The position numbers and the translations under genes were made by a program. Below are positions 1-64,000 of a stretch of 64,000 nucleotides of DNA, one piece after another (position 1 is the stretch's first letter; every line of letters begins with the position of its first letter). The stretch is from Alphaproteobacteria bacterium (GTDB lineage: Bacteria; Pseudomonadota; Alphaproteobacteria; MPNO01; UBA830): NCBI GenBank assembly GCA_964291215.2, contig OZ219790.1, positions 192,001 to 256,000 on the forward strand. The letters run 5' to 3'. Below the pieces are notes generated by a model. It saw only the letters and a program-made list of their open reading frames with translations. It searched no databases and was not told where the DNA came from.

Positions 1-275
1 AAGGGCGGTGCCTATAGCTTGAAATTTCGCTCGCGTATCGGGGTGCAGGCATTGTCCTCGATTCCCTGATACGCGCGGAAGGTGGTGTGGATTGAGGCTG
101 GCGATGGGGATTTTCGTGCCCAGCGATGGCGTCGTCGGAGCGTCGAGAGGTCGGATGATGTGCGTTCGCCTGTCAGCGCCGGCTGGACGGCGCGTTTGGC
201 GGTTCGGCGGACGAGCGGTCTGCCCCGGGCCTGCCGGTTTCGAGCGGGGACGGAGCGGGGTGCGCCGGGGCCTGC

Positions 276-1557
276 CTATTCGAGCTGGACGGCGGCGTGG
301 CAGAGCCAGTCGAGCCGGAAGTTGTTGCGCGCGAAGTCGAGCCGCCGGCCGCTGCGCATCAGCCTTCCCACGACCCTCACCGGATAGCGGATCAGGGGCC
401 GCAGGCCATGGCGCCGGGCGCGGGCCGGCAACAACTGGTATTGGACCGTGCGCAGCAGCATCTGCGCGATCTGGCCGCAGATGTGGAAGGCCTGATTGGC
501 GCGGAACCTCCGGCACGGCGGGTGATGCAGGTCGAGGTCGATCAGCGGCCCCTTGAAGGCGTTCTCCTGGCCCTGCTTCCCGCGGTGGCGGCGCACCAGC
601 TCGTCGAGCGGAAGGTCGTCGCGCGAGACCGGGATCACGGTGTAGACGGGAAGCAGCAGGGTCTGGCCCCGCTCGCGGCGGATCACCACGCAGCTCTGTT
701 CCTCCCGGCCCGCCGGGCGGTAGCGCACCAGCGTCGCGTCCTCGCCGAACCCGATGTCGGTCCATCCGTCTTCGGGCAGGCCTTCGATCACATCCAGCAC
801 CGGCGCCCGCTTGCGCGCGTGGGTCAAGCTGATCGAGTAGTCCCGGCCCCGCTCGCGGCACCAGGCGATGAGTTCGCCCCGGTAGCAGGCGTTGTCCGCG
901 CGCAGCCACACCGGCGTGTCCTCGGGCAGGCACGGTACCACGTCGCTGTCGAGCTGCCCGCGCCAGCCCCCGGCCACGTCGCCGCCGCCCGGATGCAGCC
1001 GCCCGCTCACCCACAGCGAGCCGATGAACACCCCGTGCAGCCAGTACTGGCGCGTGCCGTCGTAGCCACGCCGCGCTTCCTCGAACAGCTTCCCGTCGAC
1101 CTCGATCGCGGCGCCGTCGACGAACACCGGGACGTAGCCGCGTACCGCCGCTTCGTGTTCCACCACGGCGGCGCCACCCGTGCCGCCAGCCCGCGCGCCA
1201 CCGCCAGCAGCGTCTCGACCTGCGCCTCGTCGATGCGCGCGCCAGATACTCGCCAGGACGCCGGCCCGAGGGCACCCGGCCAAGACCCGGCAGCCGTTGC
1301 CCGACCCGGTTCTCGCGCAGCGCGTCCGGATCCGGCAACGCCCCGTTGCCAGCCGCCAGCGAGGCGATCAGGCTCCACAGCGTCTCCGCATCGCTCGCGC
1401 CCCGCGCCCGCTGCTTGACGGAAACCGCCGACAGCGCCCGCGGCAGGTCCGGACGCGCCGCCATCCGGCCCGGCGCCGACCAGCCCCCGAAGCCGGTCAG
1501 CCGCGCGTCGGTGAAGTCCATCCCGACTCGGGGCGGCCGGGGAATTACCGTGTCCAT
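276..1557 (-). pseudogene. IS1380-family transposase, frameshifted
   Basis: N-terminus MDTVIPRPPRVGMDFTDARLTGFGG begins at 1557; the C-terminal ORF 276..1283 carries DDE-group-1 motifs (IEVDG, LRADNA, RHRGKQGQENAFK); the halves are in different frames. Element ends not confidently resolved. Confidence 0.75.
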
Positions 1558-1953
1558 CGCGCACCTGCGAGGTGATCTCATCTACAAAGGCAATATTGCC
1601 GATTTCGCCCGCAGCGTGCGCTCTTTTTTGGAGCCGGTGCCAGCCTTGTCGCGCGGGTTGTAAACACGGTCGGCGAGCGCCTTGACATCCGCCGCCTTCG
1701 AGCCATTTCCTCCTCAGTCCCGGCGCCCCTTGCCGGACCCGGAATATGGCCTTTGAAGCCGCTGGCGACAAGATTCGATCCCTGCCAGGCCGAAGCTGAT
1801 CGCGACGCTGCGCGCAGCGAAGGCGACGATCATGCGGCCCGGACCCATGACCCGACATGCGCAGCAGCTCCATCGCTTCCTCGCGGGATATCTCCCCTCC
1901 CGCGAAGGCTTCGACGATCTGCGCTGTCCCTGTCATGTGCAGTTCTCCATGTG

Positions 1954-1996
1954 TGGAGGGCCCGCCGGGACTCGAACCCGGAACCTGCGGGTTTTC
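1954..1996 (-). tRNA. tRNA 3'-half fragment (not a full gene; att-like remnant)
   Basis: Minus strand reads GAAAACCCGCAGGTT-CCGGG-TTCGAGT-CCCGG-CGGGCCC-T-CCA: perfect T-stem/T-loop, acceptor 3' strand and CCA; no D arm or matching 5' half upstream. Confidence 0.7.
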
Positions 1997-2126
1997 TTCC
2001 GGGCGCCCTGCTCGATGGCCCGAATGAGCGGCGTGCGCCGTTCGGCATCCGTCTCGTTCACATCGTTTCCGCGGCAATCCAGGCGCAGATAACGTCGGGC
2101 GTGGCGGTCGCGAAATCGGGTTGCAT
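1997..2126 (-). pseudogene. truncated ankyrin-repeat gene start
   Basis: MQPDFATATPDVICAWIAA then a frameshift into NDVNETDAERRTPLIRAIEQGA (ankyrin-like), cut off at the tRNA fragment. Confidence 0.5.
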
Positions 2127-3388
2127 GCCCTGGACACCTTCTGTGCCGCCGGTTCGGGCAGACCGCGACCGGCGGTTTCGGCCAGCAGCGCCGCGGCCTC
2201 CTTGTGGCCGTCCGCCCGGGCCAGGTCGCCCGGCGTGTTCCCGAACCCGTTCCGGGCTTCGGGGTCGGCGCCGGCGTCGAGCAGGACGCGGACATGGCCT
2301 GCCGTGCCCTCCGCGGCCGCGATGTGAAGCGCGGTTGTCTGCTGGCCGTCGGCGGCATTGGGGTCCGTCCCGGCGGCGATGAGCGCCACCGCGACGTCGG
2401 GGTTGCCGTTGCCGGCGGCGCAATGCAGAGGGGTCGTGCCGTACCGGTCGGCCCCGTTGCATGGGGCGCCGGCCTCCAGGAGAAACGCCACGATATCTGT
2501 CCGGTCGTGGGCGGCCGCTTCATGCAGCGGCGTCCGGCCGGTCCTGTCGCCGGCCGCCGGGGCGGCCCCGGCCTCAAGGAGACTTCTCACGCATTCGAGG
2601 TCCGCTCTCCAGCCGGATGCCATATGCAGGGCCCCGCGGCCCGTCCCGGCGACGGCGGCCGCGTCGGCCCCGGCATCGAGCAGGAGCCGGATGGCGGCAG
2701 GACTGGAGGCGGTGCTGGCGAAGAGCAGCGGCGTCATGCGGCCGAGGTTGCGCGCGTGGATATCGGCCCCGGCCTCCAGCAGCACCTCCATCGCAGGGAC
2801 ATTCCCGCCGGCGGCCGCCAGATGCAGGGGCGTGGCCCCCGTGATGTTCCGGGCCCGCACAGAGCCGCCACGGGCCAGCCAGTCGCGCAAGGCGTCACGC
2901 GAGGCCGTGCCGAACGCCAGCCAGCCGGGTTCGCCGTCGCCGCGGGCCTTCTGGGCATGAGCGCAGGCAAGGGTTGCAACGCGGTCCGCCAGACTGGATA
3001 CCTCTTCGAAGGCCCGCTCGGGCGTATCGTCCCACTCAATAAGGGCGTTCAGCCAGCCTTCCGGGCCGCCGGCATGGTCCAGGCCGACCTCGGTGCAATA
3101 GATCTCGCAGAGCCTGTCGGCGAACACCCCGCTGTCCCATGGGTCGATGCCGAGCGTCTTCGTGCATTGCCTCCGGAGGGCCCCCGCCAGGGTCCAGGAT
3201 ACGGGCTCGCCCGCTTCCGGGCCGGGCGGGTCGTCGATCGAGAAGATATCGAGCGCTTCTCCCCTGGCGTTGCGTGCCCAGGCGCGCCGGGTCCAGCAGT
3301 CCGGTCCCGCGAACATGGCCGCGACGGCTGCCGCGATCTCCGCTTGGACATCCGGTCGGTGGAGCAGTTCCGCGGGGGTCGGGGGCAT
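2123..3388 (-). CDS. ankyrin-repeat protein with DUF6197-like N-terminal domain; stop codon apparently lost
   Basis: About 6-7 repeats of G.TPLH.AA..G...v..LL.AGAD; N-terminal WTRRAWAR..SWTLAGAL..LIEWDDTPERAFEEV. ATGC at 2126-2123 sits where an ATGA stop/start overlap would be (inference). Confidence 0.8.
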
Positions 3389-4041
3389 GGAAGATGTCCT
3401 CGTGCTCAAGCAATCGGGTCCGCTTCCCCGAGCATAGTTGGCATTCATGAAAACTCGATGCGCTGCCAGTCTGCGTCCGCCTCGGCAACGCGCGCCTCGA
3501 CGTCCTCCGGCGTCTCGAGCAGATATCGTCGTTCGCCGTCCCGGTCGGCCCCGCGAACATCGGCGCCATCGAAGTTGGAGCCTGAGTAGAAGCCTCCCCT
3601 TACGATGGCCCGACGCAGGTCCGCCTTGCTGAAACCGGCCTCGATCAGGTCCGCATGACTCAGGTCCGCGTCCTGCATGTCGGCCCCGGCGAAGGAGCAC
3701 CCGTAGGCGCGCTCCTCGTCCTTCGGGTTCTCGGCGTTGCTGGCTTCGGCCAGGTGCACGCCGGACATGCGGGCTCCCGAAAAATCCGCGTTCCAGAGGA
3801 GTGTCGAGTCCATGACGGCCTTTTCGAGATTGGCCTGCATGAACATGGCTTCGCGGAGGTCGCTGCCGGATAGCGCGGCGCCGCCCAGGTAGGCTTCCCG
3901 GCAGTCCGCGCCGGTCCAGTACGATCGCTCGGCCTTCCAGGAAGACAGCTCGGCGCCAGCCAGGTTCGCCTTTTCCAGCAGAACCCGGGTCGCGACCGTC
4001 GCGGCCATCCGGGCCCCGCGCAGGTCCGCGAAACGCATCAT

Positions 4042-5731
4042 CCTAAATCCGGCAGTTGAGTATGGCGGGGCCTTGCCGAATCCCTTGTAGTCTTCGGGTA
4101 TGAGCGGCTTTTCAGGGTCCGAAGAGGCTCACCCTGTGGGTGACTGTCCTGGCGCTGTGCGGGATGTCGCCCGAGCGTCGGTGAAGGTGGACACCTTCGG
4201 CGGCGCGGTTCATGTGGAATGGGACCCTGATGCGGCGGTGACGCCGCTGGGCCATCTGGCGTTTTTCGCGGAGTATCTGAAGGTGAGCGGTCGCTTTGAC
4301 GCTTTGGTTGCGGACTGCCCGCTGCGGTACACGAGCCCGAACGCGCCGTCGAAGCGGGATGTCTTGGGGACGGTTCTTCTGTCGGTTCTGGCGGGGCAAT
4401 CGCGGTATGCGCACATCACGTCGCTGCGCGGCGACGGAGTGAACCCTGCGCTGCTGGGTATGGACAAGGTTGCGAGCGAGGATTCGGTGCGGCGCGGTCT
4501 GGAGCGGATCGGTGCGGAGGCCGGCACATCGTGGCTTCAGGGCCATCTGGACGAGGTGGTCCGTCCGCTGCTGAGGGAGCCGTGGGTTCTGGACTGCGAC
4601 ACGACGATCAAGCCGCTTTACGGTCGTCAGGAGGGAGCGGTTGTGAGCTACAACCCGAAGAAGCCGGGCCGCCCCTCGCATGCCTGCCATGCGTTCCTGA
4701 TGGCGGGCACGCGGCTTATTCTGGATGTCGAGGTGGCGCCGGGCAACCATCACCATTCGAGGCGCGCGGCGCCGTCCTTGTGGGCGTTGCTCGACCGTCT
4801 TGGGCGGGATCGCTGGCCGCGTCTGGTGCGGGGCGACAAGGACTGGGGCAGCGAGGCCAACATGGCGTCGTGCGAGGCTGCGGGTCTGGACTATCTGTTC
4901 AAGCTGCGCCTGACGAAGGGGGCGCGCCGGCTTGCCGAGCGTCTGATGGCGCGGGACGGCTGGGAGGATGCGGGCCAGGGCTGGTCGGGGATCAGGGCCG
5001 ATCTGCGTCTGCAGGGCTGGAGCCGGACGCGCCGGGTTGTGGTGCTGCGCCGGCGGCTTCCTGCGACGCTGGCGCTGACGCGTGGCGACAAGGCCCAGGG
5101 CGAGCTGTTCTGGACCGAGGCGCAGCCCGGCACCGGGGTGTGGGAGTTCGCGGTGCTGGCGACCTCGCTGGACCTGGAGATACGCTCGCTGGCCCAGCTC
5201 TACCGCGACCGGGCGGACGCGGAGAACGGCTTCGACGAGTTGAAGAACCAGTGGGGCGGCTTCACCACGCGCGACCTGACGCGCTGCCGGCACATGGCCC
5301 GGCTGGTCGCGCTCATCTACAACTGGTGGAGCCTGTTCGTGCGCCTCGCCGACCCCGACCATCACCGCGAGGCGATCACCAGCCGGCCGCTGCTCCTGCA
5401 CGGGGTTGCCCGCCAGACCCACCACGCCGGCCAGACCCGGCTGACGGTGACCTCCCATCACGGGCGTCGCAAGACGGTGATGGCGGCGCTGCGCCGGATC
5501 GCCGGCTTCTTCCGGTCGCTGACGCAAACTGCGGAGCAGTTGAGCGCCGGGGATCGCTGGCGCCGCATCCTCGCCGAGGCGCTCAGGAAATACCTCCATG
5601 GCCGCGAACCGGGGCGTCAACCCTGGCTGCCGCCACCCAGGACCGCGCCGACAGGCTGAAATCCACGCCCAAATCCGACCGTTCACACTACCCCGAGACA
5701 GCGATCAAGCTCGTCAACTGCCGGATTTAGG
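4042..5731 (+). mobile_element. IS1380-family insertion sequence
   Basis: Perfect 18-bp terminal IR CCTAAATCCGGCAGTTGA (4042-4059 / 5714-5731); 5-bp TSD ATCAT (4037-4041, 5732-5736). Confidence 0.93.
4100..5659 (+). CDS. IS1380-family transposase
   Basis: 519 aa; WVLDCDTT, LVRGD, YRDRADAENGFDELKNQW motifs. Confidence 0.88.
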   Translation: MSGFSGSEEAHPVGDCPGAVRDVARASVKVDTFGGAVHVEWDPDAAVTPLGHLAFFAEYLKVSGRFDALVADCPLRYTSPNAPSKRDVLGTVLLSVLAGQSRYAHITSLRGDGVNPALLGMDKVASEDSVRRGLERIGAEAGTSWLQGHLDEVVRPLLREPWVLDCDTTIKPLYGRQEGAVVSYNPKKPGRPSHACHAFLMAGTRLILDVEVAPGNHHHSRRAAPSLWALLDRLGRDRWPRLVRGDKDWGSEANMASCEAAGLDYLFKLRLTKGARRLAERLMARDGWEDAGQGWSGIRADLRLQGWSRTRRVVVLRRRLPATLALTRGDKAQGELFWTEAQPGTGVWEFAVLATSLDLEIRSLAQLYRDRADAENGFDELKNQWGGFTTRDLTRCRHMARLVALIYNWWSLFVRLADPDHHREAITSRPLLLHGVARQTHHAGQTRLTVTSHHGRRKTVMAALRRIAGFFRSLTQTAEQLSAGDRWRRILAEALRKYLHGREPGRQPWLPPPRTAPTG

Positions 5732-6566
5732 ATCATCGAGCCCACCAGACGCGCCCTTGGGGCGTCTATCTCGCGCATGCGGATCAGGTGCATCGAAGCT
5801 CCGGAGAAATCCGCATCGGGCGCCGTCGCTCCATTCAGCATCGTCTCCTGCATGTCGGCATCCCGGAAGGCCGCCGCCGCAAGTCCGGAACTTGTGAAAT
5901 TCGTGCGCTTGAGGTTGCAGCCGCTGAAGTCCGCCCCGTCCAGGGTGAGTTCCGAGAGGTCGACATCGTGAAGGTCCCAGAAACGAAAATCGCGTTCGCC
6001 GGCGGCGTAACGCCTGATGACGGCTTCCCGGTTGGGCGTGGCTGGTATTGACGCCGGCATGAGGTTCTCCTGCTGTATCGGCAAGCTAGACGAAAGCCTA
6101 TGCGGCCCCCATGAAATCGCAAAGACCGCAGGCCGGCTGCCGCGGATTGTTCACGGATCGCGAAGGGCCTGTCGGACCCATGCGGACCGCCTGGGTTCCG
6201 GCGCCGCACCTGGGCCGACATCGGGCTTGCCAGCGGACGGCAAGCCCGCCAGCGTCGGACGGCGGGCTCTACCGCACGAAAATGCCGGGCGATGCTGCTG
6301 ACCGCCCTCGGCGAGGCCCGGGTGTTCGACCCGCCGCCGCCGGCGTTCATCGAAGAGAAGATTACCGTCGTTGCCGAAGCCCGGCCCGCATTCGCCGAGG
6401 CCCTGGGGCGGCTGCAGGAGACGCTCGCGCCGCCCGGCGACACGCCGCCGCCCTGAACGGGCCCGGGCACGGACGGCGCGGGCCGGTTCCCGTGATGAGT
6501 CGTCATCGGGAGACCCGGAGCAGGGCGCGGCGCCGAAGCCGCGGGCTCGGCTTCCTCCTTGAGGCG

Positions 6567-7749
6567 CTAGTCACCTGGCACTGAAGTAGAGTTCATTGTA
6601 AGATGGTCTTCCGGGTCAGACAAAGGAGGTCATCTTGATGGGGCGCGGTAAGGGACGGCCGCTGGCGGCCTTGGTCTTGAGCGATGAGGAACGGTCGTTT
6701 CTGGAAGCGCAGGTTCGGCGTCACCGTGTGGCGCGCTCGCTGTCGGATCGCTGCCGCATGATCCTGCGTTGCGCTGACGGGCTGGGCAACAAGGCGGTAG
6801 CCGCAGAACTCGGCATGCATGAGCACACCGTCGGCAAGTGGCGCAGGCGTTTCGTCAAGAACCGCATCGAGGGGCTTTCGGACGAGCCCCGTCCGGGGCG
6901 CCCGCGGAGCATCGCGGACGAGAAAGTGGCGGAAGTGATCGAGCGCACGCTCACCTCGACGCCTGCGGACGCGACCCACTGGTCGCTGCGCTCGATGGCG
7001 AAGGAGGCGGGGCTGTCACACACGTCGATCTGGCGCCTCTGGGGCGCCTTCGGCCTGCAGCCGCACCGGGCTGAGACGTTCAAGCTGTCGGCCGATCCGC
7101 ACTTCGTGGACAAGGTCCGCGACATTGTCGGCCTCTACCTCTCGCCGCCGGACCGCGCGCTGGTGCTCTGCGTCGACGAAAAGAGCCGGATCCAGGCCCT
7201 CGACCGCACCCAGCCGGTCCTGCCGATGCTGCCCGGCATCCCTGAGCGGCGCACCCACGATTACAAGCGCAACGGCACGACCTCGCTGTTCGCGGCGCTG
7301 GACATCGCCACCGGTGCGGTGATCGCCAAGTGCTATCGCCGCCACCGGGCCAGGGAGTTCCTCGACTTCCTCAAGGTGATCGACCGCAATGTCCCGGACG
7401 GGCTCGACATCCACATCGTCATGGACAACTACGCCACCCACAAGACCGCCGCGGTCAAAGCCTGGCTGGCCCGGCGGCCGCACTGGCACGTCCACTTCAC
7501 GCCGACATCCGCCTCGTGGCTCAACCAGGTCGAGCGCTGGTTCGCCGAACTGACCCGCAAGCAGTTGCAACGCGGCCGCTCGACCCTGCAACTCGAAACC
7601 GACATCCGGGCCTTCATCGAAACCCACAACGAAAATCCCAAGCCCTTCAAATGGACAAGGTCCGCTGACGAAATCCTCGCCGCCGTCAAACGCTTCTGTC
7701 TCCGCGTCGAACAAAACTTATGCCACGAACTTTAGATTCAGATGATTAG
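6567..7749 (+). mobile_element. IS630-family element (transposase 6638..7735)
   Basis: HTH plus LCVDEKS / IVMDNYATH / SWLNQVERWF; imperfect IR CTAGTCACCTG..CTGAAGT vs CTAATCATCTG..CTAAAGT. Confidence 0.9.
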
Positions 7750-8585
7750 GTCGTGTACCCATAAGGGGTTTTTTCTTCAGCGAAGCTGTGATTCAAGCTC
7801 CCAACTTCAGGGAGCGAGGACATGGGGCGGTACGATCTGACGGACTTCGAATGGCGGGTGATCAAGCCGTTGCTGCCGAACAAGACCCGTGGGGTGCCGC
7901 GGGTTGACGACCGGCGGGTGTTGAACGGCATTCTGTGGGTGCTTCGCGCGGGGGCGCCGTGGCGAGACCTGCCGGAGCACTACGGGCCTTATACGACCTG
8001 CTACAACCGGTTCAACCGCTGGCGCAAGAAGGGCATCTGGGATCAGTTGATGGATGCGGTGGTGGAGGCTCACGACGGCAATGTGCAGATGATCGACAGT
8101 TCGAGCGTCCGGGTTCACCAGCATGCGGCGGGATCAAAAAAGGGGGTCCGGATCGTTGCATGGGCCGTTCCCGTGGCGGACTGACCACGAAGATCCACGC
8201 CGTGTCGGACGTGAGCGGCCTGCCGGTCCGCTATGACCTCAGCCCCGGCCAGGCGCACGACACCACGGCCGCCGGTGCCATGCTGGCGACCCTGCCGCCC
8301 GACAGTTTCCTCGTCGCCGACAAGGCCTATGACGCCAAATGGATCCGTGACCTGATCGAGCAACACGATGCCGTCCCGATCATCCCCGACCGCGAAGGCG
8401 CGAAGACCAGGCACGCTTTCTCCAAACCCTTGTATAAATTGCGAAACCGGATCGAACGCGCCTTCAACAAACTCAAGCAGTTCCGCCGCATCGCCACCCG
8501 ATACGAAAAGCTCGCGGCCAACTTCCTCGCCATGATCAAGATCGCTACTGTCAGGCTCTGGCTACGCGCTTATGAGTCCACGGCC
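7749..8585 (+). mobile_element. IS5-family (IS427-like) element; transposase 7822..8588 via -1 frameshift
   Basis: Ends GGTCGTGTACCCATAAG and (revcomp) GGCCGTGGACTCATAAG; TA on both sides; orfA MGRYDLTDFEW and orfB RSRGGLTTKIH joined at slippery AAAAAAGGGGG near 8136. Confidence 0.9.
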
Positions 8586-9706
8586 TAGTGTCTTGTCATT
8601 CGTAAAATGTCGGATAAAGGCGTTCGAGTTTCACGCGGGCATCGTCGGTGGTGAATTGCCAATCCACCTTGGCCTGAATGCGGTCGCCTGCCAAGCGGCA
8701 ACTTCCCGGCGTAACACCTCGATGCAGTCGATGCGGCGGTTCAGGCGGATCATGACGTTGAGTTCCACCACGTTCAGCCAACTGCCGTGCTTGGGGGTGT
8801 AGACGAACTCGAAGCGGTCCCACAGGGCCTCGTCCGGCGGGTAGGCCTCGTAGAGGGCGCCGGGGAGTGTTGAGATTGTCCATCACCAGGGTGATGGTGG
8901 TGGCATCTTGGTAGCGCCCGGCGATGTCGGCCAGGAACTGCGCCCAATCGATCTTGCGCTCGGTTACCTTGGTCATGCGCTTGCCGGCCAGGGGTTCCAT
9001 GAAGACGTTGCAGGTACCGCAACGTCGATACTCGTAGTCGTTACGCCCGTCCCGGCGCCATGGCGATCGGTTGCCGTGTCTCGCCGGTCGGGGCGTTTCG
9101 TCCATGCAGACCACGGGGAAGGCGGCGGGGCGGCGATAGACATCGAGCACCTTCTCCATCGCCGCGGCGAAGTCGGCGTTCCCTTGAGGAGGAATCACCC
9201 ACCCGCTGCCATGGCTTGAGGCAGTTTTTTTTAGAACACGCCGCACCGTCTCGTGTGACACGGTGTAACCAAGCTCGACAACGCGGTCGGCCAGCAGCCG
9301 CAACGACCATTGCGCGTAACCCTCAGGCGGTTCACCACAACTCAGGGCCACGCGCCTCGAAGACGCCGTCGGCTTTTCGCATATTAGGTAGGACGGCGTC
9401 CTTGCCGGCCACCCAATGCCGCCTCCAGCCCCTCGAAACGCTTCTTTACTCGGTCTACTTTGCGCATGCTGATGCGCAGAATCTCAGCAATGACCTTCCC
9501 GGTCATCTGGCATTCATTGAACGCGCTCTCGTCGCAGTTAAGCAGGGCGTTGATTACCTTTTGCGACAGGTGCGAGCCCTTGATCTCCGAAAGTTCTGCC
9601 CGTTCGTCCAGGGTCACCACGTAGCGTTTCATACTCCGACCTCCATCCCGAATGGACGGACAGTCTAGCACCAAATGTACGACATATCATTGCTGACATA
9701 ACACTA
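8586..9706 (-). mobile_element. IS630-family element, degenerate
   Basis: IR TAGTGTCTTGTCA / TAGTGTTATGTCA; fragments VVCMDET, LVMDNLNT; near-identical copy at 55212-56341. Confidence 0.85.
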
Positions 9707-10015
9707 GTAGTCGTTGATGTCCTGCCGCGCTCTACGGCCACGATACACTGCAAGCCGAATCAGGGCGATAGACACAACAGAAAGTGCGGCGAACCAGAGG
9801 CCTACGTCGCGCCAAGTCTCGAAAAGCGCCAGCTCTTCCGGCCAGACTCGATTCTGCCCGTACAACAGTCCCGCCAACGCAAGGGCAGCTACGCCGATTG
9901 ACAAAACAAAAAAGTCAAATCCGAACAGAAGATCGACACCTACAAAGACTATTGCCAAAATTAACCATATCTCCGGCAACATAGCCCAGTAGGTCAAAGC
10001 CTCAGCGCTCTGCAT
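9704..10015 (-). CDS. NfeD-like small membrane protein
   Basis: Hydrophobic 103 aa ending DINDY, overlapping the 3' end of the SPFH gene; its TAG coincides with the IS630 end. Confidence 0.65.
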   Translation of the reverse strand: MQSAEALTYWAMLPEIWLILAIVFVGVDLLFGFDFFVLSIGVAALALAGLLYGQNRVWPEELALFETWRDVGLWFAALSVVSIALIRLAVYRGRRARQDINDY

Positions 10016-10752
10016 CGGTAGGCCTCCGAAAATTCTCCGCTATAAGCTGCAATGAGCCAACGACACCTGTAACGTCCGTGGGCACCACTATCGTTTTGGC
10101 ATTGGGCGCTGCAGCAAGCTGGCCTAATGCATCGACTTGACGTTTCAACACTTCGAAATCCACCGCTGGCTGGCCGTTGTCCATAATGGCAGCTGCTATG
10201 ACTCGGGTCTGTTCGGCATCCGCCTCCGCTTTGACGCGCACTGCGTAAGCCTCGGCGTCAGCCGTCACTCGTAGCGCTTCCGCTTCCTTCTCCGCTTCAA
10301 ATAATTTAGCCTCTGCAGCCAATTCGACGGCCCGCTTTTCGCCCTCCGCTCGGGCTATGGTGGCCCTCCGCTCTCGATCTGCGTTAAGCTGCTGCCGTTG
10401 CGCAGATTTGGTTTGCTCATCTACAACAACATCCATAATTGCGGCAGAGGTTATTGCAAGGCCCCATTCGTCTGACTTTTCGTGAAGAATACGGCCGATC
10501 TCCTGATTCATCGAATCACGTGAAGATTGCAACTCATCCAGCTCAAGTTGGCCCGCTGTCGAGCGAACAATCGAAGTCGCTTCGGTGTGCAGAGCTTCAT
10601 CCAGGTTGCGAATGCGATATACGGAGCGTGCTGCATCTGTTATTCGATAAAATACTGTTGCTTCTAGATTTACTTCTACATTATCTTTCGTTATAACGCT
10701 AATCGCAAATTTGGGAAGTTGCCTTTCCAACACAGAAACTCTATGGGATATC
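10002..10752 (-). pseudogene. SPFH/band-7 (QmcA-like) protein, 5'-truncated by IS66
   Basis: VITKDNV..VFYRI, Ala/Glu-rich coiled coil AEGEKRAVELAAEA; no N-terminal TM segment; the frame runs into the IS66 left end. Confidence 0.85.
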
Positions 10753-10876
10753 GTAACTGCTCACCCCCTGGTTCCGGCTTGATGTCGGGGTAGAGCAACG
10801 AACGGGTTTTCGTGGAGATTTGACACTGCAGGCCGATTCGTTTAGTGGTGGTTATCGAGAACGACGGGGACCGGCA

Positions 10877-11021
10877 GTGAGCTACTTTGGATCGAAGGCA
10901 ACGAGCGGGCTGTGCCATCGGAGGCGGCGCGCTGATGAAGCGCAAGGCGGAGTACCGGAAGATGCCGCCGAGCGAGCGCCAAGCGATTCTCGCGACGATC
11001 ATGACCGTCGAGGCCGGGTGA
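10877..11021 (+). pseudogene. DNA adenine methyltransferase remnant inside IS66 copy 1
   Basis: SYFGSKATSGLC..GGGALMKRK then YRKMPPSERQAILATIMTVEAG*; TGATG overlap with the downstream transposase start. Confidence 0.55.
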
Positions 11022-12599
11022 TGGCGACGGGCGGCGCGCGAGGAGTTCGAAGCGGCCAAGGCGCTGCGTGCGGCCGGCAAGGTGCCGAAAGAGGCCGTGA
11101 TCCGCGTCTTCGTCATCCTGCTCGACATCCTCATCGTCGTCCTTCTGGAGAAGACCGCGCACGAGCCGGAACTCCGGTCTGCCGCCGTCACAGACGGACA
11201 AGAGCGTGCCGGGAGCAAGGGCCCGAAGCCGAACCGGCAGATGGGCGACAACCTGCGCAAGATCATCGTCGAGGAGACGGTCGCGGCCTGCGACGCCTGC
11301 GGCGCTGACATCGACGGCCCCATCGATCGGGAGCGCCGCACGACATCGTGTTCGAGGTCGTCGAGCGCCGCGCCGAGATCAAGGAATGCCCGAAGTGCAA
11401 GGCCCGGGGCCGGTTCCCCGACAACATCCCGTGCAGTACGGCATTCAGGCCCTCGTCCCTGCTGGTCGCCCAGATGCTGTCCCTGCGCCGTGCTGTCGCG
11501 CTCGTGCAGGCGATCTCCGGCATCAAGCTCTCCGAGGCCTCGGCTATGCTTTCACGATGCGTCATGGGAGGAGGCCGCCGTGGCGCACCTCCTGCAACGC
11601 CCGATGTCGACGATTTCGGATCAACAGCAAGTGGCTCCATGTCGTGGGATCCTGACGTGCAAGTTCCCGCACCGCAAGCAAGAGATCGGCCCGTGCTACA
11701 AGGGCGTCCTGGGCCTCGTACATGGGCCAGTGTAGCCACCAGCTGTGTGGCAGCCACCTGCTGCGCGAACTGACCTTTGTCGTCGAGGCTACCGCGCGAC
11801 TGATGAAGAGCCTGCTCCCTGCCACAAGGTCAACAAGAGCGCATCCAAAAACCCTGAACGACGCCGGGCGCTACCGCACCATCAGGGCGCCAGGGAACTG
11901 CCCGACATCCCGCCGAAAGGAAAACGTGGACGCAAACGCGCACAACCTGCACGAACGTCTCGTGAAACACGAAAACCTGCGCTTCACAGACGACCATCGC
12001 GGTAGGGAACCGGGTTACCCCCCGCACAGAACCGGACGTGCGCTGTTCGCTCCTCCCCTGACGACAAGGCGCTGGTTTGGCCACGGGCTCAGTGGGCAGC
12101 GGTGAGGGTGTCTATGTCCCCGGTGAAGTCCTTTTGGGAGCGTCGCCGAAGGGCACGCAGCTGTTTGCATTGGTGTATGAACTTCTGCAGGCTGCTTCCT
12201 GGAACGGCGTAGTAGCAGCCGTTGATAACTCACCACTTGGCCGTTTCGTGCCGGTTATCGTGCCACCGCTTGCGCAAGGCCTCCTTGATCCGCCGCAGGG
12301 TGCCCGTTTGCGGCCGACCCTGAACCTGCCTTTCCTCGTCTGTTCGCAGAAGTGCGTCATGCCGAGGAAGTCGAACGTCTTGTCCACGCTTCCGGCGGTT
12401 CGCTCTGGCAAACCGACCGAACTCGATGATTTTCCGGGTGCAGTTCAAGTGGGCCAGTCTCTCCCCAAGGTCTCAGCGCCGCCCAGATGCTGAAAGCCGC
12501 ACACGAAGTCGTCCGCATAGCGGACAGTGATCGTGTCAGCCATCCGCTTGCGCCAGTGGTTCTGGAACCAGTCGTACGTAGTGCAGGTTCGCAAGGCAT

Positions 12600-14079
12600 G
12601 GCGATACGACGCCCCGAACGCAAAAGGTAACTCTCGCCTTCGGGTCCGCCGTTGTCGGGTTTCGACGGGTCCGCGCCCGGCGAGCCCGAGATCGGGATGG
12701 AATGGCGGATAGTGATTTTGTCCTCGGTGACAAGTATCTCCTTCACGAGGAGCCGGACGATACGCTGCCGTTCGGCGATGTCCAGAGTTTCGGCTGACGA
12801 ACGCAGCCGCGCCAGAAAGCCGGTCAGAGTCTCGGCGAGCCGAAGATAAGTCTCTCGATCCTTGGCCCGATCGACAGTGGATTGCAGTTCGCGATGCAAC
12901 GCTTGTTCCTGACGGCGGAGCTCGGGCGTTCTGTTGCGCAACTCGTCGATGGTGATCAACTCCTCCTGATAGGCCGTGACGAAGCGGTCGATGGCCTTGC
13001 GGACCCAGCCGATGCCGAAGGTCGGCTGCTGGCTTGGATCGGAGACACGGGCTGCCTCCAGTCCGATCTCTGCTTTCACGAGCGCCGGATCTTCGAGCAA
13101 GCGGACCAGCCATACGATGTCATCGAGCAGATGCACGGGACGGCTGTTGCACAGCGGGCCGTTGAGATGGCGCCAGGCGTCGGAACCCAGGCAGCGGTAG
13201 TAGGAGATCTTGCGCGCAGTGGTGCGGGCCGACGTGCGATACAGCGCGTAGCCGCATTTGCCGCACGCCCCTGCGAGACGCTGGGCGTTTTGGTCCTACG
13301 CCTGGAGAAGACCTTGTTGCGTTGCTCTTCGGCGAGGGCGAAGGTCTCTTCGCTGACGATCGCCGGCACTGGGATCTCGATCCAGTCTTCCCGCGGCCGT
13401 TCGTGACCGGCAGTGTTGCTGTCGGCGAACCCGTCGCGGCGGCGCAGAGGCCGCACGCTGCGGCGCAACCCGGGTCTTGCACGCCCTTCCCTTGTACTCC
13501 GCAGGATCACCACCGAGCGTTCCCAGCGCCCGGAAGACGTGGGGACACTTGTTGAGTGTGCGAGCGATCGCGCCGATGCTGACGTGATCTTCGGTGTAAT
13601 GGCGGTAGATCACGGACGCCTGCGGTTCGGTGATTTCGTAGAAAGCGTCGCTGTCCTGGGTTTTCTTGTGGTAGCCATAGGGTGCGCCGGCGACCTCGCC
13701 GCGCCCGATGACGCTTGCCGCGACGGGAGCGCTCCAGAATCTGCGCCCGCTCGTATTCCGCGATCATTCCCTGGACGAGGAGATGGTCTTCGGGGGTTTC
13801 CATCGACGGCAGGAACACGGTCTCAACGCCGGGCCAGCTCCTCGATGATCAGAACCTGATAGGCGGCGGCTCAAGCGATCCGGGGCATGGACCAGGACGG
13901 CGCGCCCCTCCGCGGCGAGGTCCCTGACACGCGTTCGAGAACCGCGCCGGTATAGCCGTCATCCTCGATGACCATGTCGGGCGCCACGCAGTAGCCATGG
14001 CGTGTAGGCAACCAAGGCCTGGCTGGCGATCGTGTTGCTATCCCTGCTCGCCCGAGACCCACAGGGCTGCAATCTTCAT
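12600..14079 (-). pseudogene. large serine recombinase (resolvase + recombinase + Zn ribbon), frameshifted
   Basis: MKIAA.. with GGAG RBS; IEDDGYTGAVLER; QGMIAEYERAQILERSRRGK; WIEIPVPAIVSEETF; RQRIVRLLVKEILV; the frame runs through the att junction (ESYLLRSG). Confidence 0.85.
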
Positions 14080-14200
14080 GATCGTCTCCTACGTCGTGGG
14101 TTGGGATCTTGTGGGCCGGGCACCAGGATCGCGTAGGCGTTCTGGAGCTTGGCGGCGAGCAGACGATCAAAGTCAAGGTGAACGGCGGGCCGAGAGCTTG
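14076..14200 (-). CDS. small ORF upstream of the recombinase (approximate bounds)
   Basis: One frame reads AVHLDFDRLLAAKLQNAYAILVP.. and ends overlapping the recombinase ATG; start not resolved. Confidence 0.4.
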
Positions 14201-14208
14201 AGCGGCGT

Positions 14209-14493
14209 TCAGCAATGACGACCCATGTCCGAGCGTCTCAAAGCCCGCGCGACAATCTCCCCTATCGAATCGCCGCTGCTCCTGGAATGCGCCCGCAAAG
14301 CCTCCGTGCCTGGAATCTTGATGGTGATCGGGATCACCGCCTCGGCCGGCTGGCGCACGCCTCCTGGAGGTAGCGATACGCCGTGACAAACCGAAGCGCT
14401 GAGACAGGCACCGCTTCGCTTGCCGTCACGCCTTGGGCGAGCAAGGTGTACGCGGTGCCGCTCGACCTTTTGGGATCGCGATGATCGGGCCAT
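14209..14493 (-). CDS. small putative DNA-binding protein (ribbon-helix-helix-like C-terminus), probably degenerate
   Basis: IPITIKIP..EALRAHS..SIGEIVARAL pattern; preceded by TTGACT-N17-TATCGT near the element end. Confidence 0.45.
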   Translation of the reverse strand: MARSSRSQKVERHRVHLARPRRDGKRSGACLSASVCHGVSLPPGGVRQPAEAVIPITIKIPGTEALRAHSRSSGDSIGEIVARALRRSDMGRHC

Positions 14494-15745
14494 TTATCAT
14501 AACGATATTACCGTTTGCGTCTCAAGTCAATCAAAGGGCGGTCGCGCCAATGCACAATTTCGCGCTCAAAGCGGAAGTTACCTTTTGCGTTCGAGGCGTT
14601 ACAATCGCCCCTTGCGGTGTTCCCTTGCCAGTCGGTCCCTTCCATGACGCCGGCGTCACTTGATGATCAGACCCCCCGATCCGTTTCCCGAGCATCGCGA
14701 CCAGATGGTCGCGGTTGTCGAAGGGGCGTCAACGATCCAGTTGACCTTCCGCCGTTCCACCGTGACGGCGCATGATGCGCCCCGGCCGGAAGCCGTAACT
14801 AAACCCGAGGAACTCCGTCTCGCGGCACCAGAATCACACCGCCCGCTGAAGAATCTTGTCCGAGGCAAGTTGCCCTCCATCCTCCTTGGGTATGTAAACC
14901 CTGGAGGCGCCCGCCCCTGTGCACACGGGCGTGCAGGTCAACCAGACGGTCTTCCACACCCTCCGCGTACGCTTGCCACACAACGCCCCGCCGCCGCGTC
15001 CTTCCTCAAGGAATGGAACGCATCGTGTAGAACGTCGACCGTCACGTGGTGGAGTAAAGACGCTCTTCCGGGTTCCTCTTCGCTACCTGCGTTCAGCCGC
15101 CTGTGACCCCCGCTTCTGCGCGCGGCGCGGGCCAACCGCATTGCCCTTCCCTCCAACAACTCCGCAGGCTCCGAAGAACCCTTGTTCGCCGCCTTCAACG
15201 GTACTATGGCCGAATCTGACTTCTCGTTCATCATCGGTTTACGGAATTTCCTCTGCGGCCCCTCCACGACAGAGGGGCAAGACCTCCCAGGTCCCTGCTT
15301 CGGCGCGTGCCCTGGTTCTCGGACCCCGCGGAGCCCCCCTCACCAACGCGGCTCGTTGCCTTCGGCCACGACCTCGGCACTCCGGTTTCAAAGCATCTCG
15401 TGGCTCAATAGCCTGCCGCTCCCCAACGCTTCGCCTCACGACGCATGGTTCACGGAGAAATTAGCCTCTCTCGGGACTTGCACCCGGCCACATTCCACCA
15501 GTTTGCCTGGCGCACCCGATGTCAGCTTCACCAACAATGCCGGAGAACAGAAGATCAGGATGGCAAAGCTCAAGGTGTCCGGATGCTTCCGCTCCACGCA
15601 AAAGCATGGTGCCAAGCTACCTCACCTCCATGGCCGCACTCGGCTACAACCCACTCGTTGCCACCCAGATCGCCCTCGACGGAAAAGCCGCAGACATCAT
15701 CAACGAGCACTATGAATCAGAACCCAACAAGGGGTGAGTAGATAC

Positions 15746-16632
15746 CAGGTGCCAAAGACGGCCGGTCACGGGGACGACCCGTCCCCAGTCGCTTGAACGC
15801 GGCCAGCGATCTTCTCGCGCCGTAGCCGAGATGTACATCAAGGGCGTTTCCACGCGGCAAGCCGAAGATGTAATGCGCGAGTTCGGGAGCCTGTCCTCTT
15901 CTCAGGTCAGCCGGGCCACCAGGTTGCTCGATGAAGAACTCGCCGCGCAACCGGCCCCTGATGAAATACTTGGATGCGCGCTATGAAAAAGCCCGCCATG
16001 ACGGCGTTGTGCGCGATGTCGCAATGCTCTCAGCCATCGGAACAGGGGCTGCAGGCACGTTCCGGGGCTCTCTGTGGCGCTCTCCGAGGCCGAGGTCCAT
16101 TGGAGAGCCTTCCTGGAAAGCTTGCTAGCCCTGCATGGTACGACCTTCATCGTCTCGGATGCCGGGCTGAAAGCAGCACGACGCGCGGTGCTGGGCGCGG
16201 CGATGTGGCAGCGCTGCCAGTTTCACTTGGCGCAAAACGCCGTGCACCGAACAACGACATCAGGAAACGTATCGGAAAACAGCTCGGAGCCACGCCTCCT
16301 CACTCCAAACCGCCGAGGCTGAACTGGGCGCCCTCGTGGCCAGCGACAAGCATCCAGGCTTCCTGGCTGAAAAACAATGCGGGGCTCGCTGTCTTCACCT
16401 TGCCCGATGCTCACCGCAAACGTATGCGAACCTCGAACGGCATCGAGCGACCGATCCAGCAAGAGCTCAAGCGGCGCACCTCCAAAGTCAGGGTCTTTCC
16501 GAACCTCGCCTCATTGGAGCACCTCTCAACCGTAGTCCTCGTCGAGGAAAAATGGGAAACCGAAACCAAGGCATCAAATGGGAACAGCTCGATCAGCTTC
16601 ACAACAATTTCCAGACATCAGGTTGCGTAGTC
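15746..16632 (+). mobile_element. IS256-family element, 3' part (degenerate)
   Basis: WQRCQFHL, RTSNGIER, KVRVFPN motifs; right end ATTTCCAGACATCAGGTTGCGTAGTC shared with the copy ending at 57440. Confidence 0.85.
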
Positions 16633-16690
16633 GACGCGAGCCCCAACGCACTTGGATTTCGCATCTCCAAATCAGGATAGGATCACCGTG
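16633..16690 (+). repeat. MITE-like terminal fragment
   Basis: GACGCGAG..CCAACGCA..GGATTTCGC.TCTCC.AATCAG..GATCACCGTG is an inverted homologue of 45247-45304. Confidence 0.6.
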
Positions 16691-16856
16691 TCTCACACCG
16701 GGGACGGTCTCCTGACCGAGTTCAGTCGAACGCTTCGTCACGCTGCCGACCAGGAAGCAGCTGCTGTCCGGCATGCGCGAATCCGCTGGCGAACCGGAAT
16801 GACAAATTCACTGTATAGTGTATCCGGACATCGCAACGCTACGGAGAATCGGCAAC

Positions 16857-17363
16857 GTGCCCAACAACGCGATCAGCGGAAGGAACCTGCCGGCCGGACT
16901 GCGTTTTTTTGATCCGGCGGCACTGATTGCGACCGCAGGCGGCGCCGGCCTGCTTCCCCGTTGTCCCGGCACGTGGGGATCGCTTGTCGCGCTCCCTCCC
17001 GCGTGGGTCATCGCCACATATTCTGGAAGCCTGTGGCTGATCTTGGCTGCTGCAATCGTCTTTTGCGCGGGGTTGTGGGCATCGTCCAGATACCTCCGGC
17101 TTTCAGACGACACGGACCCGGCTCCGATTGTCATCGATGAGGTGGCCGGCCAGTTCCTGGCGCTAGCCGCCGTCCCCCCGGATCCCTGGTGGTATGTCGC
17201 GGCATTCGCTCTGTTCCGGATTCTTGATATCGCCAAACCGGGGCCGATATCATGGACCGAGCGGAAACTTGGAGGCTCGCTTGGGGTAATGGCCGATGAC
17301 ATCGTTGCCGGGGCCGGCGCGTTTGTCATTCTCGGCTTTGGGTACAACTTTATCGGTCCATAG
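16857..17363 (+). CDS. pgpA: phosphatidylglycerophosphatase A
   Basis: PGTWGSL, DPAPIVIDEVAG, FRILDIAKP, GVMADDIVAG; start uncertain (16818 or 16857). Confidence 0.93.
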   Translation: MPNNAISGRNLPAGLRFFDPAALIATAGGAGLLPRCPGTWGSLVALPPAWVIATYSGSLWLILAAAIVFCAGLWASSRYLRLSDDTDPAPIVIDEVAGQFLALAAVPPDPWWYVAAFALFRILDIAKPGPISWTERKLGGSLGVMADDIVAGAGAFVILGFGYNFIGP

Positions 17364-17367
17364 GGAC

Positions 17368-17862
17368 ATGCCGTTCGATCAAGATATCCGCGAGCGGGCC
17401 GCAGAGGTCCTTGAGCTTTGCCGTGTGTCCAGACTGACGGTCACAACTGTGGAATCCTGCACCGGGGGCCTGGTATCGGCAGCACTTACCGAGATCGCGG
17501 GCTCATCGGATGTCGTTGAGCGTGGTTTCGTGACTTATACGAACGCCGCCAAGACCGCTCTCGTCGATGTCCCGACCACACTCCTCGATACAGTCGGCGC
17601 CGTCAGCGAGGAAGTGGCCCGGGCGATGGCCGCGGGCGGTATCGCCCGCTCGGACGCCGACATCGCGGTCGCTGTCACGGGGGTAGCGGGACCGGGCGCC
17701 AGCGAGAAGAAACCCGCCGGCCTCGTACATCTCGCGGTTGCATGTCGAAACGGCGCAGTCATCCACGAATGTTGCAGATTCCCGGGCGACCGGTCGGCGG
17801 TGCGTGAAGCTTCGGTGCTGAAAGCACTCGACTTGATTGAGGCCCTCATCCGCCGCTCCTGA
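17368..17862 (+). CDS. cinA: CinA/PncC-family nicotinamide-nucleotide amidohydrolase
   Basis: ESCTGGL, GSSDVVERGFVTY, VTGVAGPG. Confidence 0.92.
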   Translation: MPFDQDIRERAAEVLELCRVSRLTVTTVESCTGGLVSAALTEIAGSSDVVERGFVTYTNAAKTALVDVPTTLLDTVGAVSEEVARAMAAGGIARSDADIAVAVTGVAGPGASEKKPAGLVHLAVACRNGAVIHECCRFPGDRSAVREASVLKALDLIEALIRRS

Positions 17863-17993
17863 TCCGCATCGCCGCACACTTGTGCCATGCCGCCTGCGAT
17901 CGTCTCTTCCCGGCACGGCGAGGACCTCAACAAGAGAGGCACCGTCCGGGTAAGCAGGCCGGATACCTGTATCCAGGGGGCGGCATCCCAACT

Positions 17994-18422
17994 TTACCCG
18001 TAGCGCTCCGCGGCACGCTGTTCGAAAGCATGAACCATGCGCCGCACTGCCTCGCTGAAAACCGGTCCCGCGATCTTTCGCAGCAGGCGCGAACGAAATT
18101 CAAAATCGACGAAGAAATCCACCGTGCAGCCATCCTCGGCCGGGTGGAACAGCCAGCGGTTCTGCAAATGGCGAAACGGACCGTCGAGATATTCGACATC
18201 GATGCGATCCGTCGGTGTGAGCGTCACCCGGGAAATAAAGCTCTCGCGCACCACGCTGAAGCCGACCAGCATCTCGGCTCGCAGCAGGTTATCCGAACGG
18301 TCAAGAACTCGGAGCGCAATGCACCACGGGAGAAAGTTGGGATAATCCTCGACATCGGCAACGAGCTCGTAGAGCTGTTCCGGCAGGTACGGAAGAAACT
18401 TCTTCTCCGAATGTAGCGGCAT
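17994..18422 (-). CDS. ratA: RatA/Coq10 START-domain protein
   Basis: LVADVEDYPNFLPWC, GPFRHLQNRW, AFEQRA. Confidence 0.9.
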   Translation of the reverse strand: MPLHSEKKFLPYLPEQLYELVADVEDYPNFLPWCIALRVLDRSDNLLRAEMLVGFSVVRESFISRVTLTPTDRIDVEYLDGPFRHLQNRWLFHPAEDGCTVDFFVDFEFRSRLLRKIAGPVFSEAVRRMVHAFEQRAAERYG

Positions 18423-18439
18423 GTGCTCTGGAGAAGGAG

Positions 18440-19381
18440 TTAGGCCCGGGCTTCACGAACGGCGCGCAACTGCCGGAAATCACTGTCTGCATGATAGGAA
18501 GAACGGGTCAGCGGCGACGAGGACACCATCAGGAAACCTTTTCCGTACGCTGCTGTCCGGTAGCTCTCGAATTCGCCGGGAGGGACAAAACGGTCGATCG
18601 GGTGATGCTTGGCCGTAGGCTGCAAGTACTGGCCGACGGTCACGAAATCGACATCCGCCGCGCGCAGGTCATCCATCACTTGGAGCACCTCCTCACGGTT
18701 CTCGCCGAGCCCGACCATCAATCCCGATTTGGTGAACAGCGACGAGTCGAGCTCCTTCACCCGGTCGAGAACACGCAGCGAATGAAAATAGCGCGCGCCC
18801 GGACGCACTTTCGCGTACAGCCGCGGCACTGTTTCGAGATTGTGATTGAAAACATCGGGCCGCGCGGCGACGACGACCTCCAGAGCACCATCCTTTTTGA
18901 GAAAATCCGGAGTAAGTGTCTCGATCGTGGTGGCAGGAGACGCCCTTCGGATCTCGTTCACGACCGCCGCGAAATGCCGCGCACCGCCATCAGCGAGGTC
19001 GTCGCGATCGACCGAGGTGATGACGACATGACCGAGCGCGAGTTCGGCAACCGCCTCCGCCACCCGCCCGGGCTCGCCGGGATCGAGGTGCCGCGGGATG
19101 CCGGTCGCAACGTTGCAGAAAGCGCAGGCCCGCGTGCAGACATCGCCCATGATCATCATGGTCGCGTGCTTCTGCGCCCAGCATTCGCCGATATTCGGAC
19201 AAGATGCCTCCTCGCACACGGTAACGAGCCCCAAGCGGCGCATAGTGCCCAGAGTCTCCCTGTAGACCGGCGAGGTCGGCGCCCTGACCCGGATCCAGGG
19301 CGGCTTCCTGCGCATGGGGTTGTCCGGACGGCCGGCCTTTTCGGGATGCCGGGGATGTGCGTTGTCGGTGACGGTTGCCAT
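18440..19381 (-). CDS. lipA: lipoyl synthase
   Basis: [28 protein letters not shown]. Confidence 0.97.
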
Positions 19382-19385
19382 GGCC

Positions 19386-20786
19386 TCAGAAATGGATCGC
19401 GCGGCCATAGGCGTCAAGTACCGATTCATGCATCATTTCGGAAAGGGTCGGATGCGGGAAGACGGTTTCGATGAGTTGCGCTTCGGTGGCCTCGAGCGTG
19501 CGGGCGATCGCATAGCCCTGGATCAGTTCGGTAACCTCGGAACCGATCATGTGCGCGCCGAGCAGTTCCCCCATAGTGCTGTCGAACACGGTCTTGATCA
19601 GGCCCTGGCTGTCTCCGAGCACAATGGCCTTGCCGTTGCCGGCGAACGGAAACCGTCCGATGCGGACGTCATGGCCCGCCTCCCGCGCTTTCTCTTCCGT
19701 CATGCCGATGCTTGCTACCTGCGGCCTGCAGTAGGTGCAGGCCGGAATGCGCGACATATCAAGCGGGTGAACATCCCTGCCCGCAATGCGATCAACGCAG
19801 ATGACGGCCTCATGGCTCGCCTTGTGCGCAAGCCATGGCGGCCCGACGAGATCGCCGATCGCGTAGATGCCGGGCTCACCCGTCTCGAGCCAGGGATTGA
19901 CGACGACATGGCCGCGTTCGACCTCGACGCCGGTTTCCTCGATTCCGATGTTCTCGACATTTCCGGTAATGCCGACGGCGAGAATGACCTTGTCGAAGGC
20001 CGCTTCCAGGCGGCTTTCGTCGGACAGCTCCAGCGTGGCCTCAACGCCGTTGGCCCCGGCCTGGAGCCCATGCAGCTTGGCGCTGACATGAATGCTCATG
20101 CCCTGCTTCTCGAATGCCTGGTGGGCAAGGGCCGAGATCTCCGCATCCTCGGCGGGGAGGATCCTGTCGAGCGCCTCGACCACGGTTACCTCGGTACCGA
20201 GATCGGAATAGAAGCTCGCAAACTCGATGCCGATCGCGCCGGCGCCGACGACCAGCACAGAGTTCGGCAGGACCTCCGGTATCATCGCCTCGCGGTATGT
20301 CCAAATGTGCTCTCCGTCCGGTTCGATTCCGGGCAGACTGCGCGCCCGTGCGCCGGTGGCGAGAACGATGTGTTCCGCGGAATAGCTGCTCTCGTTTCCC
20401 TCTCCGTCCCTGACCCGGAGCGTTCCGCTCCCGGCCAGCGCACCCTCGCCCATGATCACGTCGACATCGTTTTTCCGTAGAAGATGCCCGATTCCGCGAT
20501 TGAGCCGCGTAGCGACCTTGCGCGACCGTTTGACCACGACTTGCAGGTCGACGGAACTGTCGCCGACCGAGATGCCGAACTCCGCGGCATGATCGAGGAG
20601 GTGACGGATTTCGGCGGCGCGAAGCAGCGCCTTGGTCGGTATGCAGCCCCAGTTGAGACAGATGCCGCCAAGGTGTTCGCGCTCGACCACGGCAGCCTTG
20701 ATTCCGAGCTGGGCGGCGCGTATGGCGGCAACATATCCGCCGGGACCACCGCCCAAGACGATCAGATCGTACCGACTGTCAGCCAA
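19386..20786 (-). CDS. lpdA: dihydrolipoamide dehydrogenase
   Basis: [26 protein letters not shown]. Confidence 0.97.
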
Positions 20787-21302
20787 GGTGCGTTCTCCAT
20801 GGATAATCGCATGATCGCCGGCAAAAATGCCATGCGGGGCGGCCTGCCACGCCGTTCAGGGTACGACTTTCGCTACGTCATGCAAGGACGAAAACGCCGG
20901 CAGAAGCAGGTAGCATCCACATACGTTCTCTGCCCATTCGATGTAGGCGGCTGCGGACATCTCGACGGGTCGATGGTCCAGAACCGCTCCACGAGCGGAC
21001 ACGCCGGCGCAGCAACGAGATCAAGAGCTTGGCATCAAGCGGCAAGGAAAGTTTGCGCTTGCCGGGAACCAGGCGTCCACATCGTCCATATTGCCGTTGT
21101 CCTCGCACGTTCCGAAGGTGGAAGCTGGCAGGTGTCCGTGGATTCCGTCTCCCGTCAGAACCTCAGGATTGCGACCGTGCCCGTCAAGGCAGCACCGCGC
21201 CTTGGAACGCGAACGGCGATCTTGCGCATCGCGATTCCAGCATCCGGCCACCGGACGCAGCACCGCTCCCCACGATCGCTGGTGGCGGGCGGATCCGGCC
21301 AC

Positions 21303-22691
21303 TCACAGCAGCATCGCGGGCGGGTATTCGATGTATCTCTTGATCGCGGAGATAAGTTCACTGGCGATCGCGCCGTCGATCAGCCGGTGATCAACGGAAA
21401 GCGTGCAACTCATGACCGTCGCGGCAACGATATCGCCGTTCCTCGCCACGGGACGCTGTTCGCCGGCGCCGACTGCAAGAATGCAGGCCTGGGGAGGATT
21501 GATCACGGCGTCGAACTGGCGAATGCCGTACATGCCCAGATTCGAAATCGTGAAACTCCCGCCCTGATATTCCTCGGGCAGCAGCTTGCCGTCGCGTGCG
21601 CGCGCAGCAAGATCCTTAACCTCGGCAGAGATTTCCTTCAACCCCTTGGTTTCCGCAGCACGCACCACCGGCGTGACCAGGCCTTCGGACAGCGCCACGG
21701 CAACTGCAATGTCGACTGACCGGAAACGGCGCATCTCGTCCTCGTTCTCGTAGGCGACATTGGCCACGGGCACGTCCCTGAGTGCCAGCGCACAGGCCCG
21801 CACGATAAAGTCGTTGATCGAAAGCCCGGCTTCACCGGGCATCGAGTTCAGTGATGTTCTGACCTTCAGCAGCTCGTCGATCTCGCACTCGACAGTGAGA
21901 TAGAAATGGGGCACCCGGGTCTTCGATTCGGTCATGCGCCTGGCGATCACCTTGCGCATCGCCGACAGGCTGACCAGCTCCCAGGAATCATCGTCCGCGG
22001 CAACGGGCGCAGGCGCTTCCGCGGCGGCTGCCGCCGCTGCCTCTACATCGCGCCTGACGATCCGATCGCCGGGTCCGGAACCCTGGATCGTCGAAAGCTT
22101 GAGACCGGCTTCCGCTGCCATCCGACGCGCCACCGGACTGGCGAAGATCCTCTTCCCGGCGGCTTCCGCACCGGGTGGAGCGGCGGCTGCGGTCGTCGCC
22201 GGTGTTTCTTCGCGCGCCGACAGGGCCGCCTCGACATCTGCCTTCAGGATCCGGCCGCGATCGCCAGTCCCCGGTACGACGGCGAGGTCGAGATCGGCCT
22301 GCTGGGCGATCCGTCGGGCGAGCGGAGAAGCGCTGACCTCGCCGGATGCTGCCGCAGCCTCGGCAGCGATTCCGTCTGCAGAGGCCGCGTCCAGAGCCTT
22401 TGCGCCGCCGGCAGGAGAGTTCATGCTATCCAGCGCGGAGTTATCCTCGCCGTCTTCGAGCAGGAGGCCGATGGTCGCGTTAACCTTGACGCCTTCCGTG
22501 CCCTCGGCGATGACGATGCGCCCGAGGGTGCCCTCGTCGACGGCCTCCACCTCCATGGTCGCCTTGTCGGTTTCGATTTCCGCTATCACATCGCCGGGAC
22601 CGATGCGATCGCCTTCCTTGACATGCCACTTGGCGAGATTGCCTTCTGTCATTGTTGGCGACAAGGCGGGCATGAGTATCCTGACGGCCAT
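21303..22691 (-). CDS. pdhC: pyruvate dehydrogenase E2
   Basis: Lipoyl domain ETDKATME, two ASP.ARR E3-binding domains, DHRLIDG. Confidence 0.96.
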   Translation of the reverse strand: MAVRILMPALSPTMTEGNLAKWHVKEGDRIGPGDVIAEIETDKATMEVEAVDEGTLGRIVIAEGTEGVKVNATIGLLLEDGEDNSALDSMNSPAGGAKALDAASADGIAAEAAAASGEVSASPLARRIAQQADLDLAVVPGTGDRGRILKADVEAALSAREETPATTAAAAPPGAEAAGKRIFASPVARRMAAEAGLKLSTIQGSGPGDRIVRRDVEAAAAAAAEAPAPVAADDDSWELVSLSAMRKVIARRMTESKTRVPHFYLTVECEIDELLKVRTSLNSMPGEAGLSINDFIVRACALALRDVPVANVAYENEDEMRRFRSVDIAVAVALSEGLVTPVVRAAETKGLKEISAEVKDLAARARDGKLLPEEYQGGSFTISNLGMYGIRQFDAVINPPQACILAVGAGEQRPVARNGDIVAATVMSCTLSVDHRLIDGAIASELISAIKRYIEYPPAMLL

Positions 22692-22704
22692 CTTCGGGCT
22701 CCGG

Positions 22705-24093
22705 CTAGTTCGTATAACAGACCGACTGCACCGCTTTCACCACGTCTTCGGGCTGCGGCAGGGCCAGCTTTTCGAGGTTGGCCGCGTAGGGCAGCGGGAC
22801 ATCGGCGGCGCAGACCCGCGTTACCGGCGCATCGAGCCAGTCAAAGGCGTGCTCCATCATCAGGGCTGCGATCTCGGCACCGATTCCGGCCACCGGCCAG
22901 CCCTCCTCGACCGACACGATGCGGTTCGTCTTCCGGACCGAGGACACAACCGTATCGACATCGAGCGGACGCAGCGTCCGGAGATCGATGACTTCAGCCT
23001 CAATGCCGTCGGCAGCGAGTTCGTCTGCGGCAGCCAGCGCATGCTCGACGGCTATCGAGAACGCGGTGATGGTGACGTCGCCACCCTCCCGGGCGATCCG
23101 GGCACTCCCGATCGGAACAGTCCAGTCCGGCCCCTCGGGGACATCGAAGCTCTGACCGTAGAGGATCTCGTTCTCGAGGAAGATCACCGGGTTGGGATCC
23201 CGGATGGCAGACTTGAGCAGCCCCTTGGCATCCGCCGCCGAATACGGGGCGACGACATGGAGTCCGGGAACATGCGCGTACCAACTGGCGAAACACTGTG
23301 AATGCTGGGCAGCGACGCGGGCAGCAGCGCCGTTGGGGCCGCGAAAGACGACCGGGCACCCCATCTGTCCGCCCGACATGTAATTGGTCTTTGCCGCCGA
23401 ATTGATGATCTGGTCCATGGCCTGCAGCGCGAAATTGAAGGTCATGAACTCGACGATCGGCTTCAAGCCGCCGAAAGCCGCGCCGACGCCAAGACCGGTG
23501 AAGCCGTGCTCGGTGATTGGCGTGTCGATTACCCTTCCGCCGCCGAACTCCTCGAGGAGGCCCTGACTGACCTTGTAGGCGCCCTGGTATTCCGCAACCT
23601 CCTCGCCCATCAGGAAAACGCGGTCGTCAGCGCGCATTTCCTCGGCCATCGCATCGCGCAGCACCTCGCGAACCGTTTGCCGCACGGTCGCGCGGCCCGC
23701 ATCTGTTTGCGCCGGCGCCGCTGTGATCAGGGCGGCTGCAGACGCCGCAGGCGGTTCGGTCGAAAGCCCGTGCTCCGCAGCATCCGCAACCGTCAACGCA
23801 GCCGCCGCTGCGTCGGAAACCGGGCCATAGGGATCTACGGCTGCGGTCTCTCCGTCTTCGAGCAGGACCCCGATGACCTCGTTGACGCGTATGTTCTCGC
23901 TGCCTTCCGAGATCAATATCTTGCCGAGTACGCCTTCGTCGACGGCTTCGACTTCCATCGTCGCCTTGTCGGTCTCGATTTCCGCAATCACGTCGCCGGC
24001 AGCGATCCGGTCGCCTTCACGCTTGTGCCACTTGGCCAGATTGCCCTCGGTCATGGTCGGCGAGAGCGCCGGCATGAGAATATTGATGGACAT
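22705..24093 (-). CDS. pdhB: pyruvate dehydrogenase E1 beta with N-terminal lipoyl domain
   Basis: [23 protein letters not shown]. Confidence 0.96.
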
Positions 24094-24108
24094 CGCCGGC
24101 CTCCTGTC

Positions 24109-25182
24109 TCAGGTCGCGACCAGAACGTCGGTGTGGAGTTCGGAGGGTTCGGGTTCAGGGCTTTCCCGGGCAAACTGCGCGGCCTCGGCGACAGTCGCAC
24201 GGACCTCGCGGTCAAGGGCGCCGAGGTCCTCCTCCGAGCGGTGGCCAAGCTCGACGATTACCCGGCCGAGATTGGTGATAGGGTCATGCTGTTCGCGCAT
24301 TTCCGCGACCTCTTCCCGGGTCCGGTACTGAGCGGGATCAGACATCGAATGCCCGCGATAGCGGTAGGTCTGCATCTCGAGGACACACGGTCCGTTGCCG
24401 GCGCGGCATCCTGCAACCGCCTCTGCCGCCGCTTCGCGCACAGCAAGGACATCCATGCCATCCACTTCTCTGCCGGCGATGCCGTAGGGCTCGCCAAGCC
24501 GGTACAGATCCTTGGCCGCAGAGGCCCGGTCCACCGACGTGCCCATGCCATAGCGGTTGTTTTCGATGACGTAGACCACAGGCAGTTCCCAGAGTCGCGC
24601 CATGTTGAAGGCCTCGTGCACCTGTCCCTGGTTGACGGCGCCATCGCCGAGATAGGTCAGCGAAACGCCATCGGTGCCGCGATACCGCGCGGCAAAGGCA
24701 AGGCCGGTTCCGATTGGAACCTGGGCGCCGACGATTCCATGTCCGCCGTAGAAGCCCTTTTCCTTCGAGAACATGTGCATCGAGCCGCCCTTGCCCCTCG
24801 AGTAGCCGTCGCTACGTCCCGTGAGTTCCGCCATCACTCCCTTCGGATCCATTCCGCACGCCAGCATGTGGCCGTGGTCGCGATAGCTCGTGATCACGCT
24901 GTCGCGGTCGTCGATGGCCGTCTGCATACCCACGACCACTGCCTCCTGACCGATATAGAGATGACAGAACCCGCCGATCGTGCCCATACCGTAGAGCTGG
25001 GCCGCGCGCTCCTCGAAGCGCCGTATCAGAAGCATGTCGCGATAAAGAGCCAGCAGCTCGTCGCTTCCCGGCTGGGCACTCTTCCGGCCGTTGGTGCGTT
25101 TGGCGGCGCTCGCCGCCGTCCGTTTGCGCCCGGCGCTCCGGGGCCGCTTTTCGCGTGTCGAGGCCCGAGATGTCTTGGCCAT
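24109..25182 (-). CDS. pdhA: pyruvate dehydrogenase E1 alpha
   Basis: GFCHLYIGQEA, GDGAVNQG, YRYRGHSMSD. Confidence 0.97.
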   Translation of the reverse strand: MAKTSRASTREKRPRSAGRKRTAASAAKRTNGRKSAQPGSDELLALYRDMLLIRRFEERAAQLYGMGTIGGFCHLYIGQEAVVVGMQTAIDDRDSVITSYRDHGHMLACGMDPKGVMAELTGRSDGYSRGKGGSMHMFSKEKGFYGGHGIVGAQVPIGTGLAFAARYRGTDGVSLTYLGDGAVNQGQVHEAFNMARLWELPVVYVIENNRYGMGTSVDRASAAKDLYRLGEPYGIAGREVDGMDVLAVREAAAEAVAGCRAGNGPCVLEMQTYRYRGHSMSDPAQYRTREEVAEMREQHDPITNLGRVIVELGHRSEEDLGALDREVRATVAEAAQFARESPEPEPSELHTDVLVAT

Positions 25183-25328
25183 GGAAACCTCTTCGAAGCG
25201 TCAATACGTGCATCTGCCCGCATCAGCCGCACGCATGCCGCACAACGTACGCTTGAGCCAGCATAGAGAATTCATCTCAAGTCGCAAATCCGGCCGCGCG
25301 CCATGCTGCCGGCGCAAACGCCGGCAGG

Positions 25329-25679
25329 CTACTCTTTCGGGAGTTGCGCAGTTCCCGGGTCGCCTGCCTTGCCGATGGTCAGGATATAGTCCCGGGGGTG
25401 CACCAAGCCGGTCATGATGCGCGCCCGTTCGTCGAGCATGTCGGGATCAATGCCTGAGGACTTGAGAAGCGAGACGCGTTTTTCCATGGTCGTGCGCCGG
25501 GTCGCGGTCTCTGTGAGAACGTTCTTCGCGACCTCGATGTTCCTGTGAATCTGCAACCAGGCCAGGAGGCCGCTATCGCCGTTGACGGCATGCCACAGAA
25601 AATAGCAGACGAACAGCGTGCCAAGGATCGGCACCGCCATGTGGCGCGCCCGCCGCCGAATTTCATGAAATGTCCTCAT
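25329..25679 (-). CDS. ftsB: septum formation initiator FtsB/DivIC
   Basis: TM helix + GDSGL + coiled coil + DPDMLDERAR; upstream of pdhA. Confidence 0.85.
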   Translation of the reverse strand: MRTFHEIRRRARHMAVPILGTLFVCYFLWHAVNGDSGLLAWLQIHRNIEVAKNVLTETATRRTTMEKRVSLLKSSGIDPDMLDERARIMTGLVHPRDYILTIGKAGDPGTAQLPKE

Positions 25680-26006
25680 GACCGAATCGAATCATATCCA
25701 GGGGCCAAAGGTCAAGGGATTTTTCGTTGGCATGCAGGAGCCGGTTTTCCGGAACCCGCCGGGCAGCGACACCGGAAACCTCCGCTCTTCCGATGCATCC
25801 GCAGTACGACAGTCAGCGGGCGACAGGGTTCTGCCGAATCGCCTGCATCCGAAAGGAGACGGATTCCTGAATGCCGGACAGCCGTGCCGCCTCGGCAAGG
25901 ACGATGGAACTGTCGACATCAGGCCCGGGAAGGGGTTGCCGCGCAACGGGCAGAATGAGCGCCGGGACGGTCAGGATCACGGCCCGCTGCAGACCACGGA
26001 CGCCGA

Positions 26007-27896
26007 TCAGTATTGTTGGTGTGCGAAAAGTGCCTCCATGGCCGCGGAATTGACGACAACGTCATACTCCTGCCTCAACGCACGGGTGAATTCATCAAGG
26101 AGGTCGTCCCGCAGGGCATTCGTGAGTTTCTCCTGCAACTGCTTGTACCCTTCGCTTTCGCGGTCCGGCGCGGCATTCTCGATTCCGGTAACGCGGGCCA
26201 CCACGTACCCGTCGCGAATTTCGCTGAGGAAGAAGTTCAGCTCCTTCGCCAAAAAGAGATCGGCGAGCATGTCCGGGGGCAGAGGAGCCTTGACATCGCC
26301 GCCGCCGAGGCGGTCGACGGGGCCGCCATTTGCAACCTTCAGCCCGCCCTCCTCCGCAAGCGACCCGAGTGACAGGCCGGCCTTGGCCCGCTCCAGAATC
26401 TTTTCCGCGCGATCCCTGGCCTCGCGGTCGGAACGATCCGCCTGCCACGCGTGCTTGACCTTGTCGCGCACCTCGGAAAGCGGACGCCGGGCGGATGCGA
26501 TCACCTCATCGACCCGCAGCACGAAATAGCCGCCATCGGCGCTTTCCACGACATCGCTGGTCTCGCCCGCATCGGTGCCGAAGACCGTCTGCATGAATCC
26601 CGGGTCTTCCGGCAGCCCGTCAATGCGCTTGCCGTCGCGCGACATCCTGCCGGAATCGATCGGCTGAACGGCGCGCACCTGGCCGCCGACCTCGGAGGCG
26701 GCGTCCTCGAGCGTTCCTCCCCCGGCAAGCACATCCTCCAGACGGTTGCCCTGCCTCACGAGATCATCGAGAGCGAGCTCGTACGCGAGGTCTGCCGCGA
26801 TCTCCTTGCTGACCTCGTCAAATGACGGGGTCCGGCCGGGTTCTATTGCGGTCACCTGCACGATGTGCCAGCCAAGAGGCGTCCTGACAGGCTCGCTGAA
26901 TCCATCCTTGTTCAAAGCAAAGGCCGCTTTGCCAAGAGCAGGGGGGAGTTCTGCGTGCGCCACGAGGCCAAGATCCGTCTTTCGTATCGAACCGTCCCCG
27001 CCGGCATCAAACGCGCCGCCGCCCAGGAGCTCCGCGTGGAGCGCCTTCGCGCCTTCCTTCGACGACGCGAGAAGTTGCCGGATCTGGCGTCGTTCCGGAA
27101 CGGAAAGCGAAGCCTGGCGGTCCTCATACTCCTCGCGCACGCGTTCAGGATCAGGCTCCATCTCCCTGGCGATTTTCGCAGGATTGAGATAGAGAACGCT
27201 CAGGCGCCGGTATTCCGGCGCCTTGAATGCGTCCTCGTTCCTTGAGAAATAGTCTGCCAGTTCGGCGTCGGACGGGGCCGAGACCGTCTTCGGATCTCTA
27301 CGGGCGATGCTGACGAATTCCGCCGAGCGCCGTTCGCCGCTGAAACGGAACACGACATCCGCCAGAAGCGGCGGCGCGCTTGCGCCGTCCTCGACGACAC
27401 CGGTCAGGAACTGCCGCTGCACCTCGCCACGCACCGACTCCACGTATGCGTCTTCGGAAAGTCCGTTGTTGGCGAGGACGGCCTGGTAGGCCGCGCGGTC
27501 GAACTCGCCCAGGGAATTGCGGAATGCCGGTTCGTTCCTGATGCGGCCAGCGACAAGGTCGTCGCTGGCGCGCAATCCAAGTCGTCCCGCCTCGAGATCG
27601 AGAAGATAGCGCGACAGGATGCCCTCGAGCGCCATATCGGCCAGGCCCATGGCGTGCGCCTGCTCGGTGTCGATATTGCCGTATTGTCGGCGCGCATCCT
27701 CCATCACCTGGCGGAACCGCCGCTGGAATTCCCGCGAAGACACCCTGTTGCCGTCGACGGTCGCGATCTCGTCCGGATTTGAGATCACGCCAACCATGTC
27801 GCCGACTCCCCAGAGCGCAAAGCTGGCAATCAGCAACAGCGCAAGAATCTGAATGACGATCTTGCTGACGCCCTTTCTCATTTTCTCGAGAAGCAT
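26007..27896 (-). CDS. ppiD: PpiD/SurA-family peptidylprolyl isomerase
   Basis: MLEKMR..SFALWGV, PEYRR, SEPVRTPLGWH; divergent from tpiA. Confidence 0.9.
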   Translation of the reverse strand: MLLEKMRKGVSKIVIQILALLLIASFALWGVGDMVGVISNPDEIATVDGNRVSSREFQRRFRQVMEDARRQYGNIDTEQAHAMGLADMALEGILSRYLLDLEAGRLGLRASDDLVAGRIRNEPAFRNSLGEFDRAAYQAVLANNGLSEDAYVESVRGEVQRQFLTGVVEDGASAPPLLADVVFRFSGERRSAEFVSIARRDPKTVSAPSDAELADYFSRNEDAFKAPEYRRLSVLYLNPAKIAREMEPDPERVREEYEDRQASLSVPERRQIRQLLASSKEGAKALHAELLGGGAFDAGGDGSIRKTDLGLVAHAELPPALGKAAFALNKDGFSEPVRTPLGWHIVQVTAIEPGRTPSFDEVSKEIAADLAYELALDDLVRQGNRLEDVLAGGGTLEDAASEVGGQVRAVQPIDSGRMSRDGKRIDGLPEDPGFMQTVFGTDAGETSDVVESADGGYFVLRVDEVIASARRPLSEVRDKVKHAWQADRSDREARDRAEKILERAKAGLSLGSLAEEGGLKVANGGPVDRLGGGDVKAPLPPDMLADLFLAKELNFFLSEIRDGYVVARVTGIENAAPDRESEGYKQLQEKLTNALRDDLLDEFTRALRQEYDVVVNSAAMEALFAHQQY

Positions 27897-28190
27897 TCGT
27901 TCCTCAACCCGGCACGTTGTTCAAACCGGCAGCATCATAACGGAGCCCGCCAGCAACGTGAAGGCCAAAGGACCTCCCTGAAGCCGGATCCGGGCACCGG
28001 CGGTCCGCCGCGCTCCGGTTCCGTGGCGCAAACCACGATGGGCACCAACCGTCACGCGAACCGCGCCCGGAGCGAGGCCCGAGTTGCCGGGTGGAGGCAT
28101 GCTGGAAATCGTTCCTCGGGCTGCTATCTTGGCCGTTATCGAACTTGCTCGGTGCCGCCCCTTTCCCAGTCGGCACAACAAAGGAAACTC

Positions 28191-28943
28191 ATGGCTAGCC
28201 GCTATCTGATCGCCGGCAACTGGAAAATGCACGGCACCCCTGCCTTTGCCGCCGAACTGGCCGACGAATTGGCGAACGGCTTCACGAACCTCGAGGCGCA
28301 CGATCTTGAGCTGCTTGTGTGTCCGCCCGCACCGGTGCTGACCGTAGTCCGCGCCGCCATCGGCAGCGGCAGGCTGCTTCTCGGCGCGCAGGACTGTCAT
28401 CCGCGCGAGGAGGGTGCACATACGGGAGACATCTCCGCTCAGATGCTATTCGAGGTTGGCTGCAGCCACGTCATCGTCGGCCATTCGGAGCGCCGCGCCG
28501 ATCATGGCGAGGACGACGCGCTGGTGCGCGCCAAGGCCGTGGCGGCACAGGAGGCCGGTCTGGTTCCCATAATTTGCATCGGAGAGTCGCTGGCTGAACG
28601 CGAAGACGGACGGGCGGTCGAAGTTGTCCTCGGGCAGCTTTCCGCCTCCCTGCCCCCGGCTGGTTCCGCCGCCGACGCCGTCATTGCCTATGAGCCGGTA
28701 TGGGCGATAGGCACCGGACGGACGCCCACAGGGCAAGACATAGCCGACATGCACAGTGCGATCCGCGGCTCCCTCGAAGGACTGGCCGCTGGCGCAGAAG
28801 ACATGCGTATCCTCTATGGCGGATCGGTGAAGCCGGACAATGCGGGCGATATACTCGCGATCGCCAACGTCGACGGGGCTCTCGTCGGCGGCGCAAGCCT
28901 CGATGCGGACAGCTTTCTGAAGATTGCCGCCTCCTGTCCTTGA
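28191..28943 (+). CDS. tpiA: triosephosphate isomerase
   Basis: AGNWKM, GHSERR, AYEPVWAIGTG, YGGSV. Confidence 0.97.
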   Translation: MASRYLIAGNWKMHGTPAFAAELADELANGFTNLEAHDLELLVCPPAPVLTVVRAAIGSGRLLLGAQDCHPREEGAHTGDISAQMLFEVGCSHVIVGHSERRADHGEDDALVRAKAVAAQEAGLVPIICIGESLAEREDGRAVEVVLGQLSASLPPAGSAADAVIAYEPVWAIGTGRTPTGQDIADMHSAIRGSLEGLAAGAEDMRILYGGSVKPDNAGDILAIANVDGALVGGASLDADSFLKIAASCP

Positions 28944-29060
28944 CCGAAGGCAGCAATTCGTCTAGTCAGCGGTCCGCGAACTACGAACGGGACAACGCGG
29001 TGCATCTCTGCCCGCCTGCCTGATGGCATTTCCGGCCACGATAGGAATTCTCCGCGAACC

Positions 29061-29390
29061 ATGATTCAGGTTCTTCTGATCGTTCACCTCATCCTCGCCA
29101 TTGCACTGGTCGGAATAATCCTGGTCCAGCGCAGTGAGGGCGGCGCTCTCGGCATTGGCGGCGGCAACATGGGCGGGTTGATGACGACGCGCGGCTCGGC
29201 GAGCCTGCTAACTCGCGCAACCGCCATCATCGCCGCCTGCTTCATCTGCACCAGCCTGCTGCTCGCCGTCTGGTCCTCGGCGACGCGCGCCCCGAGCTCA
29301 GTACTCGACCGTGCCGCAACACCGGCCCCGGTCGAGCAGCCGATCGAAAGTGCGGTGCCACCGCAACCAGCAGTTCCCGTCGAACGCTAA
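29061..29390 (+). CDS. secG: preprotein translocase subunit SecG
   Basis: LVQRSEGGALG, LTRAT; follows tpiA. Confidence 0.93.
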   Translation: MIQVLLIVHLILAIALVGIILVQRSEGGALGIGGGNMGGLMTTRGSASLLTRATAIIAACFICTSLLLAVWSSATRAPSSVLDRAATPAPVEQPIESAVPPQPAVPVER

Positions 29391-29532
29391 CTTCCCCGCT
29401 CGGCAGGCCGCAGACCCGGGGGCGGACCAGTCCCCCCTCCTCCATTGCCGGCGGCACCGTTTCCCGCCTCTATCCCAGCCATAACCCGCGCGACCCCTCT
29501 CCGTCGCCCAGCGCCTCGGCGATTCGCTCTTG

Positions 29533-30550
29533 CAGGCATTTCCCACGCTGCATTCAATTTTGCTGTCTTCTGCTGTCCGGAGGTTTCACGGCGTGCCGGG
29601 TTTTTCGGCTTCGGGGCCGTCCGCGGTCGGCGGCGTTGCCGGCGCGCGGGCGGGTTGTTTTCGGGTTGTGGGCGGCGTCCGGGAATCGGCCGGACATCAT
29701 TGGTGCTCAGGGCTGCGACGGCTTCCCGGCGGTCGAGCTGCAGCCGTGTTTCGGCGAGGCTCTCGCGTTCGGTTGGCGAAGATCACCGCGAGCGCGATGT
29801 TGTCGAGGCTGGCGCGGTTTGCGGGTCAGGCAGGCGTCTTCGCCGAAGACGCAGTCTCGGTGGTTCATGTTTTCCACGGCCCGCGGCCGCAGCAGTTCCT
29901 CTGGCGACGCGTGTTGCGCATCGAGCTGATGCACCGGTGCAGTCGTTGCCGCTCGCTGCGCCGCTGGCGCTCTTTCCCGGCGGCTTGCGGTAGCATGCGG
30001 GCGATCTGGCCGGGGTAGTTGATCAGGTCCTCGAGCGGCACGCGCTGCTCAAGGCGGGCCTTGCCTCCCTGAAGCGGCCATCCGTCTCCCGGTCGATGCC
30101 GTCGAAGGTTTCGGGCGCCCTTGACCGGAAAGACGTGGTCTGCGCCGCAGCGCCGGGTTATCAGCGTCGCCGGCGTCGTGCGGGTGATCACCTTGCCGCG
30201 GACATCGGTGCGCTCGAGGAGGTGGCCGCCAGCTCGCCGTCGTCGAAGTTCAACAGCGCGAAGGGTGCGCCGGAGGCGTGAGGGCCACGGTCTCGTGGTG
30301 GCCGCCGCGGATGCGCTTGCCGTCGTCACGGTCGCCGCTGCCCCGTTTTCGTTCAAGGTCGCCGCACAAATTTCGGGCATGTTGCCTGAATTCAGATCGC
30401 CCGCAGCGGCGGTTGCGCAACGCGCCGAACCCTCCATCCGGTCCGCATTCGCTCGGTGAATGCGGACCGGCGGCTCAATGCGGGATGCGAGCCGCCCCGA
30501 GCCGCCGGATCACTCCGCAGGCGCGGTTCCGGGGGCGTTGCGTCCGAGGA
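29533..30550 (-). mobile_element. ISAs1-family remnant
   Basis: GKVIT..GADHVFPVKG and VENMNHRDCVFGED fragments; CAGG terminus at 29533. Confidence 0.7.
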
Positions 30551-30551
30551 T

Positions 30552-30893
30552 CAGACATCCTGACCTCGGCTTTGATTTCTTCGAATCAGGGTGATTCTTC
30601 CGGGCCGAGTTTGCGTGCGTTGTCTGGCAGTTCTTAGATCATGCGGAGGCCGGTTCCGGAGCTTCTTCACTGCACGGTCGCGCGGCTCACGCCGCCTGCA
30701 GGTTTCTTTGAGGTTCCGATCTGGACGGCTTCAGGAGAGTGCATCGCGAACGTGTTCATGGCCGGGGCCATCCAATTCCAGGCATCGTGCCATCACGCGG
30801 CTATGTTGTCAAGAAAACCTGTAAAATCATTGATTGTATTGAAAAAAATGGAATATAGACGGATCAAGTCGACTCACGAGGTCAGGACATCTG
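30552..30893. mobile_element. internally deleted IS / MITE (possibly IS4-derived)
   Basis: 17-bp IR CAGACATCCTGACCTCG / CGAGGTCAGGACATCTG (2 mismatches); the minus strand has a GRREPR..AVKK-like transposase tail. Confidence 0.6.
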
Positions 30894-30904
30894 AAGTTGG
30901 TTGA

Positions 30905-32996
<2,092 letters not shown>

Positions 32997-33008
32997 ACGG
33001 GGCGCGCA

Positions 33009-33848
33009 ATGGAGCGAATACGTTTCGAGACCGGCGAATTCACCGTCGCCAACGACGCGCCGATGGCGCTGATCGCCGGGCCCTGCGCGCTGGAAAGCCG
33101 CGAACATGCGATGGAGATGTCAGCGGCGCTGACGGAAATCACCGCCCGGCTTGGCATCGGTCTGATCTACAAGACTTCCTTCGACAAGGCCAACAGGACC
33201 TCGACCGACAGCCCCCGCGGTCTCGGCCTCGACGAAAGCCTGCCCATCCTCGCGGAAATCCGCGAGGCCCGGGGCTGCCCGGTGCTGACGGATGTCCATC
33301 TTCCCGAGCAGTGTGCGCCGGTAGCGGAAGCCGTCGACGTGTTGCAAATCCCCGCTTTCCTGTGCCGCCAGACAGATCTCGTGGTCGCCGCAGCCCGCAC
33401 CGGCAGGCCGCTCAACATCAAGAAAGGCCAGTTTCTCGCGCCATGGGACATGGGTCATGTCGCCGACAAGGCGCGGGCGGCGGGCAACGCCAAGGTCATG
33501 CTCTGCGAACGCGGCGTTTCGTTTGGCTACAACATGCTGGTTTCCGACATGCGCGCGCTTCCTGAGATGGCGCGAACCGGTTATCCCGTCGTGTTCGACG
33601 CCACCCACTCGGTGATGCTTCCCGGCGGCCGGGGCGCCGTGTCCGGCGGCCAGCGGGAGCATGTTCCCGTGCTCGCCCGCGCGGCCGTCGCCGTCGGCGT
33701 CGCGGCAATTTTCATGGAAACCCACCAGGACCCCGACAGGGCACCTTCCGACGGCCCCAACATGATCGTCCTGCGCGAACTGGCGGCAATCCTCGAGACG
33801 CTTGTCGAGCTCGACCGGCTGGCAAAGGCGCGCCCGCTCCGCATCTGA
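33009..33848 (+). CDS. kdsA: KDO 8-phosphate synthase
   Basis: IAGPC, DKANRTS, KKGQF, DATHS. Confidence 0.97.
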
Positions 33849-33890
33849 GCACAACGCCAGCGAGGCTGCGTTGCCGGACCGGCAGACAGC

Positions 33891-35252
<1,362 letters not shown>

Positions 35253-35467
35253 GTTGTTGAAGGACCGGCCCGAACGGTGCGCTGTCTCGCTCAAAACCCG
35301 ACAATGGCTGCGCCCGGCGCTTGACTTGAGCACGATCTGCACGTTTAATGTGTGCGGGCAACGAGCCCTAACCCGAACCCGCGTTGACGGCTGCAGAGCG
35401 GTGCGAGCCACCGCACCCGGCGGCTGGCATGTTTGCGCGCCACCACGACAGTTTCTTGGAGGAGCCC

Positions 35468-35944
<477 letters not shown>

Positions 35945-36019
35945 CCGCCGGCCAGCCGCCGGTGCGCAGTCATCGCCGCGCCCCGGAACCGCCATACGCC
36001 AAGGGAAAGAGTTCAAGCC

Positions 36020-36817
36020 ATGTACGACTTCAACTACAAGCGCGCTACATCCGTCGAAGATGCGACATCGAGCGCTTCCGCCGCCGAGGAAGGCAAGTTC
36101 GTGGCGGGCGGCATGACCTTGCTGCCGACCCTGAAGATGCGCCTCGCCAAGCCATCGGACCTTATCGATCTTGCCGATCTCGACGACCTCGTCGGCATCT
36201 CGGTCACCGCGACCGAGGTAACCATCGGCGCCATGACCCCGCACGCCGTGGTCAACGCGTCTTCCGAGGTTCAGTCGGCCATTCCCGCGCTTGCGAAGCT
36301 CGCCGGCCTGATTGGCGATCCCATGGTCCGCAACCGCGGTACCATCGGTGGTTCGATCTCCAACAACGATCCCGCTGCCGACTATCCCTCGGCAGTCGTT
36401 GGCCTCGGCGCGACTGTGCACACGACCAAGCGCAAGATTGTCGGCGACGACTTCTTCACCGGCCTGTTCGAGACGGCGCTTGAGGAGGACGAGCTGGTTA
36501 CCAGTGTCGTCTTCCCGATCCCCGACAAGGCCGGCTACATGAAGTTTCCGAATCCAGCCTCTCGCTACGCCATCGTCGGCGCCTTCGTCAGCCAGGGCAG
36601 TCAGGGCGCACGCGCCGCAATCACTGGCGCCGGGCCCTGCGTGTTCCGTGTCCCCGAGATGGAAGCCGCGCTCGCCGAGAGTTTCACCCCCGAAGCCGTG
36701 GCGAACATCAAGATCACCGATGACGATCTCAACAGCGACATTCACGCCAGCGCCGAATACCGGGCTCATCTCGTCACCGTCATGGCCAAGCGCGCAGTCG
36801 CGGAGGCCGTCGGCTGA
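36020..36817 (+). CDS. coxM: CoxM/CutM-type FAD subunit
   Basis: AGGMTLLP, VRNRGTIGGS..DPAAD, ASAEYR. Confidence 0.92.
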   Translation: MYDFNYKRATSVEDATSSASAAEEGKFVAGGMTLLPTLKMRLAKPSDLIDLADLDDLVGISVTATEVTIGAMTPHAVVNASSEVQSAIPALAKLAGLIGDPMVRNRGTIGGSISNNDPAADYPSAVVGLGATVHTTKRKIVGDDFFTGLFETALEEDELVTSVVFPIPDKAGYMKFPNPASRYAIVGAFVSQGSQGARAAITGAGPCVFRVPEMEAALAESFTPEAVANIKITDDDLNSDIHASAEYRAHLVTVMAKRAVAEAVG

Positions 36818-36934
36818 AGGTGGTGGAGGCCACTTCCCCGGCATCGGCTCCGGTTCCAATGGTGCCACAGTGTCCGCGACGGACCGGCGTGGGCCGTTCC
36901 GTGGGCCGCGATGGGCACACTTCCGGTTGAGCGC

Positions 36935-37855
36935 ATGACAGAACACGACTCCTCCTCCGTCGACAATGTTGTCGAAATGCTGCGCTCCGCAAACTATGTT
37001 GCCGACCGATCGCTGGCCACGGCCCTGTTCCTGTCGCTCAGGCTTGGCCGACCCCTGTTCCTCGAGGGCGAGGCCGGGGTCGGCAAGACCGAGATCGGCA
37101 ACGTGCTCTCGAGAACCCTGGGCCGCCGCCTGATCCGCCTGCAGTGCTACGAGGGGCTCGACGTGTCCTCGGCCGTTTACGAATGGAACTACGCGATGCA
37201 GATGATCGACATCCGCATTGCGGAGGCGACCGGCAAGCAGGATCGCGAGCAGATCGAAGACGGTATCTTTTCCGAGCGTTTCCTCATCAAGCGGCCGCTC
37301 CTGCAAGCCCTGAAGGAAGACTCTCCGGGTCGGCCACCCGTCCTGCTGATCGACGAGCTCGACCGCACCGACGAGCCGTTCGAAGCCTTCCTTCTCGAAG
37401 TGCTCTCCGACTTCCAGGTTACAATCCCCGAGATCGGCACGGTGCAGGCCGCCGAGCCGCCGGTGGTCGTGATCACCTCGAACCGGACGCGGGAGATTCA
37501 CGATGCCATCAAGCGTCGGTGCTTCTATTTCTGGGTCGACTATCCGGATGCCGCCCGCGAGCTCGAGATCCTGAAGCTCAAGGTTCCCGACGCCGCCGAG
37601 GAACTTTCGCGCCAGGTGGTGGCCTTCGTCCAGCAGCTTCGGAGCCGGGAGCTTTTCAAGTTGCCCGGCGTCGCCGAGACCATCGACTGGACCAACGCGC
37701 TCCTTCAGCTCGACAAGATCGATCTCGATCCCGAGACCGTGAACTCCTCGCTAGGTGTGCTTCTCAAGTATCAGGACGACATCGAGAAGATCCGCGGCAG
37801 CGAGGCAGCGCGGATTCTCGACGAGGTGCGAACCGGCGTGGCGGCCGGCGCGTAG
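36935..37855 (+). CDS. coxD: CoxD-like MoxR AAA+ ATPase
   Basis: LEGEAGVGKT, LQCYEG, LLIDELD, TSNRTRE. Confidence 0.9.
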   Translation: MTEHDSSSVDNVVEMLRSANYVADRSLATALFLSLRLGRPLFLEGEAGVGKTEIGNVLSRTLGRRLIRLQCYEGLDVSSAVYEWNYAMQMIDIRIAEATGKQDREQIEDGIFSERFLIKRPLLQALKEDSPGRPPVLLIDELDRTDEPFEAFLLEVLSDFQVTIPEIGTVQAAEPPVVVITSNRTREIHDAIKRRCFYFWVDYPDAARELEILKLKVPDAAEELSRQVVAFVQQLRSRELFKLPGVAETIDWTNALLQLDKIDLDPETVNSSLGVLLKYQDDIEKIRGSEAARILDEVRTGVAAGA

Positions 37856-37872
37856 GCGCGGGCCGCGCGGCC

Positions 37873-39141
37873 ATGGCAGAAATCCTCGACGCTTCGGCGC
37901 TACAGCGCCTGCCTGGTCTCCAGCTTCTCGACCAGCTCGAGGGCAACCGGCTCGCTCCGAACATCATGCATTTCGGACGCGTCCTGCGCGCCGCAGGCAT
38001 GCCGGTCGGCCCCGGCAAGATCATCGACGCGACCAACGCGGTGGTTACCGTCGGGATCCGCAACCGCGGCGATTTCTACTGGGCCTTGCACGCTGTTTTC
38101 GTGAACCGTCAGGACCAGCACGAGCTCTTCGATCAGGCATTCCATATTTTCTGGAAGGACCCTCGACTCCTTGAGCGGATGATGGGCATTCTCCTGCCAC
38201 AGATCGACGCCGGAGATGCGCCGCTCCCGGAGGAGCAGCCGATGCGCCGACTGCAGGACGCCTTCAACCCGCCCGCGGACGACCACCCGCATCGGGAAGA
38301 GGAGAAGGAGATCAGCGTTGACGCCGTGATGACGGCATCGCGCCGCGAGCTTCTGCAGTCGATGGATTTCGAAGAGATGACAGTCGACGAGATCGAGGCC
38401 GCGAAGCGGGCGATTTCCCGGATGCGGCTGCCGATATCCGAAGTACCCGTGCGCCGCCAGAGACCGAGCCGCCGGCGCGCCCGTATCGACATGCGCGCGA
38501 CGCTTCGCGCCGCTCTCCGCTCCGGCGGCGCCTCCATTCCGTTGCGCTACCGGGAGCGTCGTACGCGGCCACCGCCCGTTGTTATCATGTGCGACATCTC
38601 CGGCTCGATGAGCCGATACACCCGCATGTTCCTGCACTTCATGCATGCGCTGACCAATGATCGCGACCGGGTCCACACGTTTCTGTTCGGCACCCGCCTG
38701 ACCAATATCACGCGCCATCTGAGGAACCGCGACATCGATATCGCGCTTGAGCGGGTTACCGGCGCCGTCGAGGACTGGTCAGGCGGCACGCGGATCGGCG
38801 ACAGCCTGCACGACTTCAACCGCTTCTGGTCGCGCCGCGTGCTCGGCCAGGGCGCCATCGTTCTCCTGATTTCCGATGGGCTGGACCGGAACGCCGGGCG
38901 CGGCCTCGGCAAGGAGGTCGAGCGGCTGCACCGCTCCTGCCGCCGCCTGGTATGGCTCAACCCCCTGCTGCGCTTCGAGGGCTTCGAGCCCCGGAGCCGC
39001 GGCATCCAGGCCATACTGCCATCCGTTGACGAATTTCGCCCAGTGCATAATCTTCAGAGCCTATCGGAACTCATCGAGGCCCTGAGCCGTCAGGCCGGGC
39101 CCAGAAAAGAGGGAGTGCAGGAATGGCTGACGGCGATCTAG
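37873..39141 (+). CDS. coxE: CoxE-like vWA protein
   Basis: DISGSMSRY, WSGGTRIG, ISDGLD, WLNPL. Confidence 0.9.
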   Translation: MAEILDASALQRLPGLQLLDQLEGNRLAPNIMHFGRVLRAAGMPVGPGKIIDATNAVVTVGIRNRGDFYWALHAVFVNRQDQHELFDQAFHIFWKDPRLLERMMGILLPQIDAGDAPLPEEQPMRRLQDAFNPPADDHPHREEEKEISVDAVMTASRRELLQSMDFEEMTVDEIEAAKRAISRMRLPISEVPVRRQRPSRRRARIDMRATLRAALRSGGASIPLRYRERRTRPPPVVIMCDISGSMSRYTRMFLHFMHALTNDRDRVHTFLFGTRLTNITRHLRNRDIDIALERVTGAVEDWSGGTRIGDSLHDFNRFWSRRVLGQGAIVLLISDGLDRNAGRGLGKEVERLHRSCRRLVWLNPLLRFEGFEPRSRGIQAILPSVDEFRPVHNLQSLSELIEALSRQAGPRKEGVQEWLTAI

Positions 39142-39467
39142 GCAGCGTCTCCAGCGACGACAATGTCCTCGGCGAGGCCAGGGCATGGCTCGACGCGGGA
39201 CGCAGCGTCGCGCTCGCTACCGTCGTGTCAACCTGGGGATCCTCGCCCCGGCCCACTGGGAGCCACCTCGCCGTCGACGGCAACGGCAAGATCGTCGGTT
39301 CGGTCTCCGGTGGCTGCATCGAGGGTGCCGTCGTCACCGAGGCCCTTGAAGTCATGAAGACCGGAAAGCCGAAGCTTCTCGAATACGGCGTGACCAACGA
39401 GCTTGCGTGGGAAGTCGGGCTGGCCTGCGGCGGCAGGATCCAGGTCTATGTCGAGAATCTCGAATGA
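39123..39467 (+). CDS. XdhC/CoxI N-terminal domain protein
   Basis: TWGSSPRP, GSVSGGCIE, GLACGG. Confidence 0.9.
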   Translation: MADGDLGSVSSDDNVLGEARAWLDAGRSVALATVVSTWGSSPRPTGSHLAVDGNGKIVGSVSGGCIEGAVVTEALEVMKTGKPKLLEYGVTNELAWEVGLACGGRIQVYVENLE

Positions 39468-40171
39468 AACGCAAAATCCTAGAAGCGCTTCTTGGCGACC
39501 AGGAGGCGAAGACCGCCGTCGCCCTCGTCACCGATCTCGATTCCGGGCTGCAGACCCTCGTCTATCACGACAATGCCGCAGGATCGGACGCCGGGAATGC
39601 CGACATCGTCGCGCGCGCGCGCGCAACGTTGCGCAAAGACCGCAGCAAGCTCCACGAAATCGAGAACCGCAGGATATTCGTGGAGGTCCAGAATCCGCCC
39701 AAGCGCCTGATCATCGTCGGCGCCGTCCACATTGCCCAGCCATTGTCGCGCATGGCGTCGGTCTCCGGCTATGACGTGACCGTCATCGACCCCCGCGCCT
39801 CGTTCGCCACTGACGAACGCTTCCCCGGAATTACGCTGAACTCCGACTGGCCGGACGATGCAATGCGCGCACTCGACCCCGACCGGCGTACCGCGGTGGT
39901 TACCCTGACCCACGATCCCAAGCTTGATGATCCCGGACTCGAGGTCGCGCTGCGTTCTCCGGCTTTCTACGTTGGCGCTCTCGGAAGCCGCAAGACCCAT
40001 GGCGCACGGGTCGAGCGGCTGACCGCTGCCGGTTTTACCGAAACCGAGCTCGCGCGCATCCACGCGCCGGTGGGACTCGATATCGGCGCGGTATCGCCGG
40101 CGGAAATCGCCGTGGCAGTGCTCGCGCAGATCACCGATGTGCTTCATCGGAAGGCCGGAACCCCCGCTTGA
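39464..40171 (+). CDS. XdhC/CoxF Rossmann-domain protein
   Basis: IVGAVHIA, LTHDPKLD, GALGSRKT, PVGLDIGA. Confidence 0.9.
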   Translation: MKRKILEALLGDQEAKTAVALVTDLDSGLQTLVYHDNAAGSDAGNADIVARARATLRKDRSKLHEIENRRIFVEVQNPPKRLIIVGAVHIAQPLSRMASVSGYDVTVIDPRASFATDERFPGITLNSDWPDDAMRALDPDRRTAVVTLTHDPKLDDPGLEVALRSPAFYVGALGSRKTHGARVERLTAAGFTETELARIHAPVGLDIGAVSPAEIAVAVLAQITDVLHRKAGTPA

Positions 40172-40181
40172 CGCCGATGCA

Positions 40182-41810
40182 ATGGAATTCGGCGAAACAC
40201 ATCCACGGGATGCCCTCGGCAGCGTTCTCGCCCACACCGTTCATCTCGGAGACGGCGTCATCAGGAAGGGACGGGTCCTGGAGGCCGCGGACATCGCCCG
40301 GTTGGTGGCGGCCGGATACGATCGCATAACAGTCGCCAGACCTGGTCCCGATGACCTCGCCGAAAACGAGGCTGCCAGGATGGTCGCCGAAGGCCTTGCC
40401 CTGCGTGGGCTCGAGGCCTCGGATGCGACCACCGGCCGCGCCAACCTGCGGGCCCGGGCATCCGGCCTCCTCCTTGTGAACCCCTATCGGGTCCATCAGC
40501 TGAACCGAGTCCATGAAGCCGTCACCCTCGCGACTGCAGCGCCATGGGCCGTCCTTGAGCGCAGGAAGATCGCTGCCACCGTGAAGATCATCACCTTCGG
40601 CGTGCCGGAGCAGATCATCCGCAACTGGCTCGACATCGCCCGCCGCTACCCGCCGGCGGTGCGGCTCAAGCCGTTCCGCGCGCGCAAGGTGGCCCTGGTG
40701 CAGACAACCGTTCCGGGCCACAAGGAAGCCGTGCTCGACAAGGCGCGGCGGACCACTGAGGCGCGGCTTGAGCCGCTCGGCTCCGCGCTCGCCGAGGAAC
40801 GGCGCTGCGCCCACGCAGCAGCGGACATCGCCGCCCACCTCGCCGAACTCGCCGAAGGTGGATGCGACATAGCGTTGGTGTTTGGCGCGTCGGCGATCGC
40901 CGACCGCCTCGATGTCGTGCCGCGGGCGGTCACGCTCGCCGGCGGCAGAATCGAGCATTTCGGAATGCCGGTTGACCCCGGCCATCTGACGCTTTTGGCG
41001 AGCCTCGGGTCGATGTCCGTGCTCGGCCTGCCCGGCTCGGCGCGTTCGCCTCGGCCGCACGGTTTCGACCGGATCCTTCAGAGGCTGGCCGCCGGCGTCC
41101 GCGTACGCCCCGACGACATCACGCGCATGGGTGTCGGCGGGCTGCTCAAGGAGGTCCCCGGCCGCCCTATGCCGCGCGACCCCGACCTCTTGCACCGCGG
41201 TGGCAAGCAACGCGTTGCGGGAGTTATCCTGGCGGCAGGTCAGTCGCGGCGCATGGGCCGCGTGAACAAGATGCTGGCCGAAGTCGACGGGAAGCCGATG
41301 ATCGTCCACGCTGCGCGGGCGATGCTGGCAAGCCGCGCCAACCCCGTGGTCGTCGTGCTCGGCCATGAACCCGACGACGTGCGCCGCGCACTCCGGGGCA
41401 TGAATATCCGCTTCGTCCACAACCCCGGGTTCGCGGCCGGGCTCAGTACCTCGCTGCGCGCCGGCCTCGAGGCGTTGCCCGCCGAGGCGGCAGGCGCGGT
41501 CATCGCGCTCGGCGACATGCCGCGCGTCGCAGCGGCCGACATCGACGCTCTCATCGATGCGTTCGAGCCCGACGAAGGCTCCACCATCTGCGTGCCAACC
41601 CACGACGGCAAGCGCGGCAACCCGGTGCTCTGGGCGCGCCGTTACTTCCTGGAGATGGCAGCGGTCTCTGGCGATGTCGGCGCACGGTCGCTGATCGGAG
41701 AGAACGCCGACCAGGTGCTCGAGGTACCGCGCGGCAATCCTGGCGTGCTTCTCGATCTCGACACGCCCAACGCCCTCCGCGCCCACGCAGAGCAGGAGGC
41801 CGGCAGCTGA
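40182..41810 (+). CDS. mocA: molybdopterin-binding domain fused to MocA-like cytidylyltransferase
   Basis: GMPVDPG N-domain; ILAAGQSRRMG..NK, LGDMP, GNPV, GDVGAR. Confidence 0.85.
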   Translation: MEFGETHPRDALGSVLAHTVHLGDGVIRKGRVLEAADIARLVAAGYDRITVARPGPDDLAENEAARMVAEGLALRGLEASDATTGRANLRARASGLLLVNPYRVHQLNRVHEAVTLATAAPWAVLERRKIAATVKIITFGVPEQIIRNWLDIARRYPPAVRLKPFRARKVALVQTTVPGHKEAVLDKARRTTEARLEPLGSALAEERRCAHAAADIAAHLAELAEGGCDIALVFGASAIADRLDVVPRAVTLAGGRIEHFGMPVDPGHLTLLASLGSMSVLGLPGSARSPRPHGFDRILQRLAAGVRVRPDDITRMGVGGLLKEVPGRPMPRDPDLLHRGGKQRVAGVILAAGQSRRMGRVNKMLAEVDGKPMIVHAARAMLASRANPVVVVLGHEPDDVRRALRGMNIRFVHNPGFAAGLSTSLRAGLEALPAEAAGAVIALGDMPRVAAADIDALIDAFEPDEGSTICVPTHDGKRGNPVLWARRYFLEMAAVSGDVGARSLIGENADQVLEVPRGNPGVLLDLDTPNALRAHAEQEAGS

Positions 41811-41822
41811 GCCGTCGCGCGG

Positions 41823-42626
41823 CTAGGCGGCAAGCGCGCTCCGCCCAGCCTCGGTTTCGAGATAGCTTGCCGGCAGTTCGCGGAAATCGGTCATCAGTGA
41901 TCCGAAACCCTCGACGATGTCCTCGAATCCATTGGCGCGCATGGCGTACCAATAGGTTGCGGTATTGATTGCAAGGACCGGCTTTTTCAGCCATTTTTCG
42001 GCTTCGCCGGCAAGTGCCGCCATGGCCAGATTGGTACCGACCTGGACGATGGCCTCGGGGTCGTGCTCGTTGAGCTCGATCAGCCCTTCGCGTAACTCGC
42101 TTTCGGTCACCTGCGCGATGTTCGCCGGACTGTCGCACTTGAGGCCCTTGATCGCGACGACCTCGAAACCGCAATCTTCGAAGAACTTCTGGACGTTGCG
42201 GTCGCCGACCGGCCAGTAGGGCGTGAGAACGCAGATTCGGCGGATGTCGCCGTAACACCGAAGCGCCGCCTGACAGGCGTCCGAGCCCATCGCAACGCCG
42301 CGCCCCGCCAACTCCTTGACGCGTTCACGGAGTTCGATGGACTGGGCGAGCCCGTCCCAGAAGGTCTCGGCCGACATGCCCATCACGATGTAGTCCGGGT
42401 TGCAGGTGATGACGCGCAGGATCGCATTGTCGAACTCGCTGCGGATGTTGTTCATCAGCGCGTTGAATTCCTCGTCCGAATTCACGGGATCATCGGGGAT
42501 CCAGATGCGTACGGTATGATTGGTCACGCCGCGCGGACGCATGTCGTCGAATTCGGGCTGCACGGCGGTGTTGGTGGAAGGTACGATGACAGCCCAGTTG
42601 GCCCTGTATCCGAGGGAATCGGTCAT
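41823..42626 (-). CDS. maleate isomerase / arylmalonate decarboxylase family protein
   Basis: IVPSTNT.VQPE, LTPY, QVGTNL, KPVLAIN; the canonical Cys pair is not evident. Confidence 0.8.
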   Translation of the reverse strand: MTDSLGYRANWAVIVPSTNTAVQPEFDDMRPRGVTNHTVRIWIPDDPVNSDEEFNALMNNIRSEFDNAILRVITCNPDYIVMGMSAETFWDGLAQSIELRERVKELAGRGVAMGSDACQAALRCYGDIRRICVLTPYWPVGDRNVQKFFEDCGFEVVAIKGLKCDSPANIAQVTESELREGLIELNEHDPEAIVQVGTNLAMAALAGEAEKWLKKPVLAINTATYWYAMRANGFEDIVEGFGSLMTDFRELPASYLETEAGRSALAA

Positions 42627-43318
42627 TTCTCGCCTTCTCCCTTGTCGCGGCCCGAACGTATGCGCGCCTGACCCGGCGCCAGTTTCTCAAGCTCGTCGAG
42701 AACCTCTTCGAGCGACATCACGTCGCCGTATTTCTGGTCGATGTCGAAGAGATTGGCCTCGTGTGGGCCGGCAGCCCGGTCGCCCGAGCATTCGCGCGGT
42801 ACAATCGGCCTGAAACCGTTCGACATCGCGTCGACAACAGTAGCCCGCACGCAACCGGATGTCGTGCAACCGGTGACGATCGCGGTGTCGACGCCGCGGC
42901 GCGCCAACCACGCGGCAAGGTCGGTATGAGCAAAACCCGACGGGTAGTGCTTCGCGATGATCCTTTCGCCCTCGCGCGGCGCCAGCTCGTCGACGACTTC
43001 GGTCTCGCGGGACCCCGGCTTCAGCTTCGCAAGCCCCGGAGACTTGAGGTTGAAGATTCCATCGTCGCTGCCGTCCTCGGCATAGACATGGGTCGTGTAG
43101 ACGACGGGAAGGTCCATGTGGCGGGCAACATCGAGAAGTTCCGCGGTGCGGTCTATCGCCTCACCGATATTGCCGCCGCCAAACTGGTCGGGATCGTTGA
43201 ATCCGTTGATGAAGTCGATGATCAGGAGAGCGGGTGATGTCCCGAAGCCGACACGGCCCCCGAAACCCTGGCGCTCGTAGACGGCGACATCCTCCCACTC
43301 GTGCGGTCCGTCGGTCAT
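42623..43318 (-). CDS. isochorismatase-family amidohydrolase (maleamate / N-carbamoylsarcosine amidase-like)
   Basis: PALLIIDF, KHYPSGF, GCTTSGCVRATVVDA, DIDQKYGDV. Confidence 0.88.
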   Translation of the reverse strand: MTDGPHEWEDVAVYERQGFGGRVGFGTSPALLIIDFINGFNDPDQFGGGNIGEAIDRTAELLDVARHMDLPVVYTTHVYAEDGSDDGIFNLKSPGLAKLKPGSRETEVVDELAPREGERIIAKHYPSGFAHTDLAAWLARRGVDTAIVTGCTTSGCVRATVVDAMSNGFRPIVPRECSGDRAAGPHEANLFDIDQKYGDVMSLEEVLDELEKLAPGQARIRSGRDKGEGEK

Positions 43319-43407
43319 ATAACTTTCCTTCTTACGGCGCGGGCAGGATCGTCCACGGCCGACGTTATTCTATCGGCTCGGTCATGGATGGCAATTCGCT
43401 CGCGGCC

Positions 43408-44526
43408 TCACCCGAGGATCTCGGCGATGATCTGGCGGAACTCTTCGCGCGTCGGCACCACCGGAGCGGCGAGATTGAAGTGGCTGGCAAGCGCGTTCTC
43501 GCTCATCTCTCCGAGATCGTTCCCCCCGTAACCCATCTCGCGGAGCGATGCCGGAAGGCCGAGCCGGTTGTTAATTTCCTCGATGCCTGCGGCGACATCG
43601 GGTTTTCCGGCAAGGCCCATGGCCGCCGCGATCTCGGTCAGCCGCGGCGCAAGGTGCGGCTCGTAGAAGCGGACGACCGCGGGCACACTCGCGGTGACGA
43701 GCATGCCGTGGTGGAGGTCGGCGTCGCCGAAGGTGTTGGCCAGGGCGTGCACGGGGCCAAGCCCCTTGTAGATCGCGAACCCGCCCTGGAGCGCTGCCAT
43801 CGCCATGTGCCAGCGCGCCTCCCGGTCCGAACCGTTCCTGACCGCCCGCTCGACATGGGCGACGACGCGCCGGATCCCGTCGAGGGCGACGACGGCGCCC
43901 GGAGGATCGTCCTTCTTCGAGACATAGGCCTCCAGGCAGTGGCCGAAGGCATCCATGCCAGTCGCCGCGGTGAGCAGCGGCGGCAAGGTCAGCGTCAACT
44001 CGGGATCGCAGATCGCGGCGTCCGGCTTGATGTGCAGCGAGCGCAGTCCCAGCGCCCGCGTCTCGGGATCGGGATGGATACCGCCACCCATCGTAATTTC
44101 CGCGCCAGTGCCGGCCGTGGTCGGTACCGTCACCAGCGGCGCCACTGCGGTGCTGATTCGCGCCGGATCCCGCAGATAGTCGAATAGCGGGCCCGGATGC
44201 GTTGCTGCGACACGCACCCCCTTGCCCGCATCCATCACCGAGCCACCGCCGACGGCAACGACCCCGTCGCAGCCGTGCTCCCGATAGGCCTCGGCTGCCG
44301 CTTCGACGCCTGCGACCGTCGGGTTGGGCGGAATCCCGTCGAATACGATCCTCTCCATGCCGGACGGCAGCGCGTCAAGCGCCCTGGCCAGAACGCCATG
44401 CTCAACGAGCCCCTCGTCGGTAAGCATCAACGGTCGGCCCACGCCGAGGGTGGCAAGTTCCGCGCCGATGGCACGGATGGCGCCGAACTCGAACCGGACC
44501 CTTGGAAGCCCGAGAAGTTCAACCAT
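43408..44526 (-). CDS. iron-containing alcohol dehydrogenase
   Basis: GGGSVMDAGK, PTTAGTGAE, DAFGHCLE, HA..HHG. Confidence 0.92.
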   Translation of the reverse strand: MVELLGLPRVRFEFGAIRAIGAELATLGVGRPLMLTDEGLVEHGVLARALDALPSGMERIVFDGIPPNPTVAGVEAAAEAYREHGCDGVVAVGGGSVMDAGKGVRVAATHPGPLFDYLRDPARISTAVAPLVTVPTTAGTGAEITMGGGIHPDPETRALGLRSLHIKPDAAICDPELTLTLPPLLTAATGMDAFGHCLEAYVSKKDDPPGAVVALDGIRRVVAHVERAVRNGSDREARWHMAMAALQGGFAIYKGLGPVHALANTFGDADLHHGMLVTASVPAVVRFYEPHLAPRLTEIAAAMGLAGKPDVAAGIEEINNRLGLPASLREMGYGGNDLGEMSENALASHFNLAAPVVPTREEFRQIIAEILG

Positions 44527-44639
44527 CTGCCCTTTCCTCGCTTCCTAGTATGACAGGGCGCCGTTCTCCGGGATTACGGAGACCGAAATAGAAGCATAGC
44601 ACGGACCAGCTCCGCGGCGGCGACCGTTTCCGGCGCCTG

Positions 44640-44907
44640 CTGTTGTCGGTTGGGTAAAACGGCGGGATTTTGGCGATTCGCCGCGCTTTTCAGGACCGTG
44701 TTTCTTTGCTGTTGTCAGGTCCTGTTGTCGCGGTTTCAGTGTTTGTCTGTTTGTCTCTGTGAACCCCGCTCGTTTTCTTCCCTGTTGTCGTTTCGGTCCG
44801 GTTCCGGTTTTTCTGCCGGCATGTGATCCGGGCTCCTGAGGGTTGTCGGGAGGGTTCTGGTGTTTCGCGGGATCGTCTGCCTTCCCTGCCGCCCGGGTCC
44901 TGTTGTC
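44640..44907 (+). repeat. dispersed CTGTTGTC repeats in a G/T-skewed stretch
   Basis: Exact copies at 44640, 44709, 44722, 44782, 44900; partial at 44842. Confidence 0.7.
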
Positions 44908-44929
44908 CGGGCCCGGGGCGCCCTCGCAA

Positions 44930-45065
44930 CGCCAGCACGAACAGATCAGCCTCGCCGCAAGGAGCCTTCCCAACGTCAGGACCATCGTCCTCGCGCAGGA
45001 CCACGGCGAGGCCGGAGAACGTCAGGCCGAAACCCTCCGCACAAGGCTGAAGGTCCCCCTCGCGT
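44930..45065 (+). pseudogene. Toprim-like domain fragment
   Basis: HEQISLAARSLPNVRTIVLAQDHGEAGERQAETL resembles the DxDxAG Toprim strand-helix. Confidence 0.35.
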
Positions 45066-45246
45066 CACGCTCCACAGACGCCGACCGCCAGAAAACGAAG
45101 ACCGCGCGGCCTCTCGTCAACGCCGCATGTCTTCGTGCCCGTGTTCGCCCAATCCACACACCGCTCAAAAGCGCGGTTCTCCGCCGAAATCCCGCCGTTC
45201 TGAATCGCCGCCGACACCTGCCCCGCCGTCGGGCGCCCCCCGCCGC

Positions 45247-45439
45247 CACCGTGATCTCATGCTGATTCGGAGACGCGAAATCCGAATGCGTTGGATCTCG
45301 CGTCATCACAGATCGCCTCCTTGATCGCAATTTTCGTGCCGAGAAGGCCCCGTCGAGCCTTGGCGGCACGATTGCAGCGCGACGCAAACTGAAAAAATCT
45401 CGCCAGTCGTCGCTGGATTAGCAGCGTCGGATCACCGTG
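45247..45439. mobile_element. MITE-like element
   Basis: Ends CACCGTGATC / GATCACCGTG; left 58 bp homologous to 16633-16690. Confidence 0.55.
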
Positions 45440-45604
45440 CCCGGCCGCAGCCGCCAATGGCAACGTCTCTTTCCAGGTGCTATTCTCACCGCACCCGATG
45501 CATGCATCCGGTCGGCGGACATGGCTGCTTCAGACCCCGCATGTCTGGAGGCGTCGCGGTGGACCGGCTCGCGGCGGCCGCCGACAGGGACGGATCGTGC
45601 AGAG

Positions 45605-46390
45605 ATGAGCGACGGAAACACCCTTATCAGGATCGAGAATGTCGGAAAGACCTTCGTCGGCCAGGACGGGGAACGGATCATTGCGCTCGATAACACGGAT
45701 CTCGGCATAGGGCACGGTGAGTTCCTCTCCATCGTCGGCCCCAGCGGATGCGGCAAGAGCACGCTTCTTTCGCTGGTCGCCGGCCTCCTCGAAACCACGA
45801 CCGGCGCGGTACGGATCGGCGGCACTACGGTTTCGGGGCCCTATACCGACATCGGCTTCGCATTCCAGAGCGACCTGCTGGTTGACTGGCGGACGGTTCT
45901 CGGAAACGTAATGCTGCAATGCGACATGCGCGGACTGGCGCGTCGCGACCACGAACCGCGGGCGCGCGAACTGATCGCCTCGGTTGGACTGGAGGGATTC
46001 GAGGACAAGCGCCCGTTCGAGCTTTCCGGCGGCATGCGCCAGCGCGTCGCCCTGTGCCGTGCCCTGCTCCTCGATCCGCCGGTGCTACTGATGGACGAGC
46101 CGTTCGGGGCACTTGACGCGCTGACCAGGGAACAGATGCAGGTCGATCTCCTCGCGATGTGGCAGGAAACCAGCAAGACCGTGCTGTTCGTCACGCACAG
46201 CATCAGCGAAGCCGTCTTTCTTTCCGACAGGATCGTCGTAATGACGCCGAGGCCCGGCAGGGTGTGCGAGATTATTGACGTCGATCTCGAGAGGCCGCGG
46301 GATTTCACGATACGCGACACCGCCAGCTTCGGTGCCATCGTGCACCGCACCCGGCTTCTGTTCCAGGAAATGGGTGTCATTCACAAATAG
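45605..46390 (+). CDS. NitT/TauT-family ABC ATPase
   Basis: GPSGCGKST, LSGGMRQR, DEPFGALD. Confidence 0.95.
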   Translation: MSDGNTLIRIENVGKTFVGQDGERIIALDNTDLGIGHGEFLSIVGPSGCGKSTLLSLVAGLLETTTGAVRIGGTTVSGPYTDIGFAFQSDLLVDWRTVLGNVMLQCDMRGLARRDHEPRARELIASVGLEGFEDKRPFELSGGMRQRVALCRALLLDPPVLLMDEPFGALDALTREQMQVDLLAMWQETSKTVLFVTHSISEAVFLSDRIVVMTPRPGRVCEIIDVDLERPRDFTIRDTASFGAIVHRTRLLFQEMGVIHK

Positions 46391-46401
46391 GCGCGAAGAC
46401 C

Positions 46402-47226
46402 ATGGCCACAACCGAAACGCAGACAACCGCAACCGACCAGAAACCCCGCCGGGCGAGGCGGCGCTGGCACATCGACGCGTTCTGGATGCTGCTTTCGCTC
46501 CTCATGATCCTTGGAATCTGGGAGGCGCTGGTTGCGGTCTTCTCGCTTCCCGCGCACCTGCTCCCGCGGCCCTGGGCGGTGGTGATCTCGGCGCTCACCA
46601 GCTGGAACGAGATTGCAAACCATTCGTGGGACACGATCATCGCCGTGCTCGCCGGCTACGTGCTTGCGATCGCCGTCGCGATACCAACCGCGATCGTGAT
46701 CGTGCTTTCGCCCCAAGCCGAACGTCTACTCTACCCCCCGCTCGTCGCCACCCAGAGCATCCCCAAGATCGCACTGGCGCCGCTCTTCATCGTCTGGTTC
46801 GGTTTCGGCATCGAGACCAAGGTCTCGGTCGCCTTCCTGATCTGTTTCTTCCCCATCGTGGTCGACACGATCGTCGGACTCCGCAGCATCGATCCGGCGC
46901 TTATCCAGCTGGCCCGCTCGATGGGCGCGCCGCCGCGACGGATCTTCCTCAGCCTGCGTCTGCCAGGCGCGCTGCCCAGCATCTTCGGCGGCCTCAAGGT
47001 CGCTTCGGCGCTGGCCGTGGTCGGAGCACTGACCGGCGAATACATCGCCTCGGATTCGGGGCTCGGCTACATACTTCTTAGTGCCTCGGGGGAGATGAAC
47101 ACGCCGCTCCTGTTCGGCGTCCTGATTGTGCTGTCAATTCTTGCCATGCTATTCTTCTATGCGATAGAGATACTGGAGAAGTTCCTGATCCCGTGGCACG
47201 TCTCCCAGCGCGGCCACATTCAGTAG
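46402..47226 (+). CDS. NitT/TauT-family ABC permease
   Basis: PKIALAPL, FFPIV, LARSMGA. Confidence 0.93.
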   Translation: MATTETQTTATDQKPRRARRRWHIDAFWMLLSLLMILGIWEALVAVFSLPAHLLPRPWAVVISALTSWNEIANHSWDTIIAVLAGYVLAIAVAIPTAIVIVLSPQAERLLYPPLVATQSIPKIALAPLFIVWFGFGIETKVSVAFLICFFPIVVDTIVGLRSIDPALIQLARSMGAPPRRIFLSLRLPGALPSIFGGLKVASALAVVGALTGEYIASDSGLGYILLSASGEMNTPLLFGVLIVLSILAMLFFYAIEILEKFLIPWHVSQRGHIQ

Positions 47227-47305
47227 CCGGACCACGTGCGGCTGGGGGCGACACTCCGGCGAACAGCCCTGGCAAGCGGTGGGGCGAAAAACAGGGAGCA
47301 AGACA

Positions 47306-48271
47306 ATGATCAGAACCGCAACCATCGCGGCAGCCGCAGCAGCAGCGCTGCTGACAACGACATCGGCCCGGGCGGCGGATGATGTCACCCTCCGCCTTGA
47401 TTGGGTGCTCGGCGGCTACCACGCCGTCTGGCACTATGCCAAGGCCAAGGGTGTGTTCGCGAAGAACGGCATCAATATCACGCTCAGCGAGGGCCGCGGC
47501 TCGATGACGACATCGCAGACCGTCGGCAACCAGTCTGACGAATTTGGCACCGCGGACGGCGGCGCCATGATGGTGCTCCGATCCAAGGGCCTCAAGACCA
47601 AGATGGTTGCCGGCTACCTGCGCACCGGCCCGAGCGCCCTGATCTTCCCCAAGTCCAAGGGCTGGAAGAGCTGGAAGGACGTGAACAACGCAAAGATCGC
47701 CGATTCGGCGGGCGGCAGCACGATCTACCTGTTCAAGGCGGTCGAGAAGGCGGTCGGCATCGGCGGCAACAAGATCATTCTCGTAGCACCGCCCGCCAAG
47801 GTCAGCTCCGTACTTTCGGGCAAGGTCGACGGCACCAACTCCTTTGGCTTCCTGCAGGTGCCAATCATGGAATCAAAGGGTACCCCTGCGGCCTATCTGA
47901 GCTTCGCCGACGCTGGAATCAATGTTCCGGGCCTCGCGCTGATCACGCACGAAAACATGATCCGCGACAAGAAGGATCTCGTCGGCCGCATGGTCGCCTC
48001 GACCCAGGAAGCGCTCAGGATCGTGCAAGAGGATCCGGAAGGCGCGATCGACGCGCTCCGGAAGGTCAAGCCGACCCTCGACCGCAAGATTCACCTCGCG
48101 ATCCTGAAGTCCTCATTCGCGCTCTATCACAGCAAGGCGAGCGCCGGAAAACCGCTGGGCTGGATACCGCCGGCCGACATCGAAACGGCACAGAACCTGC
48201 TGGTCGAGTACGAGCAGATCAAGGCCAAGGCGCCCGTCGGGGACTACTTCACGAACGCCTTCATCCGTTGA
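47306..48271 (+). CDS. NMT1/THI5-like ABC substrate-binding protein
   Basis: Signal peptide, VTLRLDW, EGRGS, YFTNAF. Confidence 0.88.
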   Translation: MIRTATIAAAAAAALLTTTSARAADDVTLRLDWVLGGYHAVWHYAKAKGVFAKNGINITLSEGRGSMTTSQTVGNQSDEFGTADGGAMMVLRSKGLKTKMVAGYLRTGPSALIFPKSKGWKSWKDVNNAKIADSAGGSTIYLFKAVEKAVGIGGNKIILVAPPAKVSSVLSGKVDGTNSFGFLQVPIMESKGTPAAYLSFADAGINVPGLALITHENMIRDKKDLVGRMVASTQEALRIVQEDPEGAIDALRKVKPTLDRKIHLAILKSSFALYHSKASAGKPLGWIPPADIETAQNLLVEYEQIKAKAPVGDYFTNAFIR

Positions 48272-48282
48272 AGCCCGCCGCC

Positions 48283-48813
48283 ATGGCGACGAGCGTCGCG
48301 CGGCATCCGAGACCGCCCGAATTCGAGGGTATGCCGGTCGAGGAGATTGCCGACCGTCAGATTGCGCACTTCAAGGACCGCAAGCCCGACTGGGCAGCTT
48401 TTGCCGACGCGCTGATCGACGGCTACCGGCGCGCGCAGCACAGGTTCATCGGCAACACCAGCGGCAAGCGCGACGACGGCGTGATCGCCGCCGCCGCGTT
48501 CACGCTGAGCATCATGTACGTGCCGCCCGGTGAGGGTAACGCACCGCACACCCATGAGGCCGAGGAAGTGTTCTTCGTTCTTCAAGGGCACCTGACGGTG
48601 TTCTTCGAAGACGAGGACGGGTGCCGCGTCGAGCGCCATCTCGGCCCGTGGGATTGCGTGTCATGCCCGGCCGGTGTGATCCACGGCTACAGCAACGACA
48701 GCGTGGAGCCGGTCTACATGCAGGTCATGCTCGGCACCGGGCAGAAGCCGGACCTGATGGGGTACGCGGAAGAAGGGCTCTACCGCAAGCGCGACGCTCA
48801 CCTGAAGGGATAG
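48283..48813 (+). CDS. cupin-domain protein
   Basis: HTHEAEEVFFVLQG, PAGVIHG. Confidence 0.85.
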   Translation: MATSVARHPRPPEFEGMPVEEIADRQIAHFKDRKPDWAAFADALIDGYRRAQHRFIGNTSGKRDDGVIAAAAFTLSIMYVPPGEGNAPHTHEAEEVFFVLQGHLTVFFEDEDGCRVERHLGPWDCVSCPAGVIHGYSNDSVEPVYMQVMLGTGQKPDLMGYAEEGLYRKRDAHLKG

Positions 48814-48838
48814 TAGCGGCCAGCAGCCGGCGAAGCAT

Positions 48839-49627
48839 TCAGTTGAAGCTCAGCCCGCCATCGGGCTCGAAGATCTGGCCGGTGATATAGCGCGCCTCTT
48901 CGGAGCAGAGGAAGAGCATCGGCTTGGCCAGATCCTCGATCGTGGTCAGCCGCGGCAGGCACTGCTGCTTGCGGAACATTTCGAAGACCTCGTCGGGTGC
49001 CGACGGCCTCGGCACCTCGGTCCTGATGATTCCAGGCCAGAACGTGTTGACTGTGATGTTCCAGGGGCCGAGTTCGCGCGCCATCGAGCGCGTCATTCCG
49101 ATCATGGCTGATTTCGACGTGATGTAGTGGAGGTAGTTGGCGGAGCCGAGCGCGACCGTTCCCGAGGTCACGTTGACAATACGGCCGTGGTTGTTGTCCT
49201 GCATTGCCGGCACCACGGCGCGCGCGCAGTAGAAGGCGCCGGTAACGTTCACCCGCATGGCCCGGTCCCACTCGTCGAGCGGCAATTCCCAGAAGGGCGC
49301 CATCGTGATACGCGAGAACAGCGCGGCGTTGTTGATCAGCACGTCGATCCGCCCGGCTGCAGAAAGCGCTGCGTCGACCATTGCGGCCACCGACGACATG
49401 TCCGAGACGTCGGTCTCGAACGCGTGGGCTTTGCCGCCGGCGTCTTCGATCGCCTGCCTGACGGCATGGCCTTTCGCGCCGTCGATCTCGGCGATGACCG
49501 GGATTGCCCCCTGTGCGGCGAAGTGATGGGCGTAGCCGCGGCCTATGCCCTGCCCGGCCCCGGTAATCACCACTACCCGGTCCCTGAGGCTGTCGTAGCG
49601 AGCAGTAACGGTTACATTCTGCATCAT
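48839..49627 (-). CDS. short-chain dehydrogenase/reductase
   Basis: TGAGQGIG, NNAA, YITSK. Confidence 0.93.
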   Translation of the reverse strand: MMQNVTVTARYDSLRDRVVVITGAGQGIGRGYAHHFAAQGAIPVIAEIDGAKGHAVRQAIEDAGGKAHAFETDVSDMSSVAAMVDAALSAAGRIDVLINNAALFSRITMAPFWELPLDEWDRAMRVNVTGAFYCARAVVPAMQDNNHGRIVNVTSGTVALGSANYLHYITSKSAMIGMTRSMARELGPWNITVNTFWPGIIRTEVPRPSAPDEVFEMFRKQQCLPRLTTIEDLAKPMLFLCSEEARYITGQIFEPDGGLSFN

Positions 49628-49764
49628 CGTTCCTCACCCCTTGCGTATCGCACCGGCACACGGCAACCCGCGAGTCCGAAGACGACCTAATCCGCTCGCC
49701 TCGCAATGTGCGAGGCGAGCGGATAGGGTACCAGCCCCATCGCAGAAAAACAGGATCCCGAGCC

Positions 49765-50740
49765 ATGGCACCGGACACGGGCACCAGCTATCCCTAGATT
49801 GGCGGCAGGGTAGACGAACTTACCGAAGCCCGCGTGGCAGACCTTCGTTCGCCGTGGAACGGCGAACTCGTGGCGCGAGTTGCCATGGCAGACACCGCAA
49901 CCATCGACTGCGCCGTCAAGACCGCGCACGCTGCCTTCACGGCGAAACTCGACGCCACCGCCGCCCGACGAGCGGACTGGCTCCGTGCCGCAGCCGACGA
50001 ACTCGCGGGCGCGAAGGACGAGATCGCCGACATCACCATGCGCACGCTCGGCAAGCCGCGCCGTGCCTGCGGCTTCGAGGTCTCAAGATCGGTCGCGTTT
50101 CCGCGGCTGTGCGCGGAAGAACTGCTGCGCATGGACGGCGAGGTCCTGGCGCTCGATGCACTGCCGATGGGCGCCGGGCGATTCGGTTTCACGCGGCGTC
50201 ATCCACACGGCGTCATCGCCGCCTTCACGCCCTTCAACGCGCCCTCGAACCTCCTGATGCAGAAGCTCGCACCGGCAATCGCGATGGGCAACGCGGTGAT
50301 CATCAAGCCGGCCTTTGAGGGCGTGGGCGAAGCGCTCCTCATAGCCGAGTGCTTCAGCCGGGCCCGCGTGCCGGACGGGCTTGTCAACGTCGTTTCCTGC
50401 CGGCGCGACGTTACCGGCCACCTTGTAGCGCACCCCGATGTCGCACTGGTAACGCTCACGGGCGGGACCGCGGCCGGCCACGCGCTCGCCCGCGCCGCCG
50501 GCGCCAAGCCCTTTGTCGGCAAACTCGGCGGCAACTCGGCGAACATAGTCTGCGCTGACGCAGACCTCGAGGATGCTACGAAACGCATTGTGCCGTCGGC
50601 CTTCGAGGCAAGCGGACAGCAATGCATCTCGGCGCAACGCGTGATCGTGGAACGGACAGCGCTCGACGAATTTCTGGGCCATTTCGTCGCCGCGGCGAAG
50701 GCGCTCAGGGTCGGCGACCCGACCCTGCCCGAAACTGACC
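49765..50740 (+). pseudogene. aldehyde dehydrogenase, inactivated and truncated
   Basis: TPFNAP, GQQCIS; in-frame TAG at codon 11, KLGGN in place of ELGGN, cut by IS630 at 50741. Confidence 0.88.
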
Positions 50741-51960
50741 TAGTAGTCCACCGGCATTGTATTGATGGTTTTTTGTGGGTAGTATTTTCGTGTCGGCGTT
50801 CGTTGGAATCTGGACAGTGCCGATATCCACACGGGCAAGATGCCGAACAGGCAGGCAGCGCCATGCGCAGGTCCGGACAACGGGAGCGGCGCAATGACAG
50901 GAGCAGCGCATATGACCAACTCTCTGGGCAGGAAGCTCTACCGCGTGACCCTTTCAGCGCAGGAGCGCCGGGATCTGAAGGCAATCGTCGACGGCACCGG
51001 GGCTGCCTGGCGCCGGGCACAGGTCCTGATGCTGAGGGGGCGCTTGTCGATGCCGACATTGCGCAAGGGCTGGGCATCGGCACGGCGACGGTCGAACGCT
51101 TGCGCAAGCGCTGCGTCCTGGAGGGGCTGGAGGCCGCCCTCAGCCGCAAGGAGCAGGTGAACCGTCGGCCAAAACGGGGGCGATGGAGGCGAAGCTGGTC
51201 GCCCTGTTCGTCCCCGCCCGAGGGCTGTGCCCGCTGCTCGTCGGCCGTCTGGTGGAGATCGTCGAGCGCATTTCGGAAGAGACGGTCAGGAAGACGCTCA
51301 AAAAAAAAGAGATCAAGCCGTGGCTGAAGCAGTACTGGTGCATTCCACCGCACCGGAGCGCACAGTTCGTGGCGGTGGATGTGCTTGACATTTATCAGCG
51401 GGACTTTGCCAGGGACGAGGTGCTGAGACCAGCCGGCAGCAGACGAAGGAGACCCGCATCCCCCGGTCAGCCGGAGGTGGTCGACTATGAATATGAGCGC
51501 AACGGCACGGCCAAGCTCTTCCTGGCCTTTGCGCCCAACGAAAACTGGCGCACGGTGAAAGTCACCGACCGCCGCGGGACTGGGCACACTTCATCCGGGA
51601 GCTTGCCGACATCCATTTCCCCGACAGGAAGATCGTGCTGGACAATCTGAACACGCACAATCCCTCATCGCTGTATGAAGCCTTCGAGCCCGAGGAGGCG
51701 GGTGCGAAAGCGGTTCGAGTTTCGCTACACGCCGAAGCACGGGATCTGGCTCAACATGGCCGAAATCGAGATCGGTGCGCTGTCGCGGCAGTGTCTTCGA
51801 CGACGCATTCCCGACCGTGACACCATGCTGCGGGAGACGGCAGCATGGGTGGAACGGCGCAATGCGACCAATGTCACTGTCGACTGGCGTTTCACGACGA
51901 AGGATGCCCGGACGAAACTGAAGTCACTATATCCGGCAATTCAATAATGTTAGACTACTA
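50741..51960 (+). mobile_element. IS630-family element, degenerate
   Basis: Ends TAGTAGTC / GACTACTA; DYEYERNGT, LDNLNTH, WLNMAEIE. Confidence 0.85.
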
Positions 51961-52789
51961 GGCTGTGTACCCAAATGTTGACATTTTGCATGATCTGCCT
52001 TATTCCTGCTGAAAGCGATTCACAAGGAGAGTGAAGGATGAGCGGCGACCGACACGACATGAGCGACGCGGAGTAGGAGGTTCTCCGCTCGGTGCTTCCT
52101 GACAAGCACCAGGGCCCGGAGCGGGTGCATGTGACCGGAGGAACGGGATATTCTTCGTGCTTCGCACCGATACGCCGTGGCGCGACCTGCGCTACGGTCC
52201 GTCTGCTTCAACCGGTGGAGCAAGAACGGCACCTGGGCGTCGATCATGGAGAAGCTTCAAAGGCTCACGCGCGGCGATGACGGGAGTGACGATGGCAAGC
52301 TCGGCTCGGTTCATCTGCGCATGGTGGACTCATCGTCGGTGCGCGTTCACAAGCACGGTGCTAGGGTGTCCCGGGACGACGGGCCTTCACAGATCGGACT
52401 GAGCCGTGGCGGACGAACGACGAAGATCCATCTTGGCGAGAACGAGAGGGTGAAGACCGTGTTCCTGACCCCGGGCCAAGCGGCCGACTGCGCGCAGGCG
52501 TTTCTCGCCGACCTCGGGCGAGACGGTGGTCGGCGACAAGGCCTACGACACCGACGCCATCTGATCGAGACGGCAGGAGCAACCGCGGTCATGAAATCCA
52601 ACCGGACATCGCCACGGCCGCTCGACCGCGAGATCTACAGGATGCGCAACCTGGTCGAGCGGTTCTTCGGCAAGATCAAAGAGTTCCGACGGACCCGTTA
52701 TGACAAGGAACTTCCTCTCCGCCGTGCAACTGGCTGCCAGCCGATTCTTGCTCCGCAGAATCGCAAACCAATTATTTGAGTCCACAGCC
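51961..52789 (+). mobile_element. IS5-family (IS427-like) element, degenerate
   Basis: Ends GGCTGTGTACCCAAAT and (revcomp) GGCTGTGGACTCAAAT; TA flanks; SRGGRTTKIH, RNLVERFF. Confidence 0.85.
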
Positions 52790-52807
52790 TAACAGGGCAA
52801 TTTAGAC

Positions 52808-53113
52808 ATGAATGCACAGTTGGCTATCCCCAAGTCCGAACTGGCTAATTTCTGCCAAGAGAACGGCATCCGACGTCTGGCAATTTTCGGCTCGGCGTTA
52901 CGGGCAGACTTCGGCCCCGAGAGCGATATTGACTTACTGGTCGAGTTTGCACCAGGTCGCGCACCCGGCCTGTTGGGCATAGCCGGCATGGAGACCGAGT
53001 TGTCGTGTCTGTTCGGCGGCCGCAAGGTGGACCTGAGAACTCCGGAAGATCTCAGCCGGTATTTCCGCCAGGAAGTCCTCGACACGGCGGAAGTCCAATA
53101 TGCGCAAGGATGA
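52808..53113 (+). CDS. minimal nucleotidyltransferase antitoxin (MntA-type)
   Basis: [17 protein letters not shown] (GSx10DxD), RKVDL. Confidence 0.9.
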
Positions 53114-53461
53114 CGAATCCGATTGCTGCACATGCTAGACGCCGCGCGAGAAGCGGTGTCCTTCGCTGAAGGGCAGACGCGCGGCGACCTCGACAATGAT
53201 CGCCAGCTGGTCCTTGCGCTGGTCAAAGATGTCGAGATCGTCGGCGAGGCAGCAGCCCAGGTTACCATGTCCACACGCCAACATTTTCCGGAAATACCGT
53301 GGGAGCAGATCGTCGGAATGCGTAATCGACTCGTTCATGCATATTTCGACATCAACCTCGATATCGTCTGGAGAACGGTACAGGGAGACTTGCCGGAACT
53401 GATCTCTCTGCTCGAACCGGTCATTCTGTTTGAGCGCGGCCCGACACCGGAATCGGATTAG
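53100..53461 (+). CDS. HEPN/DUF86 toxin (HepT-type); 1-nt frameshift near the start
   Basis: [21 protein letters not shown] (Rx4H); ATG 53100 is out of frame with the body, which is open from TTG 53123. Confidence 0.85.
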
Positions 53462-53534
53462 TAACGCGCGCGCCCATCGATTGTCTGATCGTCAATTCTT
53501 CCTACGAGGAGCCAATAAATAATATTATGTGAGG

Positions 53535-55044
53535 GTAACTGCTCACCCCCTGGTTCCGGCTTGATGTCGGGGTAGAGTAACGAACGGGTTTTCGTGGAGA
53601 TTTGACACTGCAGGCCGATTCGTTTAGTGGTGGTAATCGAGAACGACGGGGACCGCCAGTGGGCTACTTTGGATCGAAGGCGACGAGCGGGCTGTGCCAG
53701 CTGCTTCCGGGGCTCCAGCCCCCGCATGATCTGTATGTGGAAACGCATCTCGGAGGCGGCGCGCTGATGAAGCGCAAGGCCGGGTGATGGCGACGGGCGG
53801 CGCGCGAGGAGTTCGAAGCGGCCAAGACCGCGGCGCTGCCGGCAAGGTGGCGGAAGAGGCCGTCATCCGCGTCCTCGTCATCCTGCTCGACATCATCATC
53901 GTCGTCCTTCTGGAGAAGACCACGCACGAACCGGAACTCCGGTTTGCCGCCGTCACAGACGGACAAGAGCGTGCCGGGAGCAACGGCAAGGGCCCGAAGC
54001 CGAACCAGCATATGGGCGACAACCTGCGCAAGACCATCGTCGAGGAGACGGTCGCGGCCTGCGACGCCTGCGGCGCTGACGGCCCCGTCGATCGGGAGCG
54101 CCGCACGACATCGTGTTCGAGGTCGCGCCGCGCCGAGATCAAGGAATGCCCGAAGTGCAAGGGCCGGTTCCCCGACAACATCCCGTGCAGTACGGCATTC
54201 AGGCCCTCGTCATCAACCTGCTGGTCGCCCAGATGCTGTCCCTGCGCCGTGCCGTCGCGTTCGTGCAGGCGATCTCCGGCATCGAGCTCTCCGAGGCAAC
54301 CTGCCTCAGCTATGCTTTCACGATGCGTCATGGGAGGAGGCCGCCGTGGCGCACCTCCTGCAACGCCCGATGTCGACGATTTCGGATCAACAGTAAGTGG
54401 CTTCATGTCGTGGGACCCTGACGTGCAAGTTCCCGCACCGCAAGCGCGGGCAAGAGATCGGCCCGTGCTACAAGGGCGTCCTGGGCCACGACTGCTGGGC
54501 CTCGTACATGGGCCAGTGTAGCCACCAGCTGTGCGGCAGCCACCTGCTGCGCGAACTGACCTTTGTCGTCGAGGCTACCGCGCGACTGATGAAGAGCCTG
54601 CTCCCTGCCACAAGGTCAACAAGAGCGCATCCAAGACCCTGAACGACGCCGGGCGCAAGCGCTACCGCACTATCCTCACTCAGGGCGCCAGGGAACTGCC
54701 CGACATCCCGCCGCCGACGAAAGGAAAACGTGGACGCAAGTCCGACGCGCACAACCTGCACGAACGTCTCGTGAAACACGAAAACCTGCGCTTCATAGAC
54801 AACCCCGACGTCAGCTTCACCAACAATGCCGGAGAACAGAAGATCAGGATGGCAAAGCTCAAGGTGTCCGGATGCTTCCGCTCCACGCAAAAGCATGGTG
54901 CCGGGGCTCAAGCTACCTCACCTCCATGGCCGCACTTGGCTACAATCATCACGTCGCAACCCAGATCGCCCTCGACGGAAAAGCCGCAGACATCATCAAC
55001 GAGCACTACGACCAATCAGAACCCAACTAGGGGTGAGTAGATAC
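53535..55044 (+). mobile_element. IS66-family element copy 2 (degenerate) with MTase remnant 53659..53787
   Basis: Same 15-bp IRs; 8-bp TSD ATGTGAGG at 53527-53534 and 55045-55052. Confidence 0.92.
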
Positions 55045-55050
55045 ATGTGA

Positions 55051-57440
55051 GGTACTGTAACTTGATGTCTGGAAATTTGTCTGAGGTTTGCGCTTTGAGG
55101 CGTTTCACTGGGGGGGGGGGGGGCTAGCCCCCCAGTGAAACGCGGCGCCATCGTGCTATCCCATGGAGTTGGAAAACATTCATGGAGGAAGCGAATGGAC
55201 CTACGACACACTACTGTTATGTCAGCAATGATATGTCGTACATTTGGTGCTAGACTGTCCGTCCATTCGGGATGGAGGTCGAAGTATGAAACGCTACGTG
55301 GTGACCCTGGACGAACGGGCAGAACTTTCGGAGATCAAGGGCTCGCACCTGTCGCAAAAGGTAATCAACGCCCTGCTTAACTGCGACGAGGGCGCGTTCA
55401 ATGAATGCCAGATGACCGGGAAGGTCATTGCCGAGATTCTGCGCATCAGCATGCGCAAAGTAGACCGAGTGAAAAAGCGTTTCGTTGAAGAGGGGCTGGA
55501 GGCGGCATTGGGTGGCCGGCAAGGACGCCGTCCTACCTATATGCGAAAAGCCGACGGCGTCTTCGAGGCGCGCTTGGTGGCCCTGAGTTGTGGTGAACCG
55601 CCTGAGGGTTACGCGCAATGGTCGTTGCGGCTGCTGGCCGACCGCGTTGTCGAGCTTGGTTACATTGATACCGTGTCACACGAGACGGTGCGGCGTGTTC
55701 TAAAAAAACTGCCTCAAGCCATGGCAGCGGGTGGGTGATTCCTCCTCAAGGGAACGCCGACTTCGCCGCAGCGAAGGTGCTCGATCGCCGCCCCGCCGCC
55801 TTCCCCGTGGTCTGCATGGACGAAACGCCCCGACCGGCGAGACACGGCAACCGATCGCCATGGCGCCGGGACGGGCGTAACGACTACGAGTATCGACGTT
55901 GCGGTACCTGCAACGTCTTCATGGACCCCCTAGCCGGCAAGCGCATGACTAAGGTAACCGAGCGCAAGATCGACTGGGCGCAGTTCCAGGCCGACATCGC
56001 CGAGCGCTACCAAGATGCTACCACCATCCCCCTGGTGATGGACAATCTCAACACTCATCGGCTCGGCGCCTTCTACGAGGCCTACCCGCCGGACGAGGCC
56101 AAGGCCCTGTGGGACCGCTTCGAGTTCGTCTACACCCCCAAGCACGGCAGTTGGCTGAACGTGATCGAACTCAACGTCATGATCCGCCTGAACCGCCGCA
56201 TCGACCGAGGTGTTACGCCGGGAAGTTGCCGCTTGGCAGGCGACCGCATTCAGGCCAAGGTGGATTGGCAGTTCACCACCGACGATGCCCGCGTGAAACT
56301 CAAACGCCTTTATCCGACATTTTATGAATGACAAGACACTACGACGATCGGAACTGTTTTGGAACATCTGATCGCAAACGGAGCAACGGATCTGGGGCGG
56401 GTCTTTGGCCAGCTCTTCGAGCTTGCGATGCAAATCGAGCGCGAGCAGTACTTGAAAGCGGGCCACCGGACACCGGAGCGACAGGGCTATGCCAACGGCT
56501 ACAAGCGGATCGACACCCCCACTGTTGCCGTTCAGGTGCCAAACGGTCACGGGGACGATCCCCCCCCCCCCCAGTCGCTTGAACGCGGCCAGCGATCTTC
56601 TCGCGCCGTGGCCGTAGCCGAGATGTACATCAAGGGTGTTTCCACGCGGCAGGATGTAATGCGCGAGTTCGGGAGCCTGTCCTCTTCTCAGGTCAGCCGG
56701 GCCACCAGGGTGCTCGACGAAGAACTCGCCGCGCAACCGGCCCCTGATGAACTACCTGATCCTGGATGCGCGCTACGAAAAAGCCCGCCATGACGGCGTT
56801 GTGCGCGATGTTGCAGTGCTCTCGGCCATCGGAATAGGGGCTGCAGGCACGTTCTGGGGCTCTCTGTGGCGCTCTCCGAGGCCGAGGTCCATTGGAGAGC
56901 CTTCCTGGAAAGCTTGCTAGCCCTGCATGGTACGACCTTCATCGTCTCGGATGCCGGGCTGAAAGCGGCACGACGCGCGGTGCTGGGCGCGGCGACGTGG
57001 CAGCGCTGCCAGTTCCACTTGGCGCAAAACGCCGTGCACCGAACAACGACATCAGGAAACGTATTGGAAAACAGCTCGGAGCCACGCCTCCTCACTCCAA
57101 ACCGCCGAGGCTGAACTGGGCGCCCTCGTGGCCAGCGACAAGCATCCAGGCTTCCTGGCTGGAAAAGAATGCGCCCGAGGGGCTCGCTGTCTTCACCTTG
57201 CCCGATGCTCACCGCAAGCGTATGCGAACCTCGAACGGCATCGAGCGACCGATCCAGCAAGAACTCAAGCGGCGCACCTCCAAAGTCAGGGTCTTTCCGA
57301 ACCTCGCCTCGTTGGAGCGCCTCTCAACCGCGGTCCTCATCGACGAAAAATGGGAAACCGAAACCAAGGCATACATCAAATGGGAACAGCTCGATGACTG
57401 AGAGCTTCACGACAATTTCCAGACATCAGGTTGCGTAATC
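55051..57440 (+). mobile_element. IS256-family element (degenerate) interrupted by IS630
   Basis: Left end GGTACTGTAACTTGATGTCTGGAAAT, right end ATTTCCAGACATCAGGTTGCGTAATC; GYANGYK, EMYIKGVSTR; no TSD. Confidence 0.85.
55212..56341 (+). mobile_element. IS630-family element, copy of 8586-9706
   Basis: TA at both ends; MKRYVVTL.., YTPKHGSWLN. Confidence 0.88.
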
Positions 57441-58710
57441 GTCGAATGTCCTGCCCGCCCCGCGAGATCGCCTTGGCAAACCGTCCAAACTCGACGATTG
57501 TCCGGGTGAAGGGTGAGACCAAAGCGGCCTCTCCCGAACGTCGCGAAGGTATGTCTCCGCATCCTGCTGGAACCCGACCACAATATCGTCCGCGTAGCGG
57601 GCAATGATCGCTTGACCGTTCGGAACCTTCGGACGCCATGCCTTGTGGAACCACAGATCGAGCACATAGTGCAGAAGCACGTTCGCAGGGGCTGACAATG
57701 GCACCCTGAGGCGTACCCGCACCGGTGTCGCTCCATGACGCCAGCGTTCAGCCACTTGCGGATCAGCGCCCGCCTGTCGCGTTGCTCCAGGAACTTGATC
57801 AACCAATCCCCGTGTCGAAGTATGCCTGAATGTCCGCGTCGACTATCCAGTTGACCTTGCGCCCCTCGATCCCGAACGCCAGGGCGTCGAGAGCGTCCCT
57901 CGGCCCGGTCGGAACCCGTAGCCAAGGAACTCCACCTCATAAATCGGTGTCAGGATCACATCTACAACCGCCTTCTGAACGATCTTGTCCTCCAGTGCGA
58001 CAAGCGGTCCTGTCCCGCCTTGGGTATCTCAACCCACCGGCGGCGCCCGGTACGCTCCCCCACGATGCAGGCGCGAGTGCAGATCAAGCAAGCGCTCGTC
58101 CAGACCCTCGCCATACGCCGCCCACGTCACGCCGTCGACACCTGCCGAGGCTTCCTTCTTCAGACCGAACCAGGCCGCCCGGAGCGCATCCGGCGTGATG
58201 GAAGAGTGCACGTTCCTTCGGGTTCCTCTCTGCAGCCCCGGTCCGCCGCCTGTGGCACCCGACACTGCGTTCGGCGCGTGCTTTGGCGTCCCGAATTCCC
58301 CTTGGTCGAGGCCCTTTCCTCCAGCAACTCCGCAGAAGCTCCCTTGTTCGCCGCCTTCACAGGGCCCCTTCTTCAAACCGTTCCTCATAGGCTTCGGCTT
58401 TCTCCTTCCCTGCACGGTCCCGACAGGCGGGATAGTTCGAAGACCTCCCGGGGTCCCAGGCGTGCGGACAGGTTCTCTGACACCGCGGGGTTCATCTCAC
58501 CAAATCGATGCCTGCGAGGTTGCCTTCGACCGTTCCGAAGCCTCGGCACCCCGAACCATGAGCTTTTCGGTGCTCATTAGCCCTGCCCCCGCTACCGACG
58601 CTTCGCCTGCCCCCTCGCGGGAACCGACGCTCACGGAGAAACGCGGTTTGGTTACTCCTTCGTTCCAGGGGACTTTCACCCCCTACCTCCTGCCAGTTCG
58701 CTTGGCACAC
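57441..58710 (-). mobile_element. group II intron, 5' part (3' end missing beyond IS256)
   Basis: GTGTGCCAAG 5' end at 58710; AGVDGVTW, GTPQGAIVSP, LHYVLDLWF, RYADDIVVGF. Confidence 0.85.
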
Positions 58711-60834
58711 CGGAACCCGCCCCACCGGCAGATCCCCTTGACTGGATGCTGCTCACCACCGAAGGCGACGTCACCGCTGCCCTCGACACCGTCTCCTTCT
58801 GCGAAAGGCGATGGCTGATTGAAGGTAACTGCTCACCCCCTAGTTCCAGCTTGATGTCGGGGTAGAGCAACGAACGGGTTTTCGTGGAGATTTGACACTG
58901 CAGGCCGATTCGTTTAGTGGTGGTAATCGAGAACGACGGGGACCGCCATTGGGCTACTTTGGATCGAAGGCGACGAGCGGGCTGTGCCAGCTGCTTCCGG
59001 GGCTCCAGCCCCCGCATGATCTGTATGTGGAAACGCATCTCGGAAGCGGCGCGCTGATGAAGCGCAAGGCCGGGTGATGGCGACGGGCGGCGCGCGAGGA
59101 GTTCGAAGCGGCCAAGACCGCGGCGCTGCCGGCAAGGTGGCGGAAGAAGCCGTCATCCGCATCCTCGTCATCCTGCTCGACATCATCATCGTCGTCCTTC
59201 TGGAGAAGACCACGCACGAGCCGGAACTCCGGTCTGCCGCCGTCACAGACGGACAAGGACGAGAGCGTGCCGGGAGCAACGGCCCGAAGCCGAACCGGCA
59301 GATGGGCGACAACCTGCGCAAGATCATCGTCGAGGAGACGGTCGCGGCCTGCGACGCCTGCGGCGCCGACATCGACGGCCCCGTCGATCGGGAGCGCCGC
59401 ACGACATCGTGTTCGAGGTCGTCGAGCGCCGCGCCGAGATCAAGGAATGCCCGAAGTGCAAGGCCCGAACCAAGAGCCGGTTCCCCGATAACATCCCGTG
59501 CAGTACGGCATCGGCATCCAGGCCCTCGTTATCAACCTGCTGGTCGCCCAGATGCTGTCCCTGCGCCGTGCCGTCGCGCTCGTGCAGGCGATCTCCGGCA
59601 TCAAGCTCTCCGAGGCCTCAGCTATGCTTTCACGATGCGTCATGGGAGGAGGCCGCCGTGGCGCACCTCCTGCAACGCCCGATGTCGACGATTTCGGATC
59701 AACAGCAAGTGGCTCCATGTCGTGGGACCCTGACGTGCAAGTTCCCGCACCGCAAGCGCGGGCAAGAGATCGGCCCGTGCTACAAGGGCGTCCTGGGCCT
59801 CGTACATGGGCCAGTGTAGCCACCAGCTGTGCGGCAGCCACCTGCTGCGCGAATTGACCTTTGTCGTCGAGGCTACCGCTGGGCGCGACTGATGAAGAGC
59901 CCTGCTCCGCGAGGTCTGCCACAAGGTCAACAAGAGCGCATCCAAAACCCTGAACGACGCCGGGCCGTGCGCAAGCGCTACCGCACCATCAGGGCGCCAG
60001 GGAACTGCCCGATATCCCGACGAAAGGAAAACGTGGACGCAAGTCCGACGCGCACAAACTGCACGAACGTCTCGTGAAACACGAAAACCTGCGCTTCATA
60101 GACAACCCCGACGTCAGCTTCACCAACAATGCCGGAGAACAGAAGATCAGGATGGCAAAGCTCAAGGTGTCCGGATGCTTCCGCTCCACGCAAAAGCATG
60201 GTGCCGGGGCTCAAGCTACCTCACCTCCATGGCCGCACTCGGCTAGAATCATCACGTCGCAACCCAGATCGCCCTCGACGGAAAAGCCGCAGACATCATC
60301 AACGAGCACTACGACCAATCAGAACCCAACTAGGGGTGAGTAGATACCAGAAATGTTTCACAGCAAACGCCGTCAGGAAAAACGATTCGTGATCAGTAAG
60401 GGTGAGTAGATACGATTGAAGAATACTTCAAGGCCCTGAAGGTCGGCACACGGATCGAGGACCGGCCAGGCCGACGACCTGAGGAAGTGTCTGGCCTTCG
60501 ACGCGATCACCGCATGCCCCGTCATGACCGTCAAGCGTCTCGCACGCCGGCCAGCTACATCGTCCACCGCGACGAGGTCACGGTCCTGAACATCCACAAG
60601 TCCGTCAGACGACGCCAACCGCGTGGACCTCCCGATCCCGAACCGACCATCGAAGCCTTCGTCGTCGATGTCGCACGCTTGGCAGGCTTCATCCCCGGAA
60701 AGCGCCAACCCCTGCCGGGAACCGAGAAACTCTGGCAGGGATACCAACTCCTCCTCTACTTCGTCGAGCATCACAGAAAAATGCGGGAACACGATATGCA
60801 GAAATCAATGAACTCAATAGTGTCAGGTTGAAAG
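58711..60834 (+). mobile_element. IS4-family (IS50-like) transposase 3' part, interrupted by IS66 copy 3
   Basis: PLDWMLLTT..RRWLIE|EYFKALKVG across the insertion; VARLAGF..PLPGTEKLWQG. Confidence 0.82.
58825..60413 (+). mobile_element. IS66-family element copy 3 with a doubled right end
   Basis: TSD GATTGAAG at 58817-58824 and 60414-60421; IRR at 60333-60347 and again at 60400-60413. Confidence 0.9.
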
Positions 60835-60856
60835 GGGCCCGCTCCTCCTCAAGCCA

Positions 60857-61050
60857 CAGGAAGAGTTCCTGTTAACGGCTGATCCAGAATCCGCGTACTC
60901 TCGCTTCCGCGAACATTCATGCCTCGGCCCCTCTTCGGTTTCTTCCAGATCTCGAAGATGTCACCAATCGGCGCCATCAAGTCCCTCCTGTCTCTCAAAA
61001 AAACAGCCACGGCCAAAAAATCGCGGCACCCCTGCAATTTTGGACGAAGG
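60857..61050 (+). repeat. diverged ~190-bp direct repeat, copy A
   Basis: Shares GCTGATCC, CGTACTCTCGCTTCC, CTCTTCGGTTT, CAGATCTCG.AGAT and GCAATTTT with 63603-63795. Confidence 0.7.
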
Positions 61051-61239
61051 CCGCTTCGCGGCCATGGGTGCTTGTGATCGAGCACTGTGCTGAGCGATCG
61101 ATGTGAGTGGTTGTGTTGAGAGATCGTCGTTCCTGATGTTTCGATGATCTGATCGAGGCACCACACTTCCTGGTCTCCCGACTGTTCGGGAGGACCATCA
61201 ACCAGGGAGTGAGAGGCAAAGGAAGTTTCACCTCTGCGC

Positions 61240-61975
61240 CAGAAGACGATCGAGACGATGAAGGGTCTGTCGCACGCAGGAGAACTATCTGCGTGAGATT
61301 ACGATGTTCGACCTCCATACCGGACATCAGCTGGAGAGTCAGACGGGCGAGGCCTGGATCCTGGAGCGGAGGGTCTGGCGCCACGCACGACCAACGTCAC
61401 GGCGATCCGCCTGTTCTATGATAGTGTGCTCGGTCAGCCCGAGAAGGTCCTGCGTTGTCGCCGGGTTCCCGACCGCCTGCCGCGGACGATCCCGGAAGAG
61501 GATGTCGAGCACCTGATCCAGGCGATCTACGCTACCGCACGGCAACCGTTGTCGCCTACGGCGCTGCGCATCTCGGAAGTGGTGTCGCTGCAGGTCACGG
61601 ACATTCACCGTGAGCAAGGTCTCCTGCACATCCGCGAGGGCAAGAGCCACCACGAGCGCCTGCCTGCCGTGCTCAAGGAACCGGAGCGCTACTGGAACTG
61701 GCCACGTCCCCAAAGCTGGCTCTTCTACAGCCACACGCCCGATGCGCCGATCACCGTGAAAGGACTGCAGGCCGCCTTTCAAAGGACCAAGTCGGCCTCG
61801 ATCACGGGGTCACCTTTCACAGTCTGCGGCACCGCAACACATCTTCTCGAAAGAGGTGCGCCGCAGAGTGTCGTGCAGGACGTCCTGGGACACAAGTCCC
61901 CGGAGACAACCCGGGCCCGCACCACGAATGTTCCGCAACCACCCGGTGGAGGGGTTCCTGGCCGCCCCTTGACCC
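61240..61975 (+). pseudogene. tyrosine recombinase (phage integrase family), degenerate
   Basis: LRISEVVSLQVTDI, IREGK, ATHLLERG..VQDVLGHKSPETT; bounds approximate. Confidence 0.82.
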
Positions 61976-63045
61976 GTCCCCGGCGTGGCGGACATCATTC
62001 ACCACGCCCGGCTTCCGCGTCACCCACCCCGGACGCGCGCTCTCGTGCGAGGTGCTTGACCGCATCGCATCCTGTCTCGGCGGTCACCTCTACCAGTGCA
62101 CCCGCGCTTCCATGTCGCCTGGCACTCACCGTCACTGCCCCCAGGGCGCCGCGGCGCAGGCGGCGCGGCAGGCAGACCAGGTCCTGCCCTACTTCCACAT
62201 CGTCTTCACCCTGCCCAGATCGCCTTCCAGAACCGAAAGACTGCGTTCGACATCCTGTTCCGTTGTGCCGCCGACACCCTCAAGACCATCAGCGCCGACC
62301 CCCGACACTTCGCCGCTCACGTCGGCGGCACCGCCGTGCTCCATACCTGGAACCAGAAGATGGAGTGGCATCCCCACCTCCACTGCCTCGTTCCCAACGG
62401 CGGCTTCGATATCAACTCCAGAGCGTGGAAGGCGGAGTCCTCCCACTTCTTCGCACCAGTCCTCGCATGCTTCTTCCGCAACCGCTTCCTCGAAGAACTG
62501 GCCAAGCTCACCTTCCACGGCTCCATCGCCGACCGCAAGACCTTTGAGAAGGTGAAGCACGCACGATCGCCTGGAACGTCTACGAGGCCCTTCAACGGAC
62601 CCAAGGCCGTCATCCGATACCTCTCCCGATACACCCTCGCCATCTCCGACGCCCGCATCATCGCCTTCGACGGCTCAACCGTCACCATGCGTCACCGCAA
62701 GCCCGCCGAGAAGGCGAGAAGCCCACCTACGGCGCCATGCAACTCTCCGCCGACGCCTTCATCAGACGCTTCCTCCTGCATCGCCTGCCCAAAGGACTGC
62801 ACCGCATCCGGCACTTCGGCATCCTCGCCAACGGAGCCAAGACCCTCGACGCCGTGCGCTCGCTCACCAGCCCGACGCCAACGACGACGACACTACCACC
62901 GACACCAGGGTCTGCACCCACTGCGGCGCCCCCTTGCGGCTCGTTCTCGACTTCGGACGCAAGAGCCTCTCCCCCGAAAAACGCGCCCTTCTCGACGCCC
63001 TGCTCCGCCAACGCGGGCCTCCAACACCACAGCCGCCGCCATGAC
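61975..63045 (+). pseudogene. IS91-family HUH (Y2) transposase, degenerate
   Basis: YFHIVFTLP, HTWNQKMEWHPHLH (HUH), RYLSRYT, FIRRFLLH.LPKG..RIRHFGIL; bounds approximate. Confidence 0.85.
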
Positions 63046-63602
63046 CGCACCGACATCCCCGCAGCACAAACGGTGGGCGTACCGCCGCTCTGTGTCCTCA
63101 TGACAGCAGACTGTCGTCCACAGCCCTCCAGAACCCCATGCCAGGGCGACCGCACGCATCCCGCAGGCCCCTTCGTCACAGGCCGAACATCACGCCCCGA
63201 CGTCGGACAACACGCATCCTCGCGCGTCCGTAAACAACACCTCCTTCACACTTTCTGCATGTCGACACCGGGGCGGCGCGGCCTTCGTCCAAACCCGCTT
63301 AGTGACGGCGCTCCGGCCGTCACTAACCAGAATCTTGCCAGAACCTTGAGGTCTTTGACCACCGTTCAGGCTCGGTGGTATCATGTCGCCTATGATGAAT
63401 GACACCACACAAGACATCTTCGACCCGCTGCGGAGGCATCCGCATTCCCTGGCGATCCGGACATCCGTCTTGACGAATTCCGCTACATTGTCGAGCGGCA
63501 CTCGCATGGTACCGTTCACTCCTACGGCTGGTCGGTCGACGAGAACGAAGGGGCAGTTGGAAACGTGGTCGGGAAGCTGCCATTGAGCGGCTGAGGCAGT
63601 TC

Positions 63603-63795
63603 CAGGAAAGGCACTTGTTGACAGCTGATCCGGAGCCCACGTACTCTCGCTTCCAGGGACACGGGGGCTTCTGCTCCTCTTCGGTTTGTTACAGATCTCG
63701 GAGATATCGCGAATCGACGGCACCAAGTTCTCCTGCCTTCAAGAATTCGGCACAAGCCGAAAAAAACTCCGCCAGTTCCGCAATTTTCCAGGAAC
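63603..63795 (+). repeat. diverged ~190-bp direct repeat, copy B
   Basis: See copy A at 60857. Confidence 0.7.
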
Positions 63796-63841
63796 CTCCC
63801 GTGATACCGACATGTTGGAGAAAACCCGCCAGTGAACCGGC

Positions 63842-64000
63842 ATGAGTAACTGTTGCAGACAATCATCCGCGAAAGATCGGACGCGAACATCCGGTTCTCA
63901 GACCTGCGAGCCTTCATGCAGTATCTCGGATTTGGGTAGCGCATACGCGGGAGCTATCACCTTTTCGACAAGCCAGGTATCGTGGAAATTATCAACCTGC
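63842..64000 (+). pseudogene. hicA: HicA-family toxin pseudogene (runs off the window)
   Basis: SDANIRFSDL..LGFG*RIRGSYHLF.KPG..EIINL: internal TAG, and GSY where GSH is typical. Confidence 0.75.

Follow-up and report, generated by a model that had tools for sequence, protein, structure and literature searches.

The group II intron described here lies on the minus strand of a 64,000-nucleotide stretch of contig OZ219790.1 from an alphaproteobacterium (the whole stretch is called the window below, and its genome G000). The intron (11996..15515) runs from a 5' GUGCG at 15515 to a 3' end at 11996 and carries a match to RF02005 at 15314-15480; contigs in three runs join the flanks 11994-15515 and confirm its ends. 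The gene that hosts the intron looks IS66-like by motif, and a Pfam search of this gene gave no IS66-like match. Domains V/VI of the intron are shortened, with 7-nt deletions relative to a sister copy, and no match to RF00029 was found in the window intron. The reverse transcriptase (RT) of the intron is broken into a 5' half (14603..15240, minus strand, upper bound approximate) that ends in the PQG motif, and a 3' half (12100..12605, minus strand, lower bound approximate) that begins with Ser-Pro and contains YADD; their reading frames stay open over just 42 and 22 codons.

Between the two halves is an element of 1,993 bp (12608..14600, minus strand), the intact relatives of which are ~2,240 bp. 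The minus-strand RT frame runs as far as GTPQGAIV (14601), is interrupted by the insert, and picks up again with SPCLAN from 12604; the split by a ~2-kb element proposed in a preliminary description of this DNA is therefore borne out by the reading frame. The element is bounded by 24-bp inverted arms, presumably the halves of an attP site, and the single mismatch first reported holds, in that the left terminal arm (14576..14599, minus strand) is complementary to the right terminal arm (12609..12632, minus strand) at 23 of 24 positions. Beyond these, the base adjoining the core is also mismatched between the arms. In the integrated form the right arm additionally encodes the final residues of the recombinase. 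A 3-bp duplicated TAC core had been described, but the third occupied copy in G000 has a different host base after the core and the family has 2 bp in common, so the core is the 2 bp AC/GT. The left, RT-upstream crossover core (14601..14602, minus strand) comprises bases 1-2 of the RT codon preceding Ser-Pro, and the right, RT-downstream one lies at 12606..12607 (minus strand). The dyad ascribed to the target is present in the window's allele but is absent as a general attB property: the mean dyad score over 53 distinct targets is 7.9/26, versus 7.1 +/- 2.3 for shifted centres, and the long dyad is restricted to the window's allele and is no family feature. What the 53 targets have in common, and the arms have too, is G-G about 5-6 bp out on either side.

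Intact elements of the family contain three open reading frames only (ORF1, ORF2 and a large serine recombinase, LSR) between the arms, and all three are present in the window as minus-strand pseudogenes. The LSR pseudogene (12609..14079) has 26 deletions, 12 of which are not multiples of three and one of which falls just before the catalytic serine; its last open frame continues into the intron, with a stop at 12357, and only sub-threshold domain fragments are detected. The LSR of the intact relative L090 has PF00239, PF07508 and PF13408 above cut-off, a Resolvase (catalytic domain at residues 4-151), Recombinase and zinc-ribbon build with a coiled coil, and a fold that matches the integrases of SPbeta (Foldseek E 6e-20), phiC31 and Bxb1. 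The ORF1 pseudogene (14215..14493) corresponds in intact relatives to a 109-aa HTH plus ribbon-helix-helix protein, for which PF12651 is above cut-off in L090; it is presumed to be a regulator. ORF2 (14084..14217) has in its relatives a conserved core of ~35-50 aa, belongs to no Pfam family, and matches unnamed Atlas clusters at 0.84-0.90; that it is a candidate partner of the recombinase is a guess. Pointing at ORF1 is a sigma70-like promoter match (14502..14530, minus strand; a consensus match only), found in a search that returned 2 overlapping sites against a shuffle mean of 0.1.

Compared with the intact relative L047 (89% identity), the window's element has 35 deletions of 5-16 nt, 238 nt in all. 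A region so rich in short deletions, with repeats that invite mis-assembly, could be suspected of being an assembly artefact or a chance juxtaposition, a suspicion that is hardly credible: contigs of run X1 match the element over 711 bp with 0 gaps, spanning several of the deletions, which rules out assembly error as their source and means that the decay is real, the same RT codon is occupied on complete isolate plasmids, and independent loci refute the artefact directly. Pseudogenisation of the window copy extends to the LSR, ORF1, ORF2, the RT and domains V/VI of the intron. One X2 contig, with no fewer than 31 letters to either side, spans the 14602 junction; among the listed pieces, none crosses the 12605 junction into flank that is the window's own. 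The restored empty site that had been anticipated does occur, in contigs of runs X2 and X3 that join 12603 to 14606; none of the joints listed for the contigs of runs X1-X4 is a joint of the element's own ends.

The host intron family has 62 sites in G000, of which 58 are empty (18 with an exact intact target), three occupied and one unpaired. All three occupied copies are broken at the same RT codon, and no intact LSR of the family was found in this genome. The elements of the window and of C1:1652648 differ at 3 bases and their intron flanks at 55, with identical flank limited to ~80 bp per side. Near-identical elements whose identity ends ~80 bp beyond the junctions point to copying by conversion, and the later spread of the decayed copy within G000 was likely passive, through gene conversion or through a recombinase provided in trans.

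Scanning species genomes returned at least 599 pattern matches, at least 302 relatives among them, from which the best 79 (~80) loci were kept; together with five plasmid loci and the three G000 copies these make 87 loci from five phyla (by record title, Pseudomonadota, Acidobacteriota, Gemmatimonadota, Verrucomicrobiota and Actinomycetota). Their 174 ends, 27 of them not scorable, include several loci per genome and are non-independent. With that limit, 142/147 scorable junctions lie at one RT codon, PQGxx / core / x-SP.L.N, and the figure for other genomes alone is 137/141; because these junctions and the two further G000 copies match, the codon-exact insertion is not chance. The five exceptions are one of the G000 ends (on site, with an extra base upstream), both ends of L039, and one end each of L008 and L064, off target in the last three loci. 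The expectation that homologues would be flanked by group II RT genes split at PQG thus held, and with it the wider claim, across the family loci, of a minimal LSR element that targets one codon of the group II intron RT and inactivates it. In a census of five genomes, 23 of 27 junction records are on target, one is on target with a 1-nt slip, and three, all of one subfamily, are at a palindrome. With these and the off-target ends of L039, L008 and L064, target choice is not entirely strict. Two of 60 relatives of G000 carry intact elements, at the same RT codon.

The targeted RTs are diverse, with a median identity of 39.7% among 32 upstream halves, and in 19/25 loci tested a group II intron RNA match, from several Rfam families, lies within ~1.3 kb on the RT strand. 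Aligned to TIGR04416, the RT halves of relatives cover the model up to position 188 and again from 184-190 onwards. Orientation of the element is 27:27 among loci with matching RT halves, and a further five loci have two like RT halves.

Copies of the element within one genome bear on how it travels. In six pairs from a single genome or sample, the copies are 98.4-100% identical, and the identity gives out at the element ends or no more than ~120 bp from them; a pair in G059 behaves likewise, its identity stopping at or near the ends. Near-identical copies in unrelated RTs of one genome indicate that the element moves by itself. The other route, by which the element would be mainly cargo of the intron RNA, spliced and retrohomed with RT supplied in trans, is very improbable. 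Many host introns keep their RNA domains, 20/46 loci keep both RT halves long and open, and the occupied G000 copies stand in different exon contexts, all of which would suit such cargo; no pair with a shared intron-plus-element unit survived checking, however. The sole apparent joint move, L079/L080, was rejected since the 3' halves of the two introns come from different subtypes. The 3 element differences against 55 flank differences between the window and C1:1652648, and the parts of domains V/VI that the window intron lacks, also speak against it. The preliminary suggestion that the element might be spliced out or spread with the intron RNA finds no support here, in view of the domain V/VI deletions, the limits of same-genome identity and the mixed halves of L079/L080.

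In the RT sense the cores are mostly AT, GT, CT, GC or TT, the first two bases of a variable codon, and left and right cores differ in 21/54 loci (16 at one base, 5 at both). The odd core was checked against an empty site in three of the 21: empty cognate sites in the same genome give host core GC for L051 (GC/AT) and AT for L057 (CT/AT), and one in another genome gives GT for L060 (GT/AC). Chimeric loci exist, the five with two like halves and L079/L080 having RT halves that stem from different introns, so some of the 21 mismatches may be chimeras and need not be real. L009 has GT on both sides and AT in an empty site of the same locus. The foreign core is found on either side, as heteroduplex segregation predicts. 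By sequence comparison, the foreign cores were carried in from earlier sites. In five loci, two of which lie on complete isolate plasmids, there is a core that reads as the reverse complement of an RT-type one, which is the trace that would be expected from an earlier insertion in the other orientation. Insertions of either orientation are found at the host cores GT and CT.

A feature of the element that bears on its cycle is that the LSR reading frame does not end within the integrated element. It crosses the right arm without a stop, and the integrated form ends after 6 to >130 host-coded residues. Across joined ends the same frame would pass into the left end of the element, where 27 codons and a stop, without a start of their own, are found in the window (14508..14591, minus strand; LSR frame only across joined ends). 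Left ends are open for 26-28 codons in 73/74. Across 48 distinct sequences, compared pairwise and so non-independent, the pN/pS of this tail is 0.54, versus 1.25 and 1.30 for the other two frames, which have stops in 33/48 and 48/48 sequences. The first base of the joint codon, supplied by the right end, is T in none of 80 right ends, so that stops are avoided with AA, AG or GA cores. The promoter match mentioned above overlaps the tail end and could explain part of its conservation. At the level of sequence, then, the left end encodes a selected C-terminal tail of 26-28 codons, the recombinase gene spanning the joined ends.

A tail profile matched 279 proteins, and among the 120 listed three are LSR-tail fusions: L090 (609 aa), P0075 and P0049; most of the other matches listed are genes called on a host strand and running on into the tail. 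When the last 44 residues of the fused LSR served as query, the fused LSR itself was the only match. In structures predicted with two models the tail is one strand (pLDDT ~77-80) behind a disordered linker, with no visible contacts, and nothing matched the C-terminal model in Foldseek at E <= 0.001. Joined-end junctions occur in seven metagenome contigs. L085 and L088 fit a circle or a tandem of one element; of the others, L090 joins two different elements, L089 is head-to-head, and three adjoin unrelated DNA. Palindromes can mislead assemblers. A circular form of the element is likely.

A profile search gave 6,272 representatives at E <= 1e-30, other LSRs included. Elements more distantly related are built alike. 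Of 18 more distant plasmid loci, six split the same RT codon, three an IS5-type motif, two an IS256 motif, one another DDE motif and one an IS110-like motif, the remaining five being other or unclear; several have clear 22-28-bp inverted arms ~1.9-2.0 kb apart. The IS110 and L127 targets are presumed from motifs, and Pfam searches of the 39-40-aa pieces of these two targets gave no match. A tree of 39 rows (300 N-terminal columns; the midpoint root serves for drawing only) places the RT-targeting rows in two well-supported groups, a common origin of which is neither shown nor excluded.

Two other interpretations were weighed. A domesticated off-switch, in which the integrity of the RT gene is regulated and excision turns the RT on, would gain from the frame that precise loss would restore, from foreign cores most of which would give tolerated residues (I, V, L, A), and from RT halves that often remain open. 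It is nevertheless very improbable, given the patchy distribution among the relatives of G000, the multi-copy spread to unrelated RTs, the decay of the window copy, and the motifs (IS5, IS256, IS110) or palindrome at which related elements are found, the kind of target that a selfish element is predicted to choose. The second interpretation is a classical phage-type integrase module, with strict core, fixed orientation and control by a recombination directionality factor (RDF), here a satellite or prophage remnant using the RT as attB. The LSR has standard domains and fold, its closest phage relatives are recombinases of Wolbachia phage WO (34-39% identity), and ORF2 could be an RDF. Against it, viral contigs gave 74 pattern matches but 0 relatives and no joined-end junction, the 2.2-kb size is constant with no cargo, and both orientations, foreign cores and several copies per genome are found; a module of this kind is very improbable here.

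The window, then, very probably holds a dead copy of a 2.2-kb LSR element with inverted arms, inserted at one codon of a group II intron RT and likely self-moving via a circle whose joined ends would complete the LSR gene. In the cycle proposed for such elements, the LSR would first recombine both element ends, leading to excision. On the circle, the LSR frame would pass through the joined arms into the tail, to give a protein ~30 aa longer. This long LSR would recombine the near-perfect palindromic joint with the RT target, recognised via bases that are fixed by the protein motif; cutting would occur around 2 bp with no need for these to match, allowing either orientation, and the heteroduplex would leave the old host's core on one side. 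The integrated LSR would again be without the tail, ending in random host-coded residues. That the tail is an integrate-or-excise switch, ORF2 an excision partner and ORF1 a repressor of the left-end promoter is a guess to which we commit while regarding it as somewhat doubtful. A still broader proposal, on which opinion could divide nearly evenly with the balance slightly against, is that these recombinases make up an undescribed superfamily of LSR-moved insertion sequences, whose clades parasitise motif codons of other mobile elements (the group II intron RT in two separate clades, and IS5, IS256 and IS110) or a palindrome, with mismatched 2-bp cores, insertion in either orientation, and direction given by the loss and recovery of their own C-terminal tail.

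It is worth stating what such a family would mean. It adds a layer to mobile-element ecology, as the likely parasite of another genetic parasite, one that would cap the spread of group II introns by striking a codon hard for the RT to alter. The parasite can also leave introns chimeric. Two usual rules of serine integrases would, if the proposal is true, be broken: strand exchange would proceed without core identity, and direction would be set by a gene that is whole on the circle alone. The family's clades offer a natural series of related recombinases whose targets differ and are defined by codons, useful for the study of LSR specificity. The family also explains a recurrent annotation pattern, a recombinase gene flanked by two partial RT or transposase genes.

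Comparison with known systems begins with the large serine integrases of phages and islands (SPbeta SprA, phiC31, Bxb1, A118), which have the same domain order and fold. The gene-targeting LSRs of Durrant et al. (PMC10083194), as far as the searchable text goes, likewise integrate inside conserved coding sequence; the words "reverse transcriptase" and "maturase" do not occur in the main text, eight text supplements or preprint of that study, the figures of which are unsearchable. Unlike phage integrases, the family has no phage or cargo, has perfect terminal arms, and has its joint inside the integrase gene. Bxb1 and phiC31 use an identical 2-bp core in the partner sites and a fixed orientation at a non-palindromic core, whereas in the family the two cores often differ and both orientations are found at the GT and CT cores.

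In the transposons Tn4451/Tn4453 (TnpX) and Tn5397 (TndX), as in the family, one LSR moves a multi-copy element. Tn4451, Tn4453 and Tn5397 carry mobilisation and resistance genes; the family has only two small genes beside the LSR, and no mobilisation or conjugation genes. A circular form of Tn4451 has been reported, according to a reference title in PMC5704250, and the accessible text of that article gives transposons of the Tn4451/Tn5397 type a low target specificity, in contrast to the 142 of 147 junctions at one codon seen here. IS607 is similar to the family in its IS size, serine chemistry and proposed circle, the latter two being described in the text available from PMC4058570. The same text describes for IS607 a TnpA in which the HTH is N-terminal and the catalytic domain C-terminal, with little specificity for its target and an overlap dinucleotide that matches; the family has a complete LSR, a strict target and a core that varies, and scores 45 against a cut-off of 110 with NF033518, the test for IS607.

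Two further likenesses cross the boundary between recombinase classes. The "suicidal" integrases of archaeal SSV viruses have the recombination site inside the integrase frame, such that the gene is split on integration (PMC7253208, in the part of the article available), as the constrained tail frame and natural fusions suggest for the family; SSV integrases, however, are tyrosine recombinases left as two inactive pseudogenes, while the family's serine recombinase loses only ~30 C-terminal residues and keeps its domains. IME_oriT, which inserts at the oriT of ICEs with a tyrosine integrase (PMC5704250, from its accessible text), is hyperparasitic in a similar way, its chosen site being a conserved one of another mobile element: oriT there and, with an LSR, the codons of enzyme motifs here. 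No description of the family was found in the literature searched, the coverage of which was partial and does not establish absence from print. Overall, the family resembles a site-specific, IS-sized LSR transposon, yet it departs from each known family examined in features that help to define that family.

The codon of the group II intron reverse transcriptase (RT) gene that is split by the window's large serine recombinase (LSR) element is also the target of a second LSR clade (L123, L130, L131 and L138), which is carried on plasmids of Pseudomonas, Stutzerimonas and Cupriavidus. The split codon is identical in the two clades, the recombinases share about 40% identity, and the arms differ. 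The tree is compatible with either one origin or two for the targeting of this codon. The arms also differ in sequence among individual elements (L055, L060, L063, L079 and others), and within any one element both arms covary, such that the palindrome is kept.

Not all copies lie at the RT codon. L187, L188 and L189 form a subfamily, 87% identical at the left end, that is positioned in the middle of a palindrome of about 50 bp with unrelated surroundings. The same palindrome context is seen for 8 of the 120 listed proteins bearing the tail, the short left-end frame that is in frame with the LSR only across the joined ends. Degenerate or off-target sites are occupied by L039, L008 and L064, and L039 is identical to the on-target L035 of the same genome.

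Mobile DNA of the window's genome carries scattered short deletions, mostly of 5-7 nt (window 10800-16600 and repeats across the genome). They are real, as the same deletions recur in independent contigs. The 2.2-kb element alone has 35, about one per 60 bp. Among empty copies of the host intron family in this genome, the core codon is gone from 38 of 58. Two intron subtypes are affected, and the small deletions responsible are of two different kinds. With deletions this frequent, chance could account for the loss; it could also be a scar or an escape from the element.

The second occupied intron of this genome (contig C1, 1651984-1655627) is nested within a further member of its own intron family. 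In genome G006, the elements L079 and L080 differ by a single base and each joins intron halves from different subtypes, an arrangement that would reflect either element-mediated intron shuffling or mis-assembly. In sequencing run X2, a loose end at window position 12611 shows the right arm of a close element copy running, in opposite orientation, into the PQG codons of another RT. At L086, L087 and L091 the joined-end junction adjoins non-LSR DNA resembling, by eye, a DNA methyltransferase fragment; these are possibly a cargo-bearing or tandem form of the element. Other mobile DNA or repeats in the window include a second group II intron (58471-58676, minus strand, RF02005), a long inverted repeat pair (approximately 29538-31314, arms about 1.7 kb apart), and further insertion sequences at 6635-8588 and 15750-16600: a decayed IS256 (PF00872), plus ORFs that by eye resemble those of IS630 and IS5.

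Related mini-elements that have inverted arms lie at non-RT motifs (L128, L129, L134, L127, L133, L135 and L122). Across the 18 distant loci surveyed for targets, five had other or unclear targets, three split the IS5-type motif RW(V/I)V|VERT, two the IS256 motif QRCxH, one the DDE motif HV|E, and one the IS110-like motif ARKLA.
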